Below are positions 1-64,000 of a stretch of 64,000 nt of DNA, in pieces. Positions within the stretch are counted from its first letter, which is position 1. Every line of letters begins with the position of its first letter. The notes under the pieces were generated by a model. That model worked only from the letters and a program-made list of their open reading frames with translations, was not told where the DNA came from and did not search any database. This stretch comes from Candidatus Omnitrophota bacterium (lineage in GTDB: Bacteria > Omnitrophota > Gorgyraeia > Duberdicusellales > 4484-171), in the NCBI GenBank assembly GCA_037146775.1, contig JBAWWL010000003.1, positions 133,956 to 197,955 of the forward strand. The letters are read 5' to 3'. The position numbers and the translations under genes were made by a program.

Positions 1-2
1 TT

Positions 3-377
3 TTAAAGCCAGGAGCGCCAAAGCTTATCCGCGCGCAGGGTTCGTATATTGAAGATGAAGATATTGATAGCCTGACAAAATTTATACGTAATCAGGGCGG
101 CCCCATATATGAAACTGGTATCGTGGAAGGGGAAAAAAGGGCGGCGATGAACGTGCAGAGTGACGAATTACTTGACGATGCGGTAAAAACAATATTGCAG
201 GCGCGCCAGGCGTCGGCATCAATTTTACAGCGGCGTTTGCGCGTTGGTTATACCCGCGCTGCAAGGTTGCTCGATCTTATGGAACAACAGGGGATAGTCG
301 GCCCGTTCTGCGGTAGTAAAGCGAGAGAAATCCTGGTTGATCCCGAAGAATTTTTCAAGGAGAAAGAAAAAGTATGA
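3..377 (+). CDS. ftsK: DNA translocase FtsK/SpoIIIE, C-terminal end (3' partial; gamma winged-helix domain)
   Basis: An open frame runs in from the window edge. Its C-terminus 'DELLDDAVKTILQARQASASILQRRLRVGYTRAARLLDLMEQQGIVGP' matches the FtsK gamma (KOPS-binding) domain consensus. Confidence 0.8.
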   Translation, partial: LKPGAPKLIRAQGSYIEDEDIDSLTKFIRNQGGPIYETGIVEGEKRAAMNVQSDELLDDAVKTILQARQASASILQRRLRVGYTRAARLLDLMEQQGIVGPFCGSKAREILVDPEEFFKEKEKV

Positions 378-1126
378 CACTCGAAGAACTGTGCGCACGG
401 TTAGCCGCAAAGCGCCAAGAGCTTGGCTTAAGCATTGAGGAGGTAGTTGAGAAGACAAAGTTATACCCTTCAGTGATACGTGATATCGAGGCCGGCAGTA
501 TCGATAATATAAACTCCGCGTACCGCAAAGGTTTTATCAAGATCTATGCTTCATTTTTAAATATCAATGTTGAAGATTCCCTTGAACATATTTCTGTGTT
601 TGACACGAAGATCAATAAAACATTTCAGTCTCCCAAGGTAAAACAGCCTTCTTTAGAAAAAAAGATAAAGTTATCCATCAAGATCCCGCCCCACATAAAA
701 CGGTTGATAGTGATTATTCTTGTTGCTCTGTGCATAGTGTGGTTGGGCTTAAATTTTATTCGTCTTGTCGGCAAAAAAATAAAAGAATTACCCAAACCTA
801 AACATTCAGCGGTAAAACGAGAAACAGTACGCCCAAAAATTTCCCCGCCTTCCCAATTGAACCCACGAGAACTAAGTGTTTCGTTAACTGCCAAGCGGGA
901 GTGTATGATTACCGTAAAGGTTGACGGTAAGTCTCTTTTTCACGGCCCTTTTAAAAAAGGAGACAGGGAAACCTGGACAGGATATAAAGAAATAAACTTA
1001 AAGATCAGCGACGGTTCGTCCGTGTACATAGAAGTAAACGGTAAACCTCTTCCTTCTCTGACCACCACCCATAAAGCCATCAAGAGCCTCAAAGTGACCC
1101 CTTCCGGTGTTTCCGTCGATAAATGA
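374..1126 (+). CDS. rodZ: RodZ-like cytoskeletal protein (N-terminal XRE-type HTH, single TM, C-terminal DUF4115-like domain)
   Basis: It has an N-terminal HTH ('LGLSIEEVVEKTKLYPSVIRDIEAG'), a central hydrophobic TM helix, and a C-terminal beta-rich domain. Its start overlaps the ftsK stop (ATGA). Confidence 0.55.
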   Translation: MTLEELCARLAAKRQELGLSIEEVVEKTKLYPSVIRDIEAGSIDNINSAYRKGFIKIYASFLNINVEDSLEHISVFDTKINKTFQSPKVKQPSLEKKIKLSIKIPPHIKRLIVIILVALCIVWLGLNFIRLVGKKIKELPKPKHSAVKRETVRPKISPPSQLNPRELSVSLTAKRECMITVKVDGKSLFHGPFKKGDRETWTGYKEINLKISDGSSVYIEVNGKPLPSLTTTHKAIKSLKVTPSGVSVDK

Positions 1127-2379
1127 AGACGCTCGCAATAGTTTCTTTGGGTTGTTTTCGCAATACCTACGATTCGCAGGTAGTGCTGAAACGTTTTCTC
1201 GATCAAGGCTATAGCTTGCTTTCTCAGATATCCCTTGTTGATCCGGCTGCGCGCTGTGACACACTTCTCATTAATACCTGTGGTTTTATCGATAAAGCAA
1301 AGCAGGAAACGATACAATGCATTCGTGATGCCGTCGCGCTTAAGAAGAAAGGGAATATTAAAAAACTTATTGTGTTTGGCTGTCTTGTACAGCGTTACCG
1401 TAAAGATTTACAGCGTTCTTTTCCTCAGGTGGACCAGTGGCAAGGAGTAGAGCGTTTTGACTTGGCATCGTGCCATGAGAATACTCTATTACCCAGACAT
1501 ATCGGGTTTTTAAAAATTTGCGATGGTTGTATAAACAGATGCAGTTACTGCGCTATCCCGTTGATCAAGGGAGGGCTTATCAGTAAGCCCGCTCAGGAAA
1601 TCATCAAAGAAGCGCAATACTTAGATAAAAACGGAGTAAAAGAGCTCCATATTATCGGCCAGGATACCACTAGTTGGGGTGCTGATTTAGCAGGCCGTCC
1701 GGATCTTGCCCGGCTACTGAAAAGTATTATAAAAGCCACAAAGCATATCAGGTGGATACGCCTTCTTTATACGCATCCCCGGCATTTCACTAATTCCTTG
1801 CTTGACGTGATCGCCCAAGAGGAACGTATCTGTAAATATATTGATTTGCCTATTCAGCATATCAATGATAGAATTCTAAAGTTGATGGCGAGAGGAGTGA
1901 CTAAACAAGAGATAGTTAGTCTGATCGCTAAAATTCGTAAAAATGTGCGCAATTGCAGCTTGCGTACTTCGGTGATTGCCGGTTTTCCTACGGAATCAAA
2001 AATAGAATTTAAAGAGTTGCTTTCGTTTATCAAGGAAACAGAATTCGAAAAATTGGGAGCTTTTGTGTATTCCCGAGAAGAGGGGACCCTTGCGTATAAT
2101 TTTAAGCCGCAGGTACATTCTAAAACCAAAGAGAGCCGTTATCGGGAAATAATGCGTGTACAACAAGAGATATCGGCCAGATTAGGGCGGCGATATATCG
2201 GTAAGAGCCTGCCAATACTCGTAGATGGAAAAGAAGATGGTGTGTATATCGCCAGGACCCAGTATGATGCTTATGAGGTTGATGGCGTGGTGTATCTTGG
2301 CCGAAAAAATATCAAGGTAGGCGAATTTTATACGGCCTGCATAACGGATGCATACGAATACGATTTAGTAGGGGTGTAA
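1123..2379 (+). CDS. rimO: Ribosomal protein S12 methylthiotransferase RimO (MiaB-family radical SAM with TRAM domain)
   Basis: It has an MTTase N-domain ('IVSLGCFRNTYDSQ'), a radical SAM CxxxCxxC motif ('CINRCSYCAIP'), and a C-terminal TRAM-like domain. Its length is 418 aa. Confidence 0.85.
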   Translation: MKTLAIVSLGCFRNTYDSQVVLKRFLDQGYSLLSQISLVDPAARCDTLLINTCGFIDKAKQETIQCIRDAVALKKKGNIKKLIVFGCLVQRYRKDLQRSFPQVDQWQGVERFDLASCHENTLLPRHIGFLKICDGCINRCSYCAIPLIKGGLISKPAQEIIKEAQYLDKNGVKELHIIGQDTTSWGADLAGRPDLARLLKSIIKATKHIRWIRLLYTHPRHFTNSLLDVIAQEERICKYIDLPIQHINDRILKLMARGVTKQEIVSLIAKIRKNVRNCSLRTSVIAGFPTESKIEFKELLSFIKETEFEKLGAFVYSREEGTLAYNFKPQVHSKTKESRYREIMRVQQEISARLGRRYIGKSLPILVDGKEDGVYIARTQYDAYEVDGVVYLGRKNIKVGEFYTACITDAYEYDLVGV

Positions 2380-2380
2380 C

Positions 2381-2950
2381 ATGAATATTGCCAACCAACT
2401 GACATTTTTGCGCATTATTTTGGCTTTTCTATGTATAGGTTTTATTTTGGGTAACACCTTTTCCTCCATTCTCTTTGCTTTCGGTATTTTTATCGTTGCT
2501 TCGTTGACCGACTTTTTTGACGGTCTCCTGGCCAGGAAAAAAAATACGATTACGGATTTAGGAAAAATTCTCGATCCTATCGCGGATAAGATTCTTATTA
2601 TCGGAGTATTCCTGGCATTCTTGCAGCTGGACATTGTAGTGAACGCCTGGATGGTGAGCGTGATCATGCTTCGTGAATTCATTATCACCGGCATGCGCCT
2701 GTCCAATTTAAATAAGGGAGAGGTGTTGGAAGCAAAGCGTTGGGGTAAGCACAAGACGGTGTCCCAAATAGCGGCTATCATACTTATTTTTCTCTCATTA
2801 CTCTTGTCTATGAAATTTCCCCGCAACGAGTTTATTGCTTTCCTGTATACCAAGGTTACCTATGTAATTATGTGGTATGTGGTTGCGGTGACCTTGTTTT
2901 CCGGAGTGTATTATTTCTGGGTTAACCGGCGTTCGATAAAGACGTTTTAA
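2381..2950 (+). CDS. pgsA: CDP-diacylglycerol--glycerol-3-phosphate 3-phosphatidyltransferase (CDP-alcohol phosphatidyltransferase family)
   Basis: It carries the CDP-OH phosphatidyltransferase motif 'DFFDGLLARKKN...LDPIADK' and has multiple TM helices. Confidence 0.8.
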   Translation: MNIANQLTFLRIILAFLCIGFILGNTFSSILFAFGIFIVASLTDFFDGLLARKKNTITDLGKILDPIADKILIIGVFLAFLQLDIVVNAWMVSVIMLREFIITGMRLSNLNKGEVLEAKRWGKHKTVSQIAAIILIFLSLLLSMKFPRNEFIAFLYTKVTYVIMWYVVAVTLFSGVYYFWVNRRSIKTF

Positions 2951-2965
2951 AAAGCTTAGAGCAAG

Positions 2966-3445
2966 TTGTCGCGGGGGTATAGGAATATGGCAAAATTATC
3001 CGTTAACGATAAGATTTGTGTAATTATCACCAGCCTTTTTGGCGTTGGTTTTGCGCCGCTTTTCGGCGGCACGCTTGCTTCGGTTGTTGCGGTAGCCGTG
3101 TTTCTCCTGGTAAAAAGTCAGTTCTATTTTTCTCTGATTACTGTTTTTTCGATTATTCTTGCTTTTGCGTTATCCGGACACGCCGAAAAAATTTGGGACG
3201 AAAAAGATTCCAAGAAAATCGTTATTGATGATTTCTGCGGAATGCTTGTTTCGTTGCTGTTTATCCCGTACGACATGCGGATGGTGGCGTGTGGTTTTGT
3301 CGTATTTCGTTTGTTTGATGCTTTCAAGGTTCCGCCTATCGATAGAATCGAAAACCTCAAAGGCGCAGCCGGCGTAGTGGGCGACGATATAGCGGCCGGC
3401 CTGTATACCCTCGTTATTCTTCATATAACCAAACTTTTTATTTAA
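2966..3445 (+). CDS. pgpA: Phosphatidylglycerophosphatase A
   Basis: It has PgpA-family motifs ('DDFCGMLVSLLF', 'FRLFDAFKVPPI', 'GVVGDDIAAGLY'). It is adjacent to pgsA, as is common. Confidence 0.75.
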   Translation: MSRGYRNMAKLSVNDKICVIITSLFGVGFAPLFGGTLASVVAVAVFLLVKSQFYFSLITVFSIILAFALSGHAEKIWDEKDSKKIVIDDFCGMLVSLLFIPYDMRMVACGFVVFRLFDAFKVPPIDRIENLKGAAGVVGDDIAAGLYTLVILHITKLFI

Positions 3446-3448
3446 TGA

Positions 3449-3498
3449 GCACATTATTTTTTCTGCGTGTTTCCGCACTTAGAAAAAAATAATAGTGC
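3449..3498. repeat. About 48-nt AT-rich palindromic element (copy 1), immediately after the pgpA stop; terminator-like
   Basis: 'cacattattttttctgcgtgtttccgcacttagaaaaaaataatagtgc'. The arms are an inverted repeat (gcac-tattattttt / aaaaataat-gtgc). A near-identical element occurs at 37757-37806. Confidence 0.5.
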
Positions 3499-3585
3499 GA
3501 ATTATCCCGCCGTAGTCGCTAATAATTCCCTACGGTAATTCTTAGCGTATCTGGCGAAGGCGGGATAACGTCAAATCCACCGACT

Positions 3586-3704
3586 TATAGTCGGTGGTGG
3601 GGCTCAAGGGGGCGAAGTTCCCATACCCTATGTTGTCCACCAACAAAGTTGGTGGCAGGTATTCAAAGATATTTGGGAGAAACCACCGAAGAATTCGGTG
3701 GTAA
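3586..3704. other. Three consecutive hairpins with near-identical 8-bp stems CCACCRAM / KTYGGTGG (unexplained structured region between convergent genes)
   Basis: The hairpins are 'ccaccgacttatagtcggtgg', 'ccaccaacaaagttggtgg' and 'ccaccgaagaattcggtgg'. Upstream at about 3512-3572 is a nested pseudoknot-like set of inverted repeats (cccgcc/ggcggg, ccgtag/ctacgg, cgctaa/ttagcg). No ORF lies here on either strand. Confidence 0.4.
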
Positions 3705-3733
3705 TTCATGCGACTCGCTAGATACCCCCAACC

Positions 3734-4285
3734 TTATCCTTTTTTCATGGCTGCGGAGAATATTCTTTCATATACCGGGCCGGTAGGCTTGAGGGTGCTT
3801 TTAAAAAGAACAATTTCCTTAACAGGCATTTTTTCCTGAACGGAAACTTTTTTTAGTTCATTTTTTAAGGCTTCGATATTTTTTGTGCTTTTTAACCGGG
3901 CCAAGGTAATGTGCGAAGTGAATCTATTTTCTTTGGCAAATCCCAACTTCTCAAGCGCATCTTCCAGTTTCATTGCTATATGTTTTAATTCTTCTTCTCT
4001 GTTTGTTGCCACAAAGAATACGCGGGGGTGTTTTTCGTTGGGGAAGAATCCAAAGTTATTTAAAGTTGCTTCCAGGCAGCTAGACCAGTCGGCAGCCTCT
4101 TTAATAACTTTTTGAATCTCCGCTATCTTTTCTTCAGTTACTTCCCCTAGGAACTTGAGGCTGAGATGAAGATTTTTATCTTGAACCCATTTTGCATCCA
4201 AGTCGTATTTCGTAAACCCCTTTATCAATAAAGCGAGTTTTTGTTTGATTTCGTCAGGCAGGTCTATGGCGATGAATAAACGCAT
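3734..4285 (-). CDS. thpR: RNA 2',3'-cyclic phosphodiesterase (2H phosphoesterase, LigT/ThpR)
   Basis: It has two HxT/Sx motifs ('HLSLKFLGEV', 'HITLARL') and is 183 aa long. Confidence 0.8.
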   Translation of the reverse strand: MRLFIAIDLPDEIKQKLALLIKGFTKYDLDAKWVQDKNLHLSLKFLGEVTEEKIAEIQKVIKEAADWSSCLEATLNNFGFFPNEKHPRVFFVATNREEELKHIAMKLEDALEKLGFAKENRFTSHITLARLKSTKNIEALKNELKKVSVQEKMPVKEIVLFKSTLKPTGPVYERIFSAAMKKG

Positions 4286-4444
4286 AATGAGAATTAAATA
4301 ATTAACGAATTAACTTATTTATAGCACTTATAAATAGTTTACGGTTATCGGCTACGTCACCCGCTTCGTCTGAACGGTTACGTTATTGGTCTTTATATAT
4401 AAGCCGTTACCGTTAAACGTAACCGATACGAGCATCGTAACCGG

Positions 4445-4924
4445 TTAACGTACAACGCATATATTTAATTTTTTGTATAATAAATCTATTGCCAGTAGGC
4501 TTGCTTTTTTCCTGACCGTATCCCTACTTCCTTTGATAACTATTTTTTTTATTTTAACGGTGCCGGCGTATGCTATCGCGATATATACTGTTCCGGCTTT
4601 TACGCCTTTTATAGTTTGCGGACCGGCAAAGCCAACTATTGATACGCCGATATCCGAATCAAAAATGGTACGTATACCCAGAGCAAGTGTTTTTGCTACA
4701 TTGCCCGAAACTCCTTGTGTTTTTTCCAGCAGAGGATAGGGAATCTTGAAAAATTTCTCCTTCGCTTTCAAAGAATACACGATAATCCCCCCCCTAAATA
4801 CCTTAGAACTGCCGGGTATTTTCGTTACAAGATACGAAAGATACCCCGCACTGCAAGATTCTGCGGCAGCAAGGGTCAGTCCTTTATTTTTAAGGGTAAC
4901 TATAAGGTTTTGGGGTGAATGCAT
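4445..4924 (-). CDS. CinA C-terminal domain protein (nicotinamide-nucleotide amidohydrolase PncC-like)
   Basis: It has the motif 'LTLAAAESCSAGYLSYLVT' and 'GGIIVYS...VSGNVAKTLA'. It is 159 aa long, i.e. a stand-alone CinA_C domain. Confidence 0.75.
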   Translation of the reverse strand: MHSPQNLIVTLKNKGLTLAAAESCSAGYLSYLVTKIPGSSKVFRGGIIVYSLKAKEKFFKIPYPLLEKTQGVSGNVAKTLALGIRTIFDSDIGVSIVGFAGPQTIKGVKAGTVYIAIAYAGTVKIKKIVIKGSRDTVRKKASLLAIDLLYKKLNICVVR

Positions 4925-4983
4925 AACAGTATTATTCTACCAAAAATTGCCGTTTAATAAACAGTAAATCTCGTGTTATCTTT

Positions 4984-4999
4984 AATGATAACGATTATT
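4984..4999 (+). promoter_or_regulatory. Fur-box-like operator upstream of the fur-family gene; candidate -35 TTGACA about 5015 and -10 TACAGT about 5037
   Basis: 'AATGATAACGATTATT' compared with Fur-box consensus GATAATGATAATCATTATC. It sits just upstream of a sigma70-like -35/-10 pair in front of the Fur-family gene. Confidence 0.5.
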
Positions 5000-5051
5000 G
5001 TTTAATAATAATTATTGACAAAATATAAAAGCATGTTACAGTAACCTAATT

Positions 5052-5459
5052 ATGGAAGACTGTATAAAAATTTTAAAACAAAAGGGCGTTAAGGTAACCA
5101 GCCAGCGTACGGAAGTTTTTCGCGTGTTACGCAGCGTGCAGGAGCATTTGAGCGTTGAAGAGGTGTTCGATAAGGTACGTAAGAAATTCCCGGTAATTTC
5201 CCTGGCCACGGTATATTCTATTTTAGAAGCGCTCAAAAACAATAGTTTAATTGAGGAATTACGGATTATTCCCGAGAAGGCTTGTTTTAATGTGCGTACC
5301 GACCTACACCATCATTTTTACTGTAAAAAATGTAAAAAGATCAGTGACGTAGATATACCTTTTTGTGCTACCTTAGACAAGAAAGAAGTAGCCGGAAATC
5401 TTATAGAGGAATGCAAAGGTTATTTTTATGGCATATGTAAAGCGTGCAGAAAAAAATAG
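5052..5459 (+). CDS. Fur-family transcriptional regulator (PerR/Fur-like)
   Basis: It has an N-terminal winged helix ('TSQRTEVFRVLRS...HLSVEEVFDKV') and a C-terminal CxxC...CxxC zinc site ('HHHFYCKKCKK...CKAC'). Confidence 0.85.
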   Translation: MEDCIKILKQKGVKVTSQRTEVFRVLRSVQEHLSVEEVFDKVRKKFPVISLATVYSILEALKNNSLIEELRIIPEKACFNVRTDLHHHFYCKKCKKISDVDIPFCATLDKKEVAGNLIEECKGYFYGICKACRKK

Positions 5460-5460
5460 T

Positions 5461-6402
5461 ATGTTGAAACCAAAAATTTCCATTATAGGTGCGGGTAATG
5501 TGGGTATTCGTTACGCGTATAGTCTCATGATGTCGGGATTTGCCCGTTCCATTGTTATTGTCGACGTTGATGCCAAACGCGCACAAGGGGAGGTTTTGGA
5601 TTTAGCCAGCGGCCTGCCGTATGTTTCTCCGGTAGAGATATTGGCAGGCGATTATACAGACATAGTGTATTCGGACGTTGTGGTGATCACCGCCGGGAAG
5701 AAACAGAAACCCGGTCAAACTCGGTTAGAGTTGGTTAAAGATAATGTAGAAATTTTTAGAAGTATTATTCCTCAGATTATCCGTTACGCTAAAGAAGCGA
5801 TTTTAGTAATTGCGACGAATCCGGTGGATATTCTTTCTTATGCCACATACAGAATTTCCGGCAAACCCTGGCAGGAAATCATAGGTTCAGGGACGGTTTT
5901 AGATACAGCGCGCCTGCGCCTGCTGTTATCAAAACACTGTGATATTGACAGTCGCAATATTCACGCCTATATTTTAGGCGAACACGGTGATAGCGAACTT
6001 CCGGTATGGAGCAGTGCCATGCTTGGCGGCACATTCTTGAAAGACTATTGCCCGCTTTGCAATAAGTGTAACCCCCATGACACGCTTAACGCTATTTTCG
6101 AAGAGGTAAAAACTTTTGCTTATCGAGTGATAGAGCGCAAGGGAGAAACTTCGTACGGTATAGGGTTGGCCTTGACGAGAATCACCGAGGCAATCGTGAA
6201 AGATGAGAATTCGGTATTGCCTGTTTCCTGCCTTGCTCAAGATTATTATAAGATACACGAAGTATATATGGGATTACCAGCCGTGGTGTGCCGCAAGGGA
6301 GTAAGAGAAATATTGAAACTACAATTAAACAGCGAAGAGACAAAACAGCTAGAGTTTTCGGCACAAACCTTAAAATCGGTCATAAAGGAAGTGGGGCTAT
6401 GA
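5461..6402 (+). CDS. ldh: L-lactate dehydrogenase (LDH/MDH family; Gln at the substrate-specificity position suggests LDH)
   Basis: It has the Rossmann motif 'ISIIGAGNVG', 'ITAGKKQKPGQTRLELV', 'IATNPVD' and 'GEHGDSE'. An alternative in-frame ATG at 5428 would add 11 aa. Confidence 0.75.
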   Translation: MLKPKISIIGAGNVGIRYAYSLMMSGFARSIVIVDVDAKRAQGEVLDLASGLPYVSPVEILAGDYTDIVYSDVVVITAGKKQKPGQTRLELVKDNVEIFRSIIPQIIRYAKEAILVIATNPVDILSYATYRISGKPWQEIIGSGTVLDTARLRLLLSKHCDIDSRNIHAYILGEHGDSELPVWSSAMLGGTFLKDYCPLCNKCNPHDTLNAIFEEVKTFAYRVIERKGETSYGIGLALTRITEAIVKDENSVLPVSCLAQDYYKIHEVYMGLPAVVCRKGVREILKLQLNSEETKQLEFSAQTLKSVIKEVGL

Positions 6403-7109
6403 AAGAAGTGCGGGCAGTTTTTATCGAGCGTATCGACCGTACCCCGACAGTAGCCAGTTTCCGTTTTCAGCCGAACGAAAAAGTAACGTTTATTCCGGGG
6501 CAGTTCTTGCAAGTTATATTCGATGGGCAAAATAAGAACAATAAAGATCTGAATAAGTATTTATCTTTTTCGGCCTCTCCGGATAAAGCCTATATAGAGG
6601 TAACAAAACGACTAAGCACAAGCATGTTTTCTCAAAAATTATCCGGCCTAAAAAACGGGGATGAGGTAATGTTAAAATTACCGTTAGGCAATTGTACCTT
6701 ACGGCCGGAATATAAAAAAGTCGCATTTTTAATCGGCGGTATCGGCATTACCCCGGTTATCTCGATAGTAGAGTATGCGTGTCAGCGACAGTTGGATATT
6801 GATATAGCCTTGTTTTATTCAAATAAGAGCTACGAAGAAATCGCTTTTAAAAAAGAACTGGATACCTGGCAAAAACAATATGATCACTTGAAAGTTTTTT
6901 ATACCTTAACTGCTTGCGAATCGCAATATGACGATTGCCGTTTCGGCTATATTGACAGTCATTTATTGCAAACTGCCCTTGCCGATATATCCAGCCGGGT
7001 ATTTTTTATCTTTGGTCCGCCAAAGATGGTAGAAGCAATGAATAAGGTTTGTATTGAGGCGGGCTGCGGAAAAGAAAATATAAAAACCGAAAGTTTTCTT
7101 GGCTATTAG
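6399..7109 (+). CDS. FAD/NAD(P)-binding oxidoreductase, ferredoxin-NADP reductase-like (electron-transfer subunit type)
   Basis: The start overlaps the ldh stop (ATGA). It has an FAD-binding barrel ('RFQPNEKVTFIPGQFLQV') and an NAD-binding motif ('FLIGGIGITPVISIV'). Confidence 0.65.
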   Translation: MKEVRAVFIERIDRTPTVASFRFQPNEKVTFIPGQFLQVIFDGQNKNNKDLNKYLSFSASPDKAYIEVTKRLSTSMFSQKLSGLKNGDEVMLKLPLGNCTLRPEYKKVAFLIGGIGITPVISIVEYACQRQLDIDIALFYSNKSYEEIAFKKELDTWQKQYDHLKVFYTLTACESQYDDCRFGYIDSHLLQTALADISSRVFFIFGPPKMVEAMNKVCIEAGCGKENIKTESFLGY

Positions 7110-7150
7110 GCGTTACAAGGTTATAATAAAGCCCTAAAAAAGGAGGGAAG

Positions 7151-7378
7151 ATGCTTAAAGAACAAGTAGAAAAAGTTTTAGACCAGCTTCGGCCGTCATT
7201 ACAAGCCGACGGTGGAGATGTAGAGTTGGTTGAAGTTACCGATGCAGGCATAGTAAAACTACGTTTGAAGGGAGCGTGTGGTTGTTGTCCAATGAGTACG
7301 TATACGCTTAAATTAGGCATTGAGCAGAAGTTGAAAGAAGAGCTTCCTGAAATTAAGAAAGTAGAACAGGTTAAATAA
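7151..7378 (+). CDS. NifU-like (Nfu C-terminal domain) Fe-S cluster protein
   Basis: It is 75 aa with '[26 protein letters not shown]', the classic Nfu CxxC motif. A good RBS 'aaggaggg' precedes it. Confidence 0.75.
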
Positions 7379-7453
7379 GGGGTAAAATAATGGGAAAGAA
7401 CTTTAACTTTTCGGTTTTGCTGCGTACTATCTTGTATCAAAGCGAGGTGTAAT

Positions 7454-7849
7454 ATGGCATCAGTAAAAGATTTATTGCAAAGTGCAGATTGGAAGAAAGA
7501 AAAGCATGTTCCGGTGATTGAGGCTTTGGACAAAGTGCAAAAAGGTACGGCAGTATCAATTACGGTCAGCGTTGGGAAGGAGATAGCGCATCCTAATACC
7601 ACCGAGCATCATATCAGCTGGGTTGCGGTGTACTTTCTTGCTAAGGCAGAGAAGTTTACCTATCAGATAGGCAGATTTGACTTTGCTGCGCATGGCGCAT
7701 CAAGTCAGGGGCCGAACACAAGCACGGTCTATACTGAGCCGAAAGTGGTTTTAACCGTAAAAACGGATAAGCCGGGTACCATTATGGCCATTTCGTATTG
7801 TAACATTCACGGTCTTTGGGAGAACGCAAAGGAAATAGAGGTTGTCTAA
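7454..7849 (+). CDS. sor: Superoxide reductase (1Fe-SOR, neelaredoxin-type)
   Basis: It has the 'EKHVPVIE' motif characteristic of SOR, His ligands ('HPNTTEHHISW'), and Cys/His ('YCNIHG'). It is 131 aa with no N-terminal desulforedoxin Cys motif. Confidence 0.8.
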   Translation: MASVKDLLQSADWKKEKHVPVIEALDKVQKGTAVSITVSVGKEIAHPNTTEHHISWVAVYFLAKAEKFTYQIGRFDFAAHGASSQGPNTSTVYTEPKVVLTVKTDKPGTIMAISYCNIHGLWENAKEIEVV

Positions 7850-7863
7850 AAAGGAGGTTACCT

Positions 7864-8352
7864 ATGGATAAAAAGTTACAGCAGGCGTATAACGAGCAAA
7901 TAAAGAATGAACTTGCTTCCGGATATCTTTATCTTTCCATGGCTGCCTATTTTGAAGCTCAAAATTTACCCGGTTTCGCCCACTGGATGAAGGTACAGGC
8001 AAAAGAAGAACAGGGCCATGCAATGAAAATGTTTGATTTTCTTAACGACCGGGGTGTGAGGGTGATCTTGAAAGAAATTCCCCAGCCGCAGGTTGATTTC
8101 TCTTCAGCCAGAGAAATTTTCGAAGAAACACTCAAGCACGAGAAAAAAGTTACGGAGTTAATCAACAAACTTTATGAATTGTCACAGAAAGTTAACGATC
8201 ATGCTTCGGCGGTATTTCTGCAGTGGTTTATTAACGAGCAAGTAGAAGAAGAATCGAATCCCACGAAAATAATTATGGATTTAGAGGTTATTGGCGAGCA
8301 AGGCCCGGCATTGATTATGCTTGATCGAGAATTAGCCAAACGCGAAGGATAA
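7864..8352 (+). CDS. ftnA: Non-heme ferritin
   Basis: It has a ferritin-like di-iron site ('ELASGYLYLSMAAYFE', 'EEQGHAMKMFDFL'). The RBS is 'aaaggagg'. The track ORF starts further upstream with weak N-terminal residues. Confidence 0.85.
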   Translation: MDKKLQQAYNEQIKNELASGYLYLSMAAYFEAQNLPGFAHWMKVQAKEEQGHAMKMFDFLNDRGVRVILKEIPQPQVDFSSAREIFEETLKHEKKVTELINKLYELSQKVNDHASAVFLQWFINEQVEEESNPTKIIMDLEVIGEQGPALIMLDRELAKREG

Positions 8353-8362
8353 GATTATTCTT

Positions 8363-8412
8363 ACATCATGGGGGTATATATTCAAAATAGGATATATACC
8401 CCCATTATGGTT
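8363..8412 (+). terminator. Perfect 14-bp inverted repeat hairpin after ferritin (terminator or operator)
   Basis: 'atgggggtatatat'-tcaaaatagg-'atatatacccccat', followed by a T-containing stretch. Confidence 0.4.
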
Positions 8413-8447
8413 TTACGATCACAGAGAATAAAAAACAATACAAGAAG

Positions 8448-9191
8448 ATGGAAAACTTAGTCACAAGTCCGCTTGAGACACGTCTAAAGGCTTGGCATGG
8501 AGAAGATTGGCACACTTCCAAAGGCAGAATTATCCGCGACATCGTTTATGCTATAGATACTGGCCTGGTGACCACAGTTTCATTTATTGCCGGCATGTCA
8601 GCTTCTTTAACAGTGCGTAGCAACCTTCTATTGGCCGGTATGGTTCAAATTGCTGCCGGGACGCTTGCAATATTTTTTGGTTCATACATTTCAACCAAAG
8701 CTCAAAAGCATTTTTTTGAGAATCAGATTGAACGGGAAAGAAAGGAGATAGAAGAGGACCCCCGCAAAGAAACGGAAGAAATAAGAGCTATCTTTGCGGA
8801 TATGGGTTTTAACGAAGCCGAACGTGAAATCGCCGTCCGGCGCATCACTGCCGACAAAAACCTTTGGCTTAAATTCATGGCTCAAGAAGAGATAGGCGTC
8901 AGTCCTTCTTTCATTGATAACCCCCTGGAAATAGGATTTATTTCCGCTGTTTCTTTCTTGGTGGGATCCGTTCCGGCGATTACCCCTTTCTTTTTGTTCC
9001 GTGTGCCCGCCCAGGCATTACCTGCTTCAATTATTTCAGTATTTACCTTTCTTTTTATTTTAGGTATCGCGAAAACAAAAATTACTAAAGTGAACTGGTT
9101 TATCAGTGGTATGGAAACATTACTTATCGGCGCGTTATCCTGCGGTTCGGGATTCTTTTTAGGACATTTTGCTGCCCGCTATTTTCATTGA
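8448..9191 (+). CDS. VIT1/CCC1-family iron/manganese transporter
   Basis: It has the VIT-family motif 'DGLVTTVSFIAGMS', five TM segments, and a central acidic helix. Confidence 0.8.
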   Translation: MENLVTSPLETRLKAWHGEDWHTSKGRIIRDIVYAIDTGLVTTVSFIAGMSASLTVRSNLLLAGMVQIAAGTLAIFFGSYISTKAQKHFFENQIERERKEIEEDPRKETEEIRAIFADMGFNEAEREIAVRRITADKNLWLKFMAQEEIGVSPSFIDNPLEIGFISAVSFLVGSVPAITPFFLFRVPAQALPASIISVFTFLFILGIAKTKITKVNWFISGMETLLIGALSCGSGFFLGHFAARYFH

Positions 9192-9427
9192 TGCGCGAGA
9201 AAAAAATAACACAAGTAATCATGATATGGTTTTTACCCCTGATTGTTTTCGGCGGGCTCTTCTTGCCGCTGGTGGGATGCCTTGTTCTTTTTATGATGAT
9301 TTTCCCTTACACTTTCTTATTTTTGCTGGATGGTCAAAGAAGCCAAAAACCACTATTGATGATGTTTCAGGAGCAAAAAAAGCTTAATTATTCAACATTT
9401 TTTATCTGGGAAACAAGGGTATATTAA
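9188..9427 (+). CDS. Small hypothetical membrane protein (doubtful)
   Basis: The ORF overlaps the VIT stop. It is hydrophobic and has no recognisable family. Confidence 0.3.
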   Translation: MMREKKITQVIMIWFLPLIVFGGLFLPLVGCLVLFMMIFPYTFLFLLDGQRSQKPLLMMFQEQKKLNYSTFFIWETRVY

Positions 9428-9432
9428 AATGG

Positions 9433-9461
9433 TTGACAGATAAAACATGAAATGATAGAAT
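9433..9461 (+). promoter_or_regulatory. Sigma70-like promoter (TTGACA-17-TAGAAT) for the DUF4912-GH57 gene set
   Basis: 'ttgacagataaaacatgaaatgatagaat' lies about 25 nt upstream of the 9487 start. Confidence 0.4.
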
Positions 9462-9486
9462 CCCTACACCTCTAGAAGGGGTATAT

Positions 9487-10500
9487 ATGAAGAAAAACTC
9501 CTCCAAAACCTCTAAAAAAACGCCTGTAAAAAAAGAAAAAAAATCTTTACTTAAGCGTGTTGTGTCACGCATTTCCCGACGCAGTAAAAAAGCACCTATC
9601 CAAGAAGAAATCGTTTCTCCAAAACCCACCTATTCCTTAGAAGCAGAAAAAGAAGCGGTAGAGATTGAAAAAGTTAATTTTACCGCAGTCCAAGAGACTA
9701 AACCCGAATCGGCGTATAACTTGCCGCTGCGTTATGGCGATAACCGTATAGTGCTCCTGGCGCGTGACCCGTGGTGGTTGCACACGTATTGGGATGTTGC
9801 CGAGCAGAGGATTAACGAAGTTATTTCTTCAATACCGGTTTATGAGCGGGAAAATTTAAAGTGGATAATTCGCGTGTATGACGTAACAGGCATTAAGAAC
9901 TTTGAAGGTAATAATGCGAACGCTTTTTTTGATATCGATATCCGTTTTGAAGCAAATAACTGGTATGTTAACGTTAACCAGCCGGAACGTGACTGGTGTG
10001 TGGAAATAGGCTTAATCAATCCTTTCGGTAAGTTCTTTCCCGTTGCCCGTTCCAACATTATCAAGACGCCTTATTTCGGTATTTCGTCCGTTATCGATGA
10101 AGAGTGGGCTTTACCGGATGAAGATTATTATAAAGTGTTGGGAGTTTATGATTTGGGAAAGAGCTCTTTGGAGAGAAAGAAAAAGTTTGAAGAAATCATC
10201 AAGCATCAGATCTCATCACCGTTGGCTTCCTGGGGTATGAGCAGCTTGTTCAGCGAGCGGCCTCGCGTTGCGGATAAATTTTTCTTAGAAGTATGGACAG
10301 AGCTTATTCTTTACGGCCGGACCGAACCGGACGCTGACGTTACGGTAGAAGGCAAAAAAGTCCATCTAAAATCAGACGGTACGTTTTCGCTGCGTTACGC
10401 TCTTCCGGTGGGAGATTATACGTATCAAGTGGTCGGTGTTTCAAAGAACAAGAAACACAAGATTACCAAAACTCCCGCAGTAAAACGGTTCGATAAATAA
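9487..10500 (+). CDS. DUF4912 domain protein (Lys-rich N-terminus)
   Basis: It has the signature 'RIVLLARDPWWLHTYWDV'. This family is often found beside GH57 genes. Confidence 0.7.
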   Translation: MKKNSSKTSKKTPVKKEKKSLLKRVVSRISRRSKKAPIQEEIVSPKPTYSLEAEKEAVEIEKVNFTAVQETKPESAYNLPLRYGDNRIVLLARDPWWLHTYWDVAEQRINEVISSIPVYERENLKWIIRVYDVTGIKNFEGNNANAFFDIDIRFEANNWYVNVNQPERDWCVEIGLINPFGKFFPVARSNIIKTPYFGISSVIDEEWALPDEDYYKVLGVYDLGKSSLERKKKFEEIIKHQISSPLASWGMSSLFSERPRVADKFFLEVWTELILYGRTEPDADVTVEGKKVHLKSDGTFSLRYALPVGDYTYQVVGVSKNKKHKITKTPAVKRFDK

Positions 10501-10545
10501 ACCAGAAAACAGAAAACAGGGGACAGATAACAGAAAATCTGTCTT
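10501..10545. repeat. Heptad repeat element (RACAGAA)n ending in a 7-bp hairpin gacagat/atctgtc (site A)
   Basis: 'accagaa aacagaa aacaggg gacagat aacagaa aatctgt'. It has a 7-nt period. Confidence 0.5.
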
Positions 10546-10580
10546 TGCGTTATCCGCTGTATTCTGAATAAACAAAACTT

Positions 10581-12164
10581 ATGGAAAAAGGATATCTATC
10601 GTTTGTTTTACACGCACACCTGCCTTTTGTCCGTCACCCCGAATATAAAGAATTCTTAGAAGAACGCTGGCTGTTTGAAGCCATTACCGAAACCTACATC
10701 CCGCTGTTAGAGATGTTTGAGGGTTTGGTAAAAGACGGCGTTGAATTTTACATAACCATGAATCTGTCGCCGTCTTTATGTAATATGCTGGCGGACGAAC
10801 TTCTGTGCAACCGCTATATCGGCCATCTCAATAAGATGGTTGAACTGTGTGAAAAAGAAGTTGAGCGCAACAGATTCAATCCTGATTTTTATAAGGTTGC
10901 GCTTATGTATTATCATCGTTTTCATCGCACCAGAGACAAATTTCTTCATGTGTATAACAGGAATTTGATCAAAGAATTTAAAAAATATCAGGACAAAGGG
11001 TTTTTAGAGATTATTACCTGCGGAGCGACTCATGGATTTTTACCGCTCTTAGGGATACAAAAAGAAGCAGCAAAAGCACAGATCAGGGTAGGAGCGAATT
11101 CTTACCGTAAGTTTTTTGGATGCGATCCTAAAGGCATATGGCTGCCTGAGTGCGCTTATTACGAAGATCTGGATAAATTTTTGAAAGAAGAAGGTATACG
11201 TTATTTTCTTGTGGAGTCTCACGGTATTCTTTTTTCCAGGCCTCGGCCTAAATTCGGCGTGTACTCTTCATATTATACAAAAAACCGAGTGGCGGTATTT
11301 GGAAGGGACCACGAATCGTCAAAAAGCGTATGGTCTTCTGTTGAAGGTTACCCCGGCGATTATAACTATCGCGAATACTACCGCGATATTGGCTTTGATT
11401 TAGATTATGATTATATACGTCCGTACATATCTGACTGCGGCACGAGAATCTTTACCGGAATAAAATACTATCGTATTACCGGCGAAACCCCGCATAAAGA
11501 GCCGTATGTTCCAGAGTGGGCTCTTGACAAGGCTGTCTTCCACGCGAGCAATTTTATGTTTAACCGCGAAAAACAAATAGAATATCTCAGCTCTATCTTT
11601 GACCGAAAACCGATTATTGTCGCGCCATATGACGCGGAATTGTTCGGCCACTGGTGGTTTGAAGGAGTGCAGTGGTTAGGCCTTCTTATCCGCAAAATTC
11701 GTTATGACCAAAAAACCTTTCAGTTGACCACACCTTCACGCTATCTTTCGCAGTATCCGAAAAACCAAGTTATCACTCCTGCGGCGTCGAGCTGGGGCTG
11801 GAAAGGCTATTATGAAGTATGGTTGAACGGTTCTAATGACTGGATATATCCCCATCTGCATAGAGCGCAGGAAAAAATGGTGGAAGCGGTGAAACAATAC
11901 CGCTCGGCAGGGCCGATGAAGGAACGAATCTTAAATCAAATGGCGCGCGAACTGCTTCTGGCGCAGTCCAGCGATTGGGCGTTTATGATGAAGACAGGTG
12001 CTTTCTCGGAGTATGCATGCAAAAAAACCGTGACTCATCTGGAACGTTTTTATCTCCTCAAGTCCTATCTGGACAGAAGTTTCGTCAATAACGAAATGAT
12101 CGAAGATATCGAAAGTAAAGATAATATCTTTCCTGAGATTAACTATTCCGTTTTCCAACCTTAA
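10581..12164 (+). CDS. GH57-family 1,4-alpha-glucan branching enzyme
   Basis: Its N-terminus 'LSFVLHAHLPFVRHPE' is typical of GH57 branching enzymes. It is 527 aa. Confidence 0.8.
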   Translation: MEKGYLSFVLHAHLPFVRHPEYKEFLEERWLFEAITETYIPLLEMFEGLVKDGVEFYITMNLSPSLCNMLADELLCNRYIGHLNKMVELCEKEVERNRFNPDFYKVALMYYHRFHRTRDKFLHVYNRNLIKEFKKYQDKGFLEIITCGATHGFLPLLGIQKEAAKAQIRVGANSYRKFFGCDPKGIWLPECAYYEDLDKFLKEEGIRYFLVESHGILFSRPRPKFGVYSSYYTKNRVAVFGRDHESSKSVWSSVEGYPGDYNYREYYRDIGFDLDYDYIRPYISDCGTRIFTGIKYYRITGETPHKEPYVPEWALDKAVFHASNFMFNREKQIEYLSSIFDRKPIIVAPYDAELFGHWWFEGVQWLGLLIRKIRYDQKTFQLTTPSRYLSQYPKNQVITPAASSWGWKGYYEVWLNGSNDWIYPHLHRAQEKMVEAVKQYRSAGPMKERILNQMARELLLAQSSDWAFMMKTGAFSEYACKKTVTHLERFYLLKSYLDRSFVNNEMIEDIESKDNIFPEINYSVFQP

Positions 12165-12175
12165 GTACGTGACCC

Positions 12176-13759
12176 ATGAATAGTTCGCCTACCAAAGTAA
12201 TATTTTTATGGCACATGCATCAGCCGTGCTATAAGATTCCTGGCACAAACCATTATTCACTTCCCTGGGTACGGCTTCACGCGATAAAAGATTATTATGG
12301 CATGGCAAGAATCATCGCCAACTTTACCAAGGTGAAAGTTGCCTTTAATTTCAGCGGTGTTCTTCTGGAACAACTCCTCGATTATGTAAATGGTTCGAGT
12401 GATTCTTATCTGGATGTAACCGCCAAACAACCAGCACATCTCAGCCGCGAAGAGAGGGCATTTATTATCGATCGCTTTTTCTCCATAAATTTTGACCGAT
12501 TTGTTAAACCGCACCGCAGATATTTGCAGTTATATAATAAGAAGTTATCGCTTAAGAGTAAATTCAGCACACAGGATATATTGGATCTGCAAGTGCTCTT
12601 TAACCTCTTTTGGTTTCATACCTATACGTTACAGGAAGATAAAAATTTAAAGAAGCTTGTTCTTAAGGAAAAAAACTATAACGAAGCCGATAAAGCATAT
12701 ATTATTCAAAAGCAGTATAAAATCATGCAAGAGGTAATCCCTCTTTATAAACGGCTCGTTCATCATGGCCGGATTGAATTGACGCTTACGCCATATTATC
12801 ATCCTATCATGCCGTTGCTTTACGACAGCGATGTCGTCAAGGAATTTTCGTATTTGAAAAAGCCTACCTTACGTTTTTCTTCCCCCGATGACTGCCGCTG
12901 GCATCTGCGGCAGGCAAAAGAATTGTTCAAAAAAACATTCGATTATGAACCGTGCGGCAGCTGGCCGTCGGAAGGCAGTGTTTCTGAAGACGTTGTTTCT
13001 CTCTACGGCCAGGAGGGTTTTAAATGGATCGGGACAGATGAAGCCATTTTGTTTAAGAGCCTTACGACGGGATATGTTTCTTACGACATGATTAAAAATC
13101 AGCGGCACATTATCTATCGTCCCTATACGTTTAAAGACGTTAATATATTTTTCCGAGACAGAAATTTTTCCGATATGCTTAGTTTTGTATACCAGGGCTG
13201 GGATGATGCAACCTTTGCTTCGAACGATCTCATCGAGCATTTTAAGCGCACTCACAGCTACGCAAAGGATATTTTTAAGGAGCGCGCCATCACTATCATC
13301 ATGGACGGAGAGAACGCCTGGGAGTATTACAAGAATAATGGTGTTGATTTCTTGGAGAGGCTTTACAGCGCGCTTGAAAAAAGCGATGTATTGACCACCT
13401 CAACGCCTTCGGAATTCTTAAAACACAGCAGCAAGCGAACGCTTGAGCGGCTTTCCAGCGGTTCCTGGATTAACGGAGACTTTGGCGTGTGGGTGGGGTC
13501 AAAAAAGAACAATATATACTGGAATATTTTACGAAACATCAGGGACATGGTGGAGAAAAGTAAAGTTTCCGATATGGCACTTACTAAAATAAAAAATTAT
13601 TTTTATCTTATCGAGGGTAGTGACTGGTTCTGGTGGAATACTTTTGAAGATACAGTCGGAGAGTTTAAGAAAATTTTCTGTGCGTATATCGAGGAATTAT
13701 ACCGTCTCCTGGGTAAAACGTTGCCCGCGAGCATTAAGTCGATCAAGAACGCAAAGTAA
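12176..13759 (+). CDS. GH57-family glycoside hydrolase (alpha-amylase/amylopullulanase-like)
   Basis: It has the 'LWHMHQPCY' GH57 region-1 motif. It is 527 aa. Confidence 0.75.
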   Translation: MNSSPTKVIFLWHMHQPCYKIPGTNHYSLPWVRLHAIKDYYGMARIIANFTKVKVAFNFSGVLLEQLLDYVNGSSDSYLDVTAKQPAHLSREERAFIIDRFFSINFDRFVKPHRRYLQLYNKKLSLKSKFSTQDILDLQVLFNLFWFHTYTLQEDKNLKKLVLKEKNYNEADKAYIIQKQYKIMQEVIPLYKRLVHHGRIELTLTPYYHPIMPLLYDSDVVKEFSYLKKPTLRFSSPDDCRWHLRQAKELFKKTFDYEPCGSWPSEGSVSEDVVSLYGQEGFKWIGTDEAILFKSLTTGYVSYDMIKNQRHIIYRPYTFKDVNIFFRDRNFSDMLSFVYQGWDDATFASNDLIEHFKRTHSYAKDIFKERAITIIMDGENAWEYYKNNGVDFLERLYSALEKSDVLTTSTPSEFLKHSSKRTLERLSSGSWINGDFGVWVGSKKNNIYWNILRNIRDMVEKSKVSDMALTKIKNYFYLIEGSDWFWWNTFEDTVGEFKKIFCAYIEELYRLLGKTLPASIKSIKNAK

Positions 13760-13777
13760 AATCTCTGGGTGAATATT

Positions 13778-15820
13778 ATGGGAAAAATCTATTTGTTATT
13801 CGGTGCCCACAACCATCAGCCGGTAGGTAATTTCCCGCATATTTTCCGGCAGGCATACGAGAATTGCTACTCGCCTTTCTTATCCACCTTGAACGCGTTT
13901 CCAAAAATACGTTTTAGCCTTCATAATTCCGGACCGCTTTATGACTGGATTCAGGGTAATGCAAAAGAGTATCTCGGTATGCTGAAGCAAATGGTTAAGC
14001 GCGGCCAAGTAGAAATTGTCAGCGGAGGCTACTATGAGCCGATTTTACCGATTATATCGGATGACGATAAATGCGGGCAGATACGCCTCATGAACGGCTT
14101 TATTGAAAAGGTATTTGGTACAAAACCGCAGGGCAGCTGGACCGCGGAACGCGTGTGGGAGCCGTACCTGGCAAGGATCCTGAATCGATGTGACATACGC
14201 TATACTTTTTTAGACGATACGCATTTTCGCTTTTCCGGCTTAAAGGAAAAAGAGTTTTTTGGATACTATACTACCGAAGACGAAGGCCGTCCGGTTCATA
14301 TCTTTCCTATCAGCAAAACCTTGCGCTATAAAATTCCTTTCTCAAAAGCTAACGAAGCTATCGATCTTATCAATAGTTTCGGCTGCGAGGAGGACATCCT
14401 GATAAGTGTTTTTGACGACGGAGAAAAGTTCGGCCTCTGGCCCAATACCTATGACTGGGTATATAACCAGGGCTGGCTGCGCCAGTTCTTGTCGCTTCTG
14501 GAAGGCTCTAAAACGATCCAAACCATTACCCCGCAAGAGGCGATAAAGAAATTTTCTTCTTCAGGCATCGTATATCTTCCTACTGCTTCTTATGAAGAGA
14601 TGGGAGAGTGGGTGCTTGAACCCAAAAGATTTTTTGCGTATGAAGAGCTGAATAATTTCCTGAAAGCTCAAAATCGGCTTGATGAAGCTAAAGATTTTAT
14701 CCGTGCAGGCTTCTTTAGGAATTTTTACCGTAAATATAGCCGGCTTAATTATATGCACAAACGTATGCTTGCAACAAGCAAGGCAATCAATGCCCGCGCT
14801 TGTCCCCAGAAAGACAAAGAAATATTTACTTCGCTTTATAAAGCCCAGACCAATTGCGGCTATTGGCACGGCGTATTCGGTGGCTTTTATCTTGGCCATA
14901 TCAGGTCGGCGGTGTACGAGAATCTTATCCATGCGCAAAATCTCTTTGATAAAAAATATAGCAAAGAAGCCGTAACACTCGAAGAAGAGGATATCGATCT
15001 AGACGGCAATAAAGAGTATACGGTGCGTAACAATCATATGATATGTTGTTTTTCACCAAAAGGCGGGTCGCTCCTTGAAATGAGCCTGCGTAATTCCGGC
15101 TTTAATCTTTTGAATACCATTACGCGCCAGGAAGAATCCTATCATCAGAAGATACGGCAAAATGTCAATCAAACCGCTGAAGTTGCTACCATCCATAATA
15201 TCGTGCAACAGAAGGATAAGGATTTGGATAAATTTCTCGTCTATGACGCGTACGAACGCCTTGGCCTTATTGATCACCTGTTGGACAAGAAGCTGACGAG
15301 CGCGGCATTTAATTCAGGCGAGGGCGTGGTGAGTTTGAGCGGCGAGCAATACTCTATGGCTGCTAAAGGAGACAAGAAAAAGGCGGTTTTGGAGTGCCGT
15401 TTTAGCGATAAAAACCTTGATTTTACTAAGCAAATTGAATGCGGACAAGATTGCGGTTTTGATGTCCTTTATACGTTTCGCAAAAAAAATATCTTGAACG
15501 ATTATAATTTTGGTATAGAATTTAATATATCCTTGCCGTCGCCAAACGATATATACAAGAAAGACAAGGCTAAGGAAATATCGTTGAACGAGCCGCGGCA
15601 ATGGCAGGAACAGGGCTCTTTGACTATTGTTGATCATTTTAAAAAGATAGCGATAGAATTTTGTGTCGATACCTGTGATATCATGACCATGCCGTTATAT
15701 TCGGTATCTTCTTCGGAATCCGGATTCGAGAAAGTGTATCAACAGCTTGTCGTACTTTTTATTGCGAAACATAAGAAAGATACCTTCCGGCTGGCTTTAC
15801 GTATACACGCAAAGAAGTAA
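13778..15820 (+). CDS. GH57-family 4-alpha-glucanotransferase-like enzyme with C-terminal extension
   Basis: It has 'LLFGAHNHQPVGNF' (GH57 region 1) plus a long C-terminal domain. An alternative GTG start lies at 13769. Confidence 0.75.
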   Translation: MGKIYLLFGAHNHQPVGNFPHIFRQAYENCYSPFLSTLNAFPKIRFSLHNSGPLYDWIQGNAKEYLGMLKQMVKRGQVEIVSGGYYEPILPIISDDDKCGQIRLMNGFIEKVFGTKPQGSWTAERVWEPYLARILNRCDIRYTFLDDTHFRFSGLKEKEFFGYYTTEDEGRPVHIFPISKTLRYKIPFSKANEAIDLINSFGCEEDILISVFDDGEKFGLWPNTYDWVYNQGWLRQFLSLLEGSKTIQTITPQEAIKKFSSSGIVYLPTASYEEMGEWVLEPKRFFAYEELNNFLKAQNRLDEAKDFIRAGFFRNFYRKYSRLNYMHKRMLATSKAINARACPQKDKEIFTSLYKAQTNCGYWHGVFGGFYLGHIRSAVYENLIHAQNLFDKKYSKEAVTLEEEDIDLDGNKEYTVRNNHMICCFSPKGGSLLEMSLRNSGFNLLNTITRQEESYHQKIRQNVNQTAEVATIHNIVQQKDKDLDKFLVYDAYERLGLIDHLLDKKLTSAAFNSGEGVVSLSGEQYSMAAKGDKKKAVLECRFSDKNLDFTKQIECGQDCGFDVLYTFRKKNILNDYNFGIEFNISLPSPNDIYKKDKAKEISLNEPRQWQEQGSLTIVDHFKKIAIEFCVDTCDIMTMPLYSVSSSESGFEKVYQQLVVLFIAKHKKDTFRLALRIHAKK

Positions 15821-15863
15821 TGCGTCTGGGTGGGCGCATTTTTACATAAAAAAGGAGGCTACA

Positions 15864-16061
15864 ATGGCATTCCCAACAAGAGGTTTTTCCAAGAGTCCCG
15901 CGAGCAAAAACAATACGTGCAAAATTGACGAAGGAAAACTGAATCAGATGATCAAAGAGCGCGCGTATTACATTTGGGAAAGTAAAGGCAAACCCCAAGG
16001 CCAGGATAGAGCTATTTGGTTCCAGGCAGAAAAAGAAGTTCTTGCTAAAGTAAAGAAATAA
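15864..16061 (+). CDS. DUF2934-like small protein
   Basis: It has 'ERAYYIWESKGKPQGQDRAIWFQAEKE' and a strong RBS 'aaaaggagg'. Confidence 0.55.
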   Translation: MAFPTRGFSKSPASKNNTCKIDEGKLNQMIKERAYYIWESKGKPQGQDRAIWFQAEKEVLAKVKK

Positions 16062-16175
16062 ACATAGTTTATAGCGGCTACAGGTTTTATGAGCTGGATT
16101 GTGGTGTTAGCGCAAAACGTTGCTTGTATTTTTCTGTAGTCGTTCTGTATCCCGGACCTTTCTAAAAGGAGGTGA

Positions 16176-16574
16176 GTGATGAAGGCAGTAAAAGGCGAAG
16201 AGATTATACTCACCATGGAAAACAAAGTTGGCGCATTAGAGGTAATAGCCAAGTTAGTCACCGATGCCGGCATTAATTTAAGGGGTATAAGCGCGTACGT
16301 TATCGATAATAAGGCTATGTTCAGGATTATTGCCTCGGATAATGCTAAAGCGAAAGACATCCTCAAGAAGGCAGGAACGATACAGACAAAAGAAGTAATT
16401 ATTGTAGATGTACCTGATGAAATAGGCCAGTTGCAAGTCCTCGCTACAAAGCTTAAGGATGCAGGTATAGATCTTACTCATATCTATGGCACTACCTCGA
16501 AACCGCACCAGTCAGCGATTATTGTATTTGCTTCAAACAATAATAATAAAGCGTTGGAAGTCATTGCTTCTTAG
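16176..16574 (+). CDS. Tandem ACT-domain protein
   Basis: It has two repeats of the form 'ILTMENKVGALEVIAKLVTDAGINL' and 'IIVDVPDEIGQLQVLATKLKDAGIDL'. Confidence 0.65.
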   Translation: MMKAVKGEEIILTMENKVGALEVIAKLVTDAGINLRGISAYVIDNKAMFRIIASDNAKAKDILKKAGTIQTKEVIIVDVPDEIGQLQVLATKLKDAGIDLTHIYGTTSKPHQSAIIVFASNNNNKALEVIAS

Positions 16575-16580
16575 CTTTTA

Positions 16581-17795
16581 ATGCGCATCCAATTTCCCTC
16601 TTCGTTTCTATGGGGGGCAGCCCTTTCTAGTTATCAGACCGAAGGGAATATTTTCAATACCGATTGGTCGCTTTGGGAACAAGAAAAAAAACTGGAACAA
16701 GCTGGCCGAGCCTGTGATCATTATCATTTATTTAAAGAGGACTTCAATTTAGCCAGCCAGCTACACCTCAATTGTCTGCGAATCTCGTTGGAGTGGGCGC
16801 GTATCTGTCCCGGTCCAGGCGTGTATCAGGAAGAGGAACTCGCGCATTACCGAGAGGTGATCGATACATTAAAGGCCTTGGGTCTTAAACCTATCATTAC
16901 TCTGCATCATTTTACCAACCCCCTTTGGTTTAGCCAGCGCGGCGGCTGGGAAAATTCAGAAAATGTTGATTTTTTCCTCGCCTATTTGAAAAAAACCGCT
17001 GGTTGTTTTAAGAAGGATATAACGTATTGGTTGATCCTTAATGAACCGCTCGTGTATATCTATAACAGTTTTGTCGCCGGGATTTGGCCGCCGGGAATAC
17101 GTTCTCTTAAAACAGCCAAAAAAGTTCTTAACAATCTCCTTTCTGCGTATATAACGGGCTACCAGGAAATAAAACATATATACAGACAAGAAGGTTTAAC
17201 TGCGCAGGTTTCTTTTGTAAAGCACATGAGAATATTTTCGCCCTGCCCCAGTTTCAGTTTCGGTCTAAATAATCTTTCAGCTTGCGTCCGGCATTACCTG
17301 TTTAATACGCAATTTCTTGATAAGGTAATTCGCGGCCGCTACCTTGATTTTATTGCCATTAACTATTATTGTAAGGAGTATGTCGCGTTTAAGGGTTTAG
17401 CCGGAGTAGAGTGCACACACAATTCTCATTCTGAAAAGAAAAATGCGCTTGGCTGGTATACTTACGCTTGTGGGCTATATAAGATACTGGTTGCCATGAA
17501 ACGTTTCAAGCTTCCCATTATTATTATGGAGAATGGGACTGCCGAAGTTTCCGATATATCATATCGCCAATTCTTACTATCCCACTTAGAAGCTTTAGGG
17601 AGGGCGTTACAGGAAGGAGTTGATGTACGGGGGTACCTTTGGTGGTCGCTCATCGATAATTTTGAATGGGATAAAGGTTTCGGCCCCCGTTTTGGCTTGA
17701 TTTCGGTCGATTATAAAAACTTAGCACGTAACGTCAAGCCATTCGCTCACACGTATGCCGGTATCTGTAAAGAGAATGCAATAGACGTTTTGTAA
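16581..17795 (+). CDS. GH1-family beta-glucosidase
   Basis: It has 'FLWGAALSSYQTEG', the catalytic acid/base 'LNEP', and the nucleophile 'IMENG'. Confidence 0.85.
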   Translation: MRIQFPSSFLWGAALSSYQTEGNIFNTDWSLWEQEKKLEQAGRACDHYHLFKEDFNLASQLHLNCLRISLEWARICPGPGVYQEEELAHYREVIDTLKALGLKPIITLHHFTNPLWFSQRGGWENSENVDFFLAYLKKTAGCFKKDITYWLILNEPLVYIYNSFVAGIWPPGIRSLKTAKKVLNNLLSAYITGYQEIKHIYRQEGLTAQVSFVKHMRIFSPCPSFSFGLNNLSACVRHYLFNTQFLDKVIRGRYLDFIAINYYCKEYVAFKGLAGVECTHNSHSEKKNALGWYTYACGLYKILVAMKRFKLPIIIMENGTAEVSDISYRQFLLSHLEALGRALQEGVDVRGYLWWSLIDNFEWDKGFGPRFGLISVDYKNLARNVKPFAHTYAGICKENAIDVL

Positions 17796-17810
17796 CCATT
17801 GTGTAATACC

Positions 17811-19661
17811 ATGGATAATAAAGACGTACAGTTTATCATTACCAACACCCCGCCTTTTAATAAACTAAAACCGGAGGAGCTCGCCCAGTTTATTGCTCTT
17901 TCCGAAGTCAAAGCATATAGAAATGGGGATATTATTTATCATAACGGAGATGCCGGAGAATATTTTTATTTTCTGTTGGCCGGCCGGGTAGCTATTCTCA
18001 ATAGCGATTATAGCCGGGATGCGGAAATAGAAACTTTAAAACGCGGTACCTGCTTTGGTATTATCTCCCTTTTTAACGATGAACCGCATTCGGTAACCGC
18101 CAAATCTACCGGCATCTCGTGGGTTCTCTTAGTTAAAAAAGATGCTTTCAAGGAATTCTTGCATGCCCACGCGATGCTTTCTCTTGAATTTTACCGGATT
18201 CTTTCGCAGCGTATACGTACAAGAGCCAAACCAAAAAAAATATTTCAATGTAAGCGCATAGCCGTGTTTGGATTCCCTTTGTCGGGCAAGACCACCTATG
18301 TGGTTCATCTGGGGCGTGAACTTATTGAGCAAACCAAAAAAAAGGTTATCTGTGTAGAATTTTCCTTAGAAAATAATTTCAGCCTTCCCGAGGTGCTCGG
18401 CAAAGAAGCTAAGCCGCTTGAACTGGAGGCATTTAGCGAAGAGCAGATCGAAGAACATATTGTACATGACAGCGTTGATGGCCTTTTGGTAAAGATAGTC
18501 AACGGAAGCAATATTCTTTCTTTATTAAATTGCCTTTATGAGCGGTATCACTTTATTGTCTACGAAATTCCTTCTGTGTTGGGCGATATGTATCTTTACG
18601 ATATGGTTGAACCGTGTGATTATTTGCATATTCTTCTTTCCGGTCACAACGAAGAGTTTACCGCTTTAGCGCATACTATCGCGGCGTTAAAAGAAAAAAG
18701 CCCGATTAACCAAGAAAAGATAAAGATTATCGTGAATGAGTCAGCCACAAAAGACATGTCTTCGCAGGAAATGGTACGTTTACTTCGGCATCCTCTCTAT
18801 GCTACCTTGCCTGTTCTCGCCAGCGATGACTATATCAAGATGATGCGCCGCATTGCGCGTCAAACGGCAGAGGTGGTGGTAGGTTTGGCGCTTGGTTCCG
18901 GAGCAGCCTACGGATTATCCCATATCGGAGTATTAAAGGTCCTTGAAGCGCACGAGATCCCCATTGATATCATCTGTGGCTCCAGTATTGGTGCGGTCAT
19001 CGCGAGCCTGTGGGCATGCGGTTACGCCGTGAGTGACATTGAAGCGATATGTAAAGATTTTGCCAAGCGTGGTAATCTTTTTTCCTTCTCTGGTATATCA
19101 TTTCCGTTTCGAGGCTTCTTTCGGATAAAACGTTTGGAGAAGGTGCTCAGAGATATTTTTAAAGATAGAACTTTTTACGACGTGAAACGAACCTTAAAAA
19201 TAGTGGCATTTGATTTCTATAAAAGAGAAACACGTGTGCTTGAAGAAGGACTCCTGTATAAAGCGCTGGCAGCCAGCTGTGCGATGCCCGGGATTTTTGA
19301 ACCCGTGCGGTTTAAAGAAGACATACTTTTAGACGGAGGTATTTTGAACCCGCTTCCTACGAAAGTGCTTCTCGGCTATGGGGTCAACAAGATAATCGCG
19401 GTCAACATCACGCCTTCAAAAGAGGAAATCTTTAATACTTACAGGAAAAAAAATAGTTTACACATTCTTGATTTCATTTTTGGCAGCATCGAAACTATGC
19501 AGGGGGAATTTGTCCAGCAGGCAATAAGCGTTGCGGATGTGGTCATTCATCCAAAACTTAACGGTTTAGGCTGGATGGAGTTTGATAAGATAGGGCCATT
19601 TATCCAGCGGGGAGAGGAAGCAGCAAGAGAAAAATTACAAGATATGAAGCGCTTATGCTAA
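17811..19661 (+). CDS. Cyclic-nucleotide-binding domain / degenerate P-loop domain / patatin-like phospholipase (NTE-like architecture)
   Basis: It has an N-terminal cNMP-binding fold ('YRNGDIIYHNGDAGEYFYFLLAGRVAIL...GTCFGIISLF'), a middle 'FGFPLSGKTT' deviant Walker-A-like segment, and a C-terminal patatin domain ('GLALGSGAAYGLSHIGVL...CGSSIGAVIASL' with GxSxG). Confidence 0.8.
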   Translation: MDNKDVQFIITNTPPFNKLKPEELAQFIALSEVKAYRNGDIIYHNGDAGEYFYFLLAGRVAILNSDYSRDAEIETLKRGTCFGIISLFNDEPHSVTAKSTGISWVLLVKKDAFKEFLHAHAMLSLEFYRILSQRIRTRAKPKKIFQCKRIAVFGFPLSGKTTYVVHLGRELIEQTKKKVICVEFSLENNFSLPEVLGKEAKPLELEAFSEEQIEEHIVHDSVDGLLVKIVNGSNILSLLNCLYERYHFIVYEIPSVLGDMYLYDMVEPCDYLHILLSGHNEEFTALAHTIAALKEKSPINQEKIKIIVNESATKDMSSQEMVRLLRHPLYATLPVLASDDYIKMMRRIARQTAEVVVGLALGSGAAYGLSHIGVLKVLEAHEIPIDIICGSSIGAVIASLWACGYAVSDIEAICKDFAKRGNLFSFSGISFPFRGFFRIKRLEKVLRDIFKDRTFYDVKRTLKIVAFDFYKRETRVLEEGLLYKALAASCAMPGIFEPVRFKEDILLDGGILNPLPTKVLLGYGVNKIIAVNITPSKEEIFNTYRKKNSLHILDFIFGSIETMQGEFVQQAISVADVVIHPKLNGLGWMEFDKIGPFIQRGEEAAREKLQDMKRLC

Positions 19662-19686
19662 TATGCCGGCGTCTTGTGGCAGAATA

Positions 19687-20712
19687 TTACTCGATTACCA
19701 GCAAAGAATTTTTTCCGCCAAAATGATCGTCTTCTTCAAGCTTGTTGTGGGGATCGGAAATCCACGAATCTCCTGCCAGAAACTTATAGCGATATTTACC
19801 TTTTTCGGATAGCGGTATATTGATGGTCCAAATATCGTTTCCGACCTTCTTTAATTTATACTGTTCTTCTTTTTTCCAGTTGTTAAAATCGCCGATGGCA
19901 TACACTTCGTTAAACTGCTCGCCTTTTAAGAAAAGCGGTTTCCAGGTTGTTTGGGAAGTGATCCGTTCTAATTCCGTCGCCAGCGCCAAGAAATCTTCAG
20001 CGCCTCGGGAATCGGGCATATATTCGAAAATTGTCTTTCCGGCCGAAGAGGCTTCTTTAAGATGTACGTTGGTACGTATACTGCTTTCCAGAACCAAACT
20101 TCCCAGCTGTTTTTTTACCTTCTCCGTGAATTCTAAAGAGAACCGGTAACGTTTATCCAGTTGATTGAGCAAATAGAACGAAACAGGAGCTTTGCCTTTG
20201 AACTCTTTGAGCATAATAATAATATCCTTCAATATTTCAACCCCGCGCAGAGAGAAGTCGCACATATTTAAGGGAATGATTGAATACGCGCTTGCTTCGA
20301 GTGCGTTGAGTGTAAGAACTCCCAAGTTAGGAGGGCAGTCTAGTACGCAATAATCAAAATTCGCCGATATGGTTTGCAGGAAAGAGGATAGAATGCTGAA
20401 CCGGTCTTCCCGCTGAGAAACTTTATATTCTAAAGACGCCAAGCCGATACGTGAAGGTATAAAGTAGAAATTGTCTGCGATTGACACATAAAGATTATCC
20501 TGCGGCAGCGCTTCTTCCAGGTACATCTTCTCTAGGATATCAGTGATGGTAGTGGTATTGTCTTTTCTTAAGGCGAACGTAGCGTGTGCCTGGGGATCCA
20601 TGTCTATCAAAAGCACCTTAAAACCTTTCTTGCTTAAGGCAGCTGAAAGGTTAACCGCCGTTATCGTTTTTCCGCAACCGCCTTTTTGATTAACCACAGA
20701 AATGATTTTCAT
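19687..20712 (-). CDS. ParA/MinD-family ATPase fused to a C-terminal CBM48/AMPK-beta-type glycogen-binding domain
   Basis: It has a deviant Walker A 'NQKGGCGKTITAVNLSAAL...LLIDMDPQ'. The C-terminal approximately 85 aa ('VYAIGDFNNWKKEE...GKYRYKFLAGDSWISDPHN') matches the CBM48/AMPK-beta GBD consensus (FNNW...YKF..DG.W..DP). Confidence 0.8.
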   Translation of the reverse strand: MKIISVVNQKGGCGKTITAVNLSAALSKKGFKVLLIDMDPQAHATFALRKDNTTTITDILEKMYLEEALPQDNLYVSIADNFYFIPSRIGLASLEYKVSQREDRFSILSSFLQTISANFDYCVLDCPPNLGVLTLNALEASAYSIIPLNMCDFSLRGVEILKDIIIMLKEFKGKAPVSFYLLNQLDKRYRFSLEFTEKVKKQLGSLVLESSIRTNVHLKEASSAGKTIFEYMPDSRGAEDFLALATELERITSQTTWKPLFLKGEQFNEVYAIGDFNNWKKEEQYKLKKVGNDIWTINIPLSEKGKYRYKFLAGDSWISDPHNKLEEDDHFGGKNSLLVIE

Positions 20713-20726
20713 CTATTCTACCCTCC

Positions 20727-21425
20727 TTAATTCATCGTTATATCTTTGATCAATACCCACTGTGTTTTATCGGTGGCTGTCGGATAAAAAGAAAACGTAA
20801 TCTGATTTATGCGATATAGATTGGCGTTTTGCACCCCAGCGCTTTTAAGGTCGACGGGCACCTTTACGTAAGAAACTGTTTCGTCCGTAATTTCGCTCGT
20901 GGCGGGATGCAAAGAATTAGAAAAGAAATTACTGTCGCGTACTGTTACTGCCATCGTAAGCGGCGTTGATGATTTTTGCAGATGAACCATTAGCGTCCCG
21001 GACGCAAGGTCGATTGGTTTCTTCAGCGTTATGATAAACGTTGTCGAATTGCGCGGTGTAATGGTAATATGTATAGCCGATGAGCCTTTTTTTATTTTCT
21101 GTGTATCGGAAGAATCAAGAGAAGAAAAGATTTCCCCGTGTAGCAACGAATTGGCATTGTTATCTATTATGGCTGTCTGGCGGGCGATGACCATGAATTC
21201 GTATTTCGTTAAAAAGAATATCAGCGTAGCGGTTAAGGCGAAAACCACCATTACTATCGAGAGAATAAGCAGATTTCTATGGTGGGGTTTCTTTTTTCTT
21301 TTTTTCTTGGGCGGAGAGAAAAAAGTATCTTTTAACCGCTGAGAATCGAGATAGCTGTATGATGCAAAAGGATTATCTCGTTTGTCCACAAAAAATATAT
21401 TAGCATTGAATTTTAGAAAAATCAA
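20727..21425 (-). CDS. Hypothetical membrane-anchored protein with poly-basic N-terminal tail; co-operonic with the ParA-CBM48 gene
   Basis: It has 'PPKKKRKKKPHHR' followed by a TM helix and an approximately 150-aa beta-rich extracytoplasmic domain. It lies 14 nt upstream of the ParA-like gene on the same strand. Confidence 0.5.
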   Translation of the reverse strand: MIFLKFNANIFFVDKRDNPFASYSYLDSQRLKDTFFSPPKKKRKKKPHHRNLLILSIVMVVFALTATLIFFLTKYEFMVIARQTAIIDNNANSLLHGEIFSSLDSSDTQKIKKGSSAIHITITPRNSTTFIITLKKPIDLASGTLMVHLQKSSTPLTMAVTVRDSNFFSNSLHPATSEITDETVSYVKVPVDLKSAGVQNANLYRINQITFSFYPTATDKTQWVLIKDITMN

Positions 21426-21491
21426 CTATATAATTTGAATCAAACGGCCATATATCTAAAAATATAGCCGTTTTAGGGCAATAGGATACGT

Positions 21492-22517
21492 ATGGCAAAA
21501 GAAGCTTCTTTTTATAGCAAAGAACCACACCAGTCAGTGCGTTGTTTTCTCTGCGCGCACCGCTGCTCTATTAAGAACGAATCTACCGGTATCTGCGGTG
21601 TACGTAAAAACCAAGAAGGTATCCTTTATGCTTTAAACTATGGCCAGGTTGTTGCCGCGCATATCGATCCGATCGAGAAAAAACCATTGTTTCATTTCTT
21701 TCCCGGCACAACGTCTTATTCGCTCGCCTGTGTGGGGTGTAATTTTAAGTGTTCTTTCTGTCAAAATTGGCAGATTTCTCAAACCGCCTTCTCCCGTGCC
21801 GTCGGTGTCGACGGTTTTGGAGTAACGCCCGATAAAATTGTGCAGGAGGCCAAGCTCCATAACTGTCCCAGCATTTCGTATACGTATACCGAACCAACGA
21901 TATACTTCGAATTTGCCTATGATTGTGCGAAACAAGCCAAAGAAAACGGGCTCTATAACGTTTTTGTTACCAATGGATATATGAGCAAAGAGGCACTTGT
22001 CTCCATTAGCCCGTATCTTGACGCGGCTAACGTAGATTTAAAATCATTCCGGCAAGATTTTTATCACACTTTTTGTAAAGCTTCTTTGCAACCGGTTTTA
22101 GAGAGTATTGCTCTTATGCATAGCCTAAATATTTGGCTGGAGATAACCACGCTCATTATTCCCGGCGCAAACGACAGTGAAGATCAATTGCGGGATATTG
22201 CCCGTTTCTTATGTTCGATTGATGCGTCTATTCCCTGGCACCTAAGCGCGTTTCATCCTGACTATAAGCTTACCGATGTTTGTTCTACACCAGCTAAAAC
22301 GCTTGAGAAGGCTTATGGCATCGGGAAAGACGAAGGTTTGAAATATGTATATATGGGCAATATCTATACGCCGCGCGGAGAAAATACGTATTGCCCTTCC
22401 TGTAAACAGCTTTTGATTGAGCGTGAAGGGTTTTTGGTGAAACAGCAGAAAATAAAAGAAGGCACTTGTCCGTATTGCGGGATACGCATAGAGGGTTTAG
22501 GTCCCCCTTTTCGATAG
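21492..22517 (+). CDS. amrS: AmmeMemoRadiSam-system radical SAM enzyme (PFL-activase-like)
   Basis: It has an N-terminal Cys cluster 'CFLCAHRCSI', a radical SAM motif 'CVGCNFKCSFCQNW', and a C-terminal 'CPSC...CPYCG'. Confidence 0.7.
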   Translation: MAKEASFYSKEPHQSVRCFLCAHRCSIKNESTGICGVRKNQEGILYALNYGQVVAAHIDPIEKKPLFHFFPGTTSYSLACVGCNFKCSFCQNWQISQTAFSRAVGVDGFGVTPDKIVQEAKLHNCPSISYTYTEPTIYFEFAYDCAKQAKENGLYNVFVTNGYMSKEALVSISPYLDAANVDLKSFRQDFYHTFCKASLQPVLESIALMHSLNIWLEITTLIIPGANDSEDQLRDIARFLCSIDASIPWHLSAFHPDYKLTDVCSTPAKTLEKAYGIGKDEGLKYVYMGNIYTPRGENTYCPSCKQLLIEREGFLVKQQKIKEGTCPYCGIRIEGLGPPFR

Positions 22518-22543
22518 TAAACTAAATTAACTCAATAAGCTCA

Positions 22544-22954
22544 ATGAAATTATCCAGCATATTATATAGATGTGTTTTATTTCTCTTTTTTGCGGGGATT
22601 ATTTTTATTCTGTTTTTTTACTATACCGCGATATACAGGCTGCCTCTGAAAAAAAGAAAGATTATTCTTGGAGGAAAAGAGTTTATAGTTTTTGTTGCGC
22701 AGACTGAAACAGAGCGGGAGAAGGGGTTGCAGCGCATTATTTGGATGCCTAAAAATATGGGAATGCTTTTTTTATTCCCCCGGGCGGATAGGTATTGTTT
22801 CTGGAATAAAAATACTCATATACCGCTAAAGCTTATCTTTCGGCGCAAAGAAAAAGTTGTACAAGAATCATTTCTGCCGCCCATATCCAAAGGGGCAATA
22901 ACCGTATGCCCGCAAGAGCCGGTTGATTCGGTTATTGAGGTGGGTGTTAACTGA
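22544..22954 (+). CDS. DUF192 (COG1430) family protein
   Basis: It has an N-terminal TM and 'GLQRIIWMPKNMGMLFLFP...YCFWNKNTHIPLKLIF', typical of DUF192. Confidence 0.65.
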   Translation: MKLSSILYRCVLFLFFAGIIFILFFYYTAIYRLPLKKRKIILGGKEFIVFVAQTETEREKGLQRIIWMPKNMGMLFLFPRADRYCFWNKNTHIPLKLIFRRKEKVVQESFLPPISKGAITVCPQEPVDSVIEVGVN

Positions 22955-22975
22955 AGACATGGGGAGTGAGTTACG

Positions 22976-23479
22976 ATGAAACACACATTTTTTAAAGGAA
23001 GATTGCTCAATGTTTCAGTGAAAAAAGTAACATTGCCTAACGGATATGTGGTGCCCTTGGAAGTAGTGAAACATCCGGGGGCGGTATTGGTAATTCCGTT
23101 TCTGACGCAAAGAAAAGTAATTATTTTAAAACAACTGCGGCCGGTAGTAAAAAAGTACTTGTATGAGTTGCCTGCGGGAACCCTGGAAAAAGGGGAGCAG
23201 CCGATGCGTTGTGCCCGGCGGGAAATTATCGAAGAGACCGGTTATAGTGCGGGGGCTTTAACGCGGTTGGGGGTTATTTTTCCGGTTCCCGGCTATTCCA
23301 CAGAAAAGATCGTTATTTACAAAGCAGAGCACTTACGTAAAGTAACGCAGCAACATCAGGCAGACGAAGTTATCCAGGTCCAGACGATTACTAAATCACG
23401 CCTGAAATATCTTTTTAGCCACGGCAAAATAGTAGATGCCAAAACAATTTGCGCTTTTGCGTTGTGTGGTTGGCTATGA
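22976..23479 (+). CDS. NUDIX hydrolase (ADP-ribose pyrophosphatase-like)
   Basis: It has the Nudix box 'GTLEKGEQPMRCARREIIEETGY'. Confidence 0.8.
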   Translation: MKHTFFKGRLLNVSVKKVTLPNGYVVPLEVVKHPGAVLVIPFLTQRKVIILKQLRPVVKKYLYELPAGTLEKGEQPMRCARREIIEETGYSAGALTRLGVIFPVPGYSTEKIVIYKAEHLRKVTQQHQADEVIQVQTITKSRLKYLFSHGKIVDAKTICAFALCGWL

Positions 23480-23637
23480 CGTTGATGTGTATTTTATGGC
23501 GACAGTTTTTTTAGAATATGTTACAAGCGTCCAGGTTGGCAAATAAAAAGATTGATTATCTTTTTGTTTATTAGATAATAAAAAGATTAAATCTCGCAAT
23601 TTTAAAGTGGTACACATATTATGTACGTGGAGAAAAA

Positions 23638-25290
23638 ATGACAAATAAAAAGATATCTTTGCAACACGTAGCAATTTTGCTCATCTGTTCTTACGCATTA
23701 TTTGTACTGGGTAACGGTATCTTGGGCTTGACTAATGATAACGAAGTTTTTTATGCCCAAACCGCGAAAGAAATGATTCAGCAGAAAAGCTGGGCGACTC
23801 CCTATCTTTTTGGCCAGCCGCAGTTCGAAAAGCCGATTTTTACCTATTGGTTGCTACGAATTGGATTTTATCTCTTTGGAGTTTCTAGTTTTGGCGCGAG
23901 ATTCTTTCCTGCGCTGTTTGCTATTATTGGAGTCATAGCGGTTTATTTCTTAGGCTTGATCGGTTTTAAAGATGAGAAGAAAGCATTTCTCTCCGGTTTG
24001 ATCCTGATGTCTTCGGCTATGTATATTGGTTTGGGGAAAACGGTTTTTACCGACATGTTTTTCTCGGTGTTGATACTTTTGGCCTTGTTATTTTTCTTTT
24101 GGGGTTATAGCGATCAGCGCAAGAAAATGCTTGGGTTTATCTCTTTCGCCGTTTTTTCCGGCCTGGCGGTATTAACAAAAGGCCCCTTAGGGCTGATTAT
24201 CCCCGTGATTACGGTCGGTCTATTTCTATTATGCAAAAAAGATATTAAATTCTTGTTTTGCAAACATTTTATATTGAGTTTTTTTGTTTTCTTTTTGGTT
24301 GCCGGACCGTGGTATCTCTTGATGATTGCCAAATACGGAAATAATTTCATCCAAGAATTTATTTACAACGTCAATACCCGCAGGCTGGTTGAGGCGCAGC
24401 ATGTTTCCAACGATACCTGGTATTTTTATCCCCTTACTGTCATTACCAGCATGTTTCCCTGGAGTTTGTTTATCGCGGCCGCATTATTTTTTCTTCCTCG
24501 TTCTACCGTAAGAAAAGATAATCCTTTCTATCTTTTTTTAACCTGCTGGGCCGGGACTATTTTTTTGCTTTTTCAGCTTGCGCACTCCAAAGTCGCTAAC
24601 TACATTTTCCCTATATTTCCGGCCGTTGCCATACTTGTAGGCGGTTTTATCGTCGATATGTTAGCCGACAACAAACATAGGCGTTTACTCTTGTTTCTTT
24701 GCGGTGGTACATTATTTGTGATTCTACTTTTTCCGATAGGCTTTACGGTCAGTTTTAATATCTTCAAGGCATATATCGTATATAAATTGCCGGTTTACTC
24801 CTTAATTGTCGGGTTTGTCATATTAAGCGCGCTCATGCTTTTTTTCATGATCCGTAAGCGCATGCAAAACTTGGTATACGCTTTGGTGGCGGTTATGCCG
24901 ATTTTTTTAATTAATTTACCGCTGTTACATAAAAACTTCGAGGCCTATGTGTCTTCCAGGGCGGCTTGCGAATATTTACTCAAAAACTATCAAGTGGATA
25001 ACACTATTCTTTGTTCTAAGTTCTTTGTGCGCGGTATAAAATATTATACCGATAAAGATGTAGTTATAATTAATATCGGAGGAAAACCTTTTTTCAGTCG
25101 GCACGCGCTGCGTGCGTTAGATTCCCGGGAAAAAGTAAAGGATTTTTTATATACACAAGGCGTTACTTACTGCATCCTCAGTAAATCTTCCCTAAAAACC
25201 ATCAAGGATATCATTCCCGAAAAAAACATTACCGTACTCACACTTGCCGGAAATGAATACGTGGTGAAGGTAGAACTGCCTCGCAGCTAA
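23638..25290 (+). CDS. GT-C glycosyltransferase, ArnT/PMT family (GT83/GT39-like)
   Basis: It has about 12 TM helices, an early 'DNEVFYAQTAKEM' (DE-type) loop motif, and a C-terminal soluble domain. It is 550 aa. Confidence 0.8.
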   Translation: MTNKKISLQHVAILLICSYALFVLGNGILGLTNDNEVFYAQTAKEMIQQKSWATPYLFGQPQFEKPIFTYWLLRIGFYLFGVSSFGARFFPALFAIIGVIAVYFLGLIGFKDEKKAFLSGLILMSSAMYIGLGKTVFTDMFFSVLILLALLFFFWGYSDQRKKMLGFISFAVFSGLAVLTKGPLGLIIPVITVGLFLLCKKDIKFLFCKHFILSFFVFFLVAGPWYLLMIAKYGNNFIQEFIYNVNTRRLVEAQHVSNDTWYFYPLTVITSMFPWSLFIAAALFFLPRSTVRKDNPFYLFLTCWAGTIFLLFQLAHSKVANYIFPIFPAVAILVGGFIVDMLADNKHRRLLLFLCGGTLFVILLFPIGFTVSFNIFKAYIVYKLPVYSLIVGFVILSALMLFFMIRKRMQNLVYALVAVMPIFLINLPLLHKNFEAYVSSRAACEYLLKNYQVDNTILCSKFFVRGIKYYTDKDVVIINIGGKPFFSRHALRALDSREKVKDFLYTQGVTYCILSKSSLKTIKDIIPEKNITVLTLAGNEYVVKVELPRS

Positions 25291-25420
25291 GCCCAGCTCC
25301 GCTTTCCATGAGAATGGTCACGCCTTGTGGCTACAGCTACTCGCTGCGTTTCCGCTTTTGGTGAGCCTCGTCTTCGGCGGGAAACTTTGTCGAAGCGGGC
25401 GAACCCCCCTTTTACTTATT

Positions 25421-25565
25421 AAACCCGAAACACTAAACCCTAAATCCTAAATAAACTCAAAACGAAAAAATAAAAATTCAAAACGATACTATTTTGAGTT
25501 TGAAATATTTAAGTTTTTGGTTGTTTGTTTGTTTAGGATTTAGGGTTTGAGGTTTAGAGTTTATG
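25421..25565. repeat. Long AT-rich inverted repeat (about 60-nt arms) between convergent genes; bidirectional terminator-like
   Basis: 'aaaccctaaatcctaaataaactcaaaa' ... 'ttttgagttt...tttaggatttagggttt'. The arms are exact reverse complements over 17 nt or more. It is preceded by a short GC-rich segment at 25291-25400. Confidence 0.6.
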
Positions 25566-25638
25566 GTAAGAAGTTACTATTACATCTAGGCCAACGCGGG
25601 TATCGTTTTTGCTGTCACCAAAGAAGATTTTATTATGT

Positions 25639-26400
25639 TTAGATGCTTATTTTTGAAGCGAAGACAAGCCAGCCGGTGTGGCAGGGCATGTGCTGCTCGG
25701 GCCGGGTTTTCCCTCGGCGTACCAGGATTTTGCGTAGCAGTACTTCCATACTTTCGATATTCGTAAAACCTTTCTCTTCCAAAGTAAACACCATTCTGGT
25801 GAGTTGTTCAAAGGTAGGACAAATTGTCGCTAACCGCGCGCCGCCTTTCAGTGATTTATAAGCCGCATCTATCAAATCCCAGGGGCTGCCGATATCGATC
25901 ATAATAAAATCCACTTCTTTTTCGTCGTATGTATCAACTACTTCACGTAGCTTAAACTCCACCCACTCGCTTAAGCCGTATTTTTCCAGGTTTTTTTTCG
26001 CGTTTTCCAGAAATTCTTCGTTACGTTCGTAGCTGTATACTTTTCCGTTCGGTCGGACAAAATTAGCCAACGCCGTAGTTAATGCACCGCTGCCACCGCC
26101 CGACTCGATCACGGTTGCGCCGGGGAAAATATTAGCCCGGGATAATATCTCACCGATATCTTTGGGATAGAGAATCTGGGTTTTCCTTTTTATCTTCATT
26201 ACCATCTCATAGAGGTTTGGTCTCAAGATATAGAACTTTTCTCCCAGATTTGTTTCAATGCTCTGGCCAAACTCTTTGCCGACGACACTTTTAAGTTCCA
26301 TATAGCCCAGATCGGTATGTAGCCTGCCGCCCTGCGCTTTGATAAGGAAATTACGTCGTTCGTCTTTGTAAAGATAAAGTAAATCGCCTTCCTGAATCAT
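25639..26400 (-). CDS. trmI: tRNA (adenine58-N1)-methyltransferase TrmI (Gcd14 family)
   Basis: It has the SAM motif 'VIESGGGSGALTTALA' and 'FIMIDIGSPWD'. It is 253 aa. Confidence 0.8.
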   Translation of the reverse strand: MIQEGDLLYLYKDERRNFLIKAQGGRLHTDLGYMELKSVVGKEFGQSIETNLGEKFYILRPNLYEMVMKIKRKTQILYPKDIGEILSRANIFPGATVIESGGGSGALTTALANFVRPNGKVYSYERNEEFLENAKKNLEKYGLSEWVEFKLREVVDTYDEKEVDFIMIDIGSPWDLIDAAYKSLKGGARLATICPTFEQLTRMVFTLEEKGFTNIESMEVLLRKILVRRGKTRPEQHMPCHTGWLVFASKISI

Positions 26401-26674
26401 AGTGTATTATCATACAGGCTCGTATTGTTTTTTGCAAGGGTAATTCATGTCTTGAGTTACAATAAAAATATGTCTGTATTATATATATTAAGCAAGAATA
26501 TTTCAGCGAAAAAATATTCCGATATTATCTCAAAAGACCCTTGCAAGATAAAGAGTTTTGTAATAAACTTGCTTACACAGATGGCCACAGATTGATGTCA
26601 CAGATTATCTCAGATGTTTACCGGTGATCATCCGTAGTTCTTATTTGTGATTATCTGTGTTAAAATTAAATACA

Positions 26675-27874
26675 ATGAAATACATTTTTATTGTTCCTGA
26701 CGGCGCCGCGGATTATCCTATTGAAATGCTTGCCGGTAAAACTCCTCTGGAGGCAGCGGACAAGCCATTTATGGATTCATTGGCTAAGAAAGGGATCCTG
26801 GGCAGAGTGAAAACCGTTCCAAGTGGATTTACTCCCGCCAGCGACGTGGCTAATCTTTCGCTTTTGGGTTATGAGCCGGAGAAATACTATTGTGGAAGAG
26901 GGCCTCTTGAAGCGGCGAATTTAGGCGTAACGTTAGAAGGGGGCGATGTGGCGTTTCGCTGTAATCTGATCACCGAAGCAGAAGGAAAAATTTTGGATTA
27001 TAGTGCCGGGCATATCAGTGACCACGAGGCAAAGCTGCTTATCGAACATATCAATACTAATGTAGGCACCAAAGAGATCGAATTTTATCCGGGTAAAAGT
27101 TACCGTCACCTGATGGTGTTTCGCCAGGGTGCCGGGCTTGGTCTTGAGAAGCTTACTTGTGTTGCTCCCCATGATATCATGGGCAAGCCTATAAAAAAAC
27201 ATATGCCGCAAGGTAAAAACAACGAAGTAATCGCAAAACTTATGCAGCGTTCGCAGGAGCTTCTCAAAGAGCATGAAATTAATAAGGTACGTATTGATTT
27301 GGGCGAAAATCCCGCTAATATGATTTGGCTCTGGGGTAGCGGGAAAAAGCCGGCGATCCCTCTGTTTCAGGAAAAATTCGGCTTACGCGGAGCGGTTATT
27401 TCCGCTGTTGATCTCATTAACGGGATTGGCAAAATTATCGGTTTGAAGGTTATTAAAGTGGAAGGAGCGAACGCTTATTATGATACCAATTATCAGGGTA
27501 AAGCCTTGGCTGCACTCGAAGCTTTGGAAGAGGTTGATTTTGTGTTTATCCACATAGAAGCAACGGATGAAGCCGGCCACAACCAGGATTTACGCATGAA
27601 AATTGCATGCATCGAACGCATCGATAAACTGGTGGTGGGAACGATTATCCAGAAAATGCAGGAAGGTACGTATCGGATCCTGATTGCTCCCGATCATCCT
27701 ACGCCGGTTTCAAAACGCACCCACACGGATGAGCCGGTGCCGTTTCTTATGGCCGGTAGCGGCATATCCAGCGGTGGTTTCTCTGCGTATTCGGAAACCG
27801 ATGCGGCAAATTCCAAGCTCTATTTGAATAGTGGTATAGAGTTGATGAAGTATTTTTTAAACCCGTCTCGTTAA
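26675..27874 (+). CDS. apgM: Cofactor-independent phosphoglycerate mutase, archaeal-type
   Basis: It has 'YIFIVPDGAADYP', 'FIHIEATDEAGH' and 'APDHPTP'. Confidence 0.85.
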   Translation: MKYIFIVPDGAADYPIEMLAGKTPLEAADKPFMDSLAKKGILGRVKTVPSGFTPASDVANLSLLGYEPEKYYCGRGPLEAANLGVTLEGGDVAFRCNLITEAEGKILDYSAGHISDHEAKLLIEHINTNVGTKEIEFYPGKSYRHLMVFRQGAGLGLEKLTCVAPHDIMGKPIKKHMPQGKNNEVIAKLMQRSQELLKEHEINKVRIDLGENPANMIWLWGSGKKPAIPLFQEKFGLRGAVISAVDLINGIGKIIGLKVIKVEGANAYYDTNYQGKALAALEALEEVDFVFIHIEATDEAGHNQDLRMKIACIERIDKLVVGTIIQKMQEGTYRILIAPDHPTPVSKRTHTDEPVPFLMAGSGISSGGFSAYSETDAANSKLYLNSGIELMKYFLNPSR

Positions 27875-27899
27875 AGATAAAAAATAATATTACGAAATA

Positions 27900-29468
27900 A
27901 TGAGCACATTTATTTTTTTAATAGTTTTGCTGGTGATGGTGGCCGGCTATTTTGTGTACGGACGATGGGTGAGCAGGTTCTTCGGTATCGACGTGTACCG
28001 CAAAACCCCCGCATATACGCATTATGACGGTATTGATTATGTCCCGTCGAAAAACTGGCTTATTCTTTTCGGTCACCATTTTGCTTCGATTGCCGGCGCC
28101 GGCCCGATTGTTGGACCGATATTTGCGTACATCTATTGGGGATGGTTCGGTGTGCTCTTGTGGATTATTTTTGGTTCGATTTTTATCGGAGGAATTCACG
28201 ATTTCGCGGCATTGTTTTTGTCGTTACGGGAAGGTGGCAGCAGTATCGGAGATATTGCAAAGAAATATATTTCTAAACGCGCAAGTATCATCTTTTTGAT
28301 TTTCCTCTGGATGGCTCTTATCCTGATAAACGCGGTGTTTGCTGCTTTATGTGCGCAGAGCTTTGTTGATGAGCCGAAGATTGTTTTTCCTTCTCTGGGG
28401 CTCATTCCGGTGGCAATGGTGGTAGGAGTGCTTCTCTATAAAATGAAAGCGAACACGCTTTTATCGACCGTTTTTGGTTTGTGTGCCCTGCTGTATTTGG
28501 TTGTTCTGGGTAACGGATTTCCCGTTGCGATAAGTAATAACGCGTATTATTTTTGGGTGGCCATACTTTTTATTTATTGCTTTCTGGCATCTGTGCTTCC
28601 GGTGAACATATTGCTTCAACCGCGCGATTATCTTTCCAGTTTTCTTTTATTTTTTGGCCTCGCGGTTTCTTGTTTGGCAATTGTAGTTAAGCCGCTTCCT
28701 CTGGAATCGGCTCATTTTTTTAAATTTTCTTCCCCGATCGGTTCTTTTTTCCCTTTACTTTTCATTACCGTTGCCTGCGGGGCGGTTTCCGGATTCCATG
28801 CCTTGGTTTCCAGTGGCACCACCTCCAAACAGCTCGCTTCGGAAAAAGACATACAAAAAATAGGTTACGGCGCAATGATTGTAGAGGCTATATTGGCGGC
28901 GGTGGCGCTATTTTGTGTTGTATTCGGCGTAAAAAAAATTCCGGCAGGAAAGACCCCCATAGACATTTTTGCTCTCGGTTTTTCAAATGTGGTATTTTTC
29001 TTGGGTAGTTACGCTAAACCGTTCGCGTTTTTATTGTTGAATGCGTTTATTCTGACCACTCTTGATACTTCAACGAGGATTACCCGTTATCTAACCCAGG
29101 AACTGTTTCATATCAATAATAAATATCTGGCGACGTGTGTAGTGGTGCTTTTTTCCGGCTATCTGTGTTTGAGCGGCCAATGGCAGATGCTTTGGCCGAT
29201 CTTTGGCGCATCGAACCAGCTGGTTGCGGGCTTGACGCTTTTGGTGGCAAGCGCGTATCTCCTGCAGCATAAAAAAAGTTGCCGTATAACCCTTATCCCT
29301 GCAGGCATTATGTTTGTTATCACCGGTTGCGCATTGGTGATACAGGCAATGGAATTTTTCAGCAAAAGAAATTATTTTCTCTTTGTAATCAATATAATAC
29401 TTATAGCGCTTGGTGTATTCATTGTTATGGAATTTTTTAAAAAAAGAAGGAGCATATATGCAGGCTAA
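27900..29468 (+). CDS. cstA: Carbon starvation protein A family transporter
   Basis: It has 'HHFASIAGAGPIVGPIFAYIYWGW' and multiple TM helices. It is 522 aa. Confidence 0.85.
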   Translation: MSTFIFLIVLLVMVAGYFVYGRWVSRFFGIDVYRKTPAYTHYDGIDYVPSKNWLILFGHHFASIAGAGPIVGPIFAYIYWGWFGVLLWIIFGSIFIGGIHDFAALFLSLREGGSSIGDIAKKYISKRASIIFLIFLWMALILINAVFAALCAQSFVDEPKIVFPSLGLIPVAMVVGVLLYKMKANTLLSTVFGLCALLYLVVLGNGFPVAISNNAYYFWVAILFIYCFLASVLPVNILLQPRDYLSSFLLFFGLAVSCLAIVVKPLPLESAHFFKFSSPIGSFFPLLFITVACGAVSGFHALVSSGTTSKQLASEKDIQKIGYGAMIVEAILAAVALFCVVFGVKKIPAGKTPIDIFALGFSNVVFFLGSYAKPFAFLLLNAFILTTLDTSTRITRYLTQELFHINNKYLATCVVVLFSGYLCLSGQWQMLWPIFGASNQLVAGLTLLVASAYLLQHKKSCRITLIPAGIMFVITGCALVIQAMEFFSKRNYFLFVINIILIALGVFIVMEFFKKRRSIYAG

Positions 29469-30687
29469 ATTGATTATACAAAAATATGGGGGAACCTCGG
29501 TGGGGGATGTCAAACGCCTTGAGGCGGTTGCCGAGCGTATTGCTTCCTGTGTCAAGAAAGGGCACAGGCTGGTGGTGGTAGTCTCGGCCATGGGGGATAC
29601 CACTGATGAATTGATCGATCTGGCGAGAAAGATCAATCAACATCCTTCGGAGCGGGAGATGGACATGCTTATTTCTACCGGAGAACAGATTTCGTCGGCG
29701 CTTTTGGCAATGGCGATACACACCAAAGGTTGCGAGGCTATTTCTTTTACCGGCCCGCAAGTCGGCATTATTACCGATACCTATCATACCAAGGCAAAAA
29801 TTTTAAAGATTGAAACAAGCCGGATAAAAGAAGAGCTCGCTCGAGGTAAAGTCGTTATCGTCGCTGGTTTTCAGGGAATCAGCACCAAATCAGAAATCAC
29901 TACATTGGGTAGAGGCGGTTCGGATTTAAGTGCGGTCGCTTTGGCGGTTGCCCTTGGAGCCGACATGTGCGAGATCTATACGGATGTTGAAGGCATTTTT
30001 ACTGCCGACCCACGCATTGTTCCCGGGGCGCGTAAACTTAAATACATTACTTTTGACGAAATGTTGGAGCTGGCTGCTCGCGGTGCACAGGTGATGCAAA
30101 CCAGGGCGGTTGAGGTTGGTAAAAAATTTAACATGCCTATTTATGTACGTTCAAGCTTTAGCCAAAAGGAGGGAACGGTAATCATGAACAAAAAACCACA
30201 CATTGAAGAGCCCGTGGTTCGCGGAGTTGCTTTAACAGAAAACGAAGCCAAGATCACTATTTGTGACGTTCCCGATCAGCCGGGCATCGCGGCAGAGATT
30301 TTTAATGATTTAGCTTCCCAGAATATTAACATCGATATGATCGTACAAAATGTCAGCCATCGTAAAATGACCGATGTTTCTTTTACTGTGCCTAAGGATA
30401 ATTTGCAAAAGGCACTTAAAACCGCCAAAAAGATTTCGGGAAGTATTTCTGCCGGTGGTGTGCTTTCTGACGAAAATGTGGCGAAAGTTTCAGTCGTGGG
30501 AGTGGGTATGAAATCGCAATCTGGTGTTGCGGCGAAGTGTTTTTCGGCCCTGGCAAAACATAAAATTAATATTGAGATGATTTCGACCTCCGAGATCAGT
30601 ATTTCCTGTGTGGTAAAAAAAGAGTTGGGGAAAGAATCTTTGAGGGTGCTGCATAAAGAGTTTGGATTGGAAAAAATAAAAGGATAA
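29458..30687 (+). CDS. lysC: Aspartate kinase with C-terminal ACT domains
   Basis: It has 'LIIQKYGGTSVGD', 'VVVVSAMGDTTDELIDL' and two ACT repeats. It overlaps the cstA end by 11 nt. Confidence 0.9.
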   Translation: MQAKLIIQKYGGTSVGDVKRLEAVAERIASCVKKGHRLVVVVSAMGDTTDELIDLARKINQHPSEREMDMLISTGEQISSALLAMAIHTKGCEAISFTGPQVGIITDTYHTKAKILKIETSRIKEELARGKVVIVAGFQGISTKSEITTLGRGGSDLSAVALAVALGADMCEIYTDVEGIFTADPRIVPGARKLKYITFDEMLELAARGAQVMQTRAVEVGKKFNMPIYVRSSFSQKEGTVIMNKKPHIEEPVVRGVALTENEAKITICDVPDQPGIAAEIFNDLASQNINIDMIVQNVSHRKMTDVSFTVPKDNLQKALKTAKKISGSISAGGVLSDENVAKVSVVGVGMKSQSGVAAKCFSALAKHKINIEMISTSEISISCVVKKELGKESLRVLHKEFGLEKIKG

Positions 30688-30859
30688 ACGAGGTTTTATA
30701 GGTTTAGTCTTTATTTCTCCGGTGAGAATGTATCAATGTCATCACAGGCGAGTGTGCATCGCCTTGCCGCAGGGGAAAGAGGCATACGGATTGTCTGTAA
30801 TGTGTGAGGGGTATATTGTTTCGGTTGAGACATAAAGACTTTGCAGGGGAGTATTGATA

Positions 30860-32437
30860 ATGAAAAAAATAGCCATATACGACACGACATTACGTGATGG
30901 CGCACAGACAGAAGGAATCTCTTATTCGCTGCACGACAAAATTACCATCACCAAACGTTTGGATGAGTTTGGTGTAGATTTCATTGAAGGAGGCTGGCCG
31001 TACTCAAATCCTAAAGATAAAGAGTTGTTTAAGTATTTTAAGAAAAACCCTTTACGCAATTCCCAGCTTGTTCCTTTTGGTTCTACCGCTCATCCCGCGC
31101 ATGCAGCTTCGGAAGATAAAAATTTGCTCAGTCTCATTGCTGCCGGGACAGAGTGGGTGACTATCTTTGGCAAAACGTGGGATTTGCATGTCGAGGAAAT
31201 CTTAAAAATAAAGCCAGAAGATAATTTAAAAATTATTTATGAAAGTGTAAAATTCTTAAAGAAGAAAGGAAAAAAAGTTTTTTATGATGCTGAGCATTTC
31301 TTTGACGGCTACAAAGCCAACCCCTCCTATGCGCTTAAGACCGTAGAAGCAGCCATATCCGGCGGTTGTGATTTGCTTGTGTTTTGTGATACTAACGGCG
31401 GCACGCTTCCCTGGCATGTACAGGAAGTCGTTAAGGGCGTGAAAAAACAGCTTTGCTTGGAACATTTTGGTATCCATTGCCACAATGATTTAGGTCTTGC
31501 CTTGGCGAATTCGCTTATCTCCATACCCGATGGCTTAGAGCAAATTCAAGGTACTATTAACGGCTATGGTGAGCGCTGTGGCAACACCGATTTGATACTG
31601 GTGATGGGAATATTGCAGCTGAAAATGAATTACGAACCGTTATTTCCCAAAAAAATGGCAGAGCTAACCAAACTCTCTCATGTTATAAGCGAAATCAGCA
31701 ATATGGCTCAGCGAGATAACCATCCTTTTGTGGGAAGCAGCGCCTTTGCCCATAAGGGCGGTATCCATATTGATGCAGTTATTAAGAATCCTCTTGCCTA
31801 TGAACATATTGATCCCGTATCGGTGGGTAATAAGCGCCGTTTTCTCGTTTCGGAATTAGCCGGGAAATCCACACTGGTCATAAAAGCAAAAGAGCTGGAA
31901 TTTGATTTGGATAAGAAATCTGCTCAGGCAAAGAAGATACATAAACTAATTCAAAAATTAGAGAAGCAGGGATATCAGTTTGAAGCCGCCGAAGGATCAT
32001 TCAAACTACTTCTGCAAAAGGAATTTAAAAAGTATAAGAAATTTTTTGATTTGTTGGGTTTTCGGGTCAGCGTGGAGAAACGAGAGGATGGCAGATTGAT
32101 TTCCGAAGCGGTGGTGAAACTGAAGATACAGAACAAACTGGAACATAGTGCCGCCGAGGGAGATGGCCCGGTAAACGCGCTTGATAACGCCCTACGCAAG
32201 GCGCTTAAGAATTTCTATCCAACCTTGTCTAAAATGCACCTCACTGATTTTAAAGTAAGGGTTTTGGACGAAAAAAGCGGAACTGCCGCCAAAGTACGGG
32301 TATTGATTGAATCCCAAGATGAAAACGAAGACTGGTCAACCATTGGCGTCTCCGAAAACATTATTGAGGCTTCTTGGAATGCGCTGGTTGACTCGGTAGA
32401 GTATAAACTGTTGAAAGATTTACACGCCCAAGAGTGA
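30860..32437 (+). CDS. cimA: (R)-citramalate synthase (LeuA-family)
   Basis: It has 'IAIYDTTLRDGAQTEG' and 'HCHNDLGLALANSL'. It is about 525 aa with a C-terminal LeuA-dimer regulatory domain, distinct from the true leuA at 37912. Confidence 0.75.
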   Translation: MKKIAIYDTTLRDGAQTEGISYSLHDKITITKRLDEFGVDFIEGGWPYSNPKDKELFKYFKKNPLRNSQLVPFGSTAHPAHAASEDKNLLSLIAAGTEWVTIFGKTWDLHVEEILKIKPEDNLKIIYESVKFLKKKGKKVFYDAEHFFDGYKANPSYALKTVEAAISGGCDLLVFCDTNGGTLPWHVQEVVKGVKKQLCLEHFGIHCHNDLGLALANSLISIPDGLEQIQGTINGYGERCGNTDLILVMGILQLKMNYEPLFPKKMAELTKLSHVISEISNMAQRDNHPFVGSSAFAHKGGIHIDAVIKNPLAYEHIDPVSVGNKRRFLVSELAGKSTLVIKAKELEFDLDKKSAQAKKIHKLIQKLEKQGYQFEAAEGSFKLLLQKEFKKYKKFFDLLGFRVSVEKREDGRLISEAVVKLKIQNKLEHSAAEGDGPVNALDNALRKALKNFYPTLSKMHLTDFKVRVLDEKSGTAAKVRVLIESQDENEDWSTIGVSENIIEASWNALVDSVEYKLLKDLHAQE

Positions 32438-32612
32438 AAAGGTTGCCAGGAAAAATAAATTCCTGATTATTTGTTTATCTTTCCTGCCGGTAGCCGTTGG
32501 GCAAAAAGAAATTTACTTGCTGCGCCGCATATTCAGCCGAGTCGGGAATATCCAGAGAAACCACGGGCTAAAGCCCGTGGAGGTTCATTTGGCGTATCAA
32601 AATAACCCGCAC

Positions 32613-34250
32613 ATGAAATATTATATTATTTATATAGCGGTACTTATGACAGCATTCATTACTCGTAGTGTGTATGCTGAAACGGTTACTCTTAAGTCAG
32701 GAAAAATCGTGCAAGGCAAGGTTCTTGAACAAACCGATGTGTACCTTGTTATGGAAATTTCTGGATTAGAAATAAAATACTATCTCGACGAGATAACAAG
32801 TATAGACGGTAAAGTGCTTGCTTCTGTTATTCCCGGAACCCAGCCACCGGACTCTTCGCAGAATATACCCGGCTTAGAGCAAACATTCCAAGATGCAGAC
32901 GTGGGATACTCGCTCGGTTATCCGTCCAGTTGGGAACTTGTACCTGATGCGGAGAAGAAAAAAGGTTGTAGCGTGAGCCTGCGTTCAAAGAAAATCAGCC
33001 GTAGCGAACCGGCGGTATACCTGTCTTTACAACAAGGCAATTACAGCGAAGATAAACTAAAAGATAAAAATACCATGAGTGATCTGTTGAGCCTTTTGCC
33101 TTTGCCGCGGGAGTTAAAACAAGAATCAGCGGATGCCGTTACCATACATCAGGATTCCTGGCTTTTTATGCGTTACACGCAAAATATTCCCTATACCCTT
33201 ACCAACGTCGACGAAAAAGGAAATAGCTTGAACGGTTTTATGACCAGCTATTATGATTATTATTTCTTTTCTCCGGTATTTGTTTCGCAAGGCAAAAACA
33301 AAAGATTTTTTCTTATCGAGGTGTATTATCTTAAATTCAATCCGTTGGCCGAAGACAGTAACAGCAGCATAACCAAAACGATTATTGAGAAACACATGTT
33401 ATCTAATGACCGTTATAATGAGAACGTGGATACGCGCAGCAAAGAAGCCAGGATGGTTGTTGACTCATTTCGTTACCGGCCAAGCGATTCGTCGCCGGAG
33501 CAGGCTGTGTCTTCGGCTGTAGAAAAGAAGGCGTCTCAAGTTCCTTCGGTCAGCGTAAAACTTTCTTTAGGTAAACTTAAGGAGGCACAGGATTATCTGC
33601 AGCGCGGCAGAAACTATCTGATAGATAAGAAATATCAGGATGCGATTATACAGATCCAGAAAGCGCTTGCTATTAACCCGCAGGATGCGTTTGCTTACGT
33701 TAGTTTGGGCGAAGCCTACGGAGCCTTAGGGAATAATAAGCAAGCCGTAGAGTATTTTCGAAAAGCCATGGATATTATTCCTAATTACCTTGAAGCCTAT
33801 GCGGGTTTAGGGTATGTGTATATCGCTTCCGGACAACAACAGGAAGCAGTTGCTGTGTTTCAAAAAGCTACCGAAATTAACCCCAAGTATGCCGAAGGTT
33901 ACCGGGGGTTGGGATATATCTATTCAAGACTTGGCCAATACGATCCGGCCATCACTCAATATCAGAAAGCTTTGAAGATAGACCCGAACAACGTCTATTA
34001 TAATAAAGAAATAGGTTTTCTGTATGTTTCCCTGGGTCAATACCGAGAAGCGATCACCTACTTCCAGAAGGCAATCAAACTTAATCCGGAATATGCCGAA
34101 GGTTACACCGGTTTAGGGTTTGTATATTATTCTCTTGGCCAGAATCAAAATGCAAAAGAACACTTTCAGAAGGCCAGGCAGCTTTTCAGAAATAAACAGG
34201 ACATGGAAGGGGTAAAAATAATAGAGGAATACCTCAAAAAGATCCCCTAA
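32613..34250 (+). CDS. Secreted TPR-repeat protein with conserved N-terminal beta-domain
   Basis: It has a signal peptide, then 'AETVTLKSGKIVQGKVLEQ...YYLDEITSIDGK'. It has C-terminal TPRs ('AFAYVSLGEAYGALGNNKQAVEYFRKA' and similar). The N-domain is paralogous to the 49480 gene. Confidence 0.7.
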   Translation: MKYYIIYIAVLMTAFITRSVYAETVTLKSGKIVQGKVLEQTDVYLVMEISGLEIKYYLDEITSIDGKVLASVIPGTQPPDSSQNIPGLEQTFQDADVGYSLGYPSSWELVPDAEKKKGCSVSLRSKKISRSEPAVYLSLQQGNYSEDKLKDKNTMSDLLSLLPLPRELKQESADAVTIHQDSWLFMRYTQNIPYTLTNVDEKGNSLNGFMTSYYDYYFFSPVFVSQGKNKRFFLIEVYYLKFNPLAEDSNSSITKTIIEKHMLSNDRYNENVDTRSKEARMVVDSFRYRPSDSSPEQAVSSAVEKKASQVPSVSVKLSLGKLKEAQDYLQRGRNYLIDKKYQDAIIQIQKALAINPQDAFAYVSLGEAYGALGNNKQAVEYFRKAMDIIPNYLEAYAGLGYVYIASGQQQEAVAVFQKATEINPKYAEGYRGLGYIYSRLGQYDPAITQYQKALKIDPNNVYYNKEIGFLYVSLGQYREAITYFQKAIKLNPEYAEGYTGLGFVYYSLGQNQNAKEHFQKARQLFRNKQDMEGVKIIEEYLKKIP

Positions 34251-34414
34251 CACAGCTTCTAAATCTCAATTCTATCATCATTTATCTGATATATTTACAT
34301 GGTTTTTGAAGAGAAAAAGCAGTTGTTGTCTTTTCGTTTTGAAGTGATATAATTGGATATTTATTAGCCGGGATATAGGCACAAGTATACCCCATTATTA
34401 AAGGATTAATCCAT

Positions 34415-36079
34415 ATGAACGGAGCACGAATACTCATTGAGTCGCTTTTAAAAGAAAAGGTAGAGGTAATGTTTGGTTATCCTGGCGGCCAGGTTTTGCC
34501 AATTTTTGACGCGTTATACGATGCTCCGATCAGGTTTATCTTGACGCGCCACGAACAAGCTGCAGCCCACGCTGCCGATGGTTACGCCCGGGCAACGGGT
34601 AAAGTGGGTGTGTGCCTTGCGACGAGTGGCCCTGGCGCGACTAATTTGACCACAGGCATCGCTACCGCCTACATGGATTCTATCCCGATGGTCGCTATTA
34701 CCGGCCAGGTGAAGACGTTTTTGATCGGTAACGACGCTTTTCAGGAAGCAGATGTTACCGGTATTACCCGGCCTATAACGAAACACAATTATTTAGTTAA
34801 AGATATAAAAGATTTGGCGCGTATTATACAGGAAGCTTTTCATATTGCTTCTACCGGCAGGCCCGGCCCGGTATTAATCGATATCCCCAGTGATATCCAA
34901 CAGCAGAACTATGAATTTATTTGGCCGGAGGAAGTTAATATTAAAGGCTATAAACCAACATATTTCGGCCATCCCGGACAAATCAAAAGAGCGGCAAAAT
35001 TAATCGTTCAGGCAAAAAGGCCTATTATTTATGCCGGTGGAGGGGTTATCACTTCCGGTGCCCATCGGGAATTAAAAATATTGGCAGAAAAGATAAAGGC
35101 TCCGGTGACCATGACCTTGATGGGTTTGGGAGGATTTCCCGGTACCCACGAACTTTCTTTGGGAATGCTCGGTATGCACGGCACCGCATATGCCAACCAC
35201 GCTATTATGGAGTCAGACTTGATCATTGCCGTCGGCGCGCGTTTTGACGACAGGGTTACCGGACGGCTTGACGCTTTTGCGAAAGGCGCAAAGATAATAC
35301 ATATTGACGTTGATCCGTCGTCAATCAGCAAAAATGTCGGTGCGGAAATTCCGGTCGTCGGCGACGCGAGAAATATTTTAGGCCAGTTGCTAGAAGAAAT
35401 AAAAAAAGTTCCCGATACAAAAGAATGGCTTAAGACTATAGAAGGCTGGAAGAAAAAATATCCTCTCTCTTATAAAGATAAAACGAAAATCAGCCCCCAA
35501 TATGTCATGGAACAAATTTATAGTATAACTGCCGGTGACGCTATTATAGCCACCGAGGTCGGACAACATCAAATGTGGGCAGCGCAATGGTACAAATATC
35601 TTTATCCGCGCACGTTTATTTCCAGCGGCGGATTGGGCACTATGGGGTTTGGTTTTCCCGCAGCCATGGGTGCGAAGATTGCTTTTCCCGAAAAATTGGT
35701 TTTTGATATTGCCGGCGATGGCTCTATTCAGATGAACATACAGGAGTTGGCTACCTGTGTGTGTAATAAGATAAACGTGAAGGTAATTATATTTAATAAT
35801 GGTTATTTAGGCATGGTGCGGCAGTGGCAGGAATTGTTTTATAAAAAGCGCTATTCTCATGTGTGTATTACCGCGCCAGATTTTGTGAAGTTGGCGCAAA
35901 GCTACGGTGCCGAAGGAATCCGCATTACTAAAAAAGAAGAAGTGCGCAAAGCTTTGGAGAAAGCCATGAGTATAGATAACACGGTGTTTGTCGATATTCA
36001 GGTTGAGCCGGAAGAGAATGTATTTCCGATGGTTCCGGCAGGAGAAGCTATCAACCGGTTCATCGGCGGGTTGGCCTAG
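34415..36079 (+). CDS. ilvB: Acetolactate synthase large subunit
   Basis: It has TPP motifs '[14 protein letters not shown]' and '[14 protein letters not shown]'. It is 554 aa. Confidence 0.9.
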
Positions 36080-36137
36080 GAATATTAAGAATCAAAAATA
36101 AGATATAAGTTTTTTATTTTTAGAGGTATAAAGACGG

Positions 36138-36608
36138 ATGAGACATACAATTTCAGTTATAGTCGAAAATAAACCGGGAGTATTGGCACGCATTTCAGGA
36201 TTATTCAGCGCGCGAGGTTACAATATTGCTTCTTTAGCGGTGAGCGAAACATTGGATCCTACCATATCCTATATGACTATGGTGGTGGACGCAGAGGACG
36301 AGCGTATTTTAGAGCAGATAAAAAAACAGCTTAATAAGCTTATCGACGTTATCACCGTTACTGATTTTACTAAAAAAGAACATGTCGAGAGAGAATTAAT
36401 TCTAGTAAAAGTGAACTATGCTGCAAAAGAGAAGAGTAAACTGACAGCTATTTTAAATAAATATATGGCGAAAATAGTGCTTCATAATGCGGATACGGCT
36501 ATTATTGAGGCAGTAGGTGAGCAGGAAGTTATCAAGCAATTGTTGGTCGTGTTGGATAAGATTGGAATAAAAGAATTAATTAGGACAGGAAAAATAGCCA
36601 TCGCTTAG
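36138..36608 (+). CDS. ilvN: Acetolactate synthase small (regulatory) subunit
   Basis: It has an ACT domain ('ISVIVENKPGVLARISGLFSARGYNI'). It is 156 aa and directly follows ilvB. Confidence 0.85.
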   Translation: MRHTISVIVENKPGVLARISGLFSARGYNIASLAVSETLDPTISYMTMVVDAEDERILEQIKKQLNKLIDVITVTDFTKKEHVERELILVKVNYAAKEKSKLTAILNKYMAKIVLHNADTAIIEAVGEQEVIKQLLVVLDKIGIKELIRTGKIAIA

Positions 36609-36609
36609 G

Positions 36610-36693
36610 AAACAGAGGACAGATATCAGAGGTCAGAGGACAGAAGTCAGACGTCAGGTGTCAGAAGACAGAAAAAAGAAGTCAGAATCATAA
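36610..36693. repeat. Tandem heptad repeat (GNCAGAN) x about 12, 7-nt period (site B) in the ilvN-ilvC spacer
   Basis: 'aacagag gacagat atcagag gtcagag gacagaa gtcagac gtcaggt gtcagaa gacagaa aaaagaa gtcagaa'. Confidence 0.7.
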
Positions 36694-36718
36694 CAGTTGA
36701 ATAATAAGGAGGTAGAAG

Positions 36719-37711
36719 ATGGCACAGGTGTATTATGACAAGGACGCGGATCTTGATTTATTAAAAGGCAAAACCATCGCTATCATCGGCTACGGTATTC
36801 AGGGTCGCGGCCAGGCGTTGTGTTTACGCGATACGGGCTGTACCGTAATTGTTTCGGAGCTTTCAGGTACACCGAACTATGAGCAGGCAAAGAAAGATGG
36901 TTTTAATCCTGTTTCTGCCGCTCAGGCCGCTACAGAAGGAGACATTATCCAGATTTTAACTCAAGATCATGTACAGGCGAAAGTGTACGCAGAACATATT
37001 AAGCCAAACCTGAAAAAAGGAAAAGCGCTTTGTTTTTCGCACGGATTTAATATCCGTTTTAAACAGATAAAACCGCCAAAAAATGTAGACGTCTTTATGG
37101 TTGCTCCTAAGGGCCCAGGAGCTTTGGTGCGGCGTATGTATGAGGAAGGTAAGGGTGTTCCTTGTTTAGTCGCAGTTTTCCAGGATGGATCAGGCCAGGC
37201 AAAACAGCTTGCGCTTGCTTATGCGAAAGCCATCGGCGGTACTCGCATGGGAGTTATTGAAACAACTTTTGCGGAAGAGACCGAAACCGATTTATTTGGT
37301 GAACAGGCGGTGCTTTGCGGTGGTGTCAGTGAGCTGATCAAGGCTGGTTTTGATACTTTGATCGAAGCAGGATATCAACCGGAGATTGCTTATTTCGAAG
37401 TACTACACGAATTAAAGCTCATTACAGATTTAATACAGGAATTTGGTATCAGCGGAATGCGGCGCCGAGTTTCCAATACTGCGTGTTACGGTGATCTCAC
37501 CAGGGGGCCGATGGTAGTTAACGAAAAAACACGTAAAACCATGCAAAAGATTCTTAAAAGTATCCGCTCGGGAAAGTTTGCGCGGGAATGGATCAAAGAA
37601 AATGAAGCCGGCAGAAAGAATTTTGATAGCCTTTTGAAGAAAGGCGATGAACACAAAATAGAACAAGTAGGAAAACAGCTTCGGGAAATGATGCCTTGGA
37701 TGAAAAAATAG
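36719..37711 (+). CDS. ilvC: Ketol-acid reductoisomerase
   Basis: It has '[23 protein letters not shown]' and '[12 protein letters not shown]'. The RBS is 'aaggagg'. Confidence 0.9.
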
Positions 37712-37756
37712 ATCCTTCGGTTGCTTTGCAGCCTCAGGATTAATTCGCACTATTAT

Positions 37757-37806
37757 TTTTTTGCGTGCCTTTGACACTTGGAAAAATAATGTGCTTATTA
37801 AAATGA
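37757..37806. repeat. About 48-nt AT-rich palindromic element (copy 2), 45 nt after the ilvC stop
   Basis: 'gcactattatttttttgcgtgcctttgacacttggaaaaataatgtgc' is near-identical to 3449-3498. Confidence 0.5.
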
Positions 37807-37827
37807 TGCCCTGGATGAAAAACAAAT

Positions 37828-37898
37828 AACAGAAGACAGAAAACAGAAGTCAGATAATTTTTTTCTGACCTCTGTCATCTGATATCTGACTTCTGAAT
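37828..37898. repeat. Heptad repeat element in hairpin configuration (site C): four direct RACAGAA heptads, a T-run loop, five inverted heptads
   Basis: 'aacagaa gacagaa aacagaa gtcagat aattttttt ctgacct ctgtcat ctgatat ctgactt ctgaata'. Confidence 0.65.
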
Positions 37899-37911
37899 AA
37901 CTTTGATGCCA

Positions 37912-39408
37912 ATGGAAAAGATTATAATATTTGATACGACATTGCGCGACGGAGAACAGGCGCCGGGCGCTTCCTTGACCTCAGAGCAAAAACTTGAGGT
38001 GGCATGTCAATTGGAAAAGCTTGGGGTTGATATTATTGAGGCCGGTTTTCCTATTGCCAGCCCCGATGATTTTAAAGCGGTAAGTACCATTGCCCGGGTT
38101 ATTAAACATTGCGCGGTATGTGGTTTAGCGCGCTGCGTCAAGGCGGACATTGAAGCAGCGGGCAATTCTTTAAGGAAAGCGAAGCGTCCGCGTATCCACA
38201 TTTTTCTTGCCACTTCCAAGATTCATCTACAATATAAATTTCACAAAGTTGAAGAAGAAATTTTAACATTAGCTAAACAGGCAATTCAAATGGCAAGAAA
38301 GCATTGTGATGATATAGAATTTTCTCCCGAAGACGCCACGCGTACCGAACGAGATTTTCTTTTCCGTGTGATAGAAACCGCTATCAAAGAAGGGGCGAAA
38401 ACGATCAATATACCCGACACTGTCGGTTATAGCTATCCGCAAGAAATTCATTCGTTGATTATGGATATTATCAACAACGTTCCCAATATAAACCAAGCCA
38501 CCCTTTCAATTCATTGTCATGATGACTTAGGAATGGCAACTGCGAATTCTTTATCGGCCATTTTAGCCGGTGTGCGCCAGGTACATTGTACGATTAACGG
38601 TATAGGCGAACGTGCCGGAAACGCTTCGTTGGAAGAAATTGTTATGGCGCTTAAAACCCGGCGCGATGCATTTGAACATTTCAGCAACGGTATTAACACA
38701 AAAGAATTGTATCGTACTTCGAGATTGGTTAGTGTTTCAACCAGCTTTGTGGTGCCTCCCAATAAAGCCATTGTGGGCGAAAATGCCTTTCGCCATGAGT
38801 CGGGGATTCACCAGGACGCAATGCTTAAAAAACGCACCACTTACGAGATTATGGATCCCAAAGATGTGGGAATAGAAAGCAGTGAACTGGTATTAGGAAA
38901 GCATTCCGGAAGACACGCTCTTTGTGCGCGGCTCAAACATCTCGGTTTGCAGTTGGATGAAAGAAGAGTTGAGACAGTTTTTAAGAAATTTAAAGAACTT
39001 GCCGATAAGAAGAAAGAGATATTTGACGAAGATTTGGTTACGTTAGCCGAGGAAGAAACGCGGGAGCATAAGAAAGGTTTCGAACTGGTCTCGGTACAGG
39101 TTATGACCGGTACGGATATCGTTCCTGATGCAACCGTGAAGCTGAAATACAAGAAAAAAATCTATCAAGCTCATTCAGGCGGAGACGGCCCGGTGGATGC
39201 TTGTTATAAGGCGATTGACAAAATTACCAAAATAAAGACGAAGCTGGTAAGTTACAAACTTGAAGCTATTACCAAAGGAAAAGACGCGCAAGGGTTAGTG
39301 AGGGTAGAGTTAAAAGTTGGCGGTAAGGCGGTGAGCGGCCGTGGTGCAAGTACCGATATTTTAGAGGCATCAGCCCGTGCGTATCTTGACGCGTTGAATA
39401 AGATTTAG
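37912..39408 (+). CDS. leuA: 2-isopropylmalate synthase
   Basis: It has 'IIIFDTTLRDGEQAPG' and 'HCHDDLGMATANSL', with a C-terminal regulatory domain. Alternative starts lie at 37903 and 37906. Confidence 0.9.
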   Translation: MEKIIIFDTTLRDGEQAPGASLTSEQKLEVACQLEKLGVDIIEAGFPIASPDDFKAVSTIARVIKHCAVCGLARCVKADIEAAGNSLRKAKRPRIHIFLATSKIHLQYKFHKVEEEILTLAKQAIQMARKHCDDIEFSPEDATRTERDFLFRVIETAIKEGAKTINIPDTVGYSYPQEIHSLIMDIINNVPNINQATLSIHCHDDLGMATANSLSAILAGVRQVHCTINGIGERAGNASLEEIVMALKTRRDAFEHFSNGINTKELYRTSRLVSVSTSFVVPPNKAIVGENAFRHESGIHQDAMLKKRTTYEIMDPKDVGIESSELVLGKHSGRHALCARLKHLGLQLDERRVETVFKKFKELADKKKEIFDEDLVTLAEEETREHKKGFELVSVQVMTGTDIVPDATVKLKYKKKIYQAHSGGDGPVDACYKAIDKITKIKTKLVSYKLEAITKGKDAQGLVRVELKVGGKAVSGRGASTDILEASARAYLDALNKI

Positions 39409-39428
39409 GCAACATGAAAGAGGGTAAT

Positions 39429-39893
39429 ATGCGTTATGTGCTAAATATTATCGCGATTCTTATAGTGGTTGCGATTACAATCGGGATAATCCAGTACCGA
39501 CAACATTCTTCAACGTATCCTTTCGAGGGTACCTTCAAGCAGGCTTACAAAAATCTGGGCAAAACTCTGCGGGCAAAAGAAAAAGAAGTCCTTGTTTCTG
39601 TTTCTCCGGACAGGAAACGAGCTCTTACTTTTATTACCAAGGAAACGGCACTGCGAGAGCTTGTCCCGGAGTTATTCGGCACGTTTGACGAGCAGGAGTG
39701 GGAATACTTCTGGGGACTTCTCTATGATCCAATGGCTATTAAAAAGGGGAAGAAACCCGTTAAAACCTATCGTTCACGGGATGAAATTGAAAGCGTTTTA
39801 CGCGACCGGTATTCCGAGACTCTCGGTTACTATGATGACGCTAAGTGGTTTGCGTTGTGGAAAGCCGCCGGCGTGGATTGGTCACAATGGTAG
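39429..39893 (+). CDS. Hypothetical membrane-anchored protein
   Basis: It has an N-terminal TM 'VLNIIAILIVVAITIGII' and an aromatic-rich soluble domain. It has no family match. Confidence 0.45.
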   Translation: MRYVLNIIAILIVVAITIGIIQYRQHSSTYPFEGTFKQAYKNLGKTLRAKEKEVLVSVSPDRKRALTFITKETALRELVPELFGTFDEQEWEYFWGLLYDPMAIKKGKKPVKTYRSRDEIESVLRDRYSETLGYYDDAKWFALWKAAGVDWSQW

Positions 39894-40726
39894 ATAGTCA
39901 GACAGCATGTTTAGGGTTATTTGGTTTTCCCGTCAAACATTCTCTATCGCCGCGCATTCATCGCTATTTCTCGAAACTGCACCGTATTAACGCCACCTAT
40001 CTTTGTTTTGAAGTTTCACCAGCCCATTTGGAAAAAGCAATTACCGGCGCTAAGGCGCTCGGCCTAAAAGGTTTCAACCTCACCATTCCCCATAAAGAAA
40101 GTATTATCCGTTATCTCGACTGCATTGATCCTGGAGCCAGGCTTATTGGTGCGGTGAATACGGTAAAAATCGAAAACGGTAAGACATTCGGATTTAATAC
40201 TGACGGAGAAGGTTTCCTGCGGCATCTTCAGGAAGAATTGTCGTTCGACCCTCGTCATAAGGATATAGCGATGCTTGGCGCCGGTGGAGCGGCAAGAGCG
40301 GTTTCGGTATATTTGGCCAAAATGCACCCGGCCAGCCTTGCAATATACGATATTGATAAGGCAAAAGCAAAAGCGTTATTGGGTCATCTGAAAGCAAATT
40401 TCAAGCATACCACGTTTCGTTTTGCCTCAAGCGTTATCGCGCTGGATATAGCGCAGTGTGATTTGTTAGTGAATACAACGCCTGTAGGTATGAAGCCGGG
40501 GGATCCTTGTCTTGTTGCCCCCGAACTTTTACATAAAAAGCTCTTTGTATATGATTTAATTTATAATCCCGGAGAAACCAAACTTCTTATGCGTTCACGT
40601 TTGCATGGTTGCCGCATTTCGAACGGTTTAGGAATGTTATTACATCAAGCCGCGCGGTCATTTGAGATTTGGACCGGTAAAAAGATAGCGAAAAGCAGTA
40701 TACAAAAATTACAATCTGCGATATGA
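39887..40726 (+). CDS. aroE: Shikimate dehydrogenase
   Basis: It has 'LFGFPVKHSLSPRIH' and 'MLGAGGAARAV'. The track ORF starts at 39845, but the canonical N-terminus fits the ATG at 39887. Confidence 0.85.
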   Translation: MVDSQTACLGLFGFPVKHSLSPRIHRYFSKLHRINATYLCFEVSPAHLEKAITGAKALGLKGFNLTIPHKESIIRYLDCIDPGARLIGAVNTVKIENGKTFGFNTDGEGFLRHLQEELSFDPRHKDIAMLGAGGAARAVSVYLAKMHPASLAIYDIDKAKAKALLGHLKANFKHTTFRFASSVIALDIAQCDLLVNTTPVGMKPGDPCLVAPELLHKKLFVYDLIYNPGETKLLMRSRLHGCRISNGLGMLLHQAARSFEIWTGKKIAKSSIQKLQSAI

Positions 40727-40748
40727 TACTGGTAAGGATGGATCAGCA

Positions 40749-41582
40749 GTGATAGAAAGCGTAATTGTTTTTATTTTTGGAAGTATCGTCGGCAGTTTTC
40801 TTAATGTATGTATCCACCGTCTGCCCAAAGACCTTTCTGTCGTAAAACCACGTTCATTTTGCCCGCACTGTAAAGTCCCGATATGCTGGTATGATAATAT
40901 TCCATTTATCAGTTTTATCATCCTTGGGGGCAAATGCCGCAAATGCCAAGGAAAAATTTCTTTTCGTTATCCGCTCGTTGAGCTGGTAACCGCAGTTTTT
41001 TTTGTTATTCTTTATACACAGCTTGGTCTTTCTTCCGTCTTACTGAAATATTTGTTTTTCTTTTGTTTGCTTATTGTCGTTTCATTTATTGATATCGATT
41101 ATCACGCTATTCCCGCATATCTTTGTTTTGTCGGCGTGATATTCGGTTTACTCTATGACGTGGTGATTACCGTTAGGCTTCTTGAGCGTGGGATGATCAC
41201 CAGTTGGCAGTTTTTACCGATACTCAGATCGCTGAAGGGGCTCATTTTTGGTCTCGGATTCACTTATCTTTTTAAATTCTTCGGTGATATAGCTATCGGT
41301 TTATATTTAAGCTGGCGAAAAAAAGAATCTATCGAAGGAGAAAAAGAATCTCTTGGCCTGGGCGATGTTGATTTTATGGGCATGACCGGCGTATTCTTGG
41401 GTATGCAGCAGGTAGTGCTTGTATTTTTCTTGGCACCGTTTTTTGCGCTTCTTTATTCTGCAGCGGCATTATTTTTAAAAAAATCACACGTCATTCCCTA
41501 TCTGCCGTATCTTTCGCTTGCTTCGATAGCGGTATTTTTCTGGGAAAAGCAGATTTTGAAGATAGTTGGTTTTGGATTTTAA
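40749..41582 (+). CDS. pilD: Prepilin peptidase (A24 family, type IV leader peptidase/N-methyltransferase)
   Basis: It has a zinc-binding CxxC...CxxC ('CPHCKVPI...CRKCQGKI'), the catalytic 'IDIDYHAIP', and 'GLGDVDFMGM'. Confidence 0.8.
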   Translation: MIESVIVFIFGSIVGSFLNVCIHRLPKDLSVVKPRSFCPHCKVPICWYDNIPFISFIILGGKCRKCQGKISFRYPLVELVTAVFFVILYTQLGLSSVLLKYLFFFCLLIVVSFIDIDYHAIPAYLCFVGVIFGLLYDVVITVRLLERGMITSWQFLPILRSLKGLIFGLGFTYLFKFFGDIAIGLYLSWRKKESIEGEKESLGLGDVDFMGMTGVFLGMQQVVLVFFLAPFFALLYSAAALFLKKSHVIPYLPYLSLASIAVFFWEKQILKIVGFGF

Positions 41583-41594
41583 GAAGGAGTGTCC

Positions 41595-42728
41595 ATGCGT
41601 CTTTTAACCGCCGGCGAATCTCATGGTTCTTATAACGTTGCGATACTTGAGGGTTTCCCCAAAGGTGTCCGGATAGAGCAACGGTTTATCAATGAAGAGC
41701 TCAAAAGAAGGATGACCGGTGTCGGCCGCGGTGGCCGGATGCTGATAGAGGAGGATAGTGCGGAAATTGTTTCTGGGCTGCGCAATAAAATTACCTTAGG
41801 AAGCCCCATAGCGATTTTAATAAAGAATAAAGACGCAAAGATTTTTGCTCAAGCCTCGGACAACCTTGCATCTTTATCCATTCCGCGCCCTGCGCATGCG
41901 GATCTGTGCGGTGCGCTGAAATATGGCGAGAAAGACCTACGAAATATTTTAGAGCGGGCTTCGGCGCGCGAAACAGTAGCGCGGGTAGCTGTCGGCGCAA
42001 TATGCAAACAGTTTCTCTCTTTATTCCGTGTGCGCATCGCAAGTTTTACTGTGGGCGTTGGGAGAGTTTTGTCCGGAGTAAAACCGAAAGATATCTCGGA
42101 AATTATTGCTTCCAGGAAACAAGAGCTTAATTGTATCGATGCTGTCGCAGGGAAACAGATGATTAAAGCGATCAAACAGGCTCAAAGTTCTGGTGATAGT
42201 CTTGGTGGAATAGTAGAGGTATGGGTTGATGGGCTTGTGTGCGGTTTGGGCAGTTTCATGCACTTTGATAAGCGTTTGGATGCAAAACTTGCCGGCTATC
42301 TTATGAGTATCCCGGCAGTAAAAGGTGTGGAGATTGGGCTAGGATTCAAGTATGCACAAGAGAGGGGTTCTCTCTCTCACGACGCAATATATTACTCTCC
42401 GTCAAAAAAGTTTTATAGAAACACGAATAATTCCGGCGGTATTGAGGGCGGTATTTCGACCGGCTCACCCGTAGTGATGCGTGTGGCGATGAAACCTATT
42501 GCGACACTCTGTAAGCCTCTGGAATCCGTCGATCTTATGACCAAGAAGAAAGAAAAAGCAATGGTAGAGCGCTGCGATACTTGTGCTATTGTGGCTTTGT
42601 CGGTTATTGCGGAAGCCATGAGCTCACTAGCGGTTACCGAAAGCTTCCTGGAGAAGTTTAGTTGTGATAGTTTACCGGAGATCAAAAGGAATTATCAAGG
42701 TTATCTGAAAAGCATTGACAATTTATAA
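41595..42728 (+). CDS. aroC: Chorismate synthase
   Basis: It has 'MRLLTAGESHG' and 'GRGGRMLIEEDSAEIVSG'. The RBS is 'aaggag'. Confidence 0.9.
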   Translation: MRLLTAGESHGSYNVAILEGFPKGVRIEQRFINEELKRRMTGVGRGGRMLIEEDSAEIVSGLRNKITLGSPIAILIKNKDAKIFAQASDNLASLSIPRPAHADLCGALKYGEKDLRNILERASARETVARVAVGAICKQFLSLFRVRIASFTVGVGRVLSGVKPKDISEIIASRKQELNCIDAVAGKQMIKAIKQAQSSGDSLGGIVEVWVDGLVCGLGSFMHFDKRLDAKLAGYLMSIPAVKGVEIGLGFKYAQERGSLSHDAIYYSPSKKFYRNTNNSGGIEGGISTGSPVVMRVAMKPIATLCKPLESVDLMTKKKEKAMVERCDTCAIVALSVIAEAMSSLAVTESFLEKFSCDSLPEIKRNYQGYLKSIDNL

Positions 42729-42859
42729 ATTTTTTGTAAAATTTTTTATATTCCGTTATAACATCTTTTGTAAGAAAGGAGGTGCCCACACTTTGCGGCA
42801 TGAAGTTATGTGTGGTGTCCATTTTATAGAAGTATTACAGGGTTAAAAAAAGGAGTAAG

Positions 42860-43306
42860 ATGAAAAGTATAGCTTTTGTACTTGCCGTTCTTTTAGTGTG
42901 TGTAGCAGGGTGTGGCAGAAAAACTGAAAAAGTAGATACAGCCACCGAAACTGAAAATCTTACCAGCGAATTTGGTATGGTTACCGTAGAAAGTCCGACC
43001 ACCGAAACAACAGCTACAACGCAAGCTACCAGCGAAATACCAGTAGCCACTACTGAATCAGCGAAGGATGTTTTGAGCCAAGAAGCTCCCCTTACTGCTG
43101 TTGCTATGGAAAAACCTACGGTGAGCAATATTCAGCAGGCGCTTAAGAACCTCGGTTTATATGTCGGCAAACTCGATGGTACTCTTGGTCCCAAAACAAA
43201 GAAAGCTATCGAAGAATTCCAGAAGCAGAATAATCTTAAGGTAGACGGCAAGGTTGGCCCAAAAACCTGGGAAAAGCTGAAAACGCATCTCACGAAAGCG
43301 CAGTAA
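42860..43306 (+). CDS. Lipoprotein with C-terminal peptidoglycan-binding (PG_binding_1) domain
   Basis: It has a lipobox 'LLVCVAGCG', a Thr/Glu-rich linker, and a C-terminal 'IQQALKNLGLYVGKLDGTLGPKTKKAIEEFQKQNNLKVDGKVGPKTW'. Confidence 0.7.
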   Translation: MKSIAFVLAVLLVCVAGCGRKTEKVDTATETENLTSEFGMVTVESPTTETTATTQATSEIPVATTESAKDVLSQEAPLTAVAMEKPTVSNIQQALKNLGLYVGKLDGTLGPKTKKAIEEFQKQNNLKVDGKVGPKTWEKLKTHLTKAQ

Positions 43307-43437
43307 ATCGCTTTCAAATAGTTTAGGTGAGATAGGGGACTACGCGTGCAGTGTGTTTTATAGGACTATAGATTTCCTTCCAGGATTACTCTGTATCACT
43401 GTCTATATCCGCATAATTTGAGGTATAATTATTGAGC

Positions 43438-44709
43438 ATGGAGCTACGTTTTTTAACTCTTACGCTTTTTGTTTTTGCCTATCTTCTTTTCATTTTTTTA
43501 CCCGGTAAAAGAACATATATTGCTCTCATTGCCTCTTGCGCGCTTATCATAAGCCGCTGCATAGGCCTGCGGGAAGCATTTTTTGTCATTAACTGGAACG
43601 TGATGGGTATTTTTGTCGGCACCCTGGTAATCGCCGACCTTTTTATGGAAAGCCGCATGCCGGCTTATTTGGCCGAGCTGATTGTAAACCGCTCAAAAAA
43701 TACCTGTATCGCTATGCTTTTTATTTGTGCCCTTACTGGTTTTATCTCCGCATTTGTAGAAAACGTTGCTACTGTTTTGATTGTCGCACCTATCGCTTTA
43801 GCTCTGTCGAAAAAGCTTCATATTAGCCCGGTCAAGCTGTTGATTGCGATTGCGATAAGTTCAAATTTGCAGGGAACCGCTACGCTCATCGGTGATCCAC
43901 CCAGCATGCTTTTGGGCGGTTTTGCAAAAATGAATTTTATGGATTTTTTCTTTTATAAAGGAAAACCCAGCATTTTCTTTGCCGTTCAAGCGGGCGCGTT
44001 GGTTTCTTTTGTGGTGTTGTATTATATCTTTAGGAAGGAGAAGAAGCAGGTCGAGCTTTTACGGGTAGAAAAAATAAAATCATTGGTGCCGACGTTTTTA
44101 CTCGTCGCTCTTATTATAGCTTTAGCTATTTCATCTTTCTTTGATACTGGCTTTAGCTTCCTTGCCGGCACGATCTGTTTAATTACCGCTTTTCTCGGGC
44201 TTCTGTGGGATGCGTTCGCTAATAAAGGTAATTTCATCGCGCGCATAAAAGCGTTAGACTGGGAAACCACCTTTTTTTTAGTAGGAGTATTCATCTTGGT
44301 CGGCAGCCTCACTCTTACCGGATGGATTGATGTAAGCGCGGGATTCCTATCGCAACTTATCGGCCAGAATATTTTCCTGGGATTCGTTCTGCTGGTTACT
44401 ATTTCGGTGGTATTGTCCGCTTTTATTGATAATGTGCCATTCTTGGCGGCAATGCTTCCGGTTACCGTCAGTGTTGCACAAAAACTTTCTGTTGAGCCGA
44501 CCGTATTTTTATTCGGACTGCTTATCGGCACAAGCCTGGGCGGCAATATTACTCCCATAGGTGCGTCAGCCAATATCGTGAGCGTGGGCATTCTTAAGAA
44601 AGAGGGGTATCAGGTAAAATTTATGGATTTTGTTAAAATCGGTTTACCGTTTACCATAGTTGCAGTGTTGGCTGCCTGTTGTTTTGTGTGGGTTGTCTGG
44701 AAGCCATAA
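43438..44709 (+). CDS. ArsB/NhaD-superfamily ion transporter (citrate/arsenite permease-like)
   Basis: It has about 12 TM helices and duplicated 'GDPPSMLLGG' / 'GGNITPIGASANIV' half-transporter motifs. Confidence 0.7.
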   Translation: MELRFLTLTLFVFAYLLFIFLPGKRTYIALIASCALIISRCIGLREAFFVINWNVMGIFVGTLVIADLFMESRMPAYLAELIVNRSKNTCIAMLFICALTGFISAFVENVATVLIVAPIALALSKKLHISPVKLLIAIAISSNLQGTATLIGDPPSMLLGGFAKMNFMDFFFYKGKPSIFFAVQAGALVSFVVLYYIFRKEKKQVELLRVEKIKSLVPTFLLVALIIALAISSFFDTGFSFLAGTICLITAFLGLLWDAFANKGNFIARIKALDWETTFFLVGVFILVGSLTLTGWIDVSAGFLSQLIGQNIFLGFVLLVTISVVLSAFIDNVPFLAAMLPVTVSVAQKLSVEPTVFLFGLLIGTSLGGNITPIGASANIVSVGILKKEGYQVKFMDFVKIGLPFTIVAVLAACCFVWVVWKP

Positions 44710-44781
44710 CAATGAATTGTTTGCTTACGAATAAAATGATTGTAAAATAAGATGGAACCATAAAGATATCTTATCACCATC

Positions 44782-45357
44782 ATGAAAAATTTCTTTTTAG
44801 CTTTTATTCCCATATTTGTGGCTGTCGATGCTGTCGGTGTCCTGCCTATTTTTATTTCTCTTACTGAGGGGCTTAAGAAAAAAGAAAAAACGAAGGTTAT
44901 TTTGCAGTCTCTTTTTACTGCCACTTGCCTGGCGCTCGGGTTTATCTTTTTAGGGAAAGCAATATTTAAGTTTTTAAATATCACCGTAAGCGATTTTATG
45001 ATCGCAGGAGGAAGTATACTTTTCTGTATCGCCATCAGTGATATTGTGAATCCGGAAAAAAAGCGCCGCATTCCAGGTCAGGAGTTAGGGGCAGTTCCTT
45101 TAGGGACTCCCTTGATCGTCGGCCCGGCGGTGCTTACCACCTCGTTGATAATTATAGAAGAATATGGGTTATACCCAACGATTGCATCAGTGGTAGCGAA
45201 TGTTGCAATAGCAGGGTTAATTTTTTCTCTCTCCGGCGTCTTGATACGGCTTATCGGTGACGCAGGAGCTAAGGCGCTTTCCAAGGTAACAAGTCTGCTT
45301 TTAGCCGCCATCGCCATTATGATGATGAGAAAAGGTATAATGCAGCTCTTAAGGTAA
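44782..45357 (+). CDS. MarC-family (UPF0056) membrane protein
   Basis: It has 'FIPIFVAVDAVGVLPIFISLT' and six TM segments. It is 191 aa. Confidence 0.7.
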   Translation: MKNFFLAFIPIFVAVDAVGVLPIFISLTEGLKKKEKTKVILQSLFTATCLALGFIFLGKAIFKFLNITVSDFMIAGGSILFCIAISDIVNPEKKRRIPGQELGAVPLGTPLIVGPAVLTTSLIIIEEYGLYPTIASVVANVAIAGLIFSLSGVLIRLIGDAGAKALSKVTSLLLAAIAIMMMRKGIMQLLR

Positions 45358-45478
45358 TTTACCTGCCCAATCTTGCGGTATTGACTTTTGTCAAGAAATG
45401 TATAAAATTTTATGGTAAACTTCGGTTATTTTTTAAAGCAGTTTTGTCTGCTGTGATATCAATAAAGGAGGTGTCCAG

Positions 45479-45901
45479 ATGTTTTTACGGTTACTTTGCA
45501 TTGCCATGTTAGTGATAGGCATTAGCGGTTGCGCGACGGCAAAAAAGAGCGCATCATCATCACAAATCGAAGAATTTAACGGTAAGATCAGTGACTTAGA
45601 AAAGCAGTTGCAAGAAAAAGACAGTGAAATTCGCGACTTAGAAGACCGATTATCCAGAACGCAAGGCGTAGAAGAAATGGTGAATGTGACAGAGGTAGAT
45701 ATTTCTAGCGCTACGCCTATACGGATTCAAACCGCGCTTAAAAACGCCGGTTTTTATAATGAAGCCGTTGACGGAAAGTTAGGAAGAAAAACAAAAGAAG
45801 CAATCAAGGCATTTCAGAAAGAGAACAGTTTAAAGGCCGATGGCGTAGTGGGAAAGCAAACGTGGTCAAAATTGCAAAAGTTTTTAGGACAGTCTCGTTA
45901 A
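45479..45901 (+). CDS. Lipoprotein with coiled-coil and C-terminal peptidoglycan-binding domain (paralog of the 42860 gene)
   Basis: It has a lipobox 'VIGISGCA', a coiled coil, and 'IQTALKNAGFYNEAVDGKLGRKTKEAIKAFQKENSLKADGVVGKQTW'. Confidence 0.7.
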   Translation: MFLRLLCIAMLVIGISGCATAKKSASSSQIEEFNGKISDLEKQLQEKDSEIRDLEDRLSRTQGVEEMVNVTEVDISSATPIRIQTALKNAGFYNEAVDGKLGRKTKEAIKAFQKENSLKADGVVGKQTWSKLQKFLGQSR

Positions 45902-46020
45902 GGAATCGTGATAGTCTTTTCCTGCCTTCTCGCAGGCCGCTATCACGCGCTCATAAAGATTGAGCAAACTTTTCACGGGGAAGTATTTTTGTGTTTCGAT
46001 GTGTGATAGTAAAGAGCGAG

Positions 46021-46057
46021 CCCTAAAAAGGCTCGCTCTTTTTTTGGCAAACCCCAG
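46021..46057 (+). terminator. Rho-independent terminator
   Basis: 'agagcgagcc-ctaaaaa-ggctcgctct' followed by TTTTTTT. Confidence 0.7.
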
Positions 46058-46176
46058 GCATCTTTAGATATTTTTTGTGGTGAACCGCGTTTTTTACAAA
46101 TAGAATAAGCGATTATTGTTTAAATTGATCACAGAACTTCTTGTAGCTGTCTGTTCTCACAGGCAAGGAGAGGGCT

Positions 46177-46506
46177 ATGAAGACAATATTTCTTTTAACT
46201 CTGTCGAATATTTTTATGACGTTTGCCTGGTATGGCCACCTCAAGTATAAAAATTCTCCCCTATGGATAGCAATAATCGTAAGTTGGCTTATTGCGTTTG
46301 TCGAATATTGTTTTCAGGTACCTGCCAATCGTATCGGGCACTATCGATTTACGACGGTACAGCTTAAAACTATCCAGGAAGTCATTACGTTAGTTGTTTT
46401 TTGTTTCTTTTCGGTGTTTTACTTAAGAGAAAATCTCAAACTAAATCATATCGTTGGCTTTGTTATGATTATTATCGCGGTATTTGTCATTTTTAAAAAA
46501 TGGTAA
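46177..46506 (+). CDS. Small DMT-superfamily-like membrane protein (DUF486-like)
   Basis: It is 109 aa with four TM segments. The assignment is by overall shape only. Confidence 0.45.
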   Translation: MKTIFLLTLSNIFMTFAWYGHLKYKNSPLWIAIIVSWLIAFVEYCFQVPANRIGHYRFTTVQLKTIQEVITLVVFCFFSVFYLRENLKLNHIVGFVMIIIAVFVIFKKW

Positions 46507-46576
46507 GGTAGTATTGGTATGCAATGACAACATGTGGTTGACTGATGCCAAGGGTGGTAGTATCATCATAGTATAC

Positions 46577-46999
46577 ATGAAAAGAAAATATATATTGTTG
46601 GCGGCAGTATTGCTTGTCTCGATAATGGCTATTCATAGCGGTGTGGTGTGGGCTATTGCCGAGAAAAAAGTAGGCACAGTCACGATTAAGGCCAGCACGG
46701 GAACCAGGGATATTATGCCATTTTTAGAAGATATGGTTGTTCGCTGGGGAAAATACTTTCGGTTACTTTACGGTGAATATAAGAACGATAAGATAGTAAT
46801 CCAGATAGATACGAATGGGAATTATTTTGTTTTTGATGAAATTTCCAGGGTTGGCCATGCGGTTGCATACGAAGTGGCCACGCTTTACCCTCTGGCTGAA
46901 GCAACTATTGTTATGCGCGCGCCTGAATCCGAGGGGGCGTGGCATACGCTGGAATGGACTGTTATAGAAGGCGAAATAACCAATTATACCGAACGTTAA
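46577..46999 (+). CDS. Hypothetical secreted protein
   Basis: It has a signal peptide 'KYILLAAVLLVSIMAIHS'. It has no family match. Confidence 0.4.
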   Translation: MKRKYILLAAVLLVSIMAIHSGVVWAIAEKKVGTVTIKASTGTRDIMPFLEDMVVRWGKYFRLLYGEYKNDKIVIQIDTNGNYFVFDEISRVGHAVAYEVATLYPLAEATIVMRAPESEGAWHTLEWTVIEGEITNYTER

Positions 47000-47282
47000 T
47001 CCTTCCTGTCTCTGATTTTTTCCCCGCACTATTTTTCTTGGCGTATAGGAAAGTATAAAAAAGGCAAATCATTTATACAAAATATTTACTTTCCAATTGT
47101 AACAACGCTAAGGAACCTCGAAATACAGGGTGGACCCTTCGCACTAACCTAAAATAGTTGTAAGCTTCGCCTCAGGATGAAGCAAGATTTCTTGAAAACG
47201 CTTACAAAAAACAGGCACTTTCGCTGGTTTTTACCATCGCTTATATGGTACTATCTAAATTAGGTGAAAGAGGGGGGTGTTT

Positions 47283-47681
47283 ATGAAGAAAAAGATAGTG
47301 TTTATAGCCTTTATTTTCTTGTGTTCTTCTCTTATATGCGTGAGTTCCTTTGCGAAGTATGCAGAATTAGTAGGTAAAAGGGCAGAGATCCACGGGCCTT
47401 ATTGCTGGGATACTCTGGGCGTAGCGCTAAGCGAAGAACATTTTGCTTTAATGCGCTCGGCACTTGAGACTAAGGATGAAAAGCTTTTTTCGGAAGTTCT
47501 TAAGTGCTATAACATCTTGCGTATTGAGAAAAATACCAAAGTATTTGTGTTATACACCGAAACGCTTGCCCGCCGGGCGCAAGTGGTAATCCTTACCGGT
47601 ATATATAGAGGTATGTCGGGGTGGATTCCGCTCGAGTGGCTCGACGGTAACAACAAAGTATCTTCTTTCCGCGACAGTTAA
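47283..47681 (+). CDS. Hypothetical secreted protein
   Basis: It has a signal peptide 'IVFIAFIFLCSSLICVSSFA' and a good RBS (gaaagagggggg). Confidence 0.4.
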   Translation: MKKKIVFIAFIFLCSSLICVSSFAKYAELVGKRAEIHGPYCWDTLGVALSEEHFALMRSALETKDEKLFSEVLKCYNILRIEKNTKVFVLYTETLARRAQVVILTGIYRGMSGWIPLEWLDGNNKVSSFRDS

Positions 47682-47685
47682 TCTC

Positions 47686-47756
47686 ACAGCGCCTGTATTT
47701 TAAGAAAGCAGCATAACAGTGTGTTTCTTAAGCCAGGCGCTGTTTTTATTTTTTGA
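47686..47756 (+). terminator. Rho-independent terminator (long hairpin cagcgcctg...caggcgctg plus a T-run)
   Basis: 'cagcgcctgtattttaagaaagcagcataacagtgtgtttcttaagccaggcgctgtttttatttttt'. Confidence 0.6.
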
Positions 47757-47893
47757 CCGGTTACTCCGGCGTTTGGGTACTGAAAGCCAAAAACTATCCT
47801 TCCGCGTCACCTCCCATAAAAAAAATGAAAAAGCTAATTTAGCTTCTCGTCGTTTTAATTAATGGTATAATAAACCAATCATTACACACTACC

Positions 47894-49045
47894 ATGCGGT
47901 ATATCTATAAAAAAATATTTGTGTGCACTATTCTTTTCTATTTTTTTACTGCCAACACTTACACTCAAACTACCAAAAACCCCTTCTTTGACAAGGCAAA
48001 AGATTATTACGAAAAGCAGATGTATCTTCAGGCGATTTCTGAGTTTACCAGGGCATTGCAGCTGGAACCGAACAGCGCCGAGCTCTATTATTGGCGCGGC
48101 CGTTGTTTTGTTGAGGAGCGCAATTATGGGCATGCCTTCAGCGATTTTGATAAGGCTTTAATGCTTAACCCTCGTTTTTTCGAAGTCTATAATGCCCGAG
48201 GGGTGGTTTATCTGCGAGCGGAAGCTTTTGAACAGGCGATTGCTGATTTCAATAAAGCCATCGCGATAAATCCCGAGTATGTCGACGCGTATAACAACCG
48301 AGGATTTGTCTATGCGAAGAAAGGTAATTTTGAGCTCGCCATTATCGATTTTAATAATGCAATTAGAATTAATCCTTATAGTGCCGATGTGTATTATAAT
48401 CGGGGTTTTGTCTTTGCGCAAAAAGGCGACTTAAGCCAGGTAATCACATATTTAAATAAGGTAATAGAACTCAATTCCGCGTATGCGCCTGCTTACTATA
48501 ACCGGGGACTTGCGCATGCTAAACGGGGCAATCTTGACCGGGCTATCCGCGATTTTAATGAGGCGGTAAATATCGACCCCTACTACGCCGAAGCTTACTA
48601 TAACCGTGCGGTTGCATACGCCGAAAAAGGTAATTACGATGAAGCCATCGCTGATTATGATAAAACGCTCCAGCTTAATCCGGATCTTACCCAAGCCAAG
48701 GATAATAAAGTGTTAGCTCAAACCAAACGGGACAATCTCACCAAGGCTATTGACCAGTTCGATAATTTAATACAGAAGAATCCCCAATATGTACAAGCTT
48801 ACTATAACCGTGGCGTCGCGTATCTAAAGAAAGGTAATTTTAAGCACGCCATTGAAGACTTTGATAGAGCATTGTTTTTGAGTCCTAAGGAGCCGTTGGT
48901 GTATCGCGAGCGCGCAATTGCGTTTTTTTATATCCAGAATTACGATGACGCCTGGCAAGATGTGCGTAAGGCTAAAACATTAGGAGCGGCAATAAGCTCT
49001 ATATTTCTAGAAGAACTTCAAGAGGCTTCCGGGAAGCAAGAATAG
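47894..49045 (+). CDS. Secreted TPR-repeat protein (about 9 tandem TPRs)
   Basis: It has a signal peptide and repeated 'A..YYNRG.....G....AI.DFN.A' units. Confidence 0.75.
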   Translation: MRYIYKKIFVCTILFYFFTANTYTQTTKNPFFDKAKDYYEKQMYLQAISEFTRALQLEPNSAELYYWRGRCFVEERNYGHAFSDFDKALMLNPRFFEVYNARGVVYLRAEAFEQAIADFNKAIAINPEYVDAYNNRGFVYAKKGNFELAIIDFNNAIRINPYSADVYYNRGFVFAQKGDLSQVITYLNKVIELNSAYAPAYYNRGLAHAKRGNLDRAIRDFNEAVNIDPYYAEAYYNRAVAYAEKGNYDEAIADYDKTLQLNPDLTQAKDNKVLAQTKRDNLTKAIDQFDNLIQKNPQYVQAYYNRGVAYLKKGNFKHAIEDFDRALFLSPKEPLVYRERAIAFFYIQNYDDAWQDVRKAKTLGAAISSIFLEELQEASGKQE

Positions 49046-49078
49046 CCATAAATCTGCATATATAAAAAGGAGGTGCGT

Positions 49079-49480
49079 ATGAAAATATTAGTGTGTCTAT
49101 GTGCACTAACCATGGCTTGTTTATCTTTGTCCTATACTCTTTCGGCAGCCGATACTGCTGACGGAGGAGACTGGAAATTGTTCGGCAGATATATAGAAGC
49201 CAATCGTATGCGGGCATTTTTTGTGCAAGGTATTTACGAAGGCGCATTAGCGATGAATCAGGCGAAGGCGCGCGAGGTTTTTTATTATACCGATTATACT
49301 ACACTTGCTTCGGCTGTGAGCGAGTTTTATAGCGATGACGACGATAATGCCGATATCCCCGTCACGCACGCTCTATATATTGTTTCTATGCGCATGAAAG
49401 GAAAATCAAAAGACGCGGTCGACGATATGATTAAAAAATTCAGAGGCGGTCTACGTTTAGAGTTTTTAGCCAAACAATAA
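49079..49480 (+). CDS. Hypothetical secreted protein
   Basis: It has a signal peptide 'ILVCLCALTMACLSLS' and a strong RBS 'aaaaggagg'. Confidence 0.4.
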   Translation: MKILVCLCALTMACLSLSYTLSAADTADGGDWKLFGRYIEANRMRAFFVQGIYEGALAMNQAKAREVFYYTDYTTLASAVSEFYSDDDDNADIPVTHALYIVSMRMKGKSKDAVDDMIKKFRGGLRLEFLAKQ

Positions 49481-51447
49481 TGTCGCCAAACTTACTCACT
49501 ACTTTCTTTATCTTTCTGTGTGCCGGGGCCATGCCCTGCACGCTTTTTGCCGAAACGATCCTGCTTAAGTCCGGTAAAGTCATCGAGGGCAAAATTCTCG
49601 AACAGAGCCCCGCGGGCATAAAAATAGACTTTGCCGGCGTGACGCTTTTCTACTATACCGAGGAAGTTCAGGCTATCGACGGTAAATCTGTATCTTCGGC
49701 TATCCAGCAGACAGGTATACAGGCCGTATCTTCGGATAAAAAGTTTTTTGCTCAGAATATCGAAGCCGCACTAAAAACCACCAAGAGGATACATGTTATA
49801 TCTAACGAAGCATTGCATGTGTCGGAGGCTGTTTCTTCCGCTTCAGAATATATCGTTGATATTGATTTTACTAATAAAATAATGAAAATTAGCTCGCACA
49901 TACGCACGCTGACTTTGCCCACGCACATTCTTGAATTCTACAAGAAATTGATATTACAAAATCAGCTCGCACAAGCACGTAAAAAGGGATTATCAGAGCA
50001 GAAACAGAAAGAACTGCGGGATGCATTTGAATTGAAATTCAAAGAGATCGTTGAGGTATTCAAAACAAAGATAGAAAAATTACAAAATACCATTATTGAT
50101 ATGTATGTATTCCAGGACTCGTTAGTATTGAATGTGGCAGATAAGTGGGCAAAAATCAAAGATCCTTCGTTCCTGCGTTTTTGGAGTGAAGCGTCATTCT
50201 CTTCCGCCGTCCAAGACCCCCTGGTATTAAGCGACAGCTTGCGTACCATAACAAATCTTGATATAAAGAATTTATTGCCCTTAAGCTTGTTGCGAGAGGA
50301 AGCCGCCTTTACTGTCAGCGACAGCAATATGTCGGTGGAAGATTGCTATGTTCTGGATGTAGATCAAAAGGTCGTCGAAGATAAGATGAAAAAAAGTTTT
50401 TTGATGTCAGTGTCGGAAAAAACGCAGCACCGCCAACTCCAGCCAGAATTAGTATTTGATGCCGCAACGGTTAGATTTTTCATTTCCAAGAAAAATTTCT
50501 TGCCGTTACGCTACGAAGCACAAACTCAGTTTGCGGCAGTTACCAAGGAATTCGTGGCGGTGCGCAAGCAGGACATGTCATTTGAAATCACATCGGATTT
50601 TAGCTATCCCAGCGAATCGCTTGTTTTACCGCAAGAGGCACAAACCGCCATAGTTGTTTCAAGTCCCATGGAAGCGCTTAATAAAGTTACGGGTGATTTA
50701 TTCAAGCTGGATGCGCCGGCCATCGAAGCTCTCAGTCGGGGGGATAAGTTAGCCGATGAAGGTAAATACGATCTAGCTATCACCGAATATAAATCCGCGC
50801 TTGCACAAGTACCGGAAGGCTCGATAGATAAAGTTTTCATCTTGAATCAATTGGGTTATATGTATCGAAACATGGAAGAATTTGACCAGGCGCTTGCGAC
50901 CTTTCAACAAGGGTTAGATAGTGTTGGCAAATTACGGTTGACACATTCTCCCGTTACGGAATTTATTGCGCGTTTGGATAAAATCGAAGCTACCCTGCAT
51001 TATCATGTTGGCGATGTGTATATGGCAACCGGCAAATTTTCCCAGGCTCTCGCCGCGTTCGATAAAGCAATCGCTTTACATCCGCTCGTAGACGCCTACC
51101 AGAATAAAGCCGTGGTATACAGGCTTATGGGCAAATATAAAGAATCCATCGAGGCATGCAAGGAAACGTTGAAAGTAGATCCAAGTTTTGGTAAAGCTTA
51201 TTCAAGTATGGGTTGGGCTTATGGGTCGCTTGGTGATTTTAAAAATGAAATAGAATGTCAGAAGGAGGCTATTAAGCGTTGGCCAAACTTTATGTTTGCT
51301 TATTATCGGCTGGGGGAAGCTTATGAGCGTCTCGGAGACAACGCTGCGGCCGCGAAAACTTACGAAACCGCCTTGGCGGTAGAGCCTGATAATATGTCGT
51401 TGCGTCAGGCTTTGCAGAAAGTAAACTCAAAGTTTGGAAAAGAATAG
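49480..51447 (+). CDS. Secreted TPR-repeat protein with the same N-terminal beta-domain as the 32613 gene
   Basis: It has 'AETILLKSGKVIEGKILEQSPAGIKIDFAGVTLFYYTEEVQAIDGK' and C-terminal TPRs ('AYQNKAVVYRLMGKYKESIE' and similar). Confidence 0.7.
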   Translation: MSPNLLTTFFIFLCAGAMPCTLFAETILLKSGKVIEGKILEQSPAGIKIDFAGVTLFYYTEEVQAIDGKSVSSAIQQTGIQAVSSDKKFFAQNIEAALKTTKRIHVISNEALHVSEAVSSASEYIVDIDFTNKIMKISSHIRTLTLPTHILEFYKKLILQNQLAQARKKGLSEQKQKELRDAFELKFKEIVEVFKTKIEKLQNTIIDMYVFQDSLVLNVADKWAKIKDPSFLRFWSEASFSSAVQDPLVLSDSLRTITNLDIKNLLPLSLLREEAAFTVSDSNMSVEDCYVLDVDQKVVEDKMKKSFLMSVSEKTQHRQLQPELVFDAATVRFFISKKNFLPLRYEAQTQFAAVTKEFVAVRKQDMSFEITSDFSYPSESLVLPQEAQTAIVVSSPMEALNKVTGDLFKLDAPAIEALSRGDKLADEGKYDLAITEYKSALAQVPEGSIDKVFILNQLGYMYRNMEEFDQALATFQQGLDSVGKLRLTHSPVTEFIARLDKIEATLHYHVGDVYMATGKFSQALAAFDKAIALHPLVDAYQNKAVVYRLMGKYKESIEACKETLKVDPSFGKAYSSMGWAYGSLGDFKNEIECQKEAIKRWPNFMFAYYRLGEAYERLGDNAAAAKTYETALAVEPDNMSLRQALQKVNSKFGKE

Positions 51448-51545
51448 AATCTTTTAGCCTGCGCCGGTTTAAAACAGAATTTCCGGCAAAACGACTACCA
51501 AGAAATTATTTTACTTCAACCATATCGCAAGCGAATTATGTTATT

Positions 51546-53705
51546 ATGTTCCAGCGATTGATATATACTGGTCGATATGTGTGCTTCTTTGTGTGCAGCA
51601 TGATGGGTATCTCTCCCGCGTTTAGTCAAGTATCCAGCGTGACGGTACCTATCCAGGAGGACACTATGGTTAGAGATATCCAGCGTACCATCGCTGTTTT
51701 ATCCAACACTCACACGCATCTTTCGCCAAGCCATGTTGGGCATCCAGGTTATGGAGATCTTGCTTTTCTCTACGATAAAGCCGTGGACGCACTTGTTTTA
51801 AAGGCAGGAGGATATCAAAAAGAAGCCCAAGCCATTCTTGATTATTTTGCAGCCCGCCTGAAGATTCCTTTCGAGGAAATACGTATGCATGCTGATACGA
51901 ATGATACTTACGGAATTATAAAGATTTTTTCTCCATTTTCAGCCTCCGGCATGCCCACCAAAGCATTAATGAATGCTTTGGATATTACCTCAAACCGCAG
52001 GCAGGGGAAAGCTACCCTTGAATTTTTTACCACACCTGGACCGACCTCATTTCTTATCTTTGCTTTTCTTCAGGTCAACCCAGATATTTATAAAAACGAG
52101 GCGCTGCTGCTAGGAGAGGTTTTACTGGCGATGCAAAACGCAGACGGAGGTATCCGGGATGGTGACCGGTCGCCGGAGAAGGTTCATACCGAACCGCACA
52201 TGGATAGTTATGCCGCATTCATGATGCTGTATCAAATAAGCGGGGATAGTAAATGGGAAATAGCCGCTCATAGAGCTCTTGAGTGGTTTAACGCAAACGT
52301 GTATCATCCCAATGAGGCGGCAATCGATCAAGGTGTGTGGGCACACGCTCCTAATCAGGCGTTTGCTACCGACGCCTACTCCTGGACTATGGCCGGCCCC
52401 TTGGGTGACACGATTTCTCCCGAGATGCTTAAGCGTTTGAGCGAGCGGATGCTTGAAGAGAGTTTAACAAAAATCACCCTTCCGGTTCCTGACGGTACCG
52501 TAAGAACTGTAACGCTCTGTGATTTTAGTAACCCTGAAAGCCAGGTCGTAAAAAATATACGCCAGGGATTCCATCCGATGGGTTCGGTAGAATGGACTGC
52601 GGGGGTAATTCTTGCCCTGCAAAAGAACGCGGTGAGGTTTTGGAATACCGGCGATCGCAAGGCCGCCAGTTTCTATAAAGCCATTGCTCAGATACTTTCT
52701 GGCGAAACAAAAAAATGTTTTTATCGGCTCGATAATACATATATGACATTTTATGCCACAGGCCAGGGTGTCTGCGTTGGCCCTTTCGGTTCAATCTCGG
52801 GGGTAAGTATAGAGGGTTGGAAGACGCCATTTTTCTATGTAAAAAGTAAAGATAACCAGGTGCTGATAAAGGGTGGGAGTTGCGTGGGCGCCTGGATCAT
52901 CCTGCCACATCTTGGCTTCAACCCGTTTATTCTCAATGACCGGTACCATGAAACGTACGGGAAAATACCGCTGACACAAGAAACAACGGATCAGGCTAAA
53001 ATATTTGTAGATAAAATCGCAAGCAAACGTTTTTTTACCGAGGGTGTTATCCGCGAAGCGCCCAGCCCCGACAGCCAGATCGTCGAGCCGGCTTTGTTTA
53101 ATGAAAAAATGTGGGATGCCTTAGAAAAAGGATATGCTCAGCGTACAAGAGGTGATTACGTAAAGGCAGAAATATATTTTCAAAAAGCAGCTTTTTGGGC
53201 ACATAAGGTTGTGGATAATTCGGCTTGGTGCCAGCGCGCGCGGGCCGACAATGCACAGAAAGAAAAAGAAATCGGCGGTATTGTTTCATATCCGTGGGGC
53301 GCTGTCTATCGAGATAATGATCACCCGTTGCATTATGCGGTATTGAGATACCCTTTATTAAACGAAGTTGCTGCTGCGATGTGGGCTTTGGCCACGGTTA
53401 ATTTCGAGCTAGGCCATCCGGAAGAAACAAAATATTGGATTCGGCGTATCATCGATGAGGTTTCTCTGCATCAGATCGCGGATATTAAAAAAGACGGCCA
53501 ACAGGAGGCGCCTGATTTAATCCAGGGATATTGGAATGCGCTTGTTTCTTGGGAAGATAACCCTGGTGGATACGAGCGGGACAAGAAAATCGGCGTGCTT
53601 TATCGGGAAGTATTGCGGGAGAAAAAACTTTCTGGTGCCAAGCCAAAAACAGTAATAGTTCCTGATTTTGTCACAAGAGCCCCCGGGGTTGGGGATCGGC
53701 AGTAA
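51546..53705 (+). CDS. Large hypothetical secreted protein, possibly alpha/alpha-toroid fold
   Basis: It has a signal peptide and repeated helical 'LL.GE.LLAMQNADGGIRDG'-type segments. It is 719 aa and the fold guess is weak. Confidence 0.45.
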   Translation: MFQRLIYTGRYVCFFVCSMMGISPAFSQVSSVTVPIQEDTMVRDIQRTIAVLSNTHTHLSPSHVGHPGYGDLAFLYDKAVDALVLKAGGYQKEAQAILDYFAARLKIPFEEIRMHADTNDTYGIIKIFSPFSASGMPTKALMNALDITSNRRQGKATLEFFTTPGPTSFLIFAFLQVNPDIYKNEALLLGEVLLAMQNADGGIRDGDRSPEKVHTEPHMDSYAAFMMLYQISGDSKWEIAAHRALEWFNANVYHPNEAAIDQGVWAHAPNQAFATDAYSWTMAGPLGDTISPEMLKRLSERMLEESLTKITLPVPDGTVRTVTLCDFSNPESQVVKNIRQGFHPMGSVEWTAGVILALQKNAVRFWNTGDRKAASFYKAIAQILSGETKKCFYRLDNTYMTFYATGQGVCVGPFGSISGVSIEGWKTPFFYVKSKDNQVLIKGGSCVGAWIILPHLGFNPFILNDRYHETYGKIPLTQETTDQAKIFVDKIASKRFFTEGVIREAPSPDSQIVEPALFNEKMWDALEKGYAQRTRGDYVKAEIYFQKAAFWAHKVVDNSAWCQRARADNAQKEKEIGGIVSYPWGAVYRDNDHPLHYAVLRYPLLNEVAAAMWALATVNFELGHPEETKYWIRRIIDEVSLHQIADIKKDGQQEAPDLIQGYWNALVSWEDNPGGYERDKKIGVLYREVLREKKLSGAKPKTVIVPDFVTRAPGVGDRQ

Positions 53706-53754
53706 ACTTAAAAATGATTTGACAGAGATATCTCAGATGGTACATTGACAATTG

Positions 53755-54120
53755 ATGAGCGAGCGTCGGAAGAATATACGGATACATAAATCCCTGATTG
53801 TACGTTTCAAACTTCCCAAGGGTTATCTGGGTATGTCTTCGCGCAGCGACAATATCAGCGAAGACGGAATGCGTATGGGTGCCTTGCAACGGTTTGAGCC
53901 GGGAATGTCTTTGCAGCTAAATTTTAATCTGCAGGAGTATACGGACCCCGTTATCGTTAATGCAACGGTGGTATGGGTGGATTACAAAAAACAAAGTTAT
54001 TTTCCATTTGTCTTAGGTTTACGGTTTATTAATCTCGCTGATTCCGATCGCCCTCGCTTACGTGATTATATTAGCCATGTCGTTAGAGAAGAAAACCTTT
54101 CTATCTCTCCTGGCGCCTAG
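53755..54120 (+). CDS. PilZ-domain protein (c-di-GMP receptor-like)
   Basis: It has 'RRKNIR' (RxxxR) and 'NISEDG' ((D/N)xSxxG) motifs. It is 121 aa. Confidence 0.65.
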   Translation: MSERRKNIRIHKSLIVRFKLPKGYLGMSSRSDNISEDGMRMGALQRFEPGMSLQLNFNLQEYTDPVIVNATVVWVDYKKQSYFPFVLGLRFINLADSDRPRLRDYISHVVREENLSISPGA

Positions 54121-54134
54121 CGATTTTTCTATTC

Positions 54135-54165
54135 TCGTAAGACCTTCTTGAGCCGTTATGTACCC
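54135..54165 (+). terminator. Perfect 10-bp hairpin after the PilZ gene, followed by a second inverted repeat at 54185-54230
   Basis: 'cgttatgtac-ccag-gtacataacg', then 'tttaaaccg...cggtttaaa'. Confidence 0.45.
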
Positions 54166-54479
54166 AGGTACATAACGAAGCCTGATTTTTAAACCGATCG
54201 TCAGGTGTCTCAATAGCGGTTTAAAAATAAAACCCTATCTTTAGTGTTGACCGCGCTTGGCCCGCGTATTATTATAATTTATAACGGTAAAATTGATTTA
54301 GAACCGATTGTCTCAGTTAAGAGGCAGCAATATTTAAGAGAGTAGAATTTTTATGTACGGTGTTATTTTTTAGTCTTTATTGCGAAAAGTATTTTCTTAT
54401 CAGTTTGACGGTTTAGCTTAAGAGGGCTTATTTACAAGGTTCTGCGGGCATAATATAATACCGTTAAGGGGAGGTAGTA

Positions 54480-54968
54480 ATGAAGAGCGAACGGCTACAA
54501 TATTTAATTAATGAATACAGACTTGTCCAAAAACGCTTATATGAGATCAGGGCTGATTATGAGCGTATGAAAATAACGTTTGAGATTCTTAAAGAGGTTG
54601 AGAAAGAGTTAGGTGAACGCGCGAAGCACGCATCTGATGGCGCAACCGGACAGTATTGGATGGACATTGCCGCCGGGTGTTTTACGGGTGATCAAGACCG
54701 GCCCAACGAAGCGGATTTTAATAAAGCAAAAGAAAAAGTAGAGAAGAACGAGAAATTAATTCTTTACTATGAAACAAAGCTAAATATGATTCGTAGGTTC
54801 TTAGGTGTCCGCGAGACAGACCTGTTTGAAAGCTTTCAGGAGAAAAACATTCTTATGGGAAGTGAGCAGTCTTCTTCGACGAATATGCGCAATGTTCTTC
54901 AGAAAACAGAAGAAGAAGACAAGCTTCGAGATGAACGCAAGAACGACGTTAATTTTAACAAAATGTAA
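54480..54968 (+). CDS. Hypothetical coiled-coil protein
   Basis: Its RBS is 'aaggggagg'. It is helical and charged, with no family match. Confidence 0.4.
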   Translation: MKSERLQYLINEYRLVQKRLYEIRADYERMKITFEILKEVEKELGERAKHASDGATGQYWMDIAAGCFTGDQDRPNEADFNKAKEKVEKNEKLILYYETKLNMIRRFLGVRETDLFESFQEKNILMGSEQSSSTNMRNVLQKTEEEDKLRDERKNDVNFNKM

Positions 54969-54981
54969 GCTTGGGGAGGCC

Positions 54982-55317
54982 ATGGCTATCGAAAGGCATC
55001 TCACGAAAAAGTATCGGTTTCGGCATGTCGGATGTGCACGCGTGTTGTCATTTATTGTTCTGTTATTGTTCTTACATTCGACCATGCAAGTTTATGCTGT
55101 TACTATTCCCGCCGCCTTAGAAAAACTCGGGTTTACCGAAGATGATCTTTTGAATTATCGCCGTCAGGATGAGCAAGAGTTTTTTACTTTTTCCGATAAA
55201 CGGACTCGCGAGAGGCAGGACGTTATTACTTTTGTAATCGAAAATGGTGAAATTATTGCCTATCCGAACCCGATGGTCGAGAAGAAAGAGGATAAACGCG
55301 ATAGCCTAGATATGTAA
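54982..55317 (+). CDS. Small hypothetical secreted protein, paralog A (EFFTF...ITFVIENG family)
   Basis: Its RBS is 'ggggagg'. It has a signal/TM 'VLSFIVLLLFLHS' and 'LEKLGFTEDDLL...EFFTFSDKRTRERQDVITFVIENGEII'. It is paralogous to the 57575 gene. Confidence 0.5.
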   Translation: MAIERHLTKKYRFRHVGCARVLSFIVLLLFLHSTMQVYAVTIPAALEKLGFTEDDLLNYRRQDEQEFFTFSDKRTRERQDVITFVIENGEIIAYPNPMVEKKEDKRDSLDM

Positions 55318-55497
55318 AAAAGCACTCCCTTAATGCAAGCGTATTATAGCTGCCAAAACGATCTTCGTCCGTTTTCCCATAAAACCTGCGGTGTTATTTG
55401 AGGTTTTTGTCTATCATCCATTCGGTTTTAATGGAGTAGGCAGGTACAAAAAACTTTATAATATTGGAAAAAAATAAGAGGCTATTTTTGAGCAGGA

Positions 55498-55725
55498 TTA
55501 TCTTTCGTCGGTAGCCTCATCGACAGACTGACCTTTTTTAAGCGGGGATCCTTCCTGGAGCGTATTTTCTTTTTCGTAGGTTTGGCAACTTTTAGAAGCG
55601 AACGAGAGAACGGCGAGTAACACAATTACAAGGATTATTACAAAGAAATAAGGGTATATCGTTACGTTTTTAATTTTCATATACCAGATTATATCAAACA
55701 TACATTTTTTGTCAAAATATATCAA
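55498..55725 (-). CDS. Small hypothetical membrane protein (doubtful)
   Basis: It is the only ORF in a 550-bp gap. It has one TM 'YPYFFVIILVIVLLAVLSF'. Confidence 0.3.
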   Translation of the reverse strand: MIYFDKKCMFDIIWYMKIKNVTIYPYFFVIILVIVLLAVLSFASKSCQTYEKENTLQEGSPLKKGQSVDEATDER

Positions 55726-55888
55726 TTTTATGACTGCGCGGTACCTGGCAGGGCGGCAGTTTATTAAACTGCTATAATTTTAATAAGGGGAATGGTATAA
55801 TTAAAAAGTACGTACATGATAATCACGATTTCATTATTAAACTACAGCGTCTTTAATTTTATTCTTGGCCGAAACGATTATTTTTAAA

Positions 55889-56314
55889 ATGAGTTTATTA
55901 AAAAAAATAGCATGGTTGGTTCTGGGGGTAATTTTTGTCCCGCTGGCTATGTTCCTGCTTTTACTGATAGTGCGTACTTTTTTCCCCACGCTGCGGTATG
56001 CGGCAGAACAGGTATTTTTGGTAATATGGATCGGTGTGCTAAGCGCTACAATTCTTTTAGCAATAATTGTTAGGAAGAAAAAAGAATCGTTTTCAAACGG
56101 ATTATTGGTTTCGGCAGCCATCGCCCTCATCGTAAGTTTCGTGGCCTTGCTTTTGCATGTATACAATTATACAAAACTGAATTATCTAAAAGTGGAGAAT
56201 GAGAGTCTTATGTTAAAAACTAAAAGTCTAAAAGAAGAAATATCCGGCTACAAGAAAAGAATTAAAGAATACGAAGAAAATTCTGACTTGCGAAGAAAGC
56301 TTCCGGGTGATTGA
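55889..56314 (+). CDS. Hypothetical two-TM membrane protein with C-terminal coiled-coil
   Basis: It has hydrophobic segments followed by 'LKVENESLMLKTKSLKEEISGYKKRIKEYEE'. Confidence 0.4.
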   Translation: MSLLKKIAWLVLGVIFVPLAMFLLLLIVRTFFPTLRYAAEQVFLVIWIGVLSATILLAIIVRKKKESFSNGLLVSAAIALIVSFVALLLHVYNYTKLNYLKVENESLMLKTKSLKEEISGYKKRIKEYEENSDLRRKLPGD

Positions 56315-56532
56315 GGTCTTTGGCCGGGTGAGCGATGCATTCTTGATGCGTTCGTTGGTGCGTTCCTTCGGCAGGCTCAGGACGCTCAAGTAATGTCGGA
56401 GCGAAACCACGCCTTTTAAGGCGCGAAACATACGCTCGCCGCTTGGTATGGTTTCGGCTATGGCTCAGCCAAGTGCCCAGTCTCCCGTGCAAACCCCTGG
56501 ATTAAAACTTGGGGAAAGTCGAATGGGTTGAT

Positions 56533-56567
56533 TTTTCTTTCTTGACCAATCTTTACTATGGCAGTAT
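56533..56567 (+). promoter_or_regulatory. Sigma70-like promoter TTGACC-17-TATTAT, copy 1 of a duplicated promoter
   Basis: 'cttgaccaatctttactatggcagtattatttttt' is near-identical in its 3' half to 58998-59032. Confidence 0.4.
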
Positions 56568-56707
56568 TATTTTTTCGATCGCTTACGAAAACAGATCGGT
56601 AGGAAAATTTTATATCAGTCAGGTATGATCCGGACGGCGGTTTTATAATTCTTGAAAATAAGCTTCTATAGGAGTAATTTCTTCTAACTTTTAAGGAGGG
56701 TATTGCG

Positions 56708-57019
56708 ATGAGAAAAGCCAAAATTTTAGGTTCATTGGCCGTGATTATGTTGTTTTGTCCGCTCGTCATTTTTGCCCAAAGTTCCGGAGAAAAAAATGAG
56801 CCTGTGATGGGGGATGTTAAAAAAGACAAGCAGATAGAGAAAGAACGTATGATTGGTATGGCGATGAATATGTTGGGGATGATGCAAAAACAAATAGTCG
56901 CTACCGGTGACGGCGGAGCTATTGTTTTATTGGGTAATAAACTTCTCAAATATGATAAAGATTTAAACCTTATAAAGGTAGTTGAATTAAAGGCCGACGT
57001 TGCGCCTGTGCAGAAATGA
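56708..57019 (+). CDS. Small hypothetical secreted Met-rich protein
   Basis: Its RBS is 'aaggaggg'. It has a signal peptide and 'MIGMAMNMLGMMQKQ'. Confidence 0.4.
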   Translation: MRKAKILGSLAVIMLFCPLVIFAQSSGEKNEPVMGDVKKDKQIEKERMIGMAMNMLGMMQKQIVATGDGGAIVLLGNKLLKYDKDLNLIKVVELKADVAPVQK

Positions 57020-57158
57020 TGAAAACCAAAGCCGAAATTAGGCAAAAGGAAAAAAGAGTAATATTGGCTCTTTCTGCAGAAGGTTTTGATGGGTCTGCAA
57101 CCAGATTAAGACAATGCTCGCAGGGCGAGGTTATTTTTTAGCCATGGAGGTAGCCGAC

Positions 57159-57578
57159 ATGAAAACCTTTTTACTCGCAGGATTATTTTTCTTCATCAGT
57201 TTCGTGTGTTTTGCAAAAGATATTCCTGCGAAAGAATACTACCATCGCGGCGGAACTTACATAAAACCAACCTATCGTTCTAATTCCGAAGGGGATGCGC
57301 CCCGTAGCCGTAGCAGGCCGAGTTATCAACAACAAAAAGCATATCAAACCTTGCCGGTCACGCCTGCTTATAAGAGCGATTATGATAATGATGTGCTTAC
57401 CGAAAAGGACGAGAAAGAAGAGGATGATAGTACAAACGAAGATAGTGTGGGTGATGACAGAGATTCTTATCCTTACGGCACGCATAGATCTTATAGGTAT
57501 AGAGAATCAAAGGATAAGAGTAATACGATCGGCAGTTTTTCTGATAGCAACGATACCGAAACTAAACAAAAGGAATGA
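57159..57578 (+). CDS. Hypothetical secreted acidic low-complexity protein
   Basis: It has a signal peptide followed by Ser/Asp/Glu/Tyr/Arg-rich sequence. Confidence 0.35.
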   Translation: MKTFLLAGLFFFISFVCFAKDIPAKEYYHRGGTYIKPTYRSNSEGDAPRSRSRPSYQQQKAYQTLPVTPAYKSDYDNDVLTEKDEKEEDDSTNEDSVGDDRDSYPYGTHRSYRYRESKDKSNTIGSFSDSNDTETKQKE

Positions 57579-57859
57579 GGAAGTTTTTATTGCTGCTAAT
57601 CTTCATTTTTCTTCCTTTTTTTTCGGTATTCGCCCAAAAGATACCCGATAGACTGCGCATACCGAAAGAATTGGAAGAGTTAGGATTTACCCGTTCCTTT
57701 CTTGTTGAATACAAAAAGATTGCCGATAAAGAATTCTTTACTTTTGATAATTGGAGAACAGCGCAAGGCCTGGACACTATAACTTTTGTGATTGAAAATG
57801 GTAAGGTGAAAGATGTATTCAAAGGTAAGAGAATAAAATTAAAGGAGAGAGGCACATGA
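57575..57859 (+). CDS. Small hypothetical secreted protein, paralog B (EFFTF...ITFVIENG family)
   Basis: It has a signal peptide and 'LEELGFTRSFLV...EFFTFDNWRTAQGLDTITFVIENGKV'. Confidence 0.5.
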   Translation: MRKFLLLLIFIFLPFFSVFAQKIPDRLRIPKELEELGFTRSFLVEYKKIADKEFFTFDNWRTAQGLDTITFVIENGKVKDVFKGKRIKLKERGT

Positions 57860-58287
57860 AACCTTTAACCAAAAAAATCATAGCGAGAGAGGGGCTGATT
57901 TTGCTGGGTTTGCTCCTTGTGGGAGTTATTTTACACTTATGTTTACCAATCATAATCCCTCCGTTTGTTTTTCCTAAGGTTCCTTATTCTTGCACATCAT
58001 TACCGAACAAATCAAATTCGAATAAAGCACTATACGAATTATCCATTTTGGGTAACAAATATGAATTAGAGTACGATAGCTATAATCCCACGGAAGAGGA
58101 GCTAAGCGAAGTTGCAACCAGCATAGCAATAAGAGAAAAACTTATCCAACCTACCTTAAAGTGGCGAATGCATTGTTTTTTTGCGGATACTATTAATATA
58201 ACTTTCTTAATTATTTTTTTAGTTAGCTACTCATTCTATCTTCTTGTCCGTTTCATTCGTTGGGCAATTAAAACTTTGGTAGGTTAG
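57856..58287 (+). CDS. Hypothetical membrane protein
   Basis: It has an ATGA overlap with the previous gene and N- and C-terminal TM helices. Confidence 0.4.
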   Translation: MKPLTKKIIAREGLILLGLLLVGVILHLCLPIIIPPFVFPKVPYSCTSLPNKSNSNKALYELSILGNKYELEYDSYNPTEEELSEVATSIAIREKLIQPTLKWRMHCFFADTINITFLIIFLVSYSFYLLVRFIRWAIKTLVG

Positions 58288-58540
58288 GAGTGAATAGAGA
58301 ATGAGGCATGAAAGACGATATTAGGTTTGGTTTGGGCGTATGTATAATTTTGCGCCAGTTTTGCTTGGAATTTTGTTATTGATAATTTTGGTTTGTTTCA
58401 GGCATCTTACATCCGGGTTTACCTCGGCTTACGGTCAAATAAAAAAGTAGCGCACCTGACCCACACAAACGAAGTTTCAATCTCTCTTTCGTTAGGAACA
58501 CACGACCTTAAGAAAAATATGGTATAATTCAAAGGACGAA

Positions 58541-58957
58541 ATGACAAAGAAAAGAATAAAAGTAATTCTTAATTATATAACTGCGGCTTGTTTCTTTGTG
58601 TGTTTTGCGGGCTGTATGACAATTTCAGAGAAGCGCTTGGATGCCCTGAGAGAGACCTTTTCGCCGTTGACGCACATTATTAAGATCAGTAATGATTATT
58701 ATAGCCAGAATTTAAAATGGCCGGAAAGTAAAGAAGAGATCAAAAAGTTTATCATAGAAAAGAAAATTGATTTCAATATAGAACAGTTCAAAGTGCTCAT
58801 TTTTAACCCTCAGCCGGACGGCACATTGCTTGTTACGTATGAAGTGAAGCCGTACGGATTTTTAGAGCAACTTAAATTCAGAGATATAATAAAAGGCAAG
58901 ATCAAGGTCGGTAGATCCGATAAACAAGGATCTTTGAAAGAACCCATAAAAAAATAA
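58541..58957 (+). CDS. Hypothetical lipoprotein
   Basis: It has a lipobox 'FFVCFAGCM'. It has no family match. Confidence 0.45.
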   Translation: MTKKRIKVILNYITAACFFVCFAGCMTISEKRLDALRETFSPLTHIIKISNDYYSQNLKWPESKEEIKKFIIEKKIDFNIEQFKVLIFNPQPDGTLLVTYEVKPYGFLEQLKFRDIIKGKIKVGRSDKQGSLKEPIKK

Positions 58958-58997
58958 TTTGTTATTTTCTTTGATATCGTCAAACCTTACCTTTTTT

Positions 58998-59032
58998 GCT
59001 CTTGACGCATGTATGGTATAGCAGTATTATTT
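58998..59032 (+). promoter_or_regulatory. Sigma70-like promoter TTGACG-17-TATTAT, copy 2 of a duplicated promoter
   Basis: 'cttgacgcatgtatggtatagcagtattatttttt'. Confidence 0.4.
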
Positions 59033-59176
59033 TTTAATCATTACTCGAATTGCCGAGTACCTTGGCCCCGGTTATTACGGGCTGTATCACGAAGTAGGGG
59101 CGTGATATCTTTAAGGCAGTGTAATGGAAAAATATTTTCGAAATAGCTAAGGACATAATTTGTAAACGGGGGCACA

Positions 59177-59557
59177 ATGGAAAACAGAAGAAAATTTCCC
59201 AGAGTTAACACGGCTAAAATGATGGTTAGTTGGAGGAAGGTTAAAGCCTACGACAATTTGAATGAAACAAAAGATATCTCTGGAGGGGGTATTTGTTTGA
59301 TGGTTGACGGCGAAGGCTTGGTGAGTGTCGGAGACATATTACAACTCGAATTTAGCTTACCTTTGGGAAAAACCATTTATTCAAAAGGAAAAGCGGTGTG
59401 GCTGGACAAATTTACTATCATAGGTGACCTGAAGGAGGAAACGCGCTATGAGGTAGGAGTAGAATTCTTAGATATCAACGATAAAGACAGAGCAGCAATT
59501 GAACAATTTGTTTTTTTGCACTTGCCTTTGAACAAAAAAACAACTCAACAAATATGA
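59177..59557 (+). CDS. PilZ-domain protein
   Basis: It has 'RRKFPR' and 'DISGGG' motifs. It is 126 aa. Confidence 0.6.
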   Translation: MENRRKFPRVNTAKMMVSWRKVKAYDNLNETKDISGGGICLMVDGEGLVSVGDILQLEFSLPLGKTIYSKGKAVWLDKFTIIGDLKEETRYEVGVEFLDINDKDRAAIEQFVFLHLPLNKKTTQQI

Positions 59558-60087
59558 GAGAAAAAATGAAAATTGGTACTTACCGCTTATTCTCGTGTGT
59601 GTGCAAACATTTCGTGATCATCTTATTCGGTATTCTCTTTATCTAAGAATTATGTTGTGCCGAATAACCGCGCTAAGGTATCCAGGAAAACCGGTAGTAT
59701 TTCCGCCAGACACGAACTAATCATTATCGCGATGTAGATATAACACGTAAGATGCGGCGTATTTTTTCAGTGTTCGTTTCGCTGAGCGCATAGCAAAAAA
59801 ACATTAATAACACGATTGTTCCCAGCCACTCATCTATTTTTGAATGAAATGTATTTAGCACATGTAATGTACGCATAAGCGAAGTAACACGTACGTTCGT
59901 AATAATGATTATTAAAATAATAAGGCAACTCTCTAAACGGGGGGTTGCCTTTGTTGATTTAATGTCTTAATATATTTTAAGGCATGCTGGTTGTATCTAT
60001 CCGTGATTACGATAGGCACGCACAAGAAAGTGGTTTTATGAATTTTGAGCCGATAAAATGCGAGTAAACTGGCTAAGAACATAAGTA

Positions 60088-61527
60088 ATGGCACGTCTTT
60101 ATCTAATTTCACCACCATACCAGGATGTCTATAAAAAAATAAATTATAAGAACTTTGGAGTTCTCCAGCCCCCTTTAGGATTGGCTTATATTGCCAGTTA
60201 TGTAAAACGTCACGGGCATTCCGTAATGCTTTTTGACGGCAGCTTTAGCAGGGATATTTTTAAGGATATAAAAGCCAATATCGCCGCATTTAACCCAGAC
60301 TTTGTGGGCATAACCGCCACCACGCCGCAAATTGCAAGCGCACTGAAAATAGCGGAATATATAAAGAACCTTGCTCCGGATATAAAGATAATTTTAGGAG
60401 GATTTCACGTATCGGCTTTGCCGGAACAAACCCTTACTCATCGGTATGTTGATATTGTGGTTTGCGGAGAAGGCGAAATAACGATTTCCGAAATTATAGG
60501 AGGAAAAGACATATGTGATATCAAGGGGATTTATTTTCGGCAGATGGATAGTATCAGAAAAAATGCGCCGCGGCCACTCATAGAAGATTTAGATTCGCTC
60601 CCTTTTCCGCTCTGGGAGGGATTACCCGTACGGTCGTATTACTACTTTCCGGAACATACCGTTGGGATAATAAGCGGGAGAGGATGCCCTTATGGCTGTA
60701 GTTTTTGTGCCTCGGCAGTCATACATGGTAATCGTTATAGAATGCGAAGCCCAAATAACTTCGTCGACGAAATCGAACTTCTGCGGAAAGACTATGGGGT
60801 TGAATATCTTTTTTTTGTTGACGAAACCTTTACTATTAATCCTCAAAGGACAGAAGAGATTTGTAGTATAATACAAAAGAGGAAAATTTCTGTTAAGTGG
60901 ACATGCGATACCCGGGTAGACCATGTGACGAAAGACATGTTACGCATTATGAAATCCGCTGGTTGTCGATCGTTGAGAATAGGAGTAGAATCCGCTGACG
61001 AGAGAGTGTTGAAAATGACAGGAAAAAATATAACTTTGGCAGAGGCAGAAAGGGCCATATCATGGGCAAACGAATTAGGAATAAAAACTACAGCATACTT
61101 TATATTGGGCCTTCCTTACGAAACCCCGGCCAGCCTGGACAAGACATTAGTATTTTCTAAAAAATTAAACACAGACGTAGCTCAATTTTCCATGCTTGTT
61201 CCGCTTCCTGGCACTAAGATCTGGGACATCGTACAAGAGGGAAAAATACTGCGATGTACGGCTAAGGAATGGGATGAGTATGTCCGGTATGACAAGGCGA
61301 TTGTGGAATCCGATTTACTTTCTGCAAGCCAACTATTAGCATATCAGCGTCATATAGTAAAGAGCTACTATTTAAGCCCGTTATATATATTGAAAAGATT
61401 GGGTGGCATTAGATCTTTTAGGGAATTATGGGAAGTTTTACGAGGTGGCATGGCTGTATTGATAATGATTTTCTCCAAAAAAAATGTACTTAGAAAGAAT
61501 TCTTCTTGGCAGGAAAGGTGTCAATGA
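60088..61527 (+). CDS. B12-binding-domain radical SAM protein (class B)
   Basis: It has an N-terminal cobalamin-binding Rossmann region ('GLAYIASYVKRHGHSVMLFD') and a radical SAM 'CPYGCSFC'. It is 479 aa. Confidence 0.8.
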   Translation: MARLYLISPPYQDVYKKINYKNFGVLQPPLGLAYIASYVKRHGHSVMLFDGSFSRDIFKDIKANIAAFNPDFVGITATTPQIASALKIAEYIKNLAPDIKIILGGFHVSALPEQTLTHRYVDIVVCGEGEITISEIIGGKDICDIKGIYFRQMDSIRKNAPRPLIEDLDSLPFPLWEGLPVRSYYYFPEHTVGIISGRGCPYGCSFCASAVIHGNRYRMRSPNNFVDEIELLRKDYGVEYLFFVDETFTINPQRTEEICSIIQKRKISVKWTCDTRVDHVTKDMLRIMKSAGCRSLRIGVESADERVLKMTGKNITLAEAERAISWANELGIKTTAYFILGLPYETPASLDKTLVFSKKLNTDVAQFSMLVPLPGTKIWDIVQEGKILRCTAKEWDEYVRYDKAIVESDLLSASQLLAYQRHIVKSYYLSPLYILKRLGGIRSFRELWEVLRGGMAVLIMIFSKKNVLRKNSSWQERCQ

Positions 61528-62528
61528 AAAGAGTTTTTATTACCGGTGCGCCTGGATGGCTTGGCACGCGATGCGTTGAGACGCTACTAAAAAAAGAATT
61601 TCCTTTCCAGAAGTACGATTATTCCTGTACATGTTTTGTCTTGCGTGGGGTCGATGCATCAAAGTTGGAAATCATGGGCGCGAAGATTATTTACGGAGAT
61701 ATAAGGGATCAGGACAGCCTTAAAGGCGCGATGGAAGAATGTGACTGTGTTATTCATATGGCGGCAGTGGTTCATCCAAAACGGATTAAAGACATGTATG
61801 ACACGAATGTTATTGGAACCAAGAATGTTCTTCATGAAGCCATTTTGTATAAAGTGAAAAAATTTATATATATCAGCAGCAATTCTCCGGCCGGCTTCAA
61901 TATAGACGGTAAGCTTTTTTCCGAAACAGACCCCCCTCGCCCGTATATGAATTATGGAAGGAGTAAGTATCTTGCGGAAGAGTTTGTGAGAAAAGCGGCG
62001 AGAGATACGCCGATAGAGGCGATTATATTAAGACCTTGCTGGTTTTATGGGCCAAGGCAACCTGCAAGACAGACTAGGTTGTTTAAGATGATCAAAGGCG
62101 GCACGCCTATTTTATTCGGCGATGGAGGCAATCTGCGAAGCCTTTCTTATGTCGACAATACGGTGCAGGGAATTATTTTAGCGCTTGAGAAAGAAGGTAT
62201 TAACGGGCAAACGTATTGGATTGCGGACGAAAGGCCCTACACAACACTTGAGATCTATAAGGCTATAGCCGAGATGTTGGGTGTAAAAACATTGAAACCG
62301 AGAAAAATCCCTGCATGGTCGTCTTCTGTTTTTGGAGCAATGGATTTGGCAGTGCAAGCTGCCGGCTTGTATATACCGGAGATACATGTTGTGGGAGAGA
62401 TGTCCAGAAATATCGCATGTAGCATAGAAAAAGCAAAAAAAGAATTAGGGTATAGGCCTCAAGTTTCTTTAAGGGAGGGGATGAGAAGGTCAATAGAGTG
62501 GTGCAGGGCTAACGGGATAGAGATATGA
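61523..62528 (+). CDS. NAD-dependent epimerase/dehydratase (extended SDR)
   Basis: It has 'VFITGAPGWLGTRCVE' and 'YGRSKYLAEE' (YxxxK). It has an ATGA overlap with the upstream gene. Confidence 0.8.
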
Positions 62529-63568
62529 ACGCTAAAGTTTTGATTACCGGCGGATCGGGATTCTTTGGCACTTCGTTAACAAAGGGGTTGCTTGAGAAAG
62601 AGTATTCCGTTAGAATCCTTGACCCGGAGTATCCCGCTAGCGCCGACATTAGACCGCGAATAGAATTTATACAGGGCGATATTCGTAATAAGGAGATCGT
62701 AAGAGAGGCGTCTAAAGGAATAAGTATTGTTTTCCATAATGCCGCGATATTGCCGATTTCCAGGTCACATAAGAAAATTTTCTGGGAAGTAAACGTCGAG
62801 GGGACGCGTACTATTCTGGAAACGGCTTTAATAAACAAGGTACGCAAAGTCATTTTTATATCTTCAAGCGCACCATACGGTATTCCAAAAGATACTCCCG
62901 TGACAGAGAATACACCATTTAACCCGGTCTGTGATTACGGCCGCTCGAAAATAGCGGCAGAAGAAATATGCAACGAATATAGAAGCAAAGGGTTGGATGT
63001 GGTAATATTACGTCCGCGAACGCTTGTGGGAAAAGGAAGATTGGGGCTTTTCCAGATCTTGTTTAACTGGATAGCCGATAATAAGCGGATATATCTTATC
63101 GGTAAAGGAAACAATCCATTTTCTTTCTTGAGCGAAAGAGATTTTGTAAAAGCATGTATTGTCAGTATCGAAAAAGATTGTAAGAACGGAGATTTTAATT
63201 TAGGGACGGATAAGTTTAATACTGTCAAAGAGGATTTAGAAAGCCTCATACGTTCTGTTGGTAGTTCATCGAAGATAGTTCCCCTGCCCGCTTCGGCCAC
63301 CAAGTTATTGTTGAGCGTATTCGATATGTTCAGCGTGGTGCCTTTTACGCCATGGCACTATAAAACTTGCGATAAGCCGTTTTATTTTGATATTACCAAA
63401 GCTCGGAAGACATTGGGGTGGTTCCCGGAAGTAAGCAATTTCGAGATGCTTAAGGACGGTTACAACGATTATATATCTCATAGAAAGGATATTGATTCCG
63501 ATTTCGGCACCATACATACAAAATCCGTAAGGCAGAGAATACTAAGAGTTTTAAAAAGCCTGTCTTAG
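62525..63568 (+). CDS. NAD-dependent epimerase/dehydratase (extended SDR), second copy
   Basis: It has 'VLITGGSGFFGTSL' and 'YGRSKIAAEE'. It has an ATGA overlap. Confidence 0.8.
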   Translation: MNAKVLITGGSGFFGTSLTKGLLEKEYSVRILDPEYPASADIRPRIEFIQGDIRNKEIVREASKGISIVFHNAAILPISRSHKKIFWEVNVEGTRTILETALINKVRKVIFISSSAPYGIPKDTPVTENTPFNPVCDYGRSKIAAEEICNEYRSKGLDVVILRPRTLVGKGRLGLFQILFNWIADNKRIYLIGKGNNPFSFLSERDFVKACIVSIEKDCKNGDFNLGTDKFNTVKEDLESLIRSVGSSSKIVPLPASATKLLLSVFDMFSVVPFTPWHYKTCDKPFYFDITKARKTLGWFPEVSNFEMLKDGYNDYISHRKDIDSDFGTIHTKSVRQRILRVLKSLS

Positions 63569-63614
63569 GCCGCGTGGTTTAAGAGATACGAAATGATTCT
63601 TTAAATAAGGTGTT

Positions 63615-64000
63615 GTGAAGAATAAGCTATGTAAACATTATCCTCTCATTATCAGTGTGTGTGTGTTGGTTTTCTTGGTGGCGGTATGCCTGATATTTTC
63701 TGTCAAAAAAAATCAAGGCCATCTCATTTATGCTCTCGACGATGCATACATTCATATGGCGATAGCAAAAAATTTTGTGCAACATGGAGTCTGGGGTGCA
63801 ACAAAATATGATTTCAATTCATCATCTTCTCCGATACTCTGGTTGTTGCTGTTGTCTTTAGACTACTTTTTCTTTGGCGTGAATGTGGCGGCCCCTTTTC
63901 TGTTAAATATTATCTGCGCAATATTGGTGTGTGTCGTCTCGTATGTTTTCCTGAAGAAACAAAAGGTGCATCCTTTGCTTGTGTGCATTGTTTTACAGGG
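63615..64000 (+). CDS. GT-C (ArnT/PMT-like) membrane glycosyltransferase, 5' partial (runs off the window)
   Basis: It is an open frame to the window end with a TM helix, then a 'YALDDAYIHMAIAKNF' acidic loop, then further TM helices. The start codon is uncertain (GTG about 63615). Confidence 0.45.
   Translation, partial: MKNKLCKHYPLIISVCVLVFLVAVCLIFSVKKNQGHLIYALDDAYIHMAIAKNFVQHGVWGATKYDFNSSSSPILWLLLLSLDYFFFGVNVAAPFLLNIICAILVCVVSYVFLKKQKVHPLLVCIVLQ

Follow-up and report, generated by a model that had tools for sequence, protein, structure and literature searches.

The window, a 64-kb stretch of Candidatus Omnitrophota DNA, carries two copies of an AT-rich hairpin repeat (Table 1). Copy 1 lies at the end of pgpA, in the neighborhood pgsA-pgpA, convergent thpR and a cinA-domain gene, and copy 2 lies between the last two genes of the series ilvB-ilvN-ilvC-leuA. 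These gene assignments were confirmed. Omnitrophota MAGs encode proteins 85–96% identical to the IlvC of the window, and P0121, an NCBI Omnitrophota MAG protein, matches the window PgpA at 100% identity across 96% of the PgpA length.

Table 1. Features of the two repeat-bearing intergenic regions (window coordinates)
Feature	Position	Strand	Basis or description
Hairpin repeat copy 1	3441..3506; core palindrome 3449-3498	-	covariance models, fold
Hairpin repeat copy 2	37739..37802; core palindrome 37747-37794	+	covariance models, fold
Whole pgpA-thpR intergenic region	3446..3733		extent of inserted hairpin-rich DNA, 288 nt
pgpA stop codon TAA	3443..3445	+	inside outer stem of element (TTTAATGAG)
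GC-rich hairpin TTATCCCGCC...GGCGGGATAA	3502..3568		adjoins copy 1; inverted repeat, 10-nt arms, 100% complementary
GC-rich hairpin ATCCTTCGGTTGC-TTT-GCAGCCTCAGGAT	37712..37740	+	directly past ilvC stop, before copy 2
Decaying duplicate of ilvC 3' end ATGATGCCCTGGATGAAAAACAAATAA	37803..37829	+	~27-nt direct repeat flanking insertion

The core of copy 1 (GCACATTATTTTTTCTGCGTGTTTCCGCACTTAGAAAAAAATAATAGTGC), an AT-rich imperfect palindrome, starts 3 nt past the pgpA stop codon, exactly where the preliminary description had placed it. Copy 2 had been assigned to 37757-37806, 45 nt from the ilvC stop; its true place is given in Table 1, and the distance from the stop codon (37709-37711) is 35 nt. 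The identity of the two copies, previously put at about 85%, is 79% (41/52) when both are read on the same strand. When the plus strand of copy 1 was aligned with the minus strand of copy 2, the arms with 7-8-nt flanks (TTTAATNAGCACATTATTTTT ... AAAAAAATAATAGTGCGAATTA) matched at 43 of 44 positions, and the ~20-nt centre differed. This inverted alignment sets the ends of the repeat, so that the palindrome of about 48 nt described earlier holds as the palindromic core, and the full repeat is longer, at ~62–66 nt with its flanks. The same-strand alignment had looked good because the tip of copy 1 is flipped relative to the arms, as it also is in locus L035.

The similarity of the copies is indeed far beyond chance. 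A two-arm pattern matched these two sites only in the window, with 0.00 matches expected (100 shuffles), and covariance models gave E-values of 1e-15 to 1e-17. Copy 1 scored 66.3 bits (E 1e-15) with model R1 on the minus strand versus 39.9 on the plus strand, and 57.9 versus 31.7 bits with model R2. Copy 2 scored 72.8 bits (E 2e-17) with R1 on the plus strand versus 37.1 on the minus strand, and 62.4 versus 25.2 bits with R2. The strand difference of 26–37 bits in each copy indicates that the near-palindrome has a definite orientation. The family orientation is the minus strand for copy 1, where it reads GATAATTC-GCACTATTATTTTTTT-CTAAGTGCGGAAACACGCAG-AAAAAATAATGTGC-TCATTAAA with TCATTAAA facing pgpA, and the plus strand for copy 2, so the two copies are mutually inverted.

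No other full copy was detected in the 64-kb window with models R1 and R2. A third candidate at 27841-27901 was rejected: the match is weak (E 1e-3 to 0.1), unfolded (z +0.9) and overlaps the 3' end of a coding region, and is probably due to chance or possibly a fully decayed copy. This weak match (27841-27925) lies just upstream of a gene for a 522-aa membrane protein, the first codons of which (ATGAGCACATTTATTTTTTT) resemble the outer flank plus arm. An AT-rich hairpin at 24483-24522 (ATTATTTTTTC...GAAAAGATAAT) matched the inner stem of the model only (E 0.007–1.8); it is devoid of the GCAC/GTGC base and the flanks and is probably unrelated to the repeat. No gathering-level Rfam match was found anywhere in the window, and a known Rfam RNA family was discarded, as matches around both copies were at chance level (at most 26 bits, E at least 0.001). 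Our literature search returned no paper on this repeat family.

Insertions at pgpA-thpR and ilvC-leuA

Both intergenic regions were compared with those of related genomes. The gap between pgpA and thpR is 288 nt in the window versus 28 nt in the closest relative (L044), whose PgpA is 88% identical, and the two genes overlap in L045. The relative without the element reads TTTCATGAGG, with a TGA stop one codon later, versus TTTAATGAG-CAC in the window; the insertion therefore joined at a site already resembling the element end. The insertion shortened PgpA by one residue. The 288-nt region is made up of the palindrome, the adjoining GC-rich hairpin, which holds the place of the "inner inverted repeat" hairpin of related composites, and three small CCACC...GGTGG hairpins. 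These small hairpins, at 3577-3597 (CCACCGAC..GTCGGTGG), 3637-3655 (CCACCAAC..GTTGGTGG) and 3683-3701 (CCACCGAAG..TTCGGTGG), occur only in the pgpA-thpR insertion, with 0.00 chance pattern matches in shuffles, and may be a second mini-repeat family.

At the other site, the gap between ilvC and leuA is 200 nt in the window versus 50 nt, with no element, in the closest relative (L037), whose IlvC and LeuA are 96% and 89% identical to those of the window. The element is present in the window and in L019 and absent in L037, L038, L041 and L043; the LeuA of L019 is only 78% identical to that of the window, yet both share the insertion. In both genomes it consists of a GC hairpin, the palindrome and then a duplicated ilvC 3' end. 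The functional end of ilvC in the window (37688-37711) reads ATGATGCCTTGGATGAAAAAATAG and encodes the C-terminus MMPWMKK*. As this terminus is the common state in 120 homologues, the downstream duplicate is the decaying original. Such a flanking duplication (~27 nt) is limited to the ilvC site, in the window and its orthologue L019: at 30 of the 33 exact-arm copies no flanking direct repeat of at least 10 nt was found, and a long target duplication was therefore rejected as a general feature. A TTAA target-site duplication was likewise dismissed, since variants of the type TCAA...TTGA stand in an inverted and not a direct relation.

Four-fold degenerate sites have reached saturation (36% identity) in the comparison of the window with L019, yet the GC hairpin and left arm are identical at 48 of 51 positions. 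This match, despite saturation, argues for selection, homing or gene conversion and not for neutral junk. Taken with the patchy distribution, it would reflect one of two histories at the ilvC site: the element was either under strong constraint and precisely lost in L037, or it spread laterally, in a homing-like manner, together with short co-converted flanks. A long imperfect hairpin (37830-37895, CAGAAGACAG...CTGACTTCTG, -23 kcal/mol, z -3.2) lies downstream of the duplicated ilvC tail, ahead of leuA. The orthologous stretch of L019 is also a long palindrome, of unrelated sequence.

Each window copy is an ORF-less two-hairpin remnant in which a GC hairpin is followed by TAATTC, the palindrome and TYATTAAA. 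The two-hairpin module beside pgpA folds at -46 kcal/mol (z -6.8). Modules of this type were also found in L005, L009, L016, L019 and L031. For genes that bear the element elsewhere, no empty orthologous site was seen within the window. Both window copies are lineage-specific insertions.

Repeat family, hairpin structure and placement

The copies had been proposed to belong to a REP-like repeat, a proposal that hinged on the existence of further copies. We found 31 further exact-arm copies and about 25 diverged copies, all of them intergenic and hairpin-forming and nearly all from Candidatus Omnitrophota MAGs or unbinned metagenome contigs, which supports a REP-like, lineage-specific family. 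Sampling comprised one genome per species plus one metagenome scan. The first scan applied a degenerate two-arm pattern to prokaryotic genomes, one per species. Of its 17 loci, 11 came from Omnitrophota MAGs, two (L004 and L006) had the same element under another bin label, and four looked like chance matches. The second, with the canonical pattern over JGI metagenomes, added 19 loci. Loci were ascertained by the exact-arm pattern, and the conservation of the arms is therefore partly an ascertainment effect; flanks outside the search pattern are also common to all family loci. A single MAG, STB_55, contains six exact-arm copies at different loci, and the tips of L001 and L033, two non-orthologous loci, are identical. 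Phage carriage was rejected, as the viral contigs scanned contained no copy.

The consensus unit of ~62 nt reads TTAATTC-GCACTATTATTTTTTC-(variable GC tip)-GAAAAAATAATGTGC-TCATTAA, with a tip of 15–37 nt that is usually CTGCGYGC..GCRCTTG. Fold prediction of both window copies gave stable hairpins, both as RNA (-17 to -20.5 kcal/mol, z -4.5 to -6.5) and as DNA (-10 to -13 kcal/mol, z -4.4 to -4.7). Copy 1 was predicted to fold at -17.7/-20.5 kcal/mol as RNA and -12.7 as DNA, and copy 2 at -17.2 kcal/mol (z -4.5) as RNA. Besides the tip, the predicted stem comprises 5 + 4 + 11 pairs, with a UC/UC internal loop and a one-nucleotide bulge. Its conserved lower part runs TTAAT, UC-UC internal loop, GCAC, 1-nt bulge in the 5' arm, ATTAT and T6:A6. 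Across the family, the 5-bp outer helix, the GC-rich helix of 4-5 bp, the extra 5'-arm nucleotide and a T5-6:A5-6 helix are conserved. The GC-rich tip varies freely and is wholly different between orthologous loci with flanks ~95% identical.

Exact-pattern arms are invariant by construction, and covariation was judged outside the pattern and on diverged copies found with the models. Among 28 diverse copies, compensatory change was observed in 17 of 23 pairs (93 cells); none of 500 shuffles reached this score, and slid controls gave 5–22 cells. The arms of these copies vary as ATCAT/ATGAT, TGTGAT/ATCAC and GACTACACGG/TCGTGTAGTC. The outer stem, which lies outside the search pattern, covaries as well (TAATTC...TCATTA versus CAATTC...TCATTG; pair 3-82 is UA in 20 copies and CG in 6). 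Judged by this covariation, the hairpin structure is selected. The right hairpins of the L046, L048 and L034 cassettes described below keep TTAATTC...TCATTAA and the closing GCA...TGC, and their AT-rich stem is swapped for a GC-rich one (GCAGAC...GTCTGC). The swap is seen even at a site orthologous to L022/L025, suggesting that whole stems are exchanged and not tips alone.

Placement relative to genes is regular. In about 27 of 33 copies, both neighboring genes are co-directional with the orientation of the element as defined by its arms. The TCATTAA side always points toward the adjacent gene, a rule that copy 1 obeys for pgpA and copy 2 toward leuA. The right outer end abuts the Shine-Dalgarno sequence of the next gene (TCATTAAAGGAGG): AGGAGG begins 7-8 nt past the hairpin, and the gene usually starts 15-19 nt past it. 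The downstream genes, identified from N-terminal sequences, are diverse and of the housekeeping type (ahcY, clpP, pfkA, argG, a response regulator, an RNase J-like protein and one tRNA). A second, more diverged, inverted copy lies upstream, usually at a distance of 50–300 nt. In 11 of 17 such left-end copies, an ORF of 148 aa or more ends with its stop codon at +0 to +5, within the motif TNAAATGAG. The layout from left to right is stop codon, left hairpin (H1), GAATTTA, inner inverted repeat, interior, inner inverted repeat, TTAATTC, right hairpin (H3), TCATTAAAGGAGG and ATG.

Two potential functions of the element itself were considered and rejected. A conserved mini-ORF would start at the ATG of AATGAG (copy 1: MSTLFFLRVSALRKK), which is present in 15 of 17 left-end copies; the frames range from 2 to 38 codons with no sequence conservation, and in L047 the ORF is fused in frame to a GIY-YIG ORF. 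The mini-ORF is no peptide gene; translational coupling is possible. A sigma-70 promoter was discarded, as there are no -35/-10 boxes at fixed spacing, the arms lie a variable 14–37 nt apart, and a promoter scan was empty at both sites. Directly upstream of a canonical palindrome in L021 (about 600-710), a 35-nt unit that forms a GC hairpin (CCCGCGAACTCCGAACGACTTCGCGGG) is repeated three times in tandem.

GIY-YIG genes between the hairpin ends

In L004, L022/L025 and L034, the interior of the element holds an ORF of 76–84 aa with a GIY-YIG domain (PF01541, 45–60 bits); the nearest solved structures are the UPF0213 proteins BH0048 and EF2693. The ORF is bracketed by an inner inverted repeat of 16–18 bp, e.g. 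CCCCCACACCAATTAT / ATAATTGGTGTGGGGG; in ORF-less composites, this sequence makes up the long "middle hairpin". Versions with and without the GIY-YIG ORF have the same ends and the same inner repeat (CCCCCACACCAA/TTGGTGTGGGGG). As an independent test, we inspected the genomic context of four GIY-YIG homologues (L046-L049) that were picked by protein similarity alone (70–80% identity). All four had R2 matches on both sides in inverted orientation, eight matches in total; control loci (~29 kb) gave one weak model match.

The GIY-YIG cassettes occupy six distinct sites (8 loci) between co-directional housekeeping genes, including fabG-acpP, cation-efflux-nifU and a site downstream of pfkA. At the orthologous fabG-acpP site, the cassette was inherited vertically in three lineages, and the nuclease gene shows a dN/dS of 0.10–0.22 with dS up to 0.9, and so encodes a functional protein. 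Vertical inheritance together with purifying selection at this site would also fit a domesticated host function. In the 64-kb window, neither a GIY-YIG gene nor the common-type inner inverted repeat TTGGTGTGGGGG is present. As the window has no GIY-YIG gene, any mobilization of its two copies would need to act in trans.

Two further arrangements were noted. L033 (250-760, minus strand) carries a related GIY-YIG gene, without hairpin ends, beside a tRNA gene with a CAT (Met-type) anticodon. Ahead of this GIY-YIG gene, the 5' half of the tRNA is duplicated in partial and interrupted form (CGCGGGGTGGAGCAGACA..CAGGTAGCTC..CAAGGCTCATAACC), an arrangement that resembles an insertion in which the target was duplicated at the anticodon loop. 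L046 (2572-2952) carries, among fatty-acid synthesis genes and near the GIY-YIG cassette, a gene for a 23S rRNA intervening-sequence protein (PF05635) that has no hairpin-model match beside it. Genes for 23S rRNA intervening-sequence proteins are a small gene family and are often insertion-like.

Interpretation and comparison with known systems

We consider the two window copies to be, with fair probability, ORF-less, MITE/REP-like remnants of a hairpin-ended GIY-YIG cassette within an Omnitrophota repeat family. This reading starts from what was observed directly, i.e. family membership, covariation, insertion polymorphism, association with GIY-YIG genes, and placement relative to the stop codon and Shine-Dalgarno sequence. 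Mirror-image ends, ORF-bearing and ORF-less versions, dispersed copies and insertion polymorphism fit a mobile cassette with MITE-like derivatives. In its full form, the cassette would consist of two inverted hairpins and the inner inverted repeat of 16–18 bp bracketing a ~80-aa GIY-YIG (UPF0213-like) gene. It would sit between co-directional genes, with its left end over the upstream stop codon and its right end against the Shine-Dalgarno sequence. Loss of the gene in many copies may have produced the MITE-like composites, and the window copies, each with one GC hairpin and one terminal hairpin, would be still smaller remnants.

Extruded hairpin or cruciform DNA ends would be recognized by a trans-acting nuclease, for which the small GIY-YIG enzyme is a plausible candidate, and copies could spread via break repair or copying. 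Against this, a GIY-YIG domain of 80 aa lacks a DNA-binding module and is not known as a transposase. When transcribed, the hairpins would fold beside the stop codon and the Shine-Dalgarno sequence, so that insertion might be tolerated within operons, where they may serve as processing or stability hairpins and not as intrinsic terminators. More tentatively, we suggest that the family might represent an undescribed and very compact class of mobile cassette, in which a ~80-aa UPF0213-type GIY-YIG nuclease cuts hairpin or cruciform termini structure-specifically, with seamless insertion at stop codons and ribosome-binding sites.

The regular placement could also be explained by a host cis-acting RNA, i.e. 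an intercistronic or 5'-UTR RNase III-type site, an mRNA-stabilizing stem or a translation insulator that is selected via its neighbors and of which the GIY-YIG gene is one user. The strong orientation bias relative to flanking genes, the fixed Shine-Dalgarno spacing, the extensive covariation and a module that is 94% identical where synonymous sites are saturated all favor this explanation. In addition, the stem, with its 20 or more bp, internal loop and bulge, is similar to the RNase III sites of phage T7. However, the element is missing from the closest relative at both window loci, and only two of the dozens of intergenic regions in the 64-kb window contain a copy. The ends of the composites are mirror images, as expected of DNA termini; as RNA, they would present differing asymmetric features. 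One family copy is followed after 6 nt by a tRNA gene, and window copy 1 is directed into pgpA antisense. G-U pairs (~10) and A-C mismatches (~12) are about equally frequent in the family; this comparison, used as a probe for an RNA-strand signature, was uninformative and gave none. We therefore regard a host RNA as a rather unlikely origin of the family. A host RNA role in processing, stability or ribosome-binding-site insulation is nevertheless partly compatible with the cassette reading and is a live alternative.

The preliminary description had also considered the copies terminator-like, which would make them a family of Rho-independent or bidirectional terminators placed after genes. Copy 1 does belong to a convergent gene pair and begins at the stop codon of pgpA, copy 2 does follow ilvC, and both copies fold stably. 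The geometry, however, is not that of an intrinsic terminator, because a T-run (T6) precedes the tip and an A-run (A6) follows it on both strands, and no U-tract lies past the stem. The sequence there is GAAUUAU in copy 1 (plus strand), UCAUUAAA in the family orientation and UUAUUAAA in copy 2. The stem is mostly A-U (28–30% GC) and not compact and GC-rich, a scan for terminators called neither window site, and most family members lie within co-directional gene pairs, 7-8 nt before a Shine-Dalgarno sequence, and not at the ends of transcription units. A terminator family is accordingly improbable.

We find it quite improbable that the repeat is a REP/REPIN family mobilized by a RAYT (Y1 HUH transposase) with an incidental GIY-YIG association. 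Short imperfect intergenic palindromes as inverted doublets with a variable spacer, a conserved bulged base and a GTAG beside left-end copies (GTAGYCGAATT) would agree with such a system, but the gene that recurs between inverted copies is the GIY-YIG gene, and no RAYT-like gene was noticed between or beside copies in a non-systematic look through ~250 kb of loci. An operator for a dimeric DNA-binding regulator, or an invertible promoter switch with flanking inverted repeats, would account for palindromic, highly conserved arms and for inverted copies flanking 50–300 bp directly upstream of a gene, but is very improbable given arms spaced 14 to 37 nt apart, a tip that covaries as a stem, left and right copies of one composite that are too different for recombination cores, an interior made of a hairpin or a nuclease gene between housekeeping neighbors, and a sigma-70 scan with no promoter-like site in or beside either window copy.

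The Omnitrophota are an uncultured group whose non-coding DNA is essentially undescribed. The covariance models R1 and R2 provide a concrete, searchable signature of the family, which explains some intergenic regions that are 4–10 times longer than in sister genomes. For annotation, the repeat calls for caution since it alters gene ends, as in pgpA minus its last codon and ilvC with a duplicated tail. Because the repeat is consistently paired with a minimal GIY-YIG gene, the long-standing question of the role of small stand-alone UPF0213-like proteins becomes directly testable. If the compact-cassette reading is true, it would give a biological role to the widespread UPF0213/COG2827 proteins and explain the intergenic architecture of Omnitrophota.

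Among known systems, integron attC sites were excluded, as the ends (TTAATTC/TCATTAA) have no GTTRRRY, the pairs are inverted and not direct, and the neighbors are housekeeping genes. The REP, BIME and REPIN elements of proteobacteria, which are RAYT-mobilized, are likewise short imperfect palindromes of tens of copies, strictly intergenic and lineage-specific, often located right past stop codons, arranged in inverted doublets and clustered with other hairpins. Here, there are 33 exact-arm and ~25 diverged copies, and inverted pairs lie 50–300 nt apart. In contrast to REP, the gene involved is a GIY-YIG nuclease and not a Y1 HUH transposase, the palindrome is AT-rich with a T6:A6 core, a hypervariable tip and a conserved lower stem, and one end is systematically placed against the downstream Shine-Dalgarno sequence. 

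Like the MITEs Correia (Neisseria) and ERIC (enterobacteria), the elements are non-coding, inverted-repeat-bounded insertions in transcribed intergenic DNA that form long hairpins and show presence/absence polymorphism among relatives, with ORF-less forms related to an ORF-bearing form. Terminal inverted repeats are represented by H1 and H3 around the inner inverted repeat. Unlike in MITEs, there is no regular, fixed-length target-site duplication, each terminus is a complete palindrome of ~62 nt, and the candidate "autonomous" form encodes only an 80-aa nuclease domain. The intercistronic RNase III sites of phage T7 are also hairpins just upstream of a ribosome-binding site, 20 bp or longer and interrupted by an internal loop or bulge, and the predicted stem, of about 20 bp or more with an internal loop, would qualify as such an intercistronic hairpin; the elements described here differ in being insertion-polymorphic and in occurring as mirror-image pairs.

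A further comparison concerns free-standing GIY-YIG homing endonuclease genes, e.g. the seg genes of phage T4 (PMC2988022). The cassettes differ from these in size and content, with ~80 aa that comprise only the catalytic domain and are closest to UPF0213 BH0048/EF2693, in their structured inverted hairpin bounds, in the dispersal of ORF-less derivatives within one genome, and in their location on a bacterial chromosome and not in phage, with no copies in viral contigs. A GIY-YIG gene lies inside the element in L004, L022, L025, L034 and L046-L049, unlike in the ORF-less copies of the window. The elements show presence/absence between conserved genes at both ilvC-leuA and pgpA-thpR. Like free-standing homing genes, the GIY-YIG genes are wedged between conserved co-directional genes and patchy among relatives, with near-identical flanking tracts that would fit co-conversion.

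Follow-up and report, generated by a model that had tools for sequence, protein, structure and literature searches.

Structured spacer between pgpA and thpR

The window analysed here, a 64-kb stretch of an Omnitrophota genome, carries the convergent genes pgpA and thpR, whose arrangement is as given in the preliminary description and whose identities are borne out by Pfam (PgpA and LigT/ThpR 2H phosphoesterase, respectively). They are separated by a 288-nt spacer (3446–3733), the most structured of 25 scored intergenic gaps (z ~ −8, both strands); for 3490–3740, the minimum-free-energy (MFE) z-scores against shuffles are −4.6 (+ strand) and −5.3 (− strand). The G+C content of the region, 0.48–0.54 compared with roughly 0.3–0.5 in the flanks, agrees with the earlier remark that it is GC-richer than its surroundings, and the stems and hairpins described at that stage are all present in the sequence. 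The region had also been called ORF-free; ORFs of 36–55 aa do occur, with no support for them as genes. Searches for known RNAs returned zero Rfam 15 matches at the gathering score in the whole 64-kb window, noise only (best E > 3) in a permissive Rfam search of 3300–3900, and no match at the gathering score in nine homologous loci. A tRNA/tmRNA scan of the window found none, consistent with the initial impression that the region resembles neither, and no sigma-70-type promoter was detected in 3300–3900.

Eight relatives (ThpR 45–69% identity) retain the pgsA–pgpA and thpR–cinA gene orders, with pgpA and thpR still convergent. Their two genes overlap or lie 0–137 nt apart, and none of the eight has a sequence resembling the window spacer. 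Because the block is absent from these eight syntenic relatives, the 288-nt spacer is specific to this Omnitrophota lineage. Comparison of the spacer among relatives, which had been put forward as a check on an RNA gene, reveals no conservation at this locus. A scan of genome contigs with ThpR recovered only two distant relatives, and the spacer is missing in both. Features of the spacer, together with a second copy of one of them elsewhere in the window, are as follows.

3441–3504: 62-nt AU-rich palindromic module, GCACATTATTTTTT...AAAAAAATAATAGTGC, overlapping the stop codon of pgpA and a few bases at the start of the region originally described
3502–3568: 'pseudoknot-like' hairpin with a 10-bp outer stem, TTATCCCGCC (3502–3511) and GGCGGGATAA (3559–3568); not part of the presumed transposon relic
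3566–3709, + strand: very probable gene-less mini-element (PATE-like) derived from the IS200 group, with a left end (LE) and a right end (RE) and no transposase gene; left boundary uncertain, 3566–3569
3573–3576, + strand: presumed guide tetranucleotide AAAT of the left end, 5′ of the first hairpin
3577–3597, + strand: first left-end hairpin, CCACCGACT-tat-AGTCGGTGG, 9-bp stem and 3-nt loop
3598–3630, + strand: G+C-rich left-end hairpin, TGGGGCTCAAGGGGGCGAAGTTCCCATACCC (alignment A1 columns 39–65; fold of 3566–3709)
3637–3655, + strand: second left-end hairpin, CCACCAAC-aaa-GTTGGTGG, with a conserved TGT just before it
3679–3709, + strand: right end, comprising guide GAAA (3679–3682), hairpin CCACCGAA-gaa-TTCGGTGG (3683–3701) and then TAATTCAT
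3706–3709, + strand: presumed cleavage tetranucleotide TCAT, closing TAATTCAT
3710–3733: remainder of the spacer from the right end of the element to the thpR stop codon, 24 nt, read from sequence
37741–37805, − strand: second copy of the 62-nt AU-rich module, downstream of ilvC

Within the 3502–3568 hairpin, the stems ccgtag (3510–3515)/ctacgg (3531–3536) and cgctaa (3518–3523)/ttagcg (3543–3548) do interleave, the observation on which an H-type pseudoknot had been proposed. The case for a pseudoknot is weaker than first described: the CC of ccgtag also belongs to the outer stem, the nested MFE fold occupies the GG of ctacgg, and GUAG/CUAC (4 bp) is left as the sole pairing available to a pseudoknot. 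The 47-nt interior proper holds just one perfect 6-bp stem. The hairpin has fold z-scores of −3.3 (+) and −4.4 (−) and no homolog in any locus fetched. On the − strand, a T-run (complement of 3483–3489) comes some 10 nt after it, and the sole terminator-like site in 3300–3900 is a weak one at 3510–3497 on the same strand. As a guess, it may be the native 3′-end hairpin of thpR, with the transposon inserted right at its foot.

The AU-rich module (fold z-scores −5.4 and −4.2 for 3441–3504) has the consensus TTTAAT-R-AGCACATTATTTTT...AAAAAAATAATAGTGCGAATTA, and its two copies are identical at 22/22 core positions with extended similarity beyond. The window with 17 kb of flank (81 kb) and the fetched loci contain no third copy. 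Following the direction of transcription, each copy comes directly after a gene (thpR or ilvC) and a G+C-rich hairpin. At ilvC, a 20-nt direct repeat, ATGATGCCYTGGATGAAAAA (37686–37705 and 37802–37821; 19/20 identical), duplicates the last ilvC codons and brackets an insert of roughly 95 nt that contains the hairpin and the AU-rich module; judged from its sequence, this arrangement resembles an att-like scar or a long target duplication. A target duplication around the whole 3446–3733 spacer, considered by analogy with the ilvC copy, amounts to a weak AT-rich resemblance by eye and was not counted. A small MITE and a shared 3′-end element are both candidates for the module, and together with the 3502–3568 hairpin, also separate from the element, it may represent 3′-end or terminator-like structures.

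Two further structured sites were noted in the window. At 25400–25570, a spacer between convergent genes contains a long AT-rich imperfect inverted repeat with CCCTAAA/TTTAGGG-like heptads (aaaccctaaatcctaaat ... tttaggatttagggtttgaggttt; fold z-score −5.3, + strand). At 37823–37895, immediately upstream of leuA, lies a long imperfect hairpin with CAGAAG/CTTCTG-type repeats and a T-run in its loop region, which could be a leader or attenuator structure.

Homology to IS200-type insertion-sequence ends

The CCACC-N-GGTGG pattern occurs three times in 64 kb, each time at this site (0.15 in shuffles, with 0/100 shuffles reaching three). The gaps between the three hairpins measure 39 and 27 nt, not about 35 and about 20 nt as first stated. 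Their mutual similarity was correctly recognized, although the first has a 9-bp stem and a 3-nt loop rather than the 8-bp stem ascribed to all three. None is followed by a T-run on either strand. The element that they define is 144 nt long (3566–3709), its + strand corresponding to the transposase-sense 'top' strand, and no coding gene lies between its ends, hairpins 2 and 3 being only 27 nt apart.

To find related loci, metagenomes were scanned for two CCACCRA-N5-TYGGTGG hairpins 15–45 nt apart, with matches at 120 loci or more (at least 120). The matches listed comprise two classes, the first of which reproduces the hairpin order of the window read on the + strand. Among the matches listed, L157 (about 213–812), L199 and L241 are complete insertion sequences of ~600 bp. 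Their left end consists of TAATTAAY-RAGCTAAA, a hairpin CCACCGAT..ATCGGTGG, TGGGG-G+C hairpin-ATATGT and a second hairpin CCACCAAA..ATTGGTGG, followed by tnpA; the right end, after the 143-aa ORF, reads AAG-hairpin CCTCCGAC..GTCGGGGG-TAGTTGAC. The ORF encodes an IS200/IS605 Y1 transposase (Pfam Y1_Tnp, 4.9e-43), scoring 162 bits against NCBIfam transpos_IS200 (cut-off 55) and 29 bits against the REP-associated model REP_Tyr_transpos, below its cut-off of 80. In MAGs of Thermodesulfovibrionales, Desulfobacteraceae and Schekmanbacteria, close homologs of this TnpA carry the annotation IS200/IS605 transposase. Gene-less copies composed of LE and RE were also present, in unrelated gene neighbourhoods: L150 (with L225 and the near-identical L147), L206, L145, L155, L249 and L173. 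L249 has lost tnpA, its ends being 98% identical to those of L157; in L173, about 25 codons of tnpA are left. In viral contigs, neither the module pattern nor the left-end signature gave a match (0 each); a loose two-hairpin pattern gave >120 unrelated matches there, many on giant-virus (GVMAG) contigs, none of which passes the stricter pattern.

One of the solo elements, L155 (543–600), differs in its left guide region, where CTAAA is replaced by CCCCA. Its first hairpin can thereby extend to CCTACCCCACCACTGAC...GTCAGTGGTGGGGTAGG, an alternative structure that competes with the G+C hairpin.

An nhmmer profile built from five solo elements, with the window excluded, matches window positions 3572–3708 on the + strand (E = 6.6e-17, 55.6 bits, profile positions 21–152 of 167). 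This is the only site matched in the window; the other match is the same region on the − strand (E = 0.0011), which arises from the palindromes and is far weaker, fixing the + orientation of the element. The window element is collinear with the LE and RE of the full insertion sequences L157, L199 and L241 (L157 and L199 ends in alignment A1), and the signature GGTGGTGGGG...TGTCCACCAA...TTGGTGG is common to the window, L157, L199, L201, L241 and L249. Over the aligned end blocks, the window is 66–69% identical to the other subfamilies, which are 70–92% identical among themselves.

Base pairing is conserved across these copies. In alignment A1 (nine sequences), 94% of the cells in the four helices are paired, compared with 28–60% when partner columns are slid, and both sides change at four pairs, representing few independent events. 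Pairing reaches 100% in helix 1, the first left-end hairpin, where one pair switches between C-G and U-A. The compensatory changes that had been proposed as evidence for a structured RNA are therefore present in the stems, but they separate transposon copies rather than orthologous RNAs. A 2-nt insertion together with two mispairs weakens the G+C-rich hairpin of the window. The G-T wobbles in this hairpin and in the L157-type right-end hairpin pair on the transposase-sense strand (+ in the window) alone, in agreement with the top-strand activity of the IS200/IS605 family (PMC3201880).

The element is flanked by GGCGGGA|TAACG... on the left and ...TTCAT|GCGACTC on the right, and reading of the sequence gave no target duplication or terminal inverted repeat at 3566 / 3709, as expected for the IS200/IS605 family (PMC7290912). 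A tblastn search with TnpA found no match in the window, and neither a second copy of the element nor a tnpA was detected in the window plus 17 kb of flanking contig (L251, L252), about 81 kb of genome. The nearest relative without the element has 69% thpR identity, and the insertion is read from relatives at ≤69% protein identity.

Related hairpins also occur in tandem arrays. Loci L131–L250 (e.g., L170 9181–9523, L158 2419–3048, L169 and L234) contain CCACC[GA]AC-NNN-GT[CT]GGTGG arrays with a period of 62–66 nt, whose loops vary and are often reverse-complement pairs (GCA/TGC, GAA/TTC); each unit of the L170 array holds a second hairpin, CCTAC-agctaa-GTAGG. A coding repeat was rejected for the metagenome arrays because periods of 62–66 nt are not multiples of three. 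A separate contig set (Ga01804xx) carries CCACCGATGGCATCGGTGG at a 36–41-nt period, and L166 (2782–2960) has five tandem 35-nt units like repeated insertion-sequence right ends, each a hairpin CCACCGAC-aag-GTCGGTGG followed by TGTTGAC. On the soil contigs L160 (gene 257–1462; arrays 98–260 and 1147–1790) and L242 (gene 950–1939; array from 2003), inverted arrays of about 65-nt units with the CCACCGAC-NNN-GTCGGTGG hairpin flank a gene for a ~275–330-aa protein in which the Y1_Tnp domain occurs twice in tandem (two stretches matched by Pfam; transpos_IS200, 129 bits). From its domain layout, this appears to be a REPtron-like arrangement with a fused, putative 'single-chain dimer' Y1 protein.

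Guide and cleavage-site pairing at the element ends

In IS608, TnpA does not read its cleavage sites directly; recognition runs through a four-base guide, 5′ of each hairpin foot, that pairs with the cleavage tetranucleotide, the left pair being C_L = TTAC and G_L = AAAG (PMC3201880). Right-end classes are given here as the guide and the last four bases of the 8-nt tail. Three combinations occur: AAAG/TTAC in L150, L206, L145, L155 and L173; CAAG/TGAC in L157, L199, L241 and L249; and GAAA/TCAT in the window (3679–3682 / 3706–3709). Across the three classes, cleavage base 2 and guide base 1 read T-A, G-C and C-G, and cleavage base 4 and guide base 4 read C-G, C-G and T-A, with the other two positions invariant. 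Right-end guide and cleavage site thus covary in three classes, and the pairing scheme that we infer from this covariation is consistent with the IS608 pair TTAC/AAAG. Since GAAA/TCAT fits the scheme, the right end of the window copy still looks functional, as far as its sequence indicates.

The left end behaves differently in the window copy. In seven loci, TAAT lies 12–13 nt upstream of the hairpin, as predicted by the guide TAAA. The window guide AAAT predicts TTAA; the flank reads GGGATAA (3562–3568), and the TAAT of the family is absent. Use of the guide/cleavage rule to place the left boundary of the window copy gave no clean answer. This departure from the rule argues for a decayed copy and not an unrelated one. 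With its left boundary unclean and no tnpA in sight, the window copy is probably now a stranded relic.

Interpretation of the block and its known counterparts

Taken together, the block at 3566–3709 is very probably a stranded, gene-less PATE of the IS200 type (IS200/IS605 family) lying between pgpA and thpR. Hairpin 1, the G+C-rich hairpin and hairpin 2 would constitute the left end, and hairpin 3 with TAATTCAT the right end. The element would have inserted into the short spacer of the convergent pgpA/thpR pair in this Omnitrophota lineage, and the pre-insertion site would read ...GGCGGGA(TAA)|GCGACTCGC... By analogy with characterized members of the family, the near-identical CCACC...GGTGG stems would fold as single-stranded DNA hairpins on the top (+) strand and be bound by a dimeric HUH/Y1 transposase, TnpA, supplied in trans. 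TnpA would then locate its cleavage sites through the four-base guide 5′ of each hairpin foot, which pairs with the tetranucleotide to be cleaved, and single-strand 'peel and paste' movement would create no target duplication and would not depend on terminal inverted repeats. Mobilisation of the window copy by such a TnpA is what we infer from these correspondences.

PATEs, or palindrome-associated transposable elements, are gene-less LE+RE derivatives of IS200/IS605-family elements, known from Haloquadratum (PMC3119063), Halanaerobium (PMC7290912) and Geobacillus (PMC10055086); the gene-less metagenome copies such as L150 and L249 belong to this class. The window element resembles them in being 144 nt long, non-coding and intergenic, without terminal inverted repeats or target duplication. 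It differs in being present as a single copy with no cognate tnpA in 81 kb, in its left boundary and target motif, which are not intact, and in its left end, where two transposase-type hairpins accompany the G+C hairpin, giving three near-identical stems instead of the usual two. With IS608 of Helicobacter pylori, the mechanistic model for IS200/IS605 (PMC3201880), the family shares subterminal hairpins at both ends and a guide 5′ of the hairpin foot that pairs with the cleavage tetranucleotide; one subfamily here even carries the IS608 left-end pair TTAC/AAAG, at its right end. Top-strand-specific activity is a further likeness, TnpA binding and cleavage being predicted by analogy for the window family. 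The putative cleavage sites, however, lie ~12 nt 5′ (left) and 4–8 nt 3′ (right) of the hairpins, compared with 19 and 10 nt in IS608, the window family is without tnpB, and the stem sequences differ.

IS200 of Salmonella and Yersinia belongs to the IS200 group, encodes tnpA only, measures roughly 600–700 bp and has a TnpA of about 140–150 aa, and its left-end hairpins block read-through transcription and occlude the ribosome-binding site. The window family likewise encodes only TnpA and has a structured left end upstream of tnpA, whereas its end sequences are unrelated to those of IS200. REP/BIME sequences and their RAYT proteins offer another parallel, as extragenic palindromes recognized by a Y1/HUH enzyme and often located between convergent genes, and soil contigs carry REP-like arrays of the window-type hairpin sequence on either side of or next to Y1 genes. 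In contrast to REP/BIME, the window block is low-copy, has an LE–RE architecture instead of a repeated single unit, and belongs with an IS200 transposase rather than a RAYT as cognate protein.

Rival readings and significance

The preliminary description preferred a small structured RNA gene. That reading, taken as an independent small RNA gene or as a structured thpR 3′ UTR possibly co-opted from transposon ends, with hairpins acting in RNA stability, termination or protein binding, now appears quite unlikely. It draws on strong predicted structure on both strands and on the order of features on the − strand, where the block is followed by a G+C-rich hairpin and the T-run 3483–3489 that could end a thpR read-through transcript; moreover, IS200 ends give rise to regulatory RNAs in Salmonella. 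Against this, no Rfam family matches, no promoter-like site exists in 3300–3900, the spacer is missing in all syntenic relatives, and the only homologs are IS200-family ends or their gene-less derivatives in unrelated contexts. The profile match and G-T wobbles also favour the + strand, which is antisense to thpR. Very unlikely, too, is a REP-type (BIME-like) repeat cluster spread by a domesticated RAYT and not an insertion-sequence remnant. The tandem arrays of the CCACCGAC-NNN-GTCGGTGG hairpin, with a 62–66-nt period in many soil contigs, would suit such a cluster, as would the REPtron-like inverted arrays flanking a Y1-domain protein in L160 and L242. The window block, however, is collinear over its whole length with LE and RE, including the G+C hairpin and right-end tail, unlike the 65-nt array unit. 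It is moreover one cluster in about 81 kb (three hairpins in 64 kb, none in a further 17 kb), where REPs are typically abundant, and the full-length protein scores with transpos_IS200 and falls below the REP_Tyr_transpos cut-off.

That the hairpins are terminator clutter, i.e., stacked intrinsic terminators for two convergent genes, is highly improbable: the position of the block between convergent genes and the ability of perfect palindromes to fold on either strand are as expected, but the three hairpins are without a T-run on both strands, real terminators in the window have canonical T-tracts (e.g., 46011–46048 and 47686–47755), relatives manage with 0–50-nt spacers, and the homology to insertion-sequence ends is left unexplained. 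Palindromic sites for a dimeric DNA-binding protein had also been suggested, an idea close in spirit to sites for a dimeric TnpA, which in the IS200/IS605 family binds subterminal palindromes as top-strand single-stranded DNA hairpins (PMC3201880; PMC7290912) and not as double-stranded operators. As a double-stranded operator array for a dimeric transcription factor, the block is scarcely credible: the half-site CCACC is common to the three palindromes, yet the 3′ ends of two genes are the wrong place for operators, the homologous sequences are ends of transposons, and compensatory changes at the central bases maintain the hairpins rather than a constant distance between half-sites (3-nt loops, or 5 nt if the stem of hairpin 1 is counted as 8 bp). 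A CRISPR-like mini-array was rejected because the 'repeats' differ by compensatory stem changes and are spaced 60 and 46 nt apart; it is also contradicted by the metagenome arrays, with their variable loops and periods that are not fixed.

As the hairpins are the ends of an IS200-family element without its transposase, the very probable PATE is an ordinary transposon relic and not a new RNA gene, and the adjoining hairpin (3502–3568), the AU-rich module (3441–3504) and the relic together mimic one large structured RNA. There is an outside chance that the relic has been co-opted, either with the 3502–3568 hairpin and T-run as an sRNA or a long structured 3′ UTR following the gene for ThpR, an RNA-repair-type enzyme, or as a transcriptional insulator between the convergent genes, and, separately, that the 62-nt AU-rich palindrome is an undescribed tiny mobile element.

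For annotation, a striking RNA-like region is thus explained by a known class of mobile DNA and should not be reported as an RNA gene. The analysis also documents an IS200-group family with gene-less derivatives and a left end that bears two transposase-type hairpins. The covariation at the right end adds independent comparative support for the IS608 recognition rule in uncultured lineages, covering Omnitrophota and contigs whose closest transposase matches are named Thermodesulfovibrionales, Desulfobacteraceae and Schekmanbacteria.

Follow-up and report, generated by a model that had tools for sequence, protein, structure and literature searches.

We analyzed a 64-kb stretch of DNA (the window) from a Candidatus Omnitrophota bacterium, in which a predicted lipase of 616 residues is encoded between a GH1 glycosidase gene and a convergent gene. 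The lipase open reading frame spans 17799/17811..19661 on the + strand; the ATG at 17811 gives a protein that starts with MDNKDV, which agrees with the family consensus N-terminus MDxKExKFI. NCBI lists a protein of 100% identity under the name ‘patatin-like phospholipase family protein [Candidatus Omnitrophota bacterium]’. Relatives carry the name ‘NTE family protein’ at JGI. The genes and features of the locus are as follows.

16176..16574, + strand: ACT-pair protein of 132 aa, a frequent upstream operon partner (Pfam ACT/ACT_8, E about 1e-11)
16581..17795, + strand: GH1 glycosidase of 404 aa, the conserved upstream operon partner (Pfam PF00232, E 1.7e-74)
17811..19661 including the stop codon, + strand: whole lipase gene, encoding a 616-aa protein with a cyclic-nucleotide-binding (CNB) fold, a ParA/MinD-like domain and a patatin lipase (from the list of open reading frames)
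17811..18212, + strand: CNB domain, residues 1-134, with C-terminal hinge helices 110-132 (Pfam PF00027, PDB matches, Foldseek)
18039..18101, + strand: re-tooled phosphate-binding cassette KRGTCFGIISLFNDEPHSVTA, residues 77-97, with Ile84 for Glu and His93 for Arg (residue-by-residue alignment to PKG and PKA)
18213..18251, + strand: inter-domain linker, residues 135-147 (IRTRAKPKKIFQC), with pLDDT <50 at 135-141 and conserved K142, F145 and Q146
18252..18866, + strand: P-loop domain of the ParA/MinD class (CpaE/TadZ-like), residues 148-352, with a predicted deficiency in hydrolysis
18270..18293, + strand: Walker A GFPLSGKT, residues 154-161, without the ParA/MinD signature Lys (aligns to SGKGGTGKTT of MinD 1ion)
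18345..18368, + strand: Walker A'/switch I-equivalent strand VICVEFSL, with Glu183 and Ser185 presumably at the two Asp places of MinD
18549..18572, + strand: Walker B-like strand HFIVYEIP, residues 247-254, with Glu252 for the usual Asp (aligned to YDFILIDCP of MinD and YDYIIVDF of 3ea0)
18867..19370, + strand: patatin-like lipase core, residues 353-520 (Pfam PF01734, Foldseek)
18894..18914, + strand: Gly-rich oxyanion loop GSGAAYG, residues 362-368, with Tyr367 for the usual Arg/Lys (aligned to SGGAARG of PlpD)
18978..18992, + strand: nucleophile elbow GSSIG with the catalytic Ser392
19332..19340, + strand: DGG motif with the catalytic Asp508
19371..19658, + strand: C-terminal extension of the RssA/PlpD-type patatin domain, residues 521-616, with an invariant DFIFGSIETMQ helix (aligns to PlpD residues 122-282)
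19687..20712, - strand: convergent canonical ParA fused to a CBM48/AMPK glycogen-binding module, given as context and outside the lipase system (Pfam AAA_31, E 2e-46; AMPK1_CBM, E 1.9e-8)

The stop codon of the GH1 gene lies 15 nt before the lipase ATG, and a GH1 gene is found directly upstream on the same strand in 39 of 43 related loci; the translation from the window shows the NEP and ENG catalytic motifs. The ACT-pair gene is present in 30 of the 43 loci. On the other side, exactly 25 nt (19662-19686) part the lipase stop from that of ParA-CBM48, as an earlier note on this DNA had stated. The tail-to-tail arrangement is real here but incidental. ParA-CBM48 adjoins the lipase gene in only about 13 of the 43 related loci; a GH57 glycogen cluster and ParA-CBM48 flank the lipase gene here and in about 13 loci. 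An exported DUF3108 open reading frame with a signal peptide immediately follows the lipase gene in 32 of the 43 loci (31 of the 40 unique ones), AsmA-family and YfiO/BamD-like genes lie directly upstream in two loci of a subclade (L034 and L010), and LpxA-like genes follow DUF3108 in two others (L005 and L007). In the 64-kb window itself, genes resembling DUF3108 or AsmA were not found. The contexts of GH1/glycogen and of AsmA/LpxA indicate differing roles. Some of this synteny may reflect not functional coupling but common descent of the gene order within one phylum.

The three-part layout of a CNB fold, a P-loop domain and a patatin domain, which the earlier note had read from the open reading frame, is correct. 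Pfam returned a single cNMP_binding match (PF00027) at residues 34-119 (67.4 bits, cut-off 27.5, E 1.1e-18) and a patatin match (PF01734) at residues 359-520 (113 bits, cut-off 27.7, E 2.6e-32). The full-length AF2 model (pLDDT 81.7, pTM 0.76) predicts that the lipase is a compact unit. No transmembrane segment, signal peptide or obvious membrane-targeting helix was found in the protein, which suggests that it is cytoplasmic; its most hydrophobic 19-residue stretch is the buried nucleophile-elbow region (Kyte-Doolittle 1.75), and the N-terminus is non-hydrophobic.

The catalytic domain is the most conserved of the three (mean column identity 0.74) and has the patatin alpha/beta fold. Its top Foldseek match is PlpD of Pseudomonas aeruginosa (5fya, E 7.5e-18, target TM-score 0.83), followed by matches that include CapE, CapV and potato patatin 1oxw, and PDB entry 5fqu (PlpD) matches the lipase at E 1.9e-25. 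By both sequence and fold, the closest catalytic domains are therefore those of the PlpD/RssA/YchK-type lipases (COG1752, ‘NTE family protein’), with which the lipase shares the Ser-Asp dyad, the register of the GSG..G loop and the C-terminal helical extension, in which D554, F555, F557, G558, S559, E561, M563 and Q564 are invariant. In contrast, PlpD is a secreted type Vd passenger with a POTRA domain and a beta-barrel and RssA has a single domain, whereas the lipase is apparently cytoplasmic, has two N-terminal, probably regulatory domains and carries Tyr for the oxyanion-loop Arg. The GSSIG and DGG motifs reported earlier were confirmed, with G390, S392, G394, D508, G509 and G510 invariant in 36 of 36 aligned relatives; among sister proteins, GxSxG is kept in 166 of 170 and DGG in 169 of 170. 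The oxyanion loop, G362-S-G-A-A-Y-G368, does not literally fit the GxGxxG that was also reported. Position 367 is Tyr or Phe in 113 of 113 scorable family members, so that the conserved Arg/Lys of patatins is absent, and the same position in sister proteins is L, F, M, Y or H in 159 of 164 scorable cases (Arg in 4, Ser in 1); the sister families mostly have GSGAALG and the family of the window protein GSGAA[Y/F]G. The GCGFLG motif of ATGL is likewise a Gly-rich oxyanion loop without Arg/Lys. No specific sequence relationship to the ATGL/PNPLA2 neutral-lipid lipases was detected, and this likeness is a lead on substrate class only. The best reading of these motifs is that the patatin domain is catalytically competent, with a Ser392/Asp508 dyad.

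The N-terminal domain has the CNB beta-barrel fold followed by hinge helices. Its PDB sequence matches are PKG, PKA-R and Epac, Foldseek aligned it to domains of PKA-R, HCN2, PKG and CRP (E about 1e-10), and apicomplexan CNB proteins match it at E 1e-21 to 1e-19. In a canonical phosphate-binding cassette, the Glu of FGE touches the ribose 2'-OH and the Arg of PR[ST]A binds the cyclic phosphate; mutation of this Arg in CAP, PKA and HCN lowers the affinity for cNMP by orders of magnitude. When the lipase was aligned to the PKG and PKA cassettes, Ile84 fell on the FGE Glu and His93 on the PR[ST] Arg. The Glu position is I, M, L or V in 117 of 117 scorable family members, and the Arg position is His in all 117 as well as in 151 of 151 scorable sister proteins; FGE is kept in 111 of these 151. 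The domain as a whole is well conserved (mean column identity 0.68), the cassette region is among its most conserved parts, and R78, F82, G83, I85, S86, H93 and S94 are invariant in 36 of 36 aligned relatives, a pattern that would be expected of a working pocket or interface and not of a decaying one. Since both replacements are fixed, the sensor most likely binds something besides canonical cAMP or cGMP, or else serves as a fixed allosteric or interaction module. A nucleotide-type ligand is conceivable, since a His in its protonated form could reach a phosphate and FGE survives in most sister proteins.

The earlier note had proposed a second-messenger gate whose ligand (cAMP, cGMP or other) the sequence does not reveal. 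Taken as gating by cAMP or cGMP, this would be a switch like that of PKA-R or Epac attached to the patatin domain. Such a gate would fit the strong fold match (E 1e-18 in Pfam), the hinge helices after the barrel, the highly conserved pocket region and a hydrogen bond that His93 could give to a phosphate, and also the likeness in PADLOC to the CNB domains of Pycsar effectors, which bind cyclic pyrimidines (PycTIR match to the CNB region, E 5.5e-7). However, the conserved Arg and Glu that define the pocket are replaced throughout the family, and no cyclase gene was found in the 8 annotated neighborhoods. We therefore consider a genuine cAMP- or cGMP-gated lipase unlikely, and this part of the earlier proposal is not upheld.

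Residues 148-352 form a complete, confidently folded ParA/MinD domain (predicted structure with pLDDT 89 and pTM 0.87), and the middle part is thus a whole folded domain rather than a mere motif-bearing segment. The domain is unusual, as had been suspected: of 1.84 billion representative proteins, 225 match its profile at E<=1e-3. The window protein stays below the Pfam thresholds for CbiA (14.8-17.3 against 25.4 bits) and AAA_31 (12.9-16 against 27 bits), and some relatives score significantly (best E 1.7e-6). It is also the least conserved domain of the three (mean column identity 0.53). Its closest likeness is to the CpaE/TadZ group (PDB 3fkq; ParA-family ATPase 3ea0), and the nearest other architecture that contains it is a Response_reg domain joined to a ParA-like domain, which is of the CpaE/TadZ type. 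TadZ proteins are ParA/MinD-like localization factors with an atypical Walker A (bioRxiv 10.64898/2026.07.08.737194). Unlike CpaE/TadZ, the lipase has a CNB fold instead of a receiver at the N-terminus and a lipase fused at the C-terminus, and no tad/cpa pilus genes were found adjoining its gene.

A Walker-A-like FGFPLSGKTT in this domain had been described as deviant; the motif is present, but G154-F-P-L-S-G-K-T161 fits the classical GxxxxGK[ST], and it is relative to the KGGxxGK[ST] of ParA/MinD that the signature Lys and the GG are missing. Phe155 stands at the position of this Lys, which is required for the ATP sandwich dimer, and the column holds F, A, P, L, E or S across the family. From the alignment, Glu183, Ser185 and Glu252 presumably correspond to D38, D40 and D120 of E. 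coli MinD; column 183 contains E in 23, Q in 11 and R in 2 sequences. At the Walker B position, 252, Glu is found in 101 of 114 scorable family members, so the residue is acidic and the canonical Asp pattern is absent, while D223 and, by the Walker B-like strand, E244 and H247 are invariant. The P-loop is intact in 94 of 113 family members and lost in 19 (17%), and it is degenerate in most sister proteins; the idea of a pseudo-NTPase domain thus proved broadly right at the level of the family. The loss of the signature Lys and the apparent loss of the catalytic Asp, together with the tolerated loss of the P-loop, suggest that the middle domain is most likely not an ATPase motor. From these motif states, it is most likely a dimerization, scaffold or localization module that would bind nucleotide at most. 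Within the window protein’s own family, 83% of the members keep GxxxxGK[ST] and an acidic Walker B, and ATP binding or even slow hydrolysis may be relevant there.

The neighboring ParA was considered as a recent duplicate of the middle domain and rejected, since hhalign aligns the two at E 0.034 with 20% identity and the neighbor has a canonical KGGCGKT. A tie between loss of the P-loop and loss of ParA-CBM48 was rejected as well: at one locus (L006, protein P0107) the P-loop is lost and the neighbor kept, and at another (L008, P0100) the reverse holds.

If the middle domain were a working ParA/MinD ATPase, it could place the lipase on the nucleoid, the membrane or a storage granule, perhaps in concert with ParA-CBM48 and the glycogen genes. 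The full ParA/MinD fold, the intact GxxxxGKT of the window protein and of most family members, and the ParA-CBM48 and GH57 glycogen cluster at this locus and about 13 loci are consistent with such a role. Against it, the domain lacks the signature Lys and appears to have other residues at the switch I Asp positions, and where the P-loop has been lost, in the family as in most sister families, the lipase motifs are still intact. In addition, ParA-CBM48 is missing in about two thirds of the loci, its adjacency does not follow the state of the P-loop, and the two ParA-type domains are only remotely related. Positioning by an active ATPase is therefore improbable.

The lipase belongs to an Omnitrophota-wide family, and the three-domain combination occurs almost only in this uncultured phylum, where it is conserved in several paralogous families. 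A second paralog was not found within the 64-kb window. A description of the fusion was not found in the open-access literature, and such an absence is weak evidence. The earlier note had likened the protein to neuropathy target esterase (NTE), and it does resemble PNPLA6/NTE (Swiss-cheese) and PNPLA7 in that a CNB fold precedes the patatin esterase, which is of one broad branch in all of them. NTE carries a transmembrane segment at its N-terminus, possesses three CNB domains and lacks a ParA-like domain, and its C-terminal region has bacterial homologues (PMC9025805). The lipase, in contrast, has no transmembrane segment and only one CNB domain, the cassette of which is re-tooled; a ParA/MinD-like domain stands between its sensor and its enzyme part, and its patatin domain is nearest to PlpD/RssA. 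The order of CNB before patatin thus holds, and the name NTE-like describes a loose analogy, not orthology.

The protein could also be an ordinary housekeeping lysophospholipase of the RssA/YchK type that carries its two extra domains as baggage without a regulatory role. RssA (NF007623) is indeed its best NCBIfam match (E 1e-29), and the JGI name of its relatives points the same way, but the score of 103.7 bits is well under the equivalog cut-off of 272. Moreover, conservation of the CNB domain comes close to that of the catalytic domain, and hundreds of proteins, with identities as low as 27%, retain the three-domain architecture, for which the model predicts a compact unit; this makes the explanation quite improbable. 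The protein is very unlikely to serve as a CBASS/Pycsar-type effector of anti-phage defense or abortive infection, combining a nucleotide sensor with a membrane-destroying phospholipase: it shares with CapV and CapE the patatin fold (Foldseek E 1e-13 to 1e-10) and the logic of a ligand-controlled lipase, with Pycsar effectors the use of a CNB domain for sensing, and it matches PADLOC phospholipase effector models (E 4.8e-13) and the NCBIfam models CBASS_lipase and DS2_1 antiphage lipase (E about 1e-9), but the scores lie far under the curated cut-offs (36.5 against 200 bits for CBASS_lipase) and reflect only generic domain-level similarity, the canonical cNMP contacts are missing, no cyclase or other defense gene is adjacent and none of the neighbors has a PADLOC match, and a stable, housekeeping-type neighborhood across the phylum with several paralogous families is unlike a mobile defense island.

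Taken together, these results favor, with a probability of roughly 55%, a soluble cytoplasmic lipid acyl hydrolase of the PlpD/RssA branch that is probably controlled by its two fused modules and that would respond to a non-canonical ligand. We conjecture an allosteric route through the hinge helices and the ParA-like domain: a signal at the CNB pocket would move the hinge helices (residues 110-132), this movement would change the packing or dimerization of the ParA-like domain, and the repacking would open or shut the way to the Ser392/Asp508 active site. The absence of Arg/Lys from the oxyanion loop, together with the close operon association with GH1, suggests a substrate other than ordinary phospholipid, possibly a glycolipid, a lysolipid or a neutral lipid. 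The link to an exported DUF3108 protein and the AsmA/BamD-like genes of the subclade add an association with envelope lipids, and we infer that overall the protein might turn over lipids in connection with either envelope or carbohydrate metabolism in these bacteria.

A more specific reading, which we offer tentatively and hold to be unlikely, is that the His-for-Arg cassette, seen in every one of roughly 270 scorable proteins from several paralogous Omnitrophota families, is a new ligand specificity of the CNB fold, and that a TadZ-like pseudo-ATPase dimerization module relays binding so as to switch on a patatin hydrolase with glycolipids or neutral lipids as its substrates. The ligand might then be a nucleoside or a nucleotide that is not cyclic, an acyl or lipid metabolite, or a sugar phosphate connected with the GH1 and ACT genes of the operon. 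If this reading is true, the protein would be an undescribed three-module signaling lipase that couples carbohydrate status to the turnover of envelope or storage lipids.

Control of patatin-like lipases usually comes from partners or from oligomerization, as with ubiquitin for ExoU, Rab5 for VipD and cyclic nucleotides for CapV; the lipase described here would be a self-contained version of such control, with two built-in regulatory modules. Its fixed His-for-Arg cassette is a clear example from nature with which to ask what other signals the CNB fold can sense, and it is a caution for annotation, in that a cNMP_binding match in Pfam does not mean regulation by cAMP or cGMP unless the cassette has been checked. 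The TadZ-like domain would be a further example of the ParA/MinD fold reused as a non-motor scaffold. Omnitrophota are ultra-small, partly predatory bacteria, and we know of no well-studied cultured model for the phylum; the three-domain architecture could be a handle on how these bacteria manage their envelope or storage lipids.

The ORF list places the lipase gene at 17799/17811..19661 (+), and translation from the 17811 ATG begins with MDNKDVQFII..., in agreement with the consensus N-terminus of its relatives (MDxKExKFI); the coordinates 17811-19661 proposed in the earlier note are therefore right. A Pfam search of the 616-aa protein found both predicted domains, with cNMP_binding (E 1.1e-18) spanning residues 34-119 and Patatin (E 2.6e-32) spanning residues 359-520, and between them only sub-threshold matches to CbiA, AAA_31 and KTI12. 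A full-length AlphaFold2 model built with 36 relatives as input (pLDDT 81.7, pTM 0.76) is confident and compact, with disorder confined to the 135-141 linker and the loop at 428-431. The label NTE-like holds only as to architectural logic, in that a CNB fold lies upstream of a patatin esterase, but NTE itself has a transmembrane anchor and a triple CNB array (PMC9025805), both of which are absent here. Neither a transmembrane segment nor a signal peptide was found in the lipase sequence. Three motifs are encoded where the earlier note had placed them:

Sequence motifs within the lipase gene
18270-18293, + strand, Walker A motif GFPLSGKT
18978-18992, + strand, nucleophile elbow GSSIG
19332-19340, + strand, DGG motif

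The first of these had been called deviant; the motif is indeed present, but its form is the classical GxxxxGK[ST]. Motif states were read from an alignment of 36 relatives (47-86% identity) and then from a census of 120 members of the lipase's own family and 170 sister proteins.

Pfam, PDB sequence alignments and Foldseek all show that the N-terminal domain is a CNB fold followed by hinge helices. In a residue-level alignment to PKG- and PKA-type cassettes, the Glu of FGE corresponds to Ile84 and the Arg of PR[ST] to His93, which is the Arg/Glu loss that the earlier note had itself named as refuting its reading. At the cassette Arg position, every family member (117/117) and every sister protein (151/151) that could be scored has His. 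At the cassette Glu position, all 117 family members that could be scored have a hydrophobic residue, but 111 of the 151 sister proteins have Glu. Conservation across the cassette ranks among the highest in the protein, and mean column identity is 0.68 in the CNB domain, 0.74 in the catalytic core and 0.53, the lowest value, in the ParA-like domain. Since the cassette is strongly conserved with its Glu and Arg replaced, the pocket of this family is, judged from the alignments, constrained but re-tooled and non-canonical. The headline claim of cyclic-nucleotide gating is not supported. A true cNMP-gated lipase would agree with the strong CNB fold match and with the FGE of sister proteins, and the His could contact phosphate, but both defining contacts are lost and the loss is fixed, which makes this explanation quite improbable.

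The profile of the middle domain also matches 3ea0 (E 5e-4) and MinD, and 13/28 relatives match CbiA or AAA_31 on their own sequence; this region is thus not a new fold, nor is it merely a linker, as the earlier note had allowed it might be. The signature Lys of KGGxxGK[ST] is replaced by Phe155, in a column that varies across the family, the switch I strand is VICVEFS where MinD has two Asp, and the Walker B acid is Glu252. The P-loop is intact in 94/113 family members, destroyed in 19 and degenerate in most sister proteins. The middle domain is a ParA/MinD-fold domain predicted to lack the features required for the ATP sandwich-dimer cycle. As the lipase motifs are intact where the P-loop is gone, nucleotide hydrolysis cannot, on this sequence evidence, be essential for the conserved function of the three-domain architecture, and nucleotide binding by the middle domain may matter in the lipase's own family.

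The convergent neighbour at 19687..20712 (-) combines a canonical ParA (KGGCGKT; AAA_31 E 2e-46) with an AMPK1_CBM/CBM48 module in one fusion protein. A working ParA-type positioning ATPase within the lipase could be argued from the intact GxxxxGKT of the window protein and from the ParA-CBM48 and glycogen genes beside it. However, the signature Lys is missing, relatives have lost the P-loop, and the adjacency that the earlier note had reported, real in the window, is only occasional elsewhere: the GH57 glycogen cluster with a convergent ParA-CBM48 gene was found at only ~13 unique loci. In addition, the presence of ParA-CBM48 does not track P-loop integrity across loci, and hhalign shows no more than a remote relationship between its ParA domain and the lipase middle domain (E 0.034). 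We consider such an ATPase unlikely. ParA-CBM48 is followed by a conserved protein of ~220-260 aa (20727-21425, -; no Pfam match, 26-50% identity across loci), and both occur in the window and at loci L001-L003, L006, L011-L013, L023, L026, L028, L029 and L039 of other genomes. The pair recurs in Omnitrophota beside three GH57 genes plus DUF2934, and could represent ParA-based positioning of glycogen granules, with the ~220-260-aa protein as partner.

By sequence (phmmer E 1.9e-25) and by fold (Foldseek E 7.5e-18, target TM-score 0.83), the closest match of the C-terminal domain is Pseudomonas PlpD. The GxSxG Ser and the DGG Asp are invariant in the family and are kept in 166/170 and 169/170 sister proteins, respectively, and the lipase is almost certainly an active enzyme with an intact Ser-Asp patatin hydrolase site. 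The catalytic domain has the features of the patatin family except for the oxyanion-loop Arg/Lys, which is absent throughout the family (Tyr or Phe instead) and rare in sister proteins (mainly Leu or Phe). In the window protein the Gly-rich loop, previously given as GxGxxG, is in fact GSGAAYG, with Tyr at the Arg position of PlpD. This absence is reminiscent of the neutral-lipid lipase ATGL, which likewise lacks the oxyanion-loop Arg/Lys. The RssA model also matches the domain (E 1e-29), yet under its equivalog cut-off, and a plain RssA-type enzyme with inert extra domains is contradicted by the conservation of the CNB domain and by an architecture kept across hundreds of proteins; we regard it as distinctly unlikely.

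A 100% identical protein is listed at NCBI as 'patatin-like phospholipase family protein [Candidatus Omnitrophota bacterium]', and more than 120 full-length relatives (605-635 aa), labelled 'NTE family protein' at JGI, come nearly all from Omnitrophota. In a scan of species-representative genomes, the middle-domain pattern was found in 34 species, all Omnitrophota-type MAGs save a few that seem to be artefacts of binning or labelling. An exhaustive HMMER search of 1.84 billion representatives with the middle-domain profile gave only 225 matches at E<=1e-3, in three groups:

Proteins matched by the middle-domain profile
The lipase's own family, ~615-625 aa
Proteins with the cNMP + ParA-like + patatin architecture, ~645-715 aa
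Response_reg + ParA-like proteins of the CpaE/TadZ type, ~400 aa

The nearest other architecture with this domain is thus that of CpaE/TadZ, a group of ParA/MinD-like localisation factors whose Walker A is atypical (bioRxiv 10.64898/2026.07.08.737194). A sister family of ~690 aa has more than 500 members, and those that carry an organism name are likewise from Omnitrophota. With matches in several families and nearly confined to Omnitrophota, the three-domain lipase is a hallmark at the level of the phylum and comprises several paralogous families. The sister proteins P0130-P0385 (~645-715 aa) form at least one further large paralogous family of the same architecture, in which FGE is kept, the cassette Arg position is His and the P-loop is mostly degenerate or TadZ-like (KGxG[KRS][ST]); one sister protein, P0158, carries a long hydrophobic insertion within the patatin domain, which suggests membrane insertion. 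The Omnitrophota-specific lipase gene and its synteny were also seen in genomes with other labels (L014, L016, L018, L019, L021, L025, L033, L036-L038 and L042), including several 'uncultured Planctomycetia bacterium' (TPA assemblies) and one 'Methanosarcinales archaeon', and the related protein P0038 carries the label Aenigmatarchaeota; taxonomic mislabelling or contamination during binning is the probable cause.

Gene context was compared in eight annotated neighbourhoods and, by tblastn, across the window and 42 other loci. A GH1 glycosidase gene lies directly upstream on the same strand in 39/43 loci, with gaps often of 3-20 nt and an overlap in one, and an ACT-pair protein is encoded upstream of GH1 in 30 loci. 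Directly downstream, 32/43 loci (31/40 unique) have a ~235-aa ORF with a signal peptide and a DUF3108 match (E 7.6e-8). This gene is absent next to the lipase gene in the window and in L026, and has no homologue anywhere in the 64-kb window, which is why the lipase gene abuts ParA-CBM48 in a tight tail-to-tail junction with, as the earlier note had it, exactly 25 nt between stops. In most relatives the DUF3108-like gene separates the lipase gene from the gene that comes next (19662-19686 compared with L001-L008). The gene after DUF3108 is LpxA-like in L005 and L007. In the subclade of L034 and L010, the lipase gene comes after an AsmA-family gene and a gene for a YfiO/BamD-like TPR protein, with starts overlapping or close; proteins of these kinds are outer-membrane assembly or lipid-transfer factors. 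There (L034 5020-9449, L010 4632-9452) the AsmA-family protein has ~680 aa, the lipase gene is not beside GH1, in L034 it begins in an overlap with the AsmA gene and in L010 ~365 nt past that gene, and a hemerythrin and a BrkB-family gene are found downstream. By these counts the stable partners are GH1 (plus ACT) and the exported DUF3108 protein, ParA-CBM48 is occasional, and envelope-lipid neighbours are recurrent. A CBASS/Pycsar-like defence effector is highly improbable, given generic domain similarity under cut-offs, no cyclase in the annotated neighbourhoods and a phylum-wide housekeeping synteny.

The window GH1 (16581-17795, +) has 404 aa, short for its family, lacks a signal peptide and keeps both catalytic motifs, NEP and ENG, intact; its pairing with the lipase gene sets a beta-glycosidase beside a lipid acyl hydrolase phylum-wide. 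A 65-aa DUF2934 protein (15864-16061, +), conserved between the GH57 4-alpha-glucanotransferase and ACT genes, weakly matches DUF7067 of alpha-glucan water dikinase (E 0.0014), which hints at a glucan-related role.

We read the three-domain protein as a real, somewhat unusual and probably regulated lipase. The pairing of CNB and patatin domains is already known and present in database names; in the open-access literature we found no description of a TadZ-like domain between them, of the fixed His cassette or of the Omnitrophota-wide paralog expansion. In the general mechanism that we favour, with a probability of about 0.55, the CNB module would sense a ligand other than canonical cAMP/cGMP, or be a fixed regulatory interface, and its hinge helices would transmit to the TadZ-like domain, a putative dimerisation, scaffold or localisation module that would control access to the lipase active site. 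With considerably less confidence than this mechanism, the absent oxyanion-loop Arg/Lys and the tight coupling to GH1 suggest a glycolipid, lysolipid or neutral-lipid substrate and not bulk phospholipid, and the AsmA, BamD, DUF3108 and LpxA associations suggest, at a similarly reduced level of confidence, a role in envelope lipid turnover.
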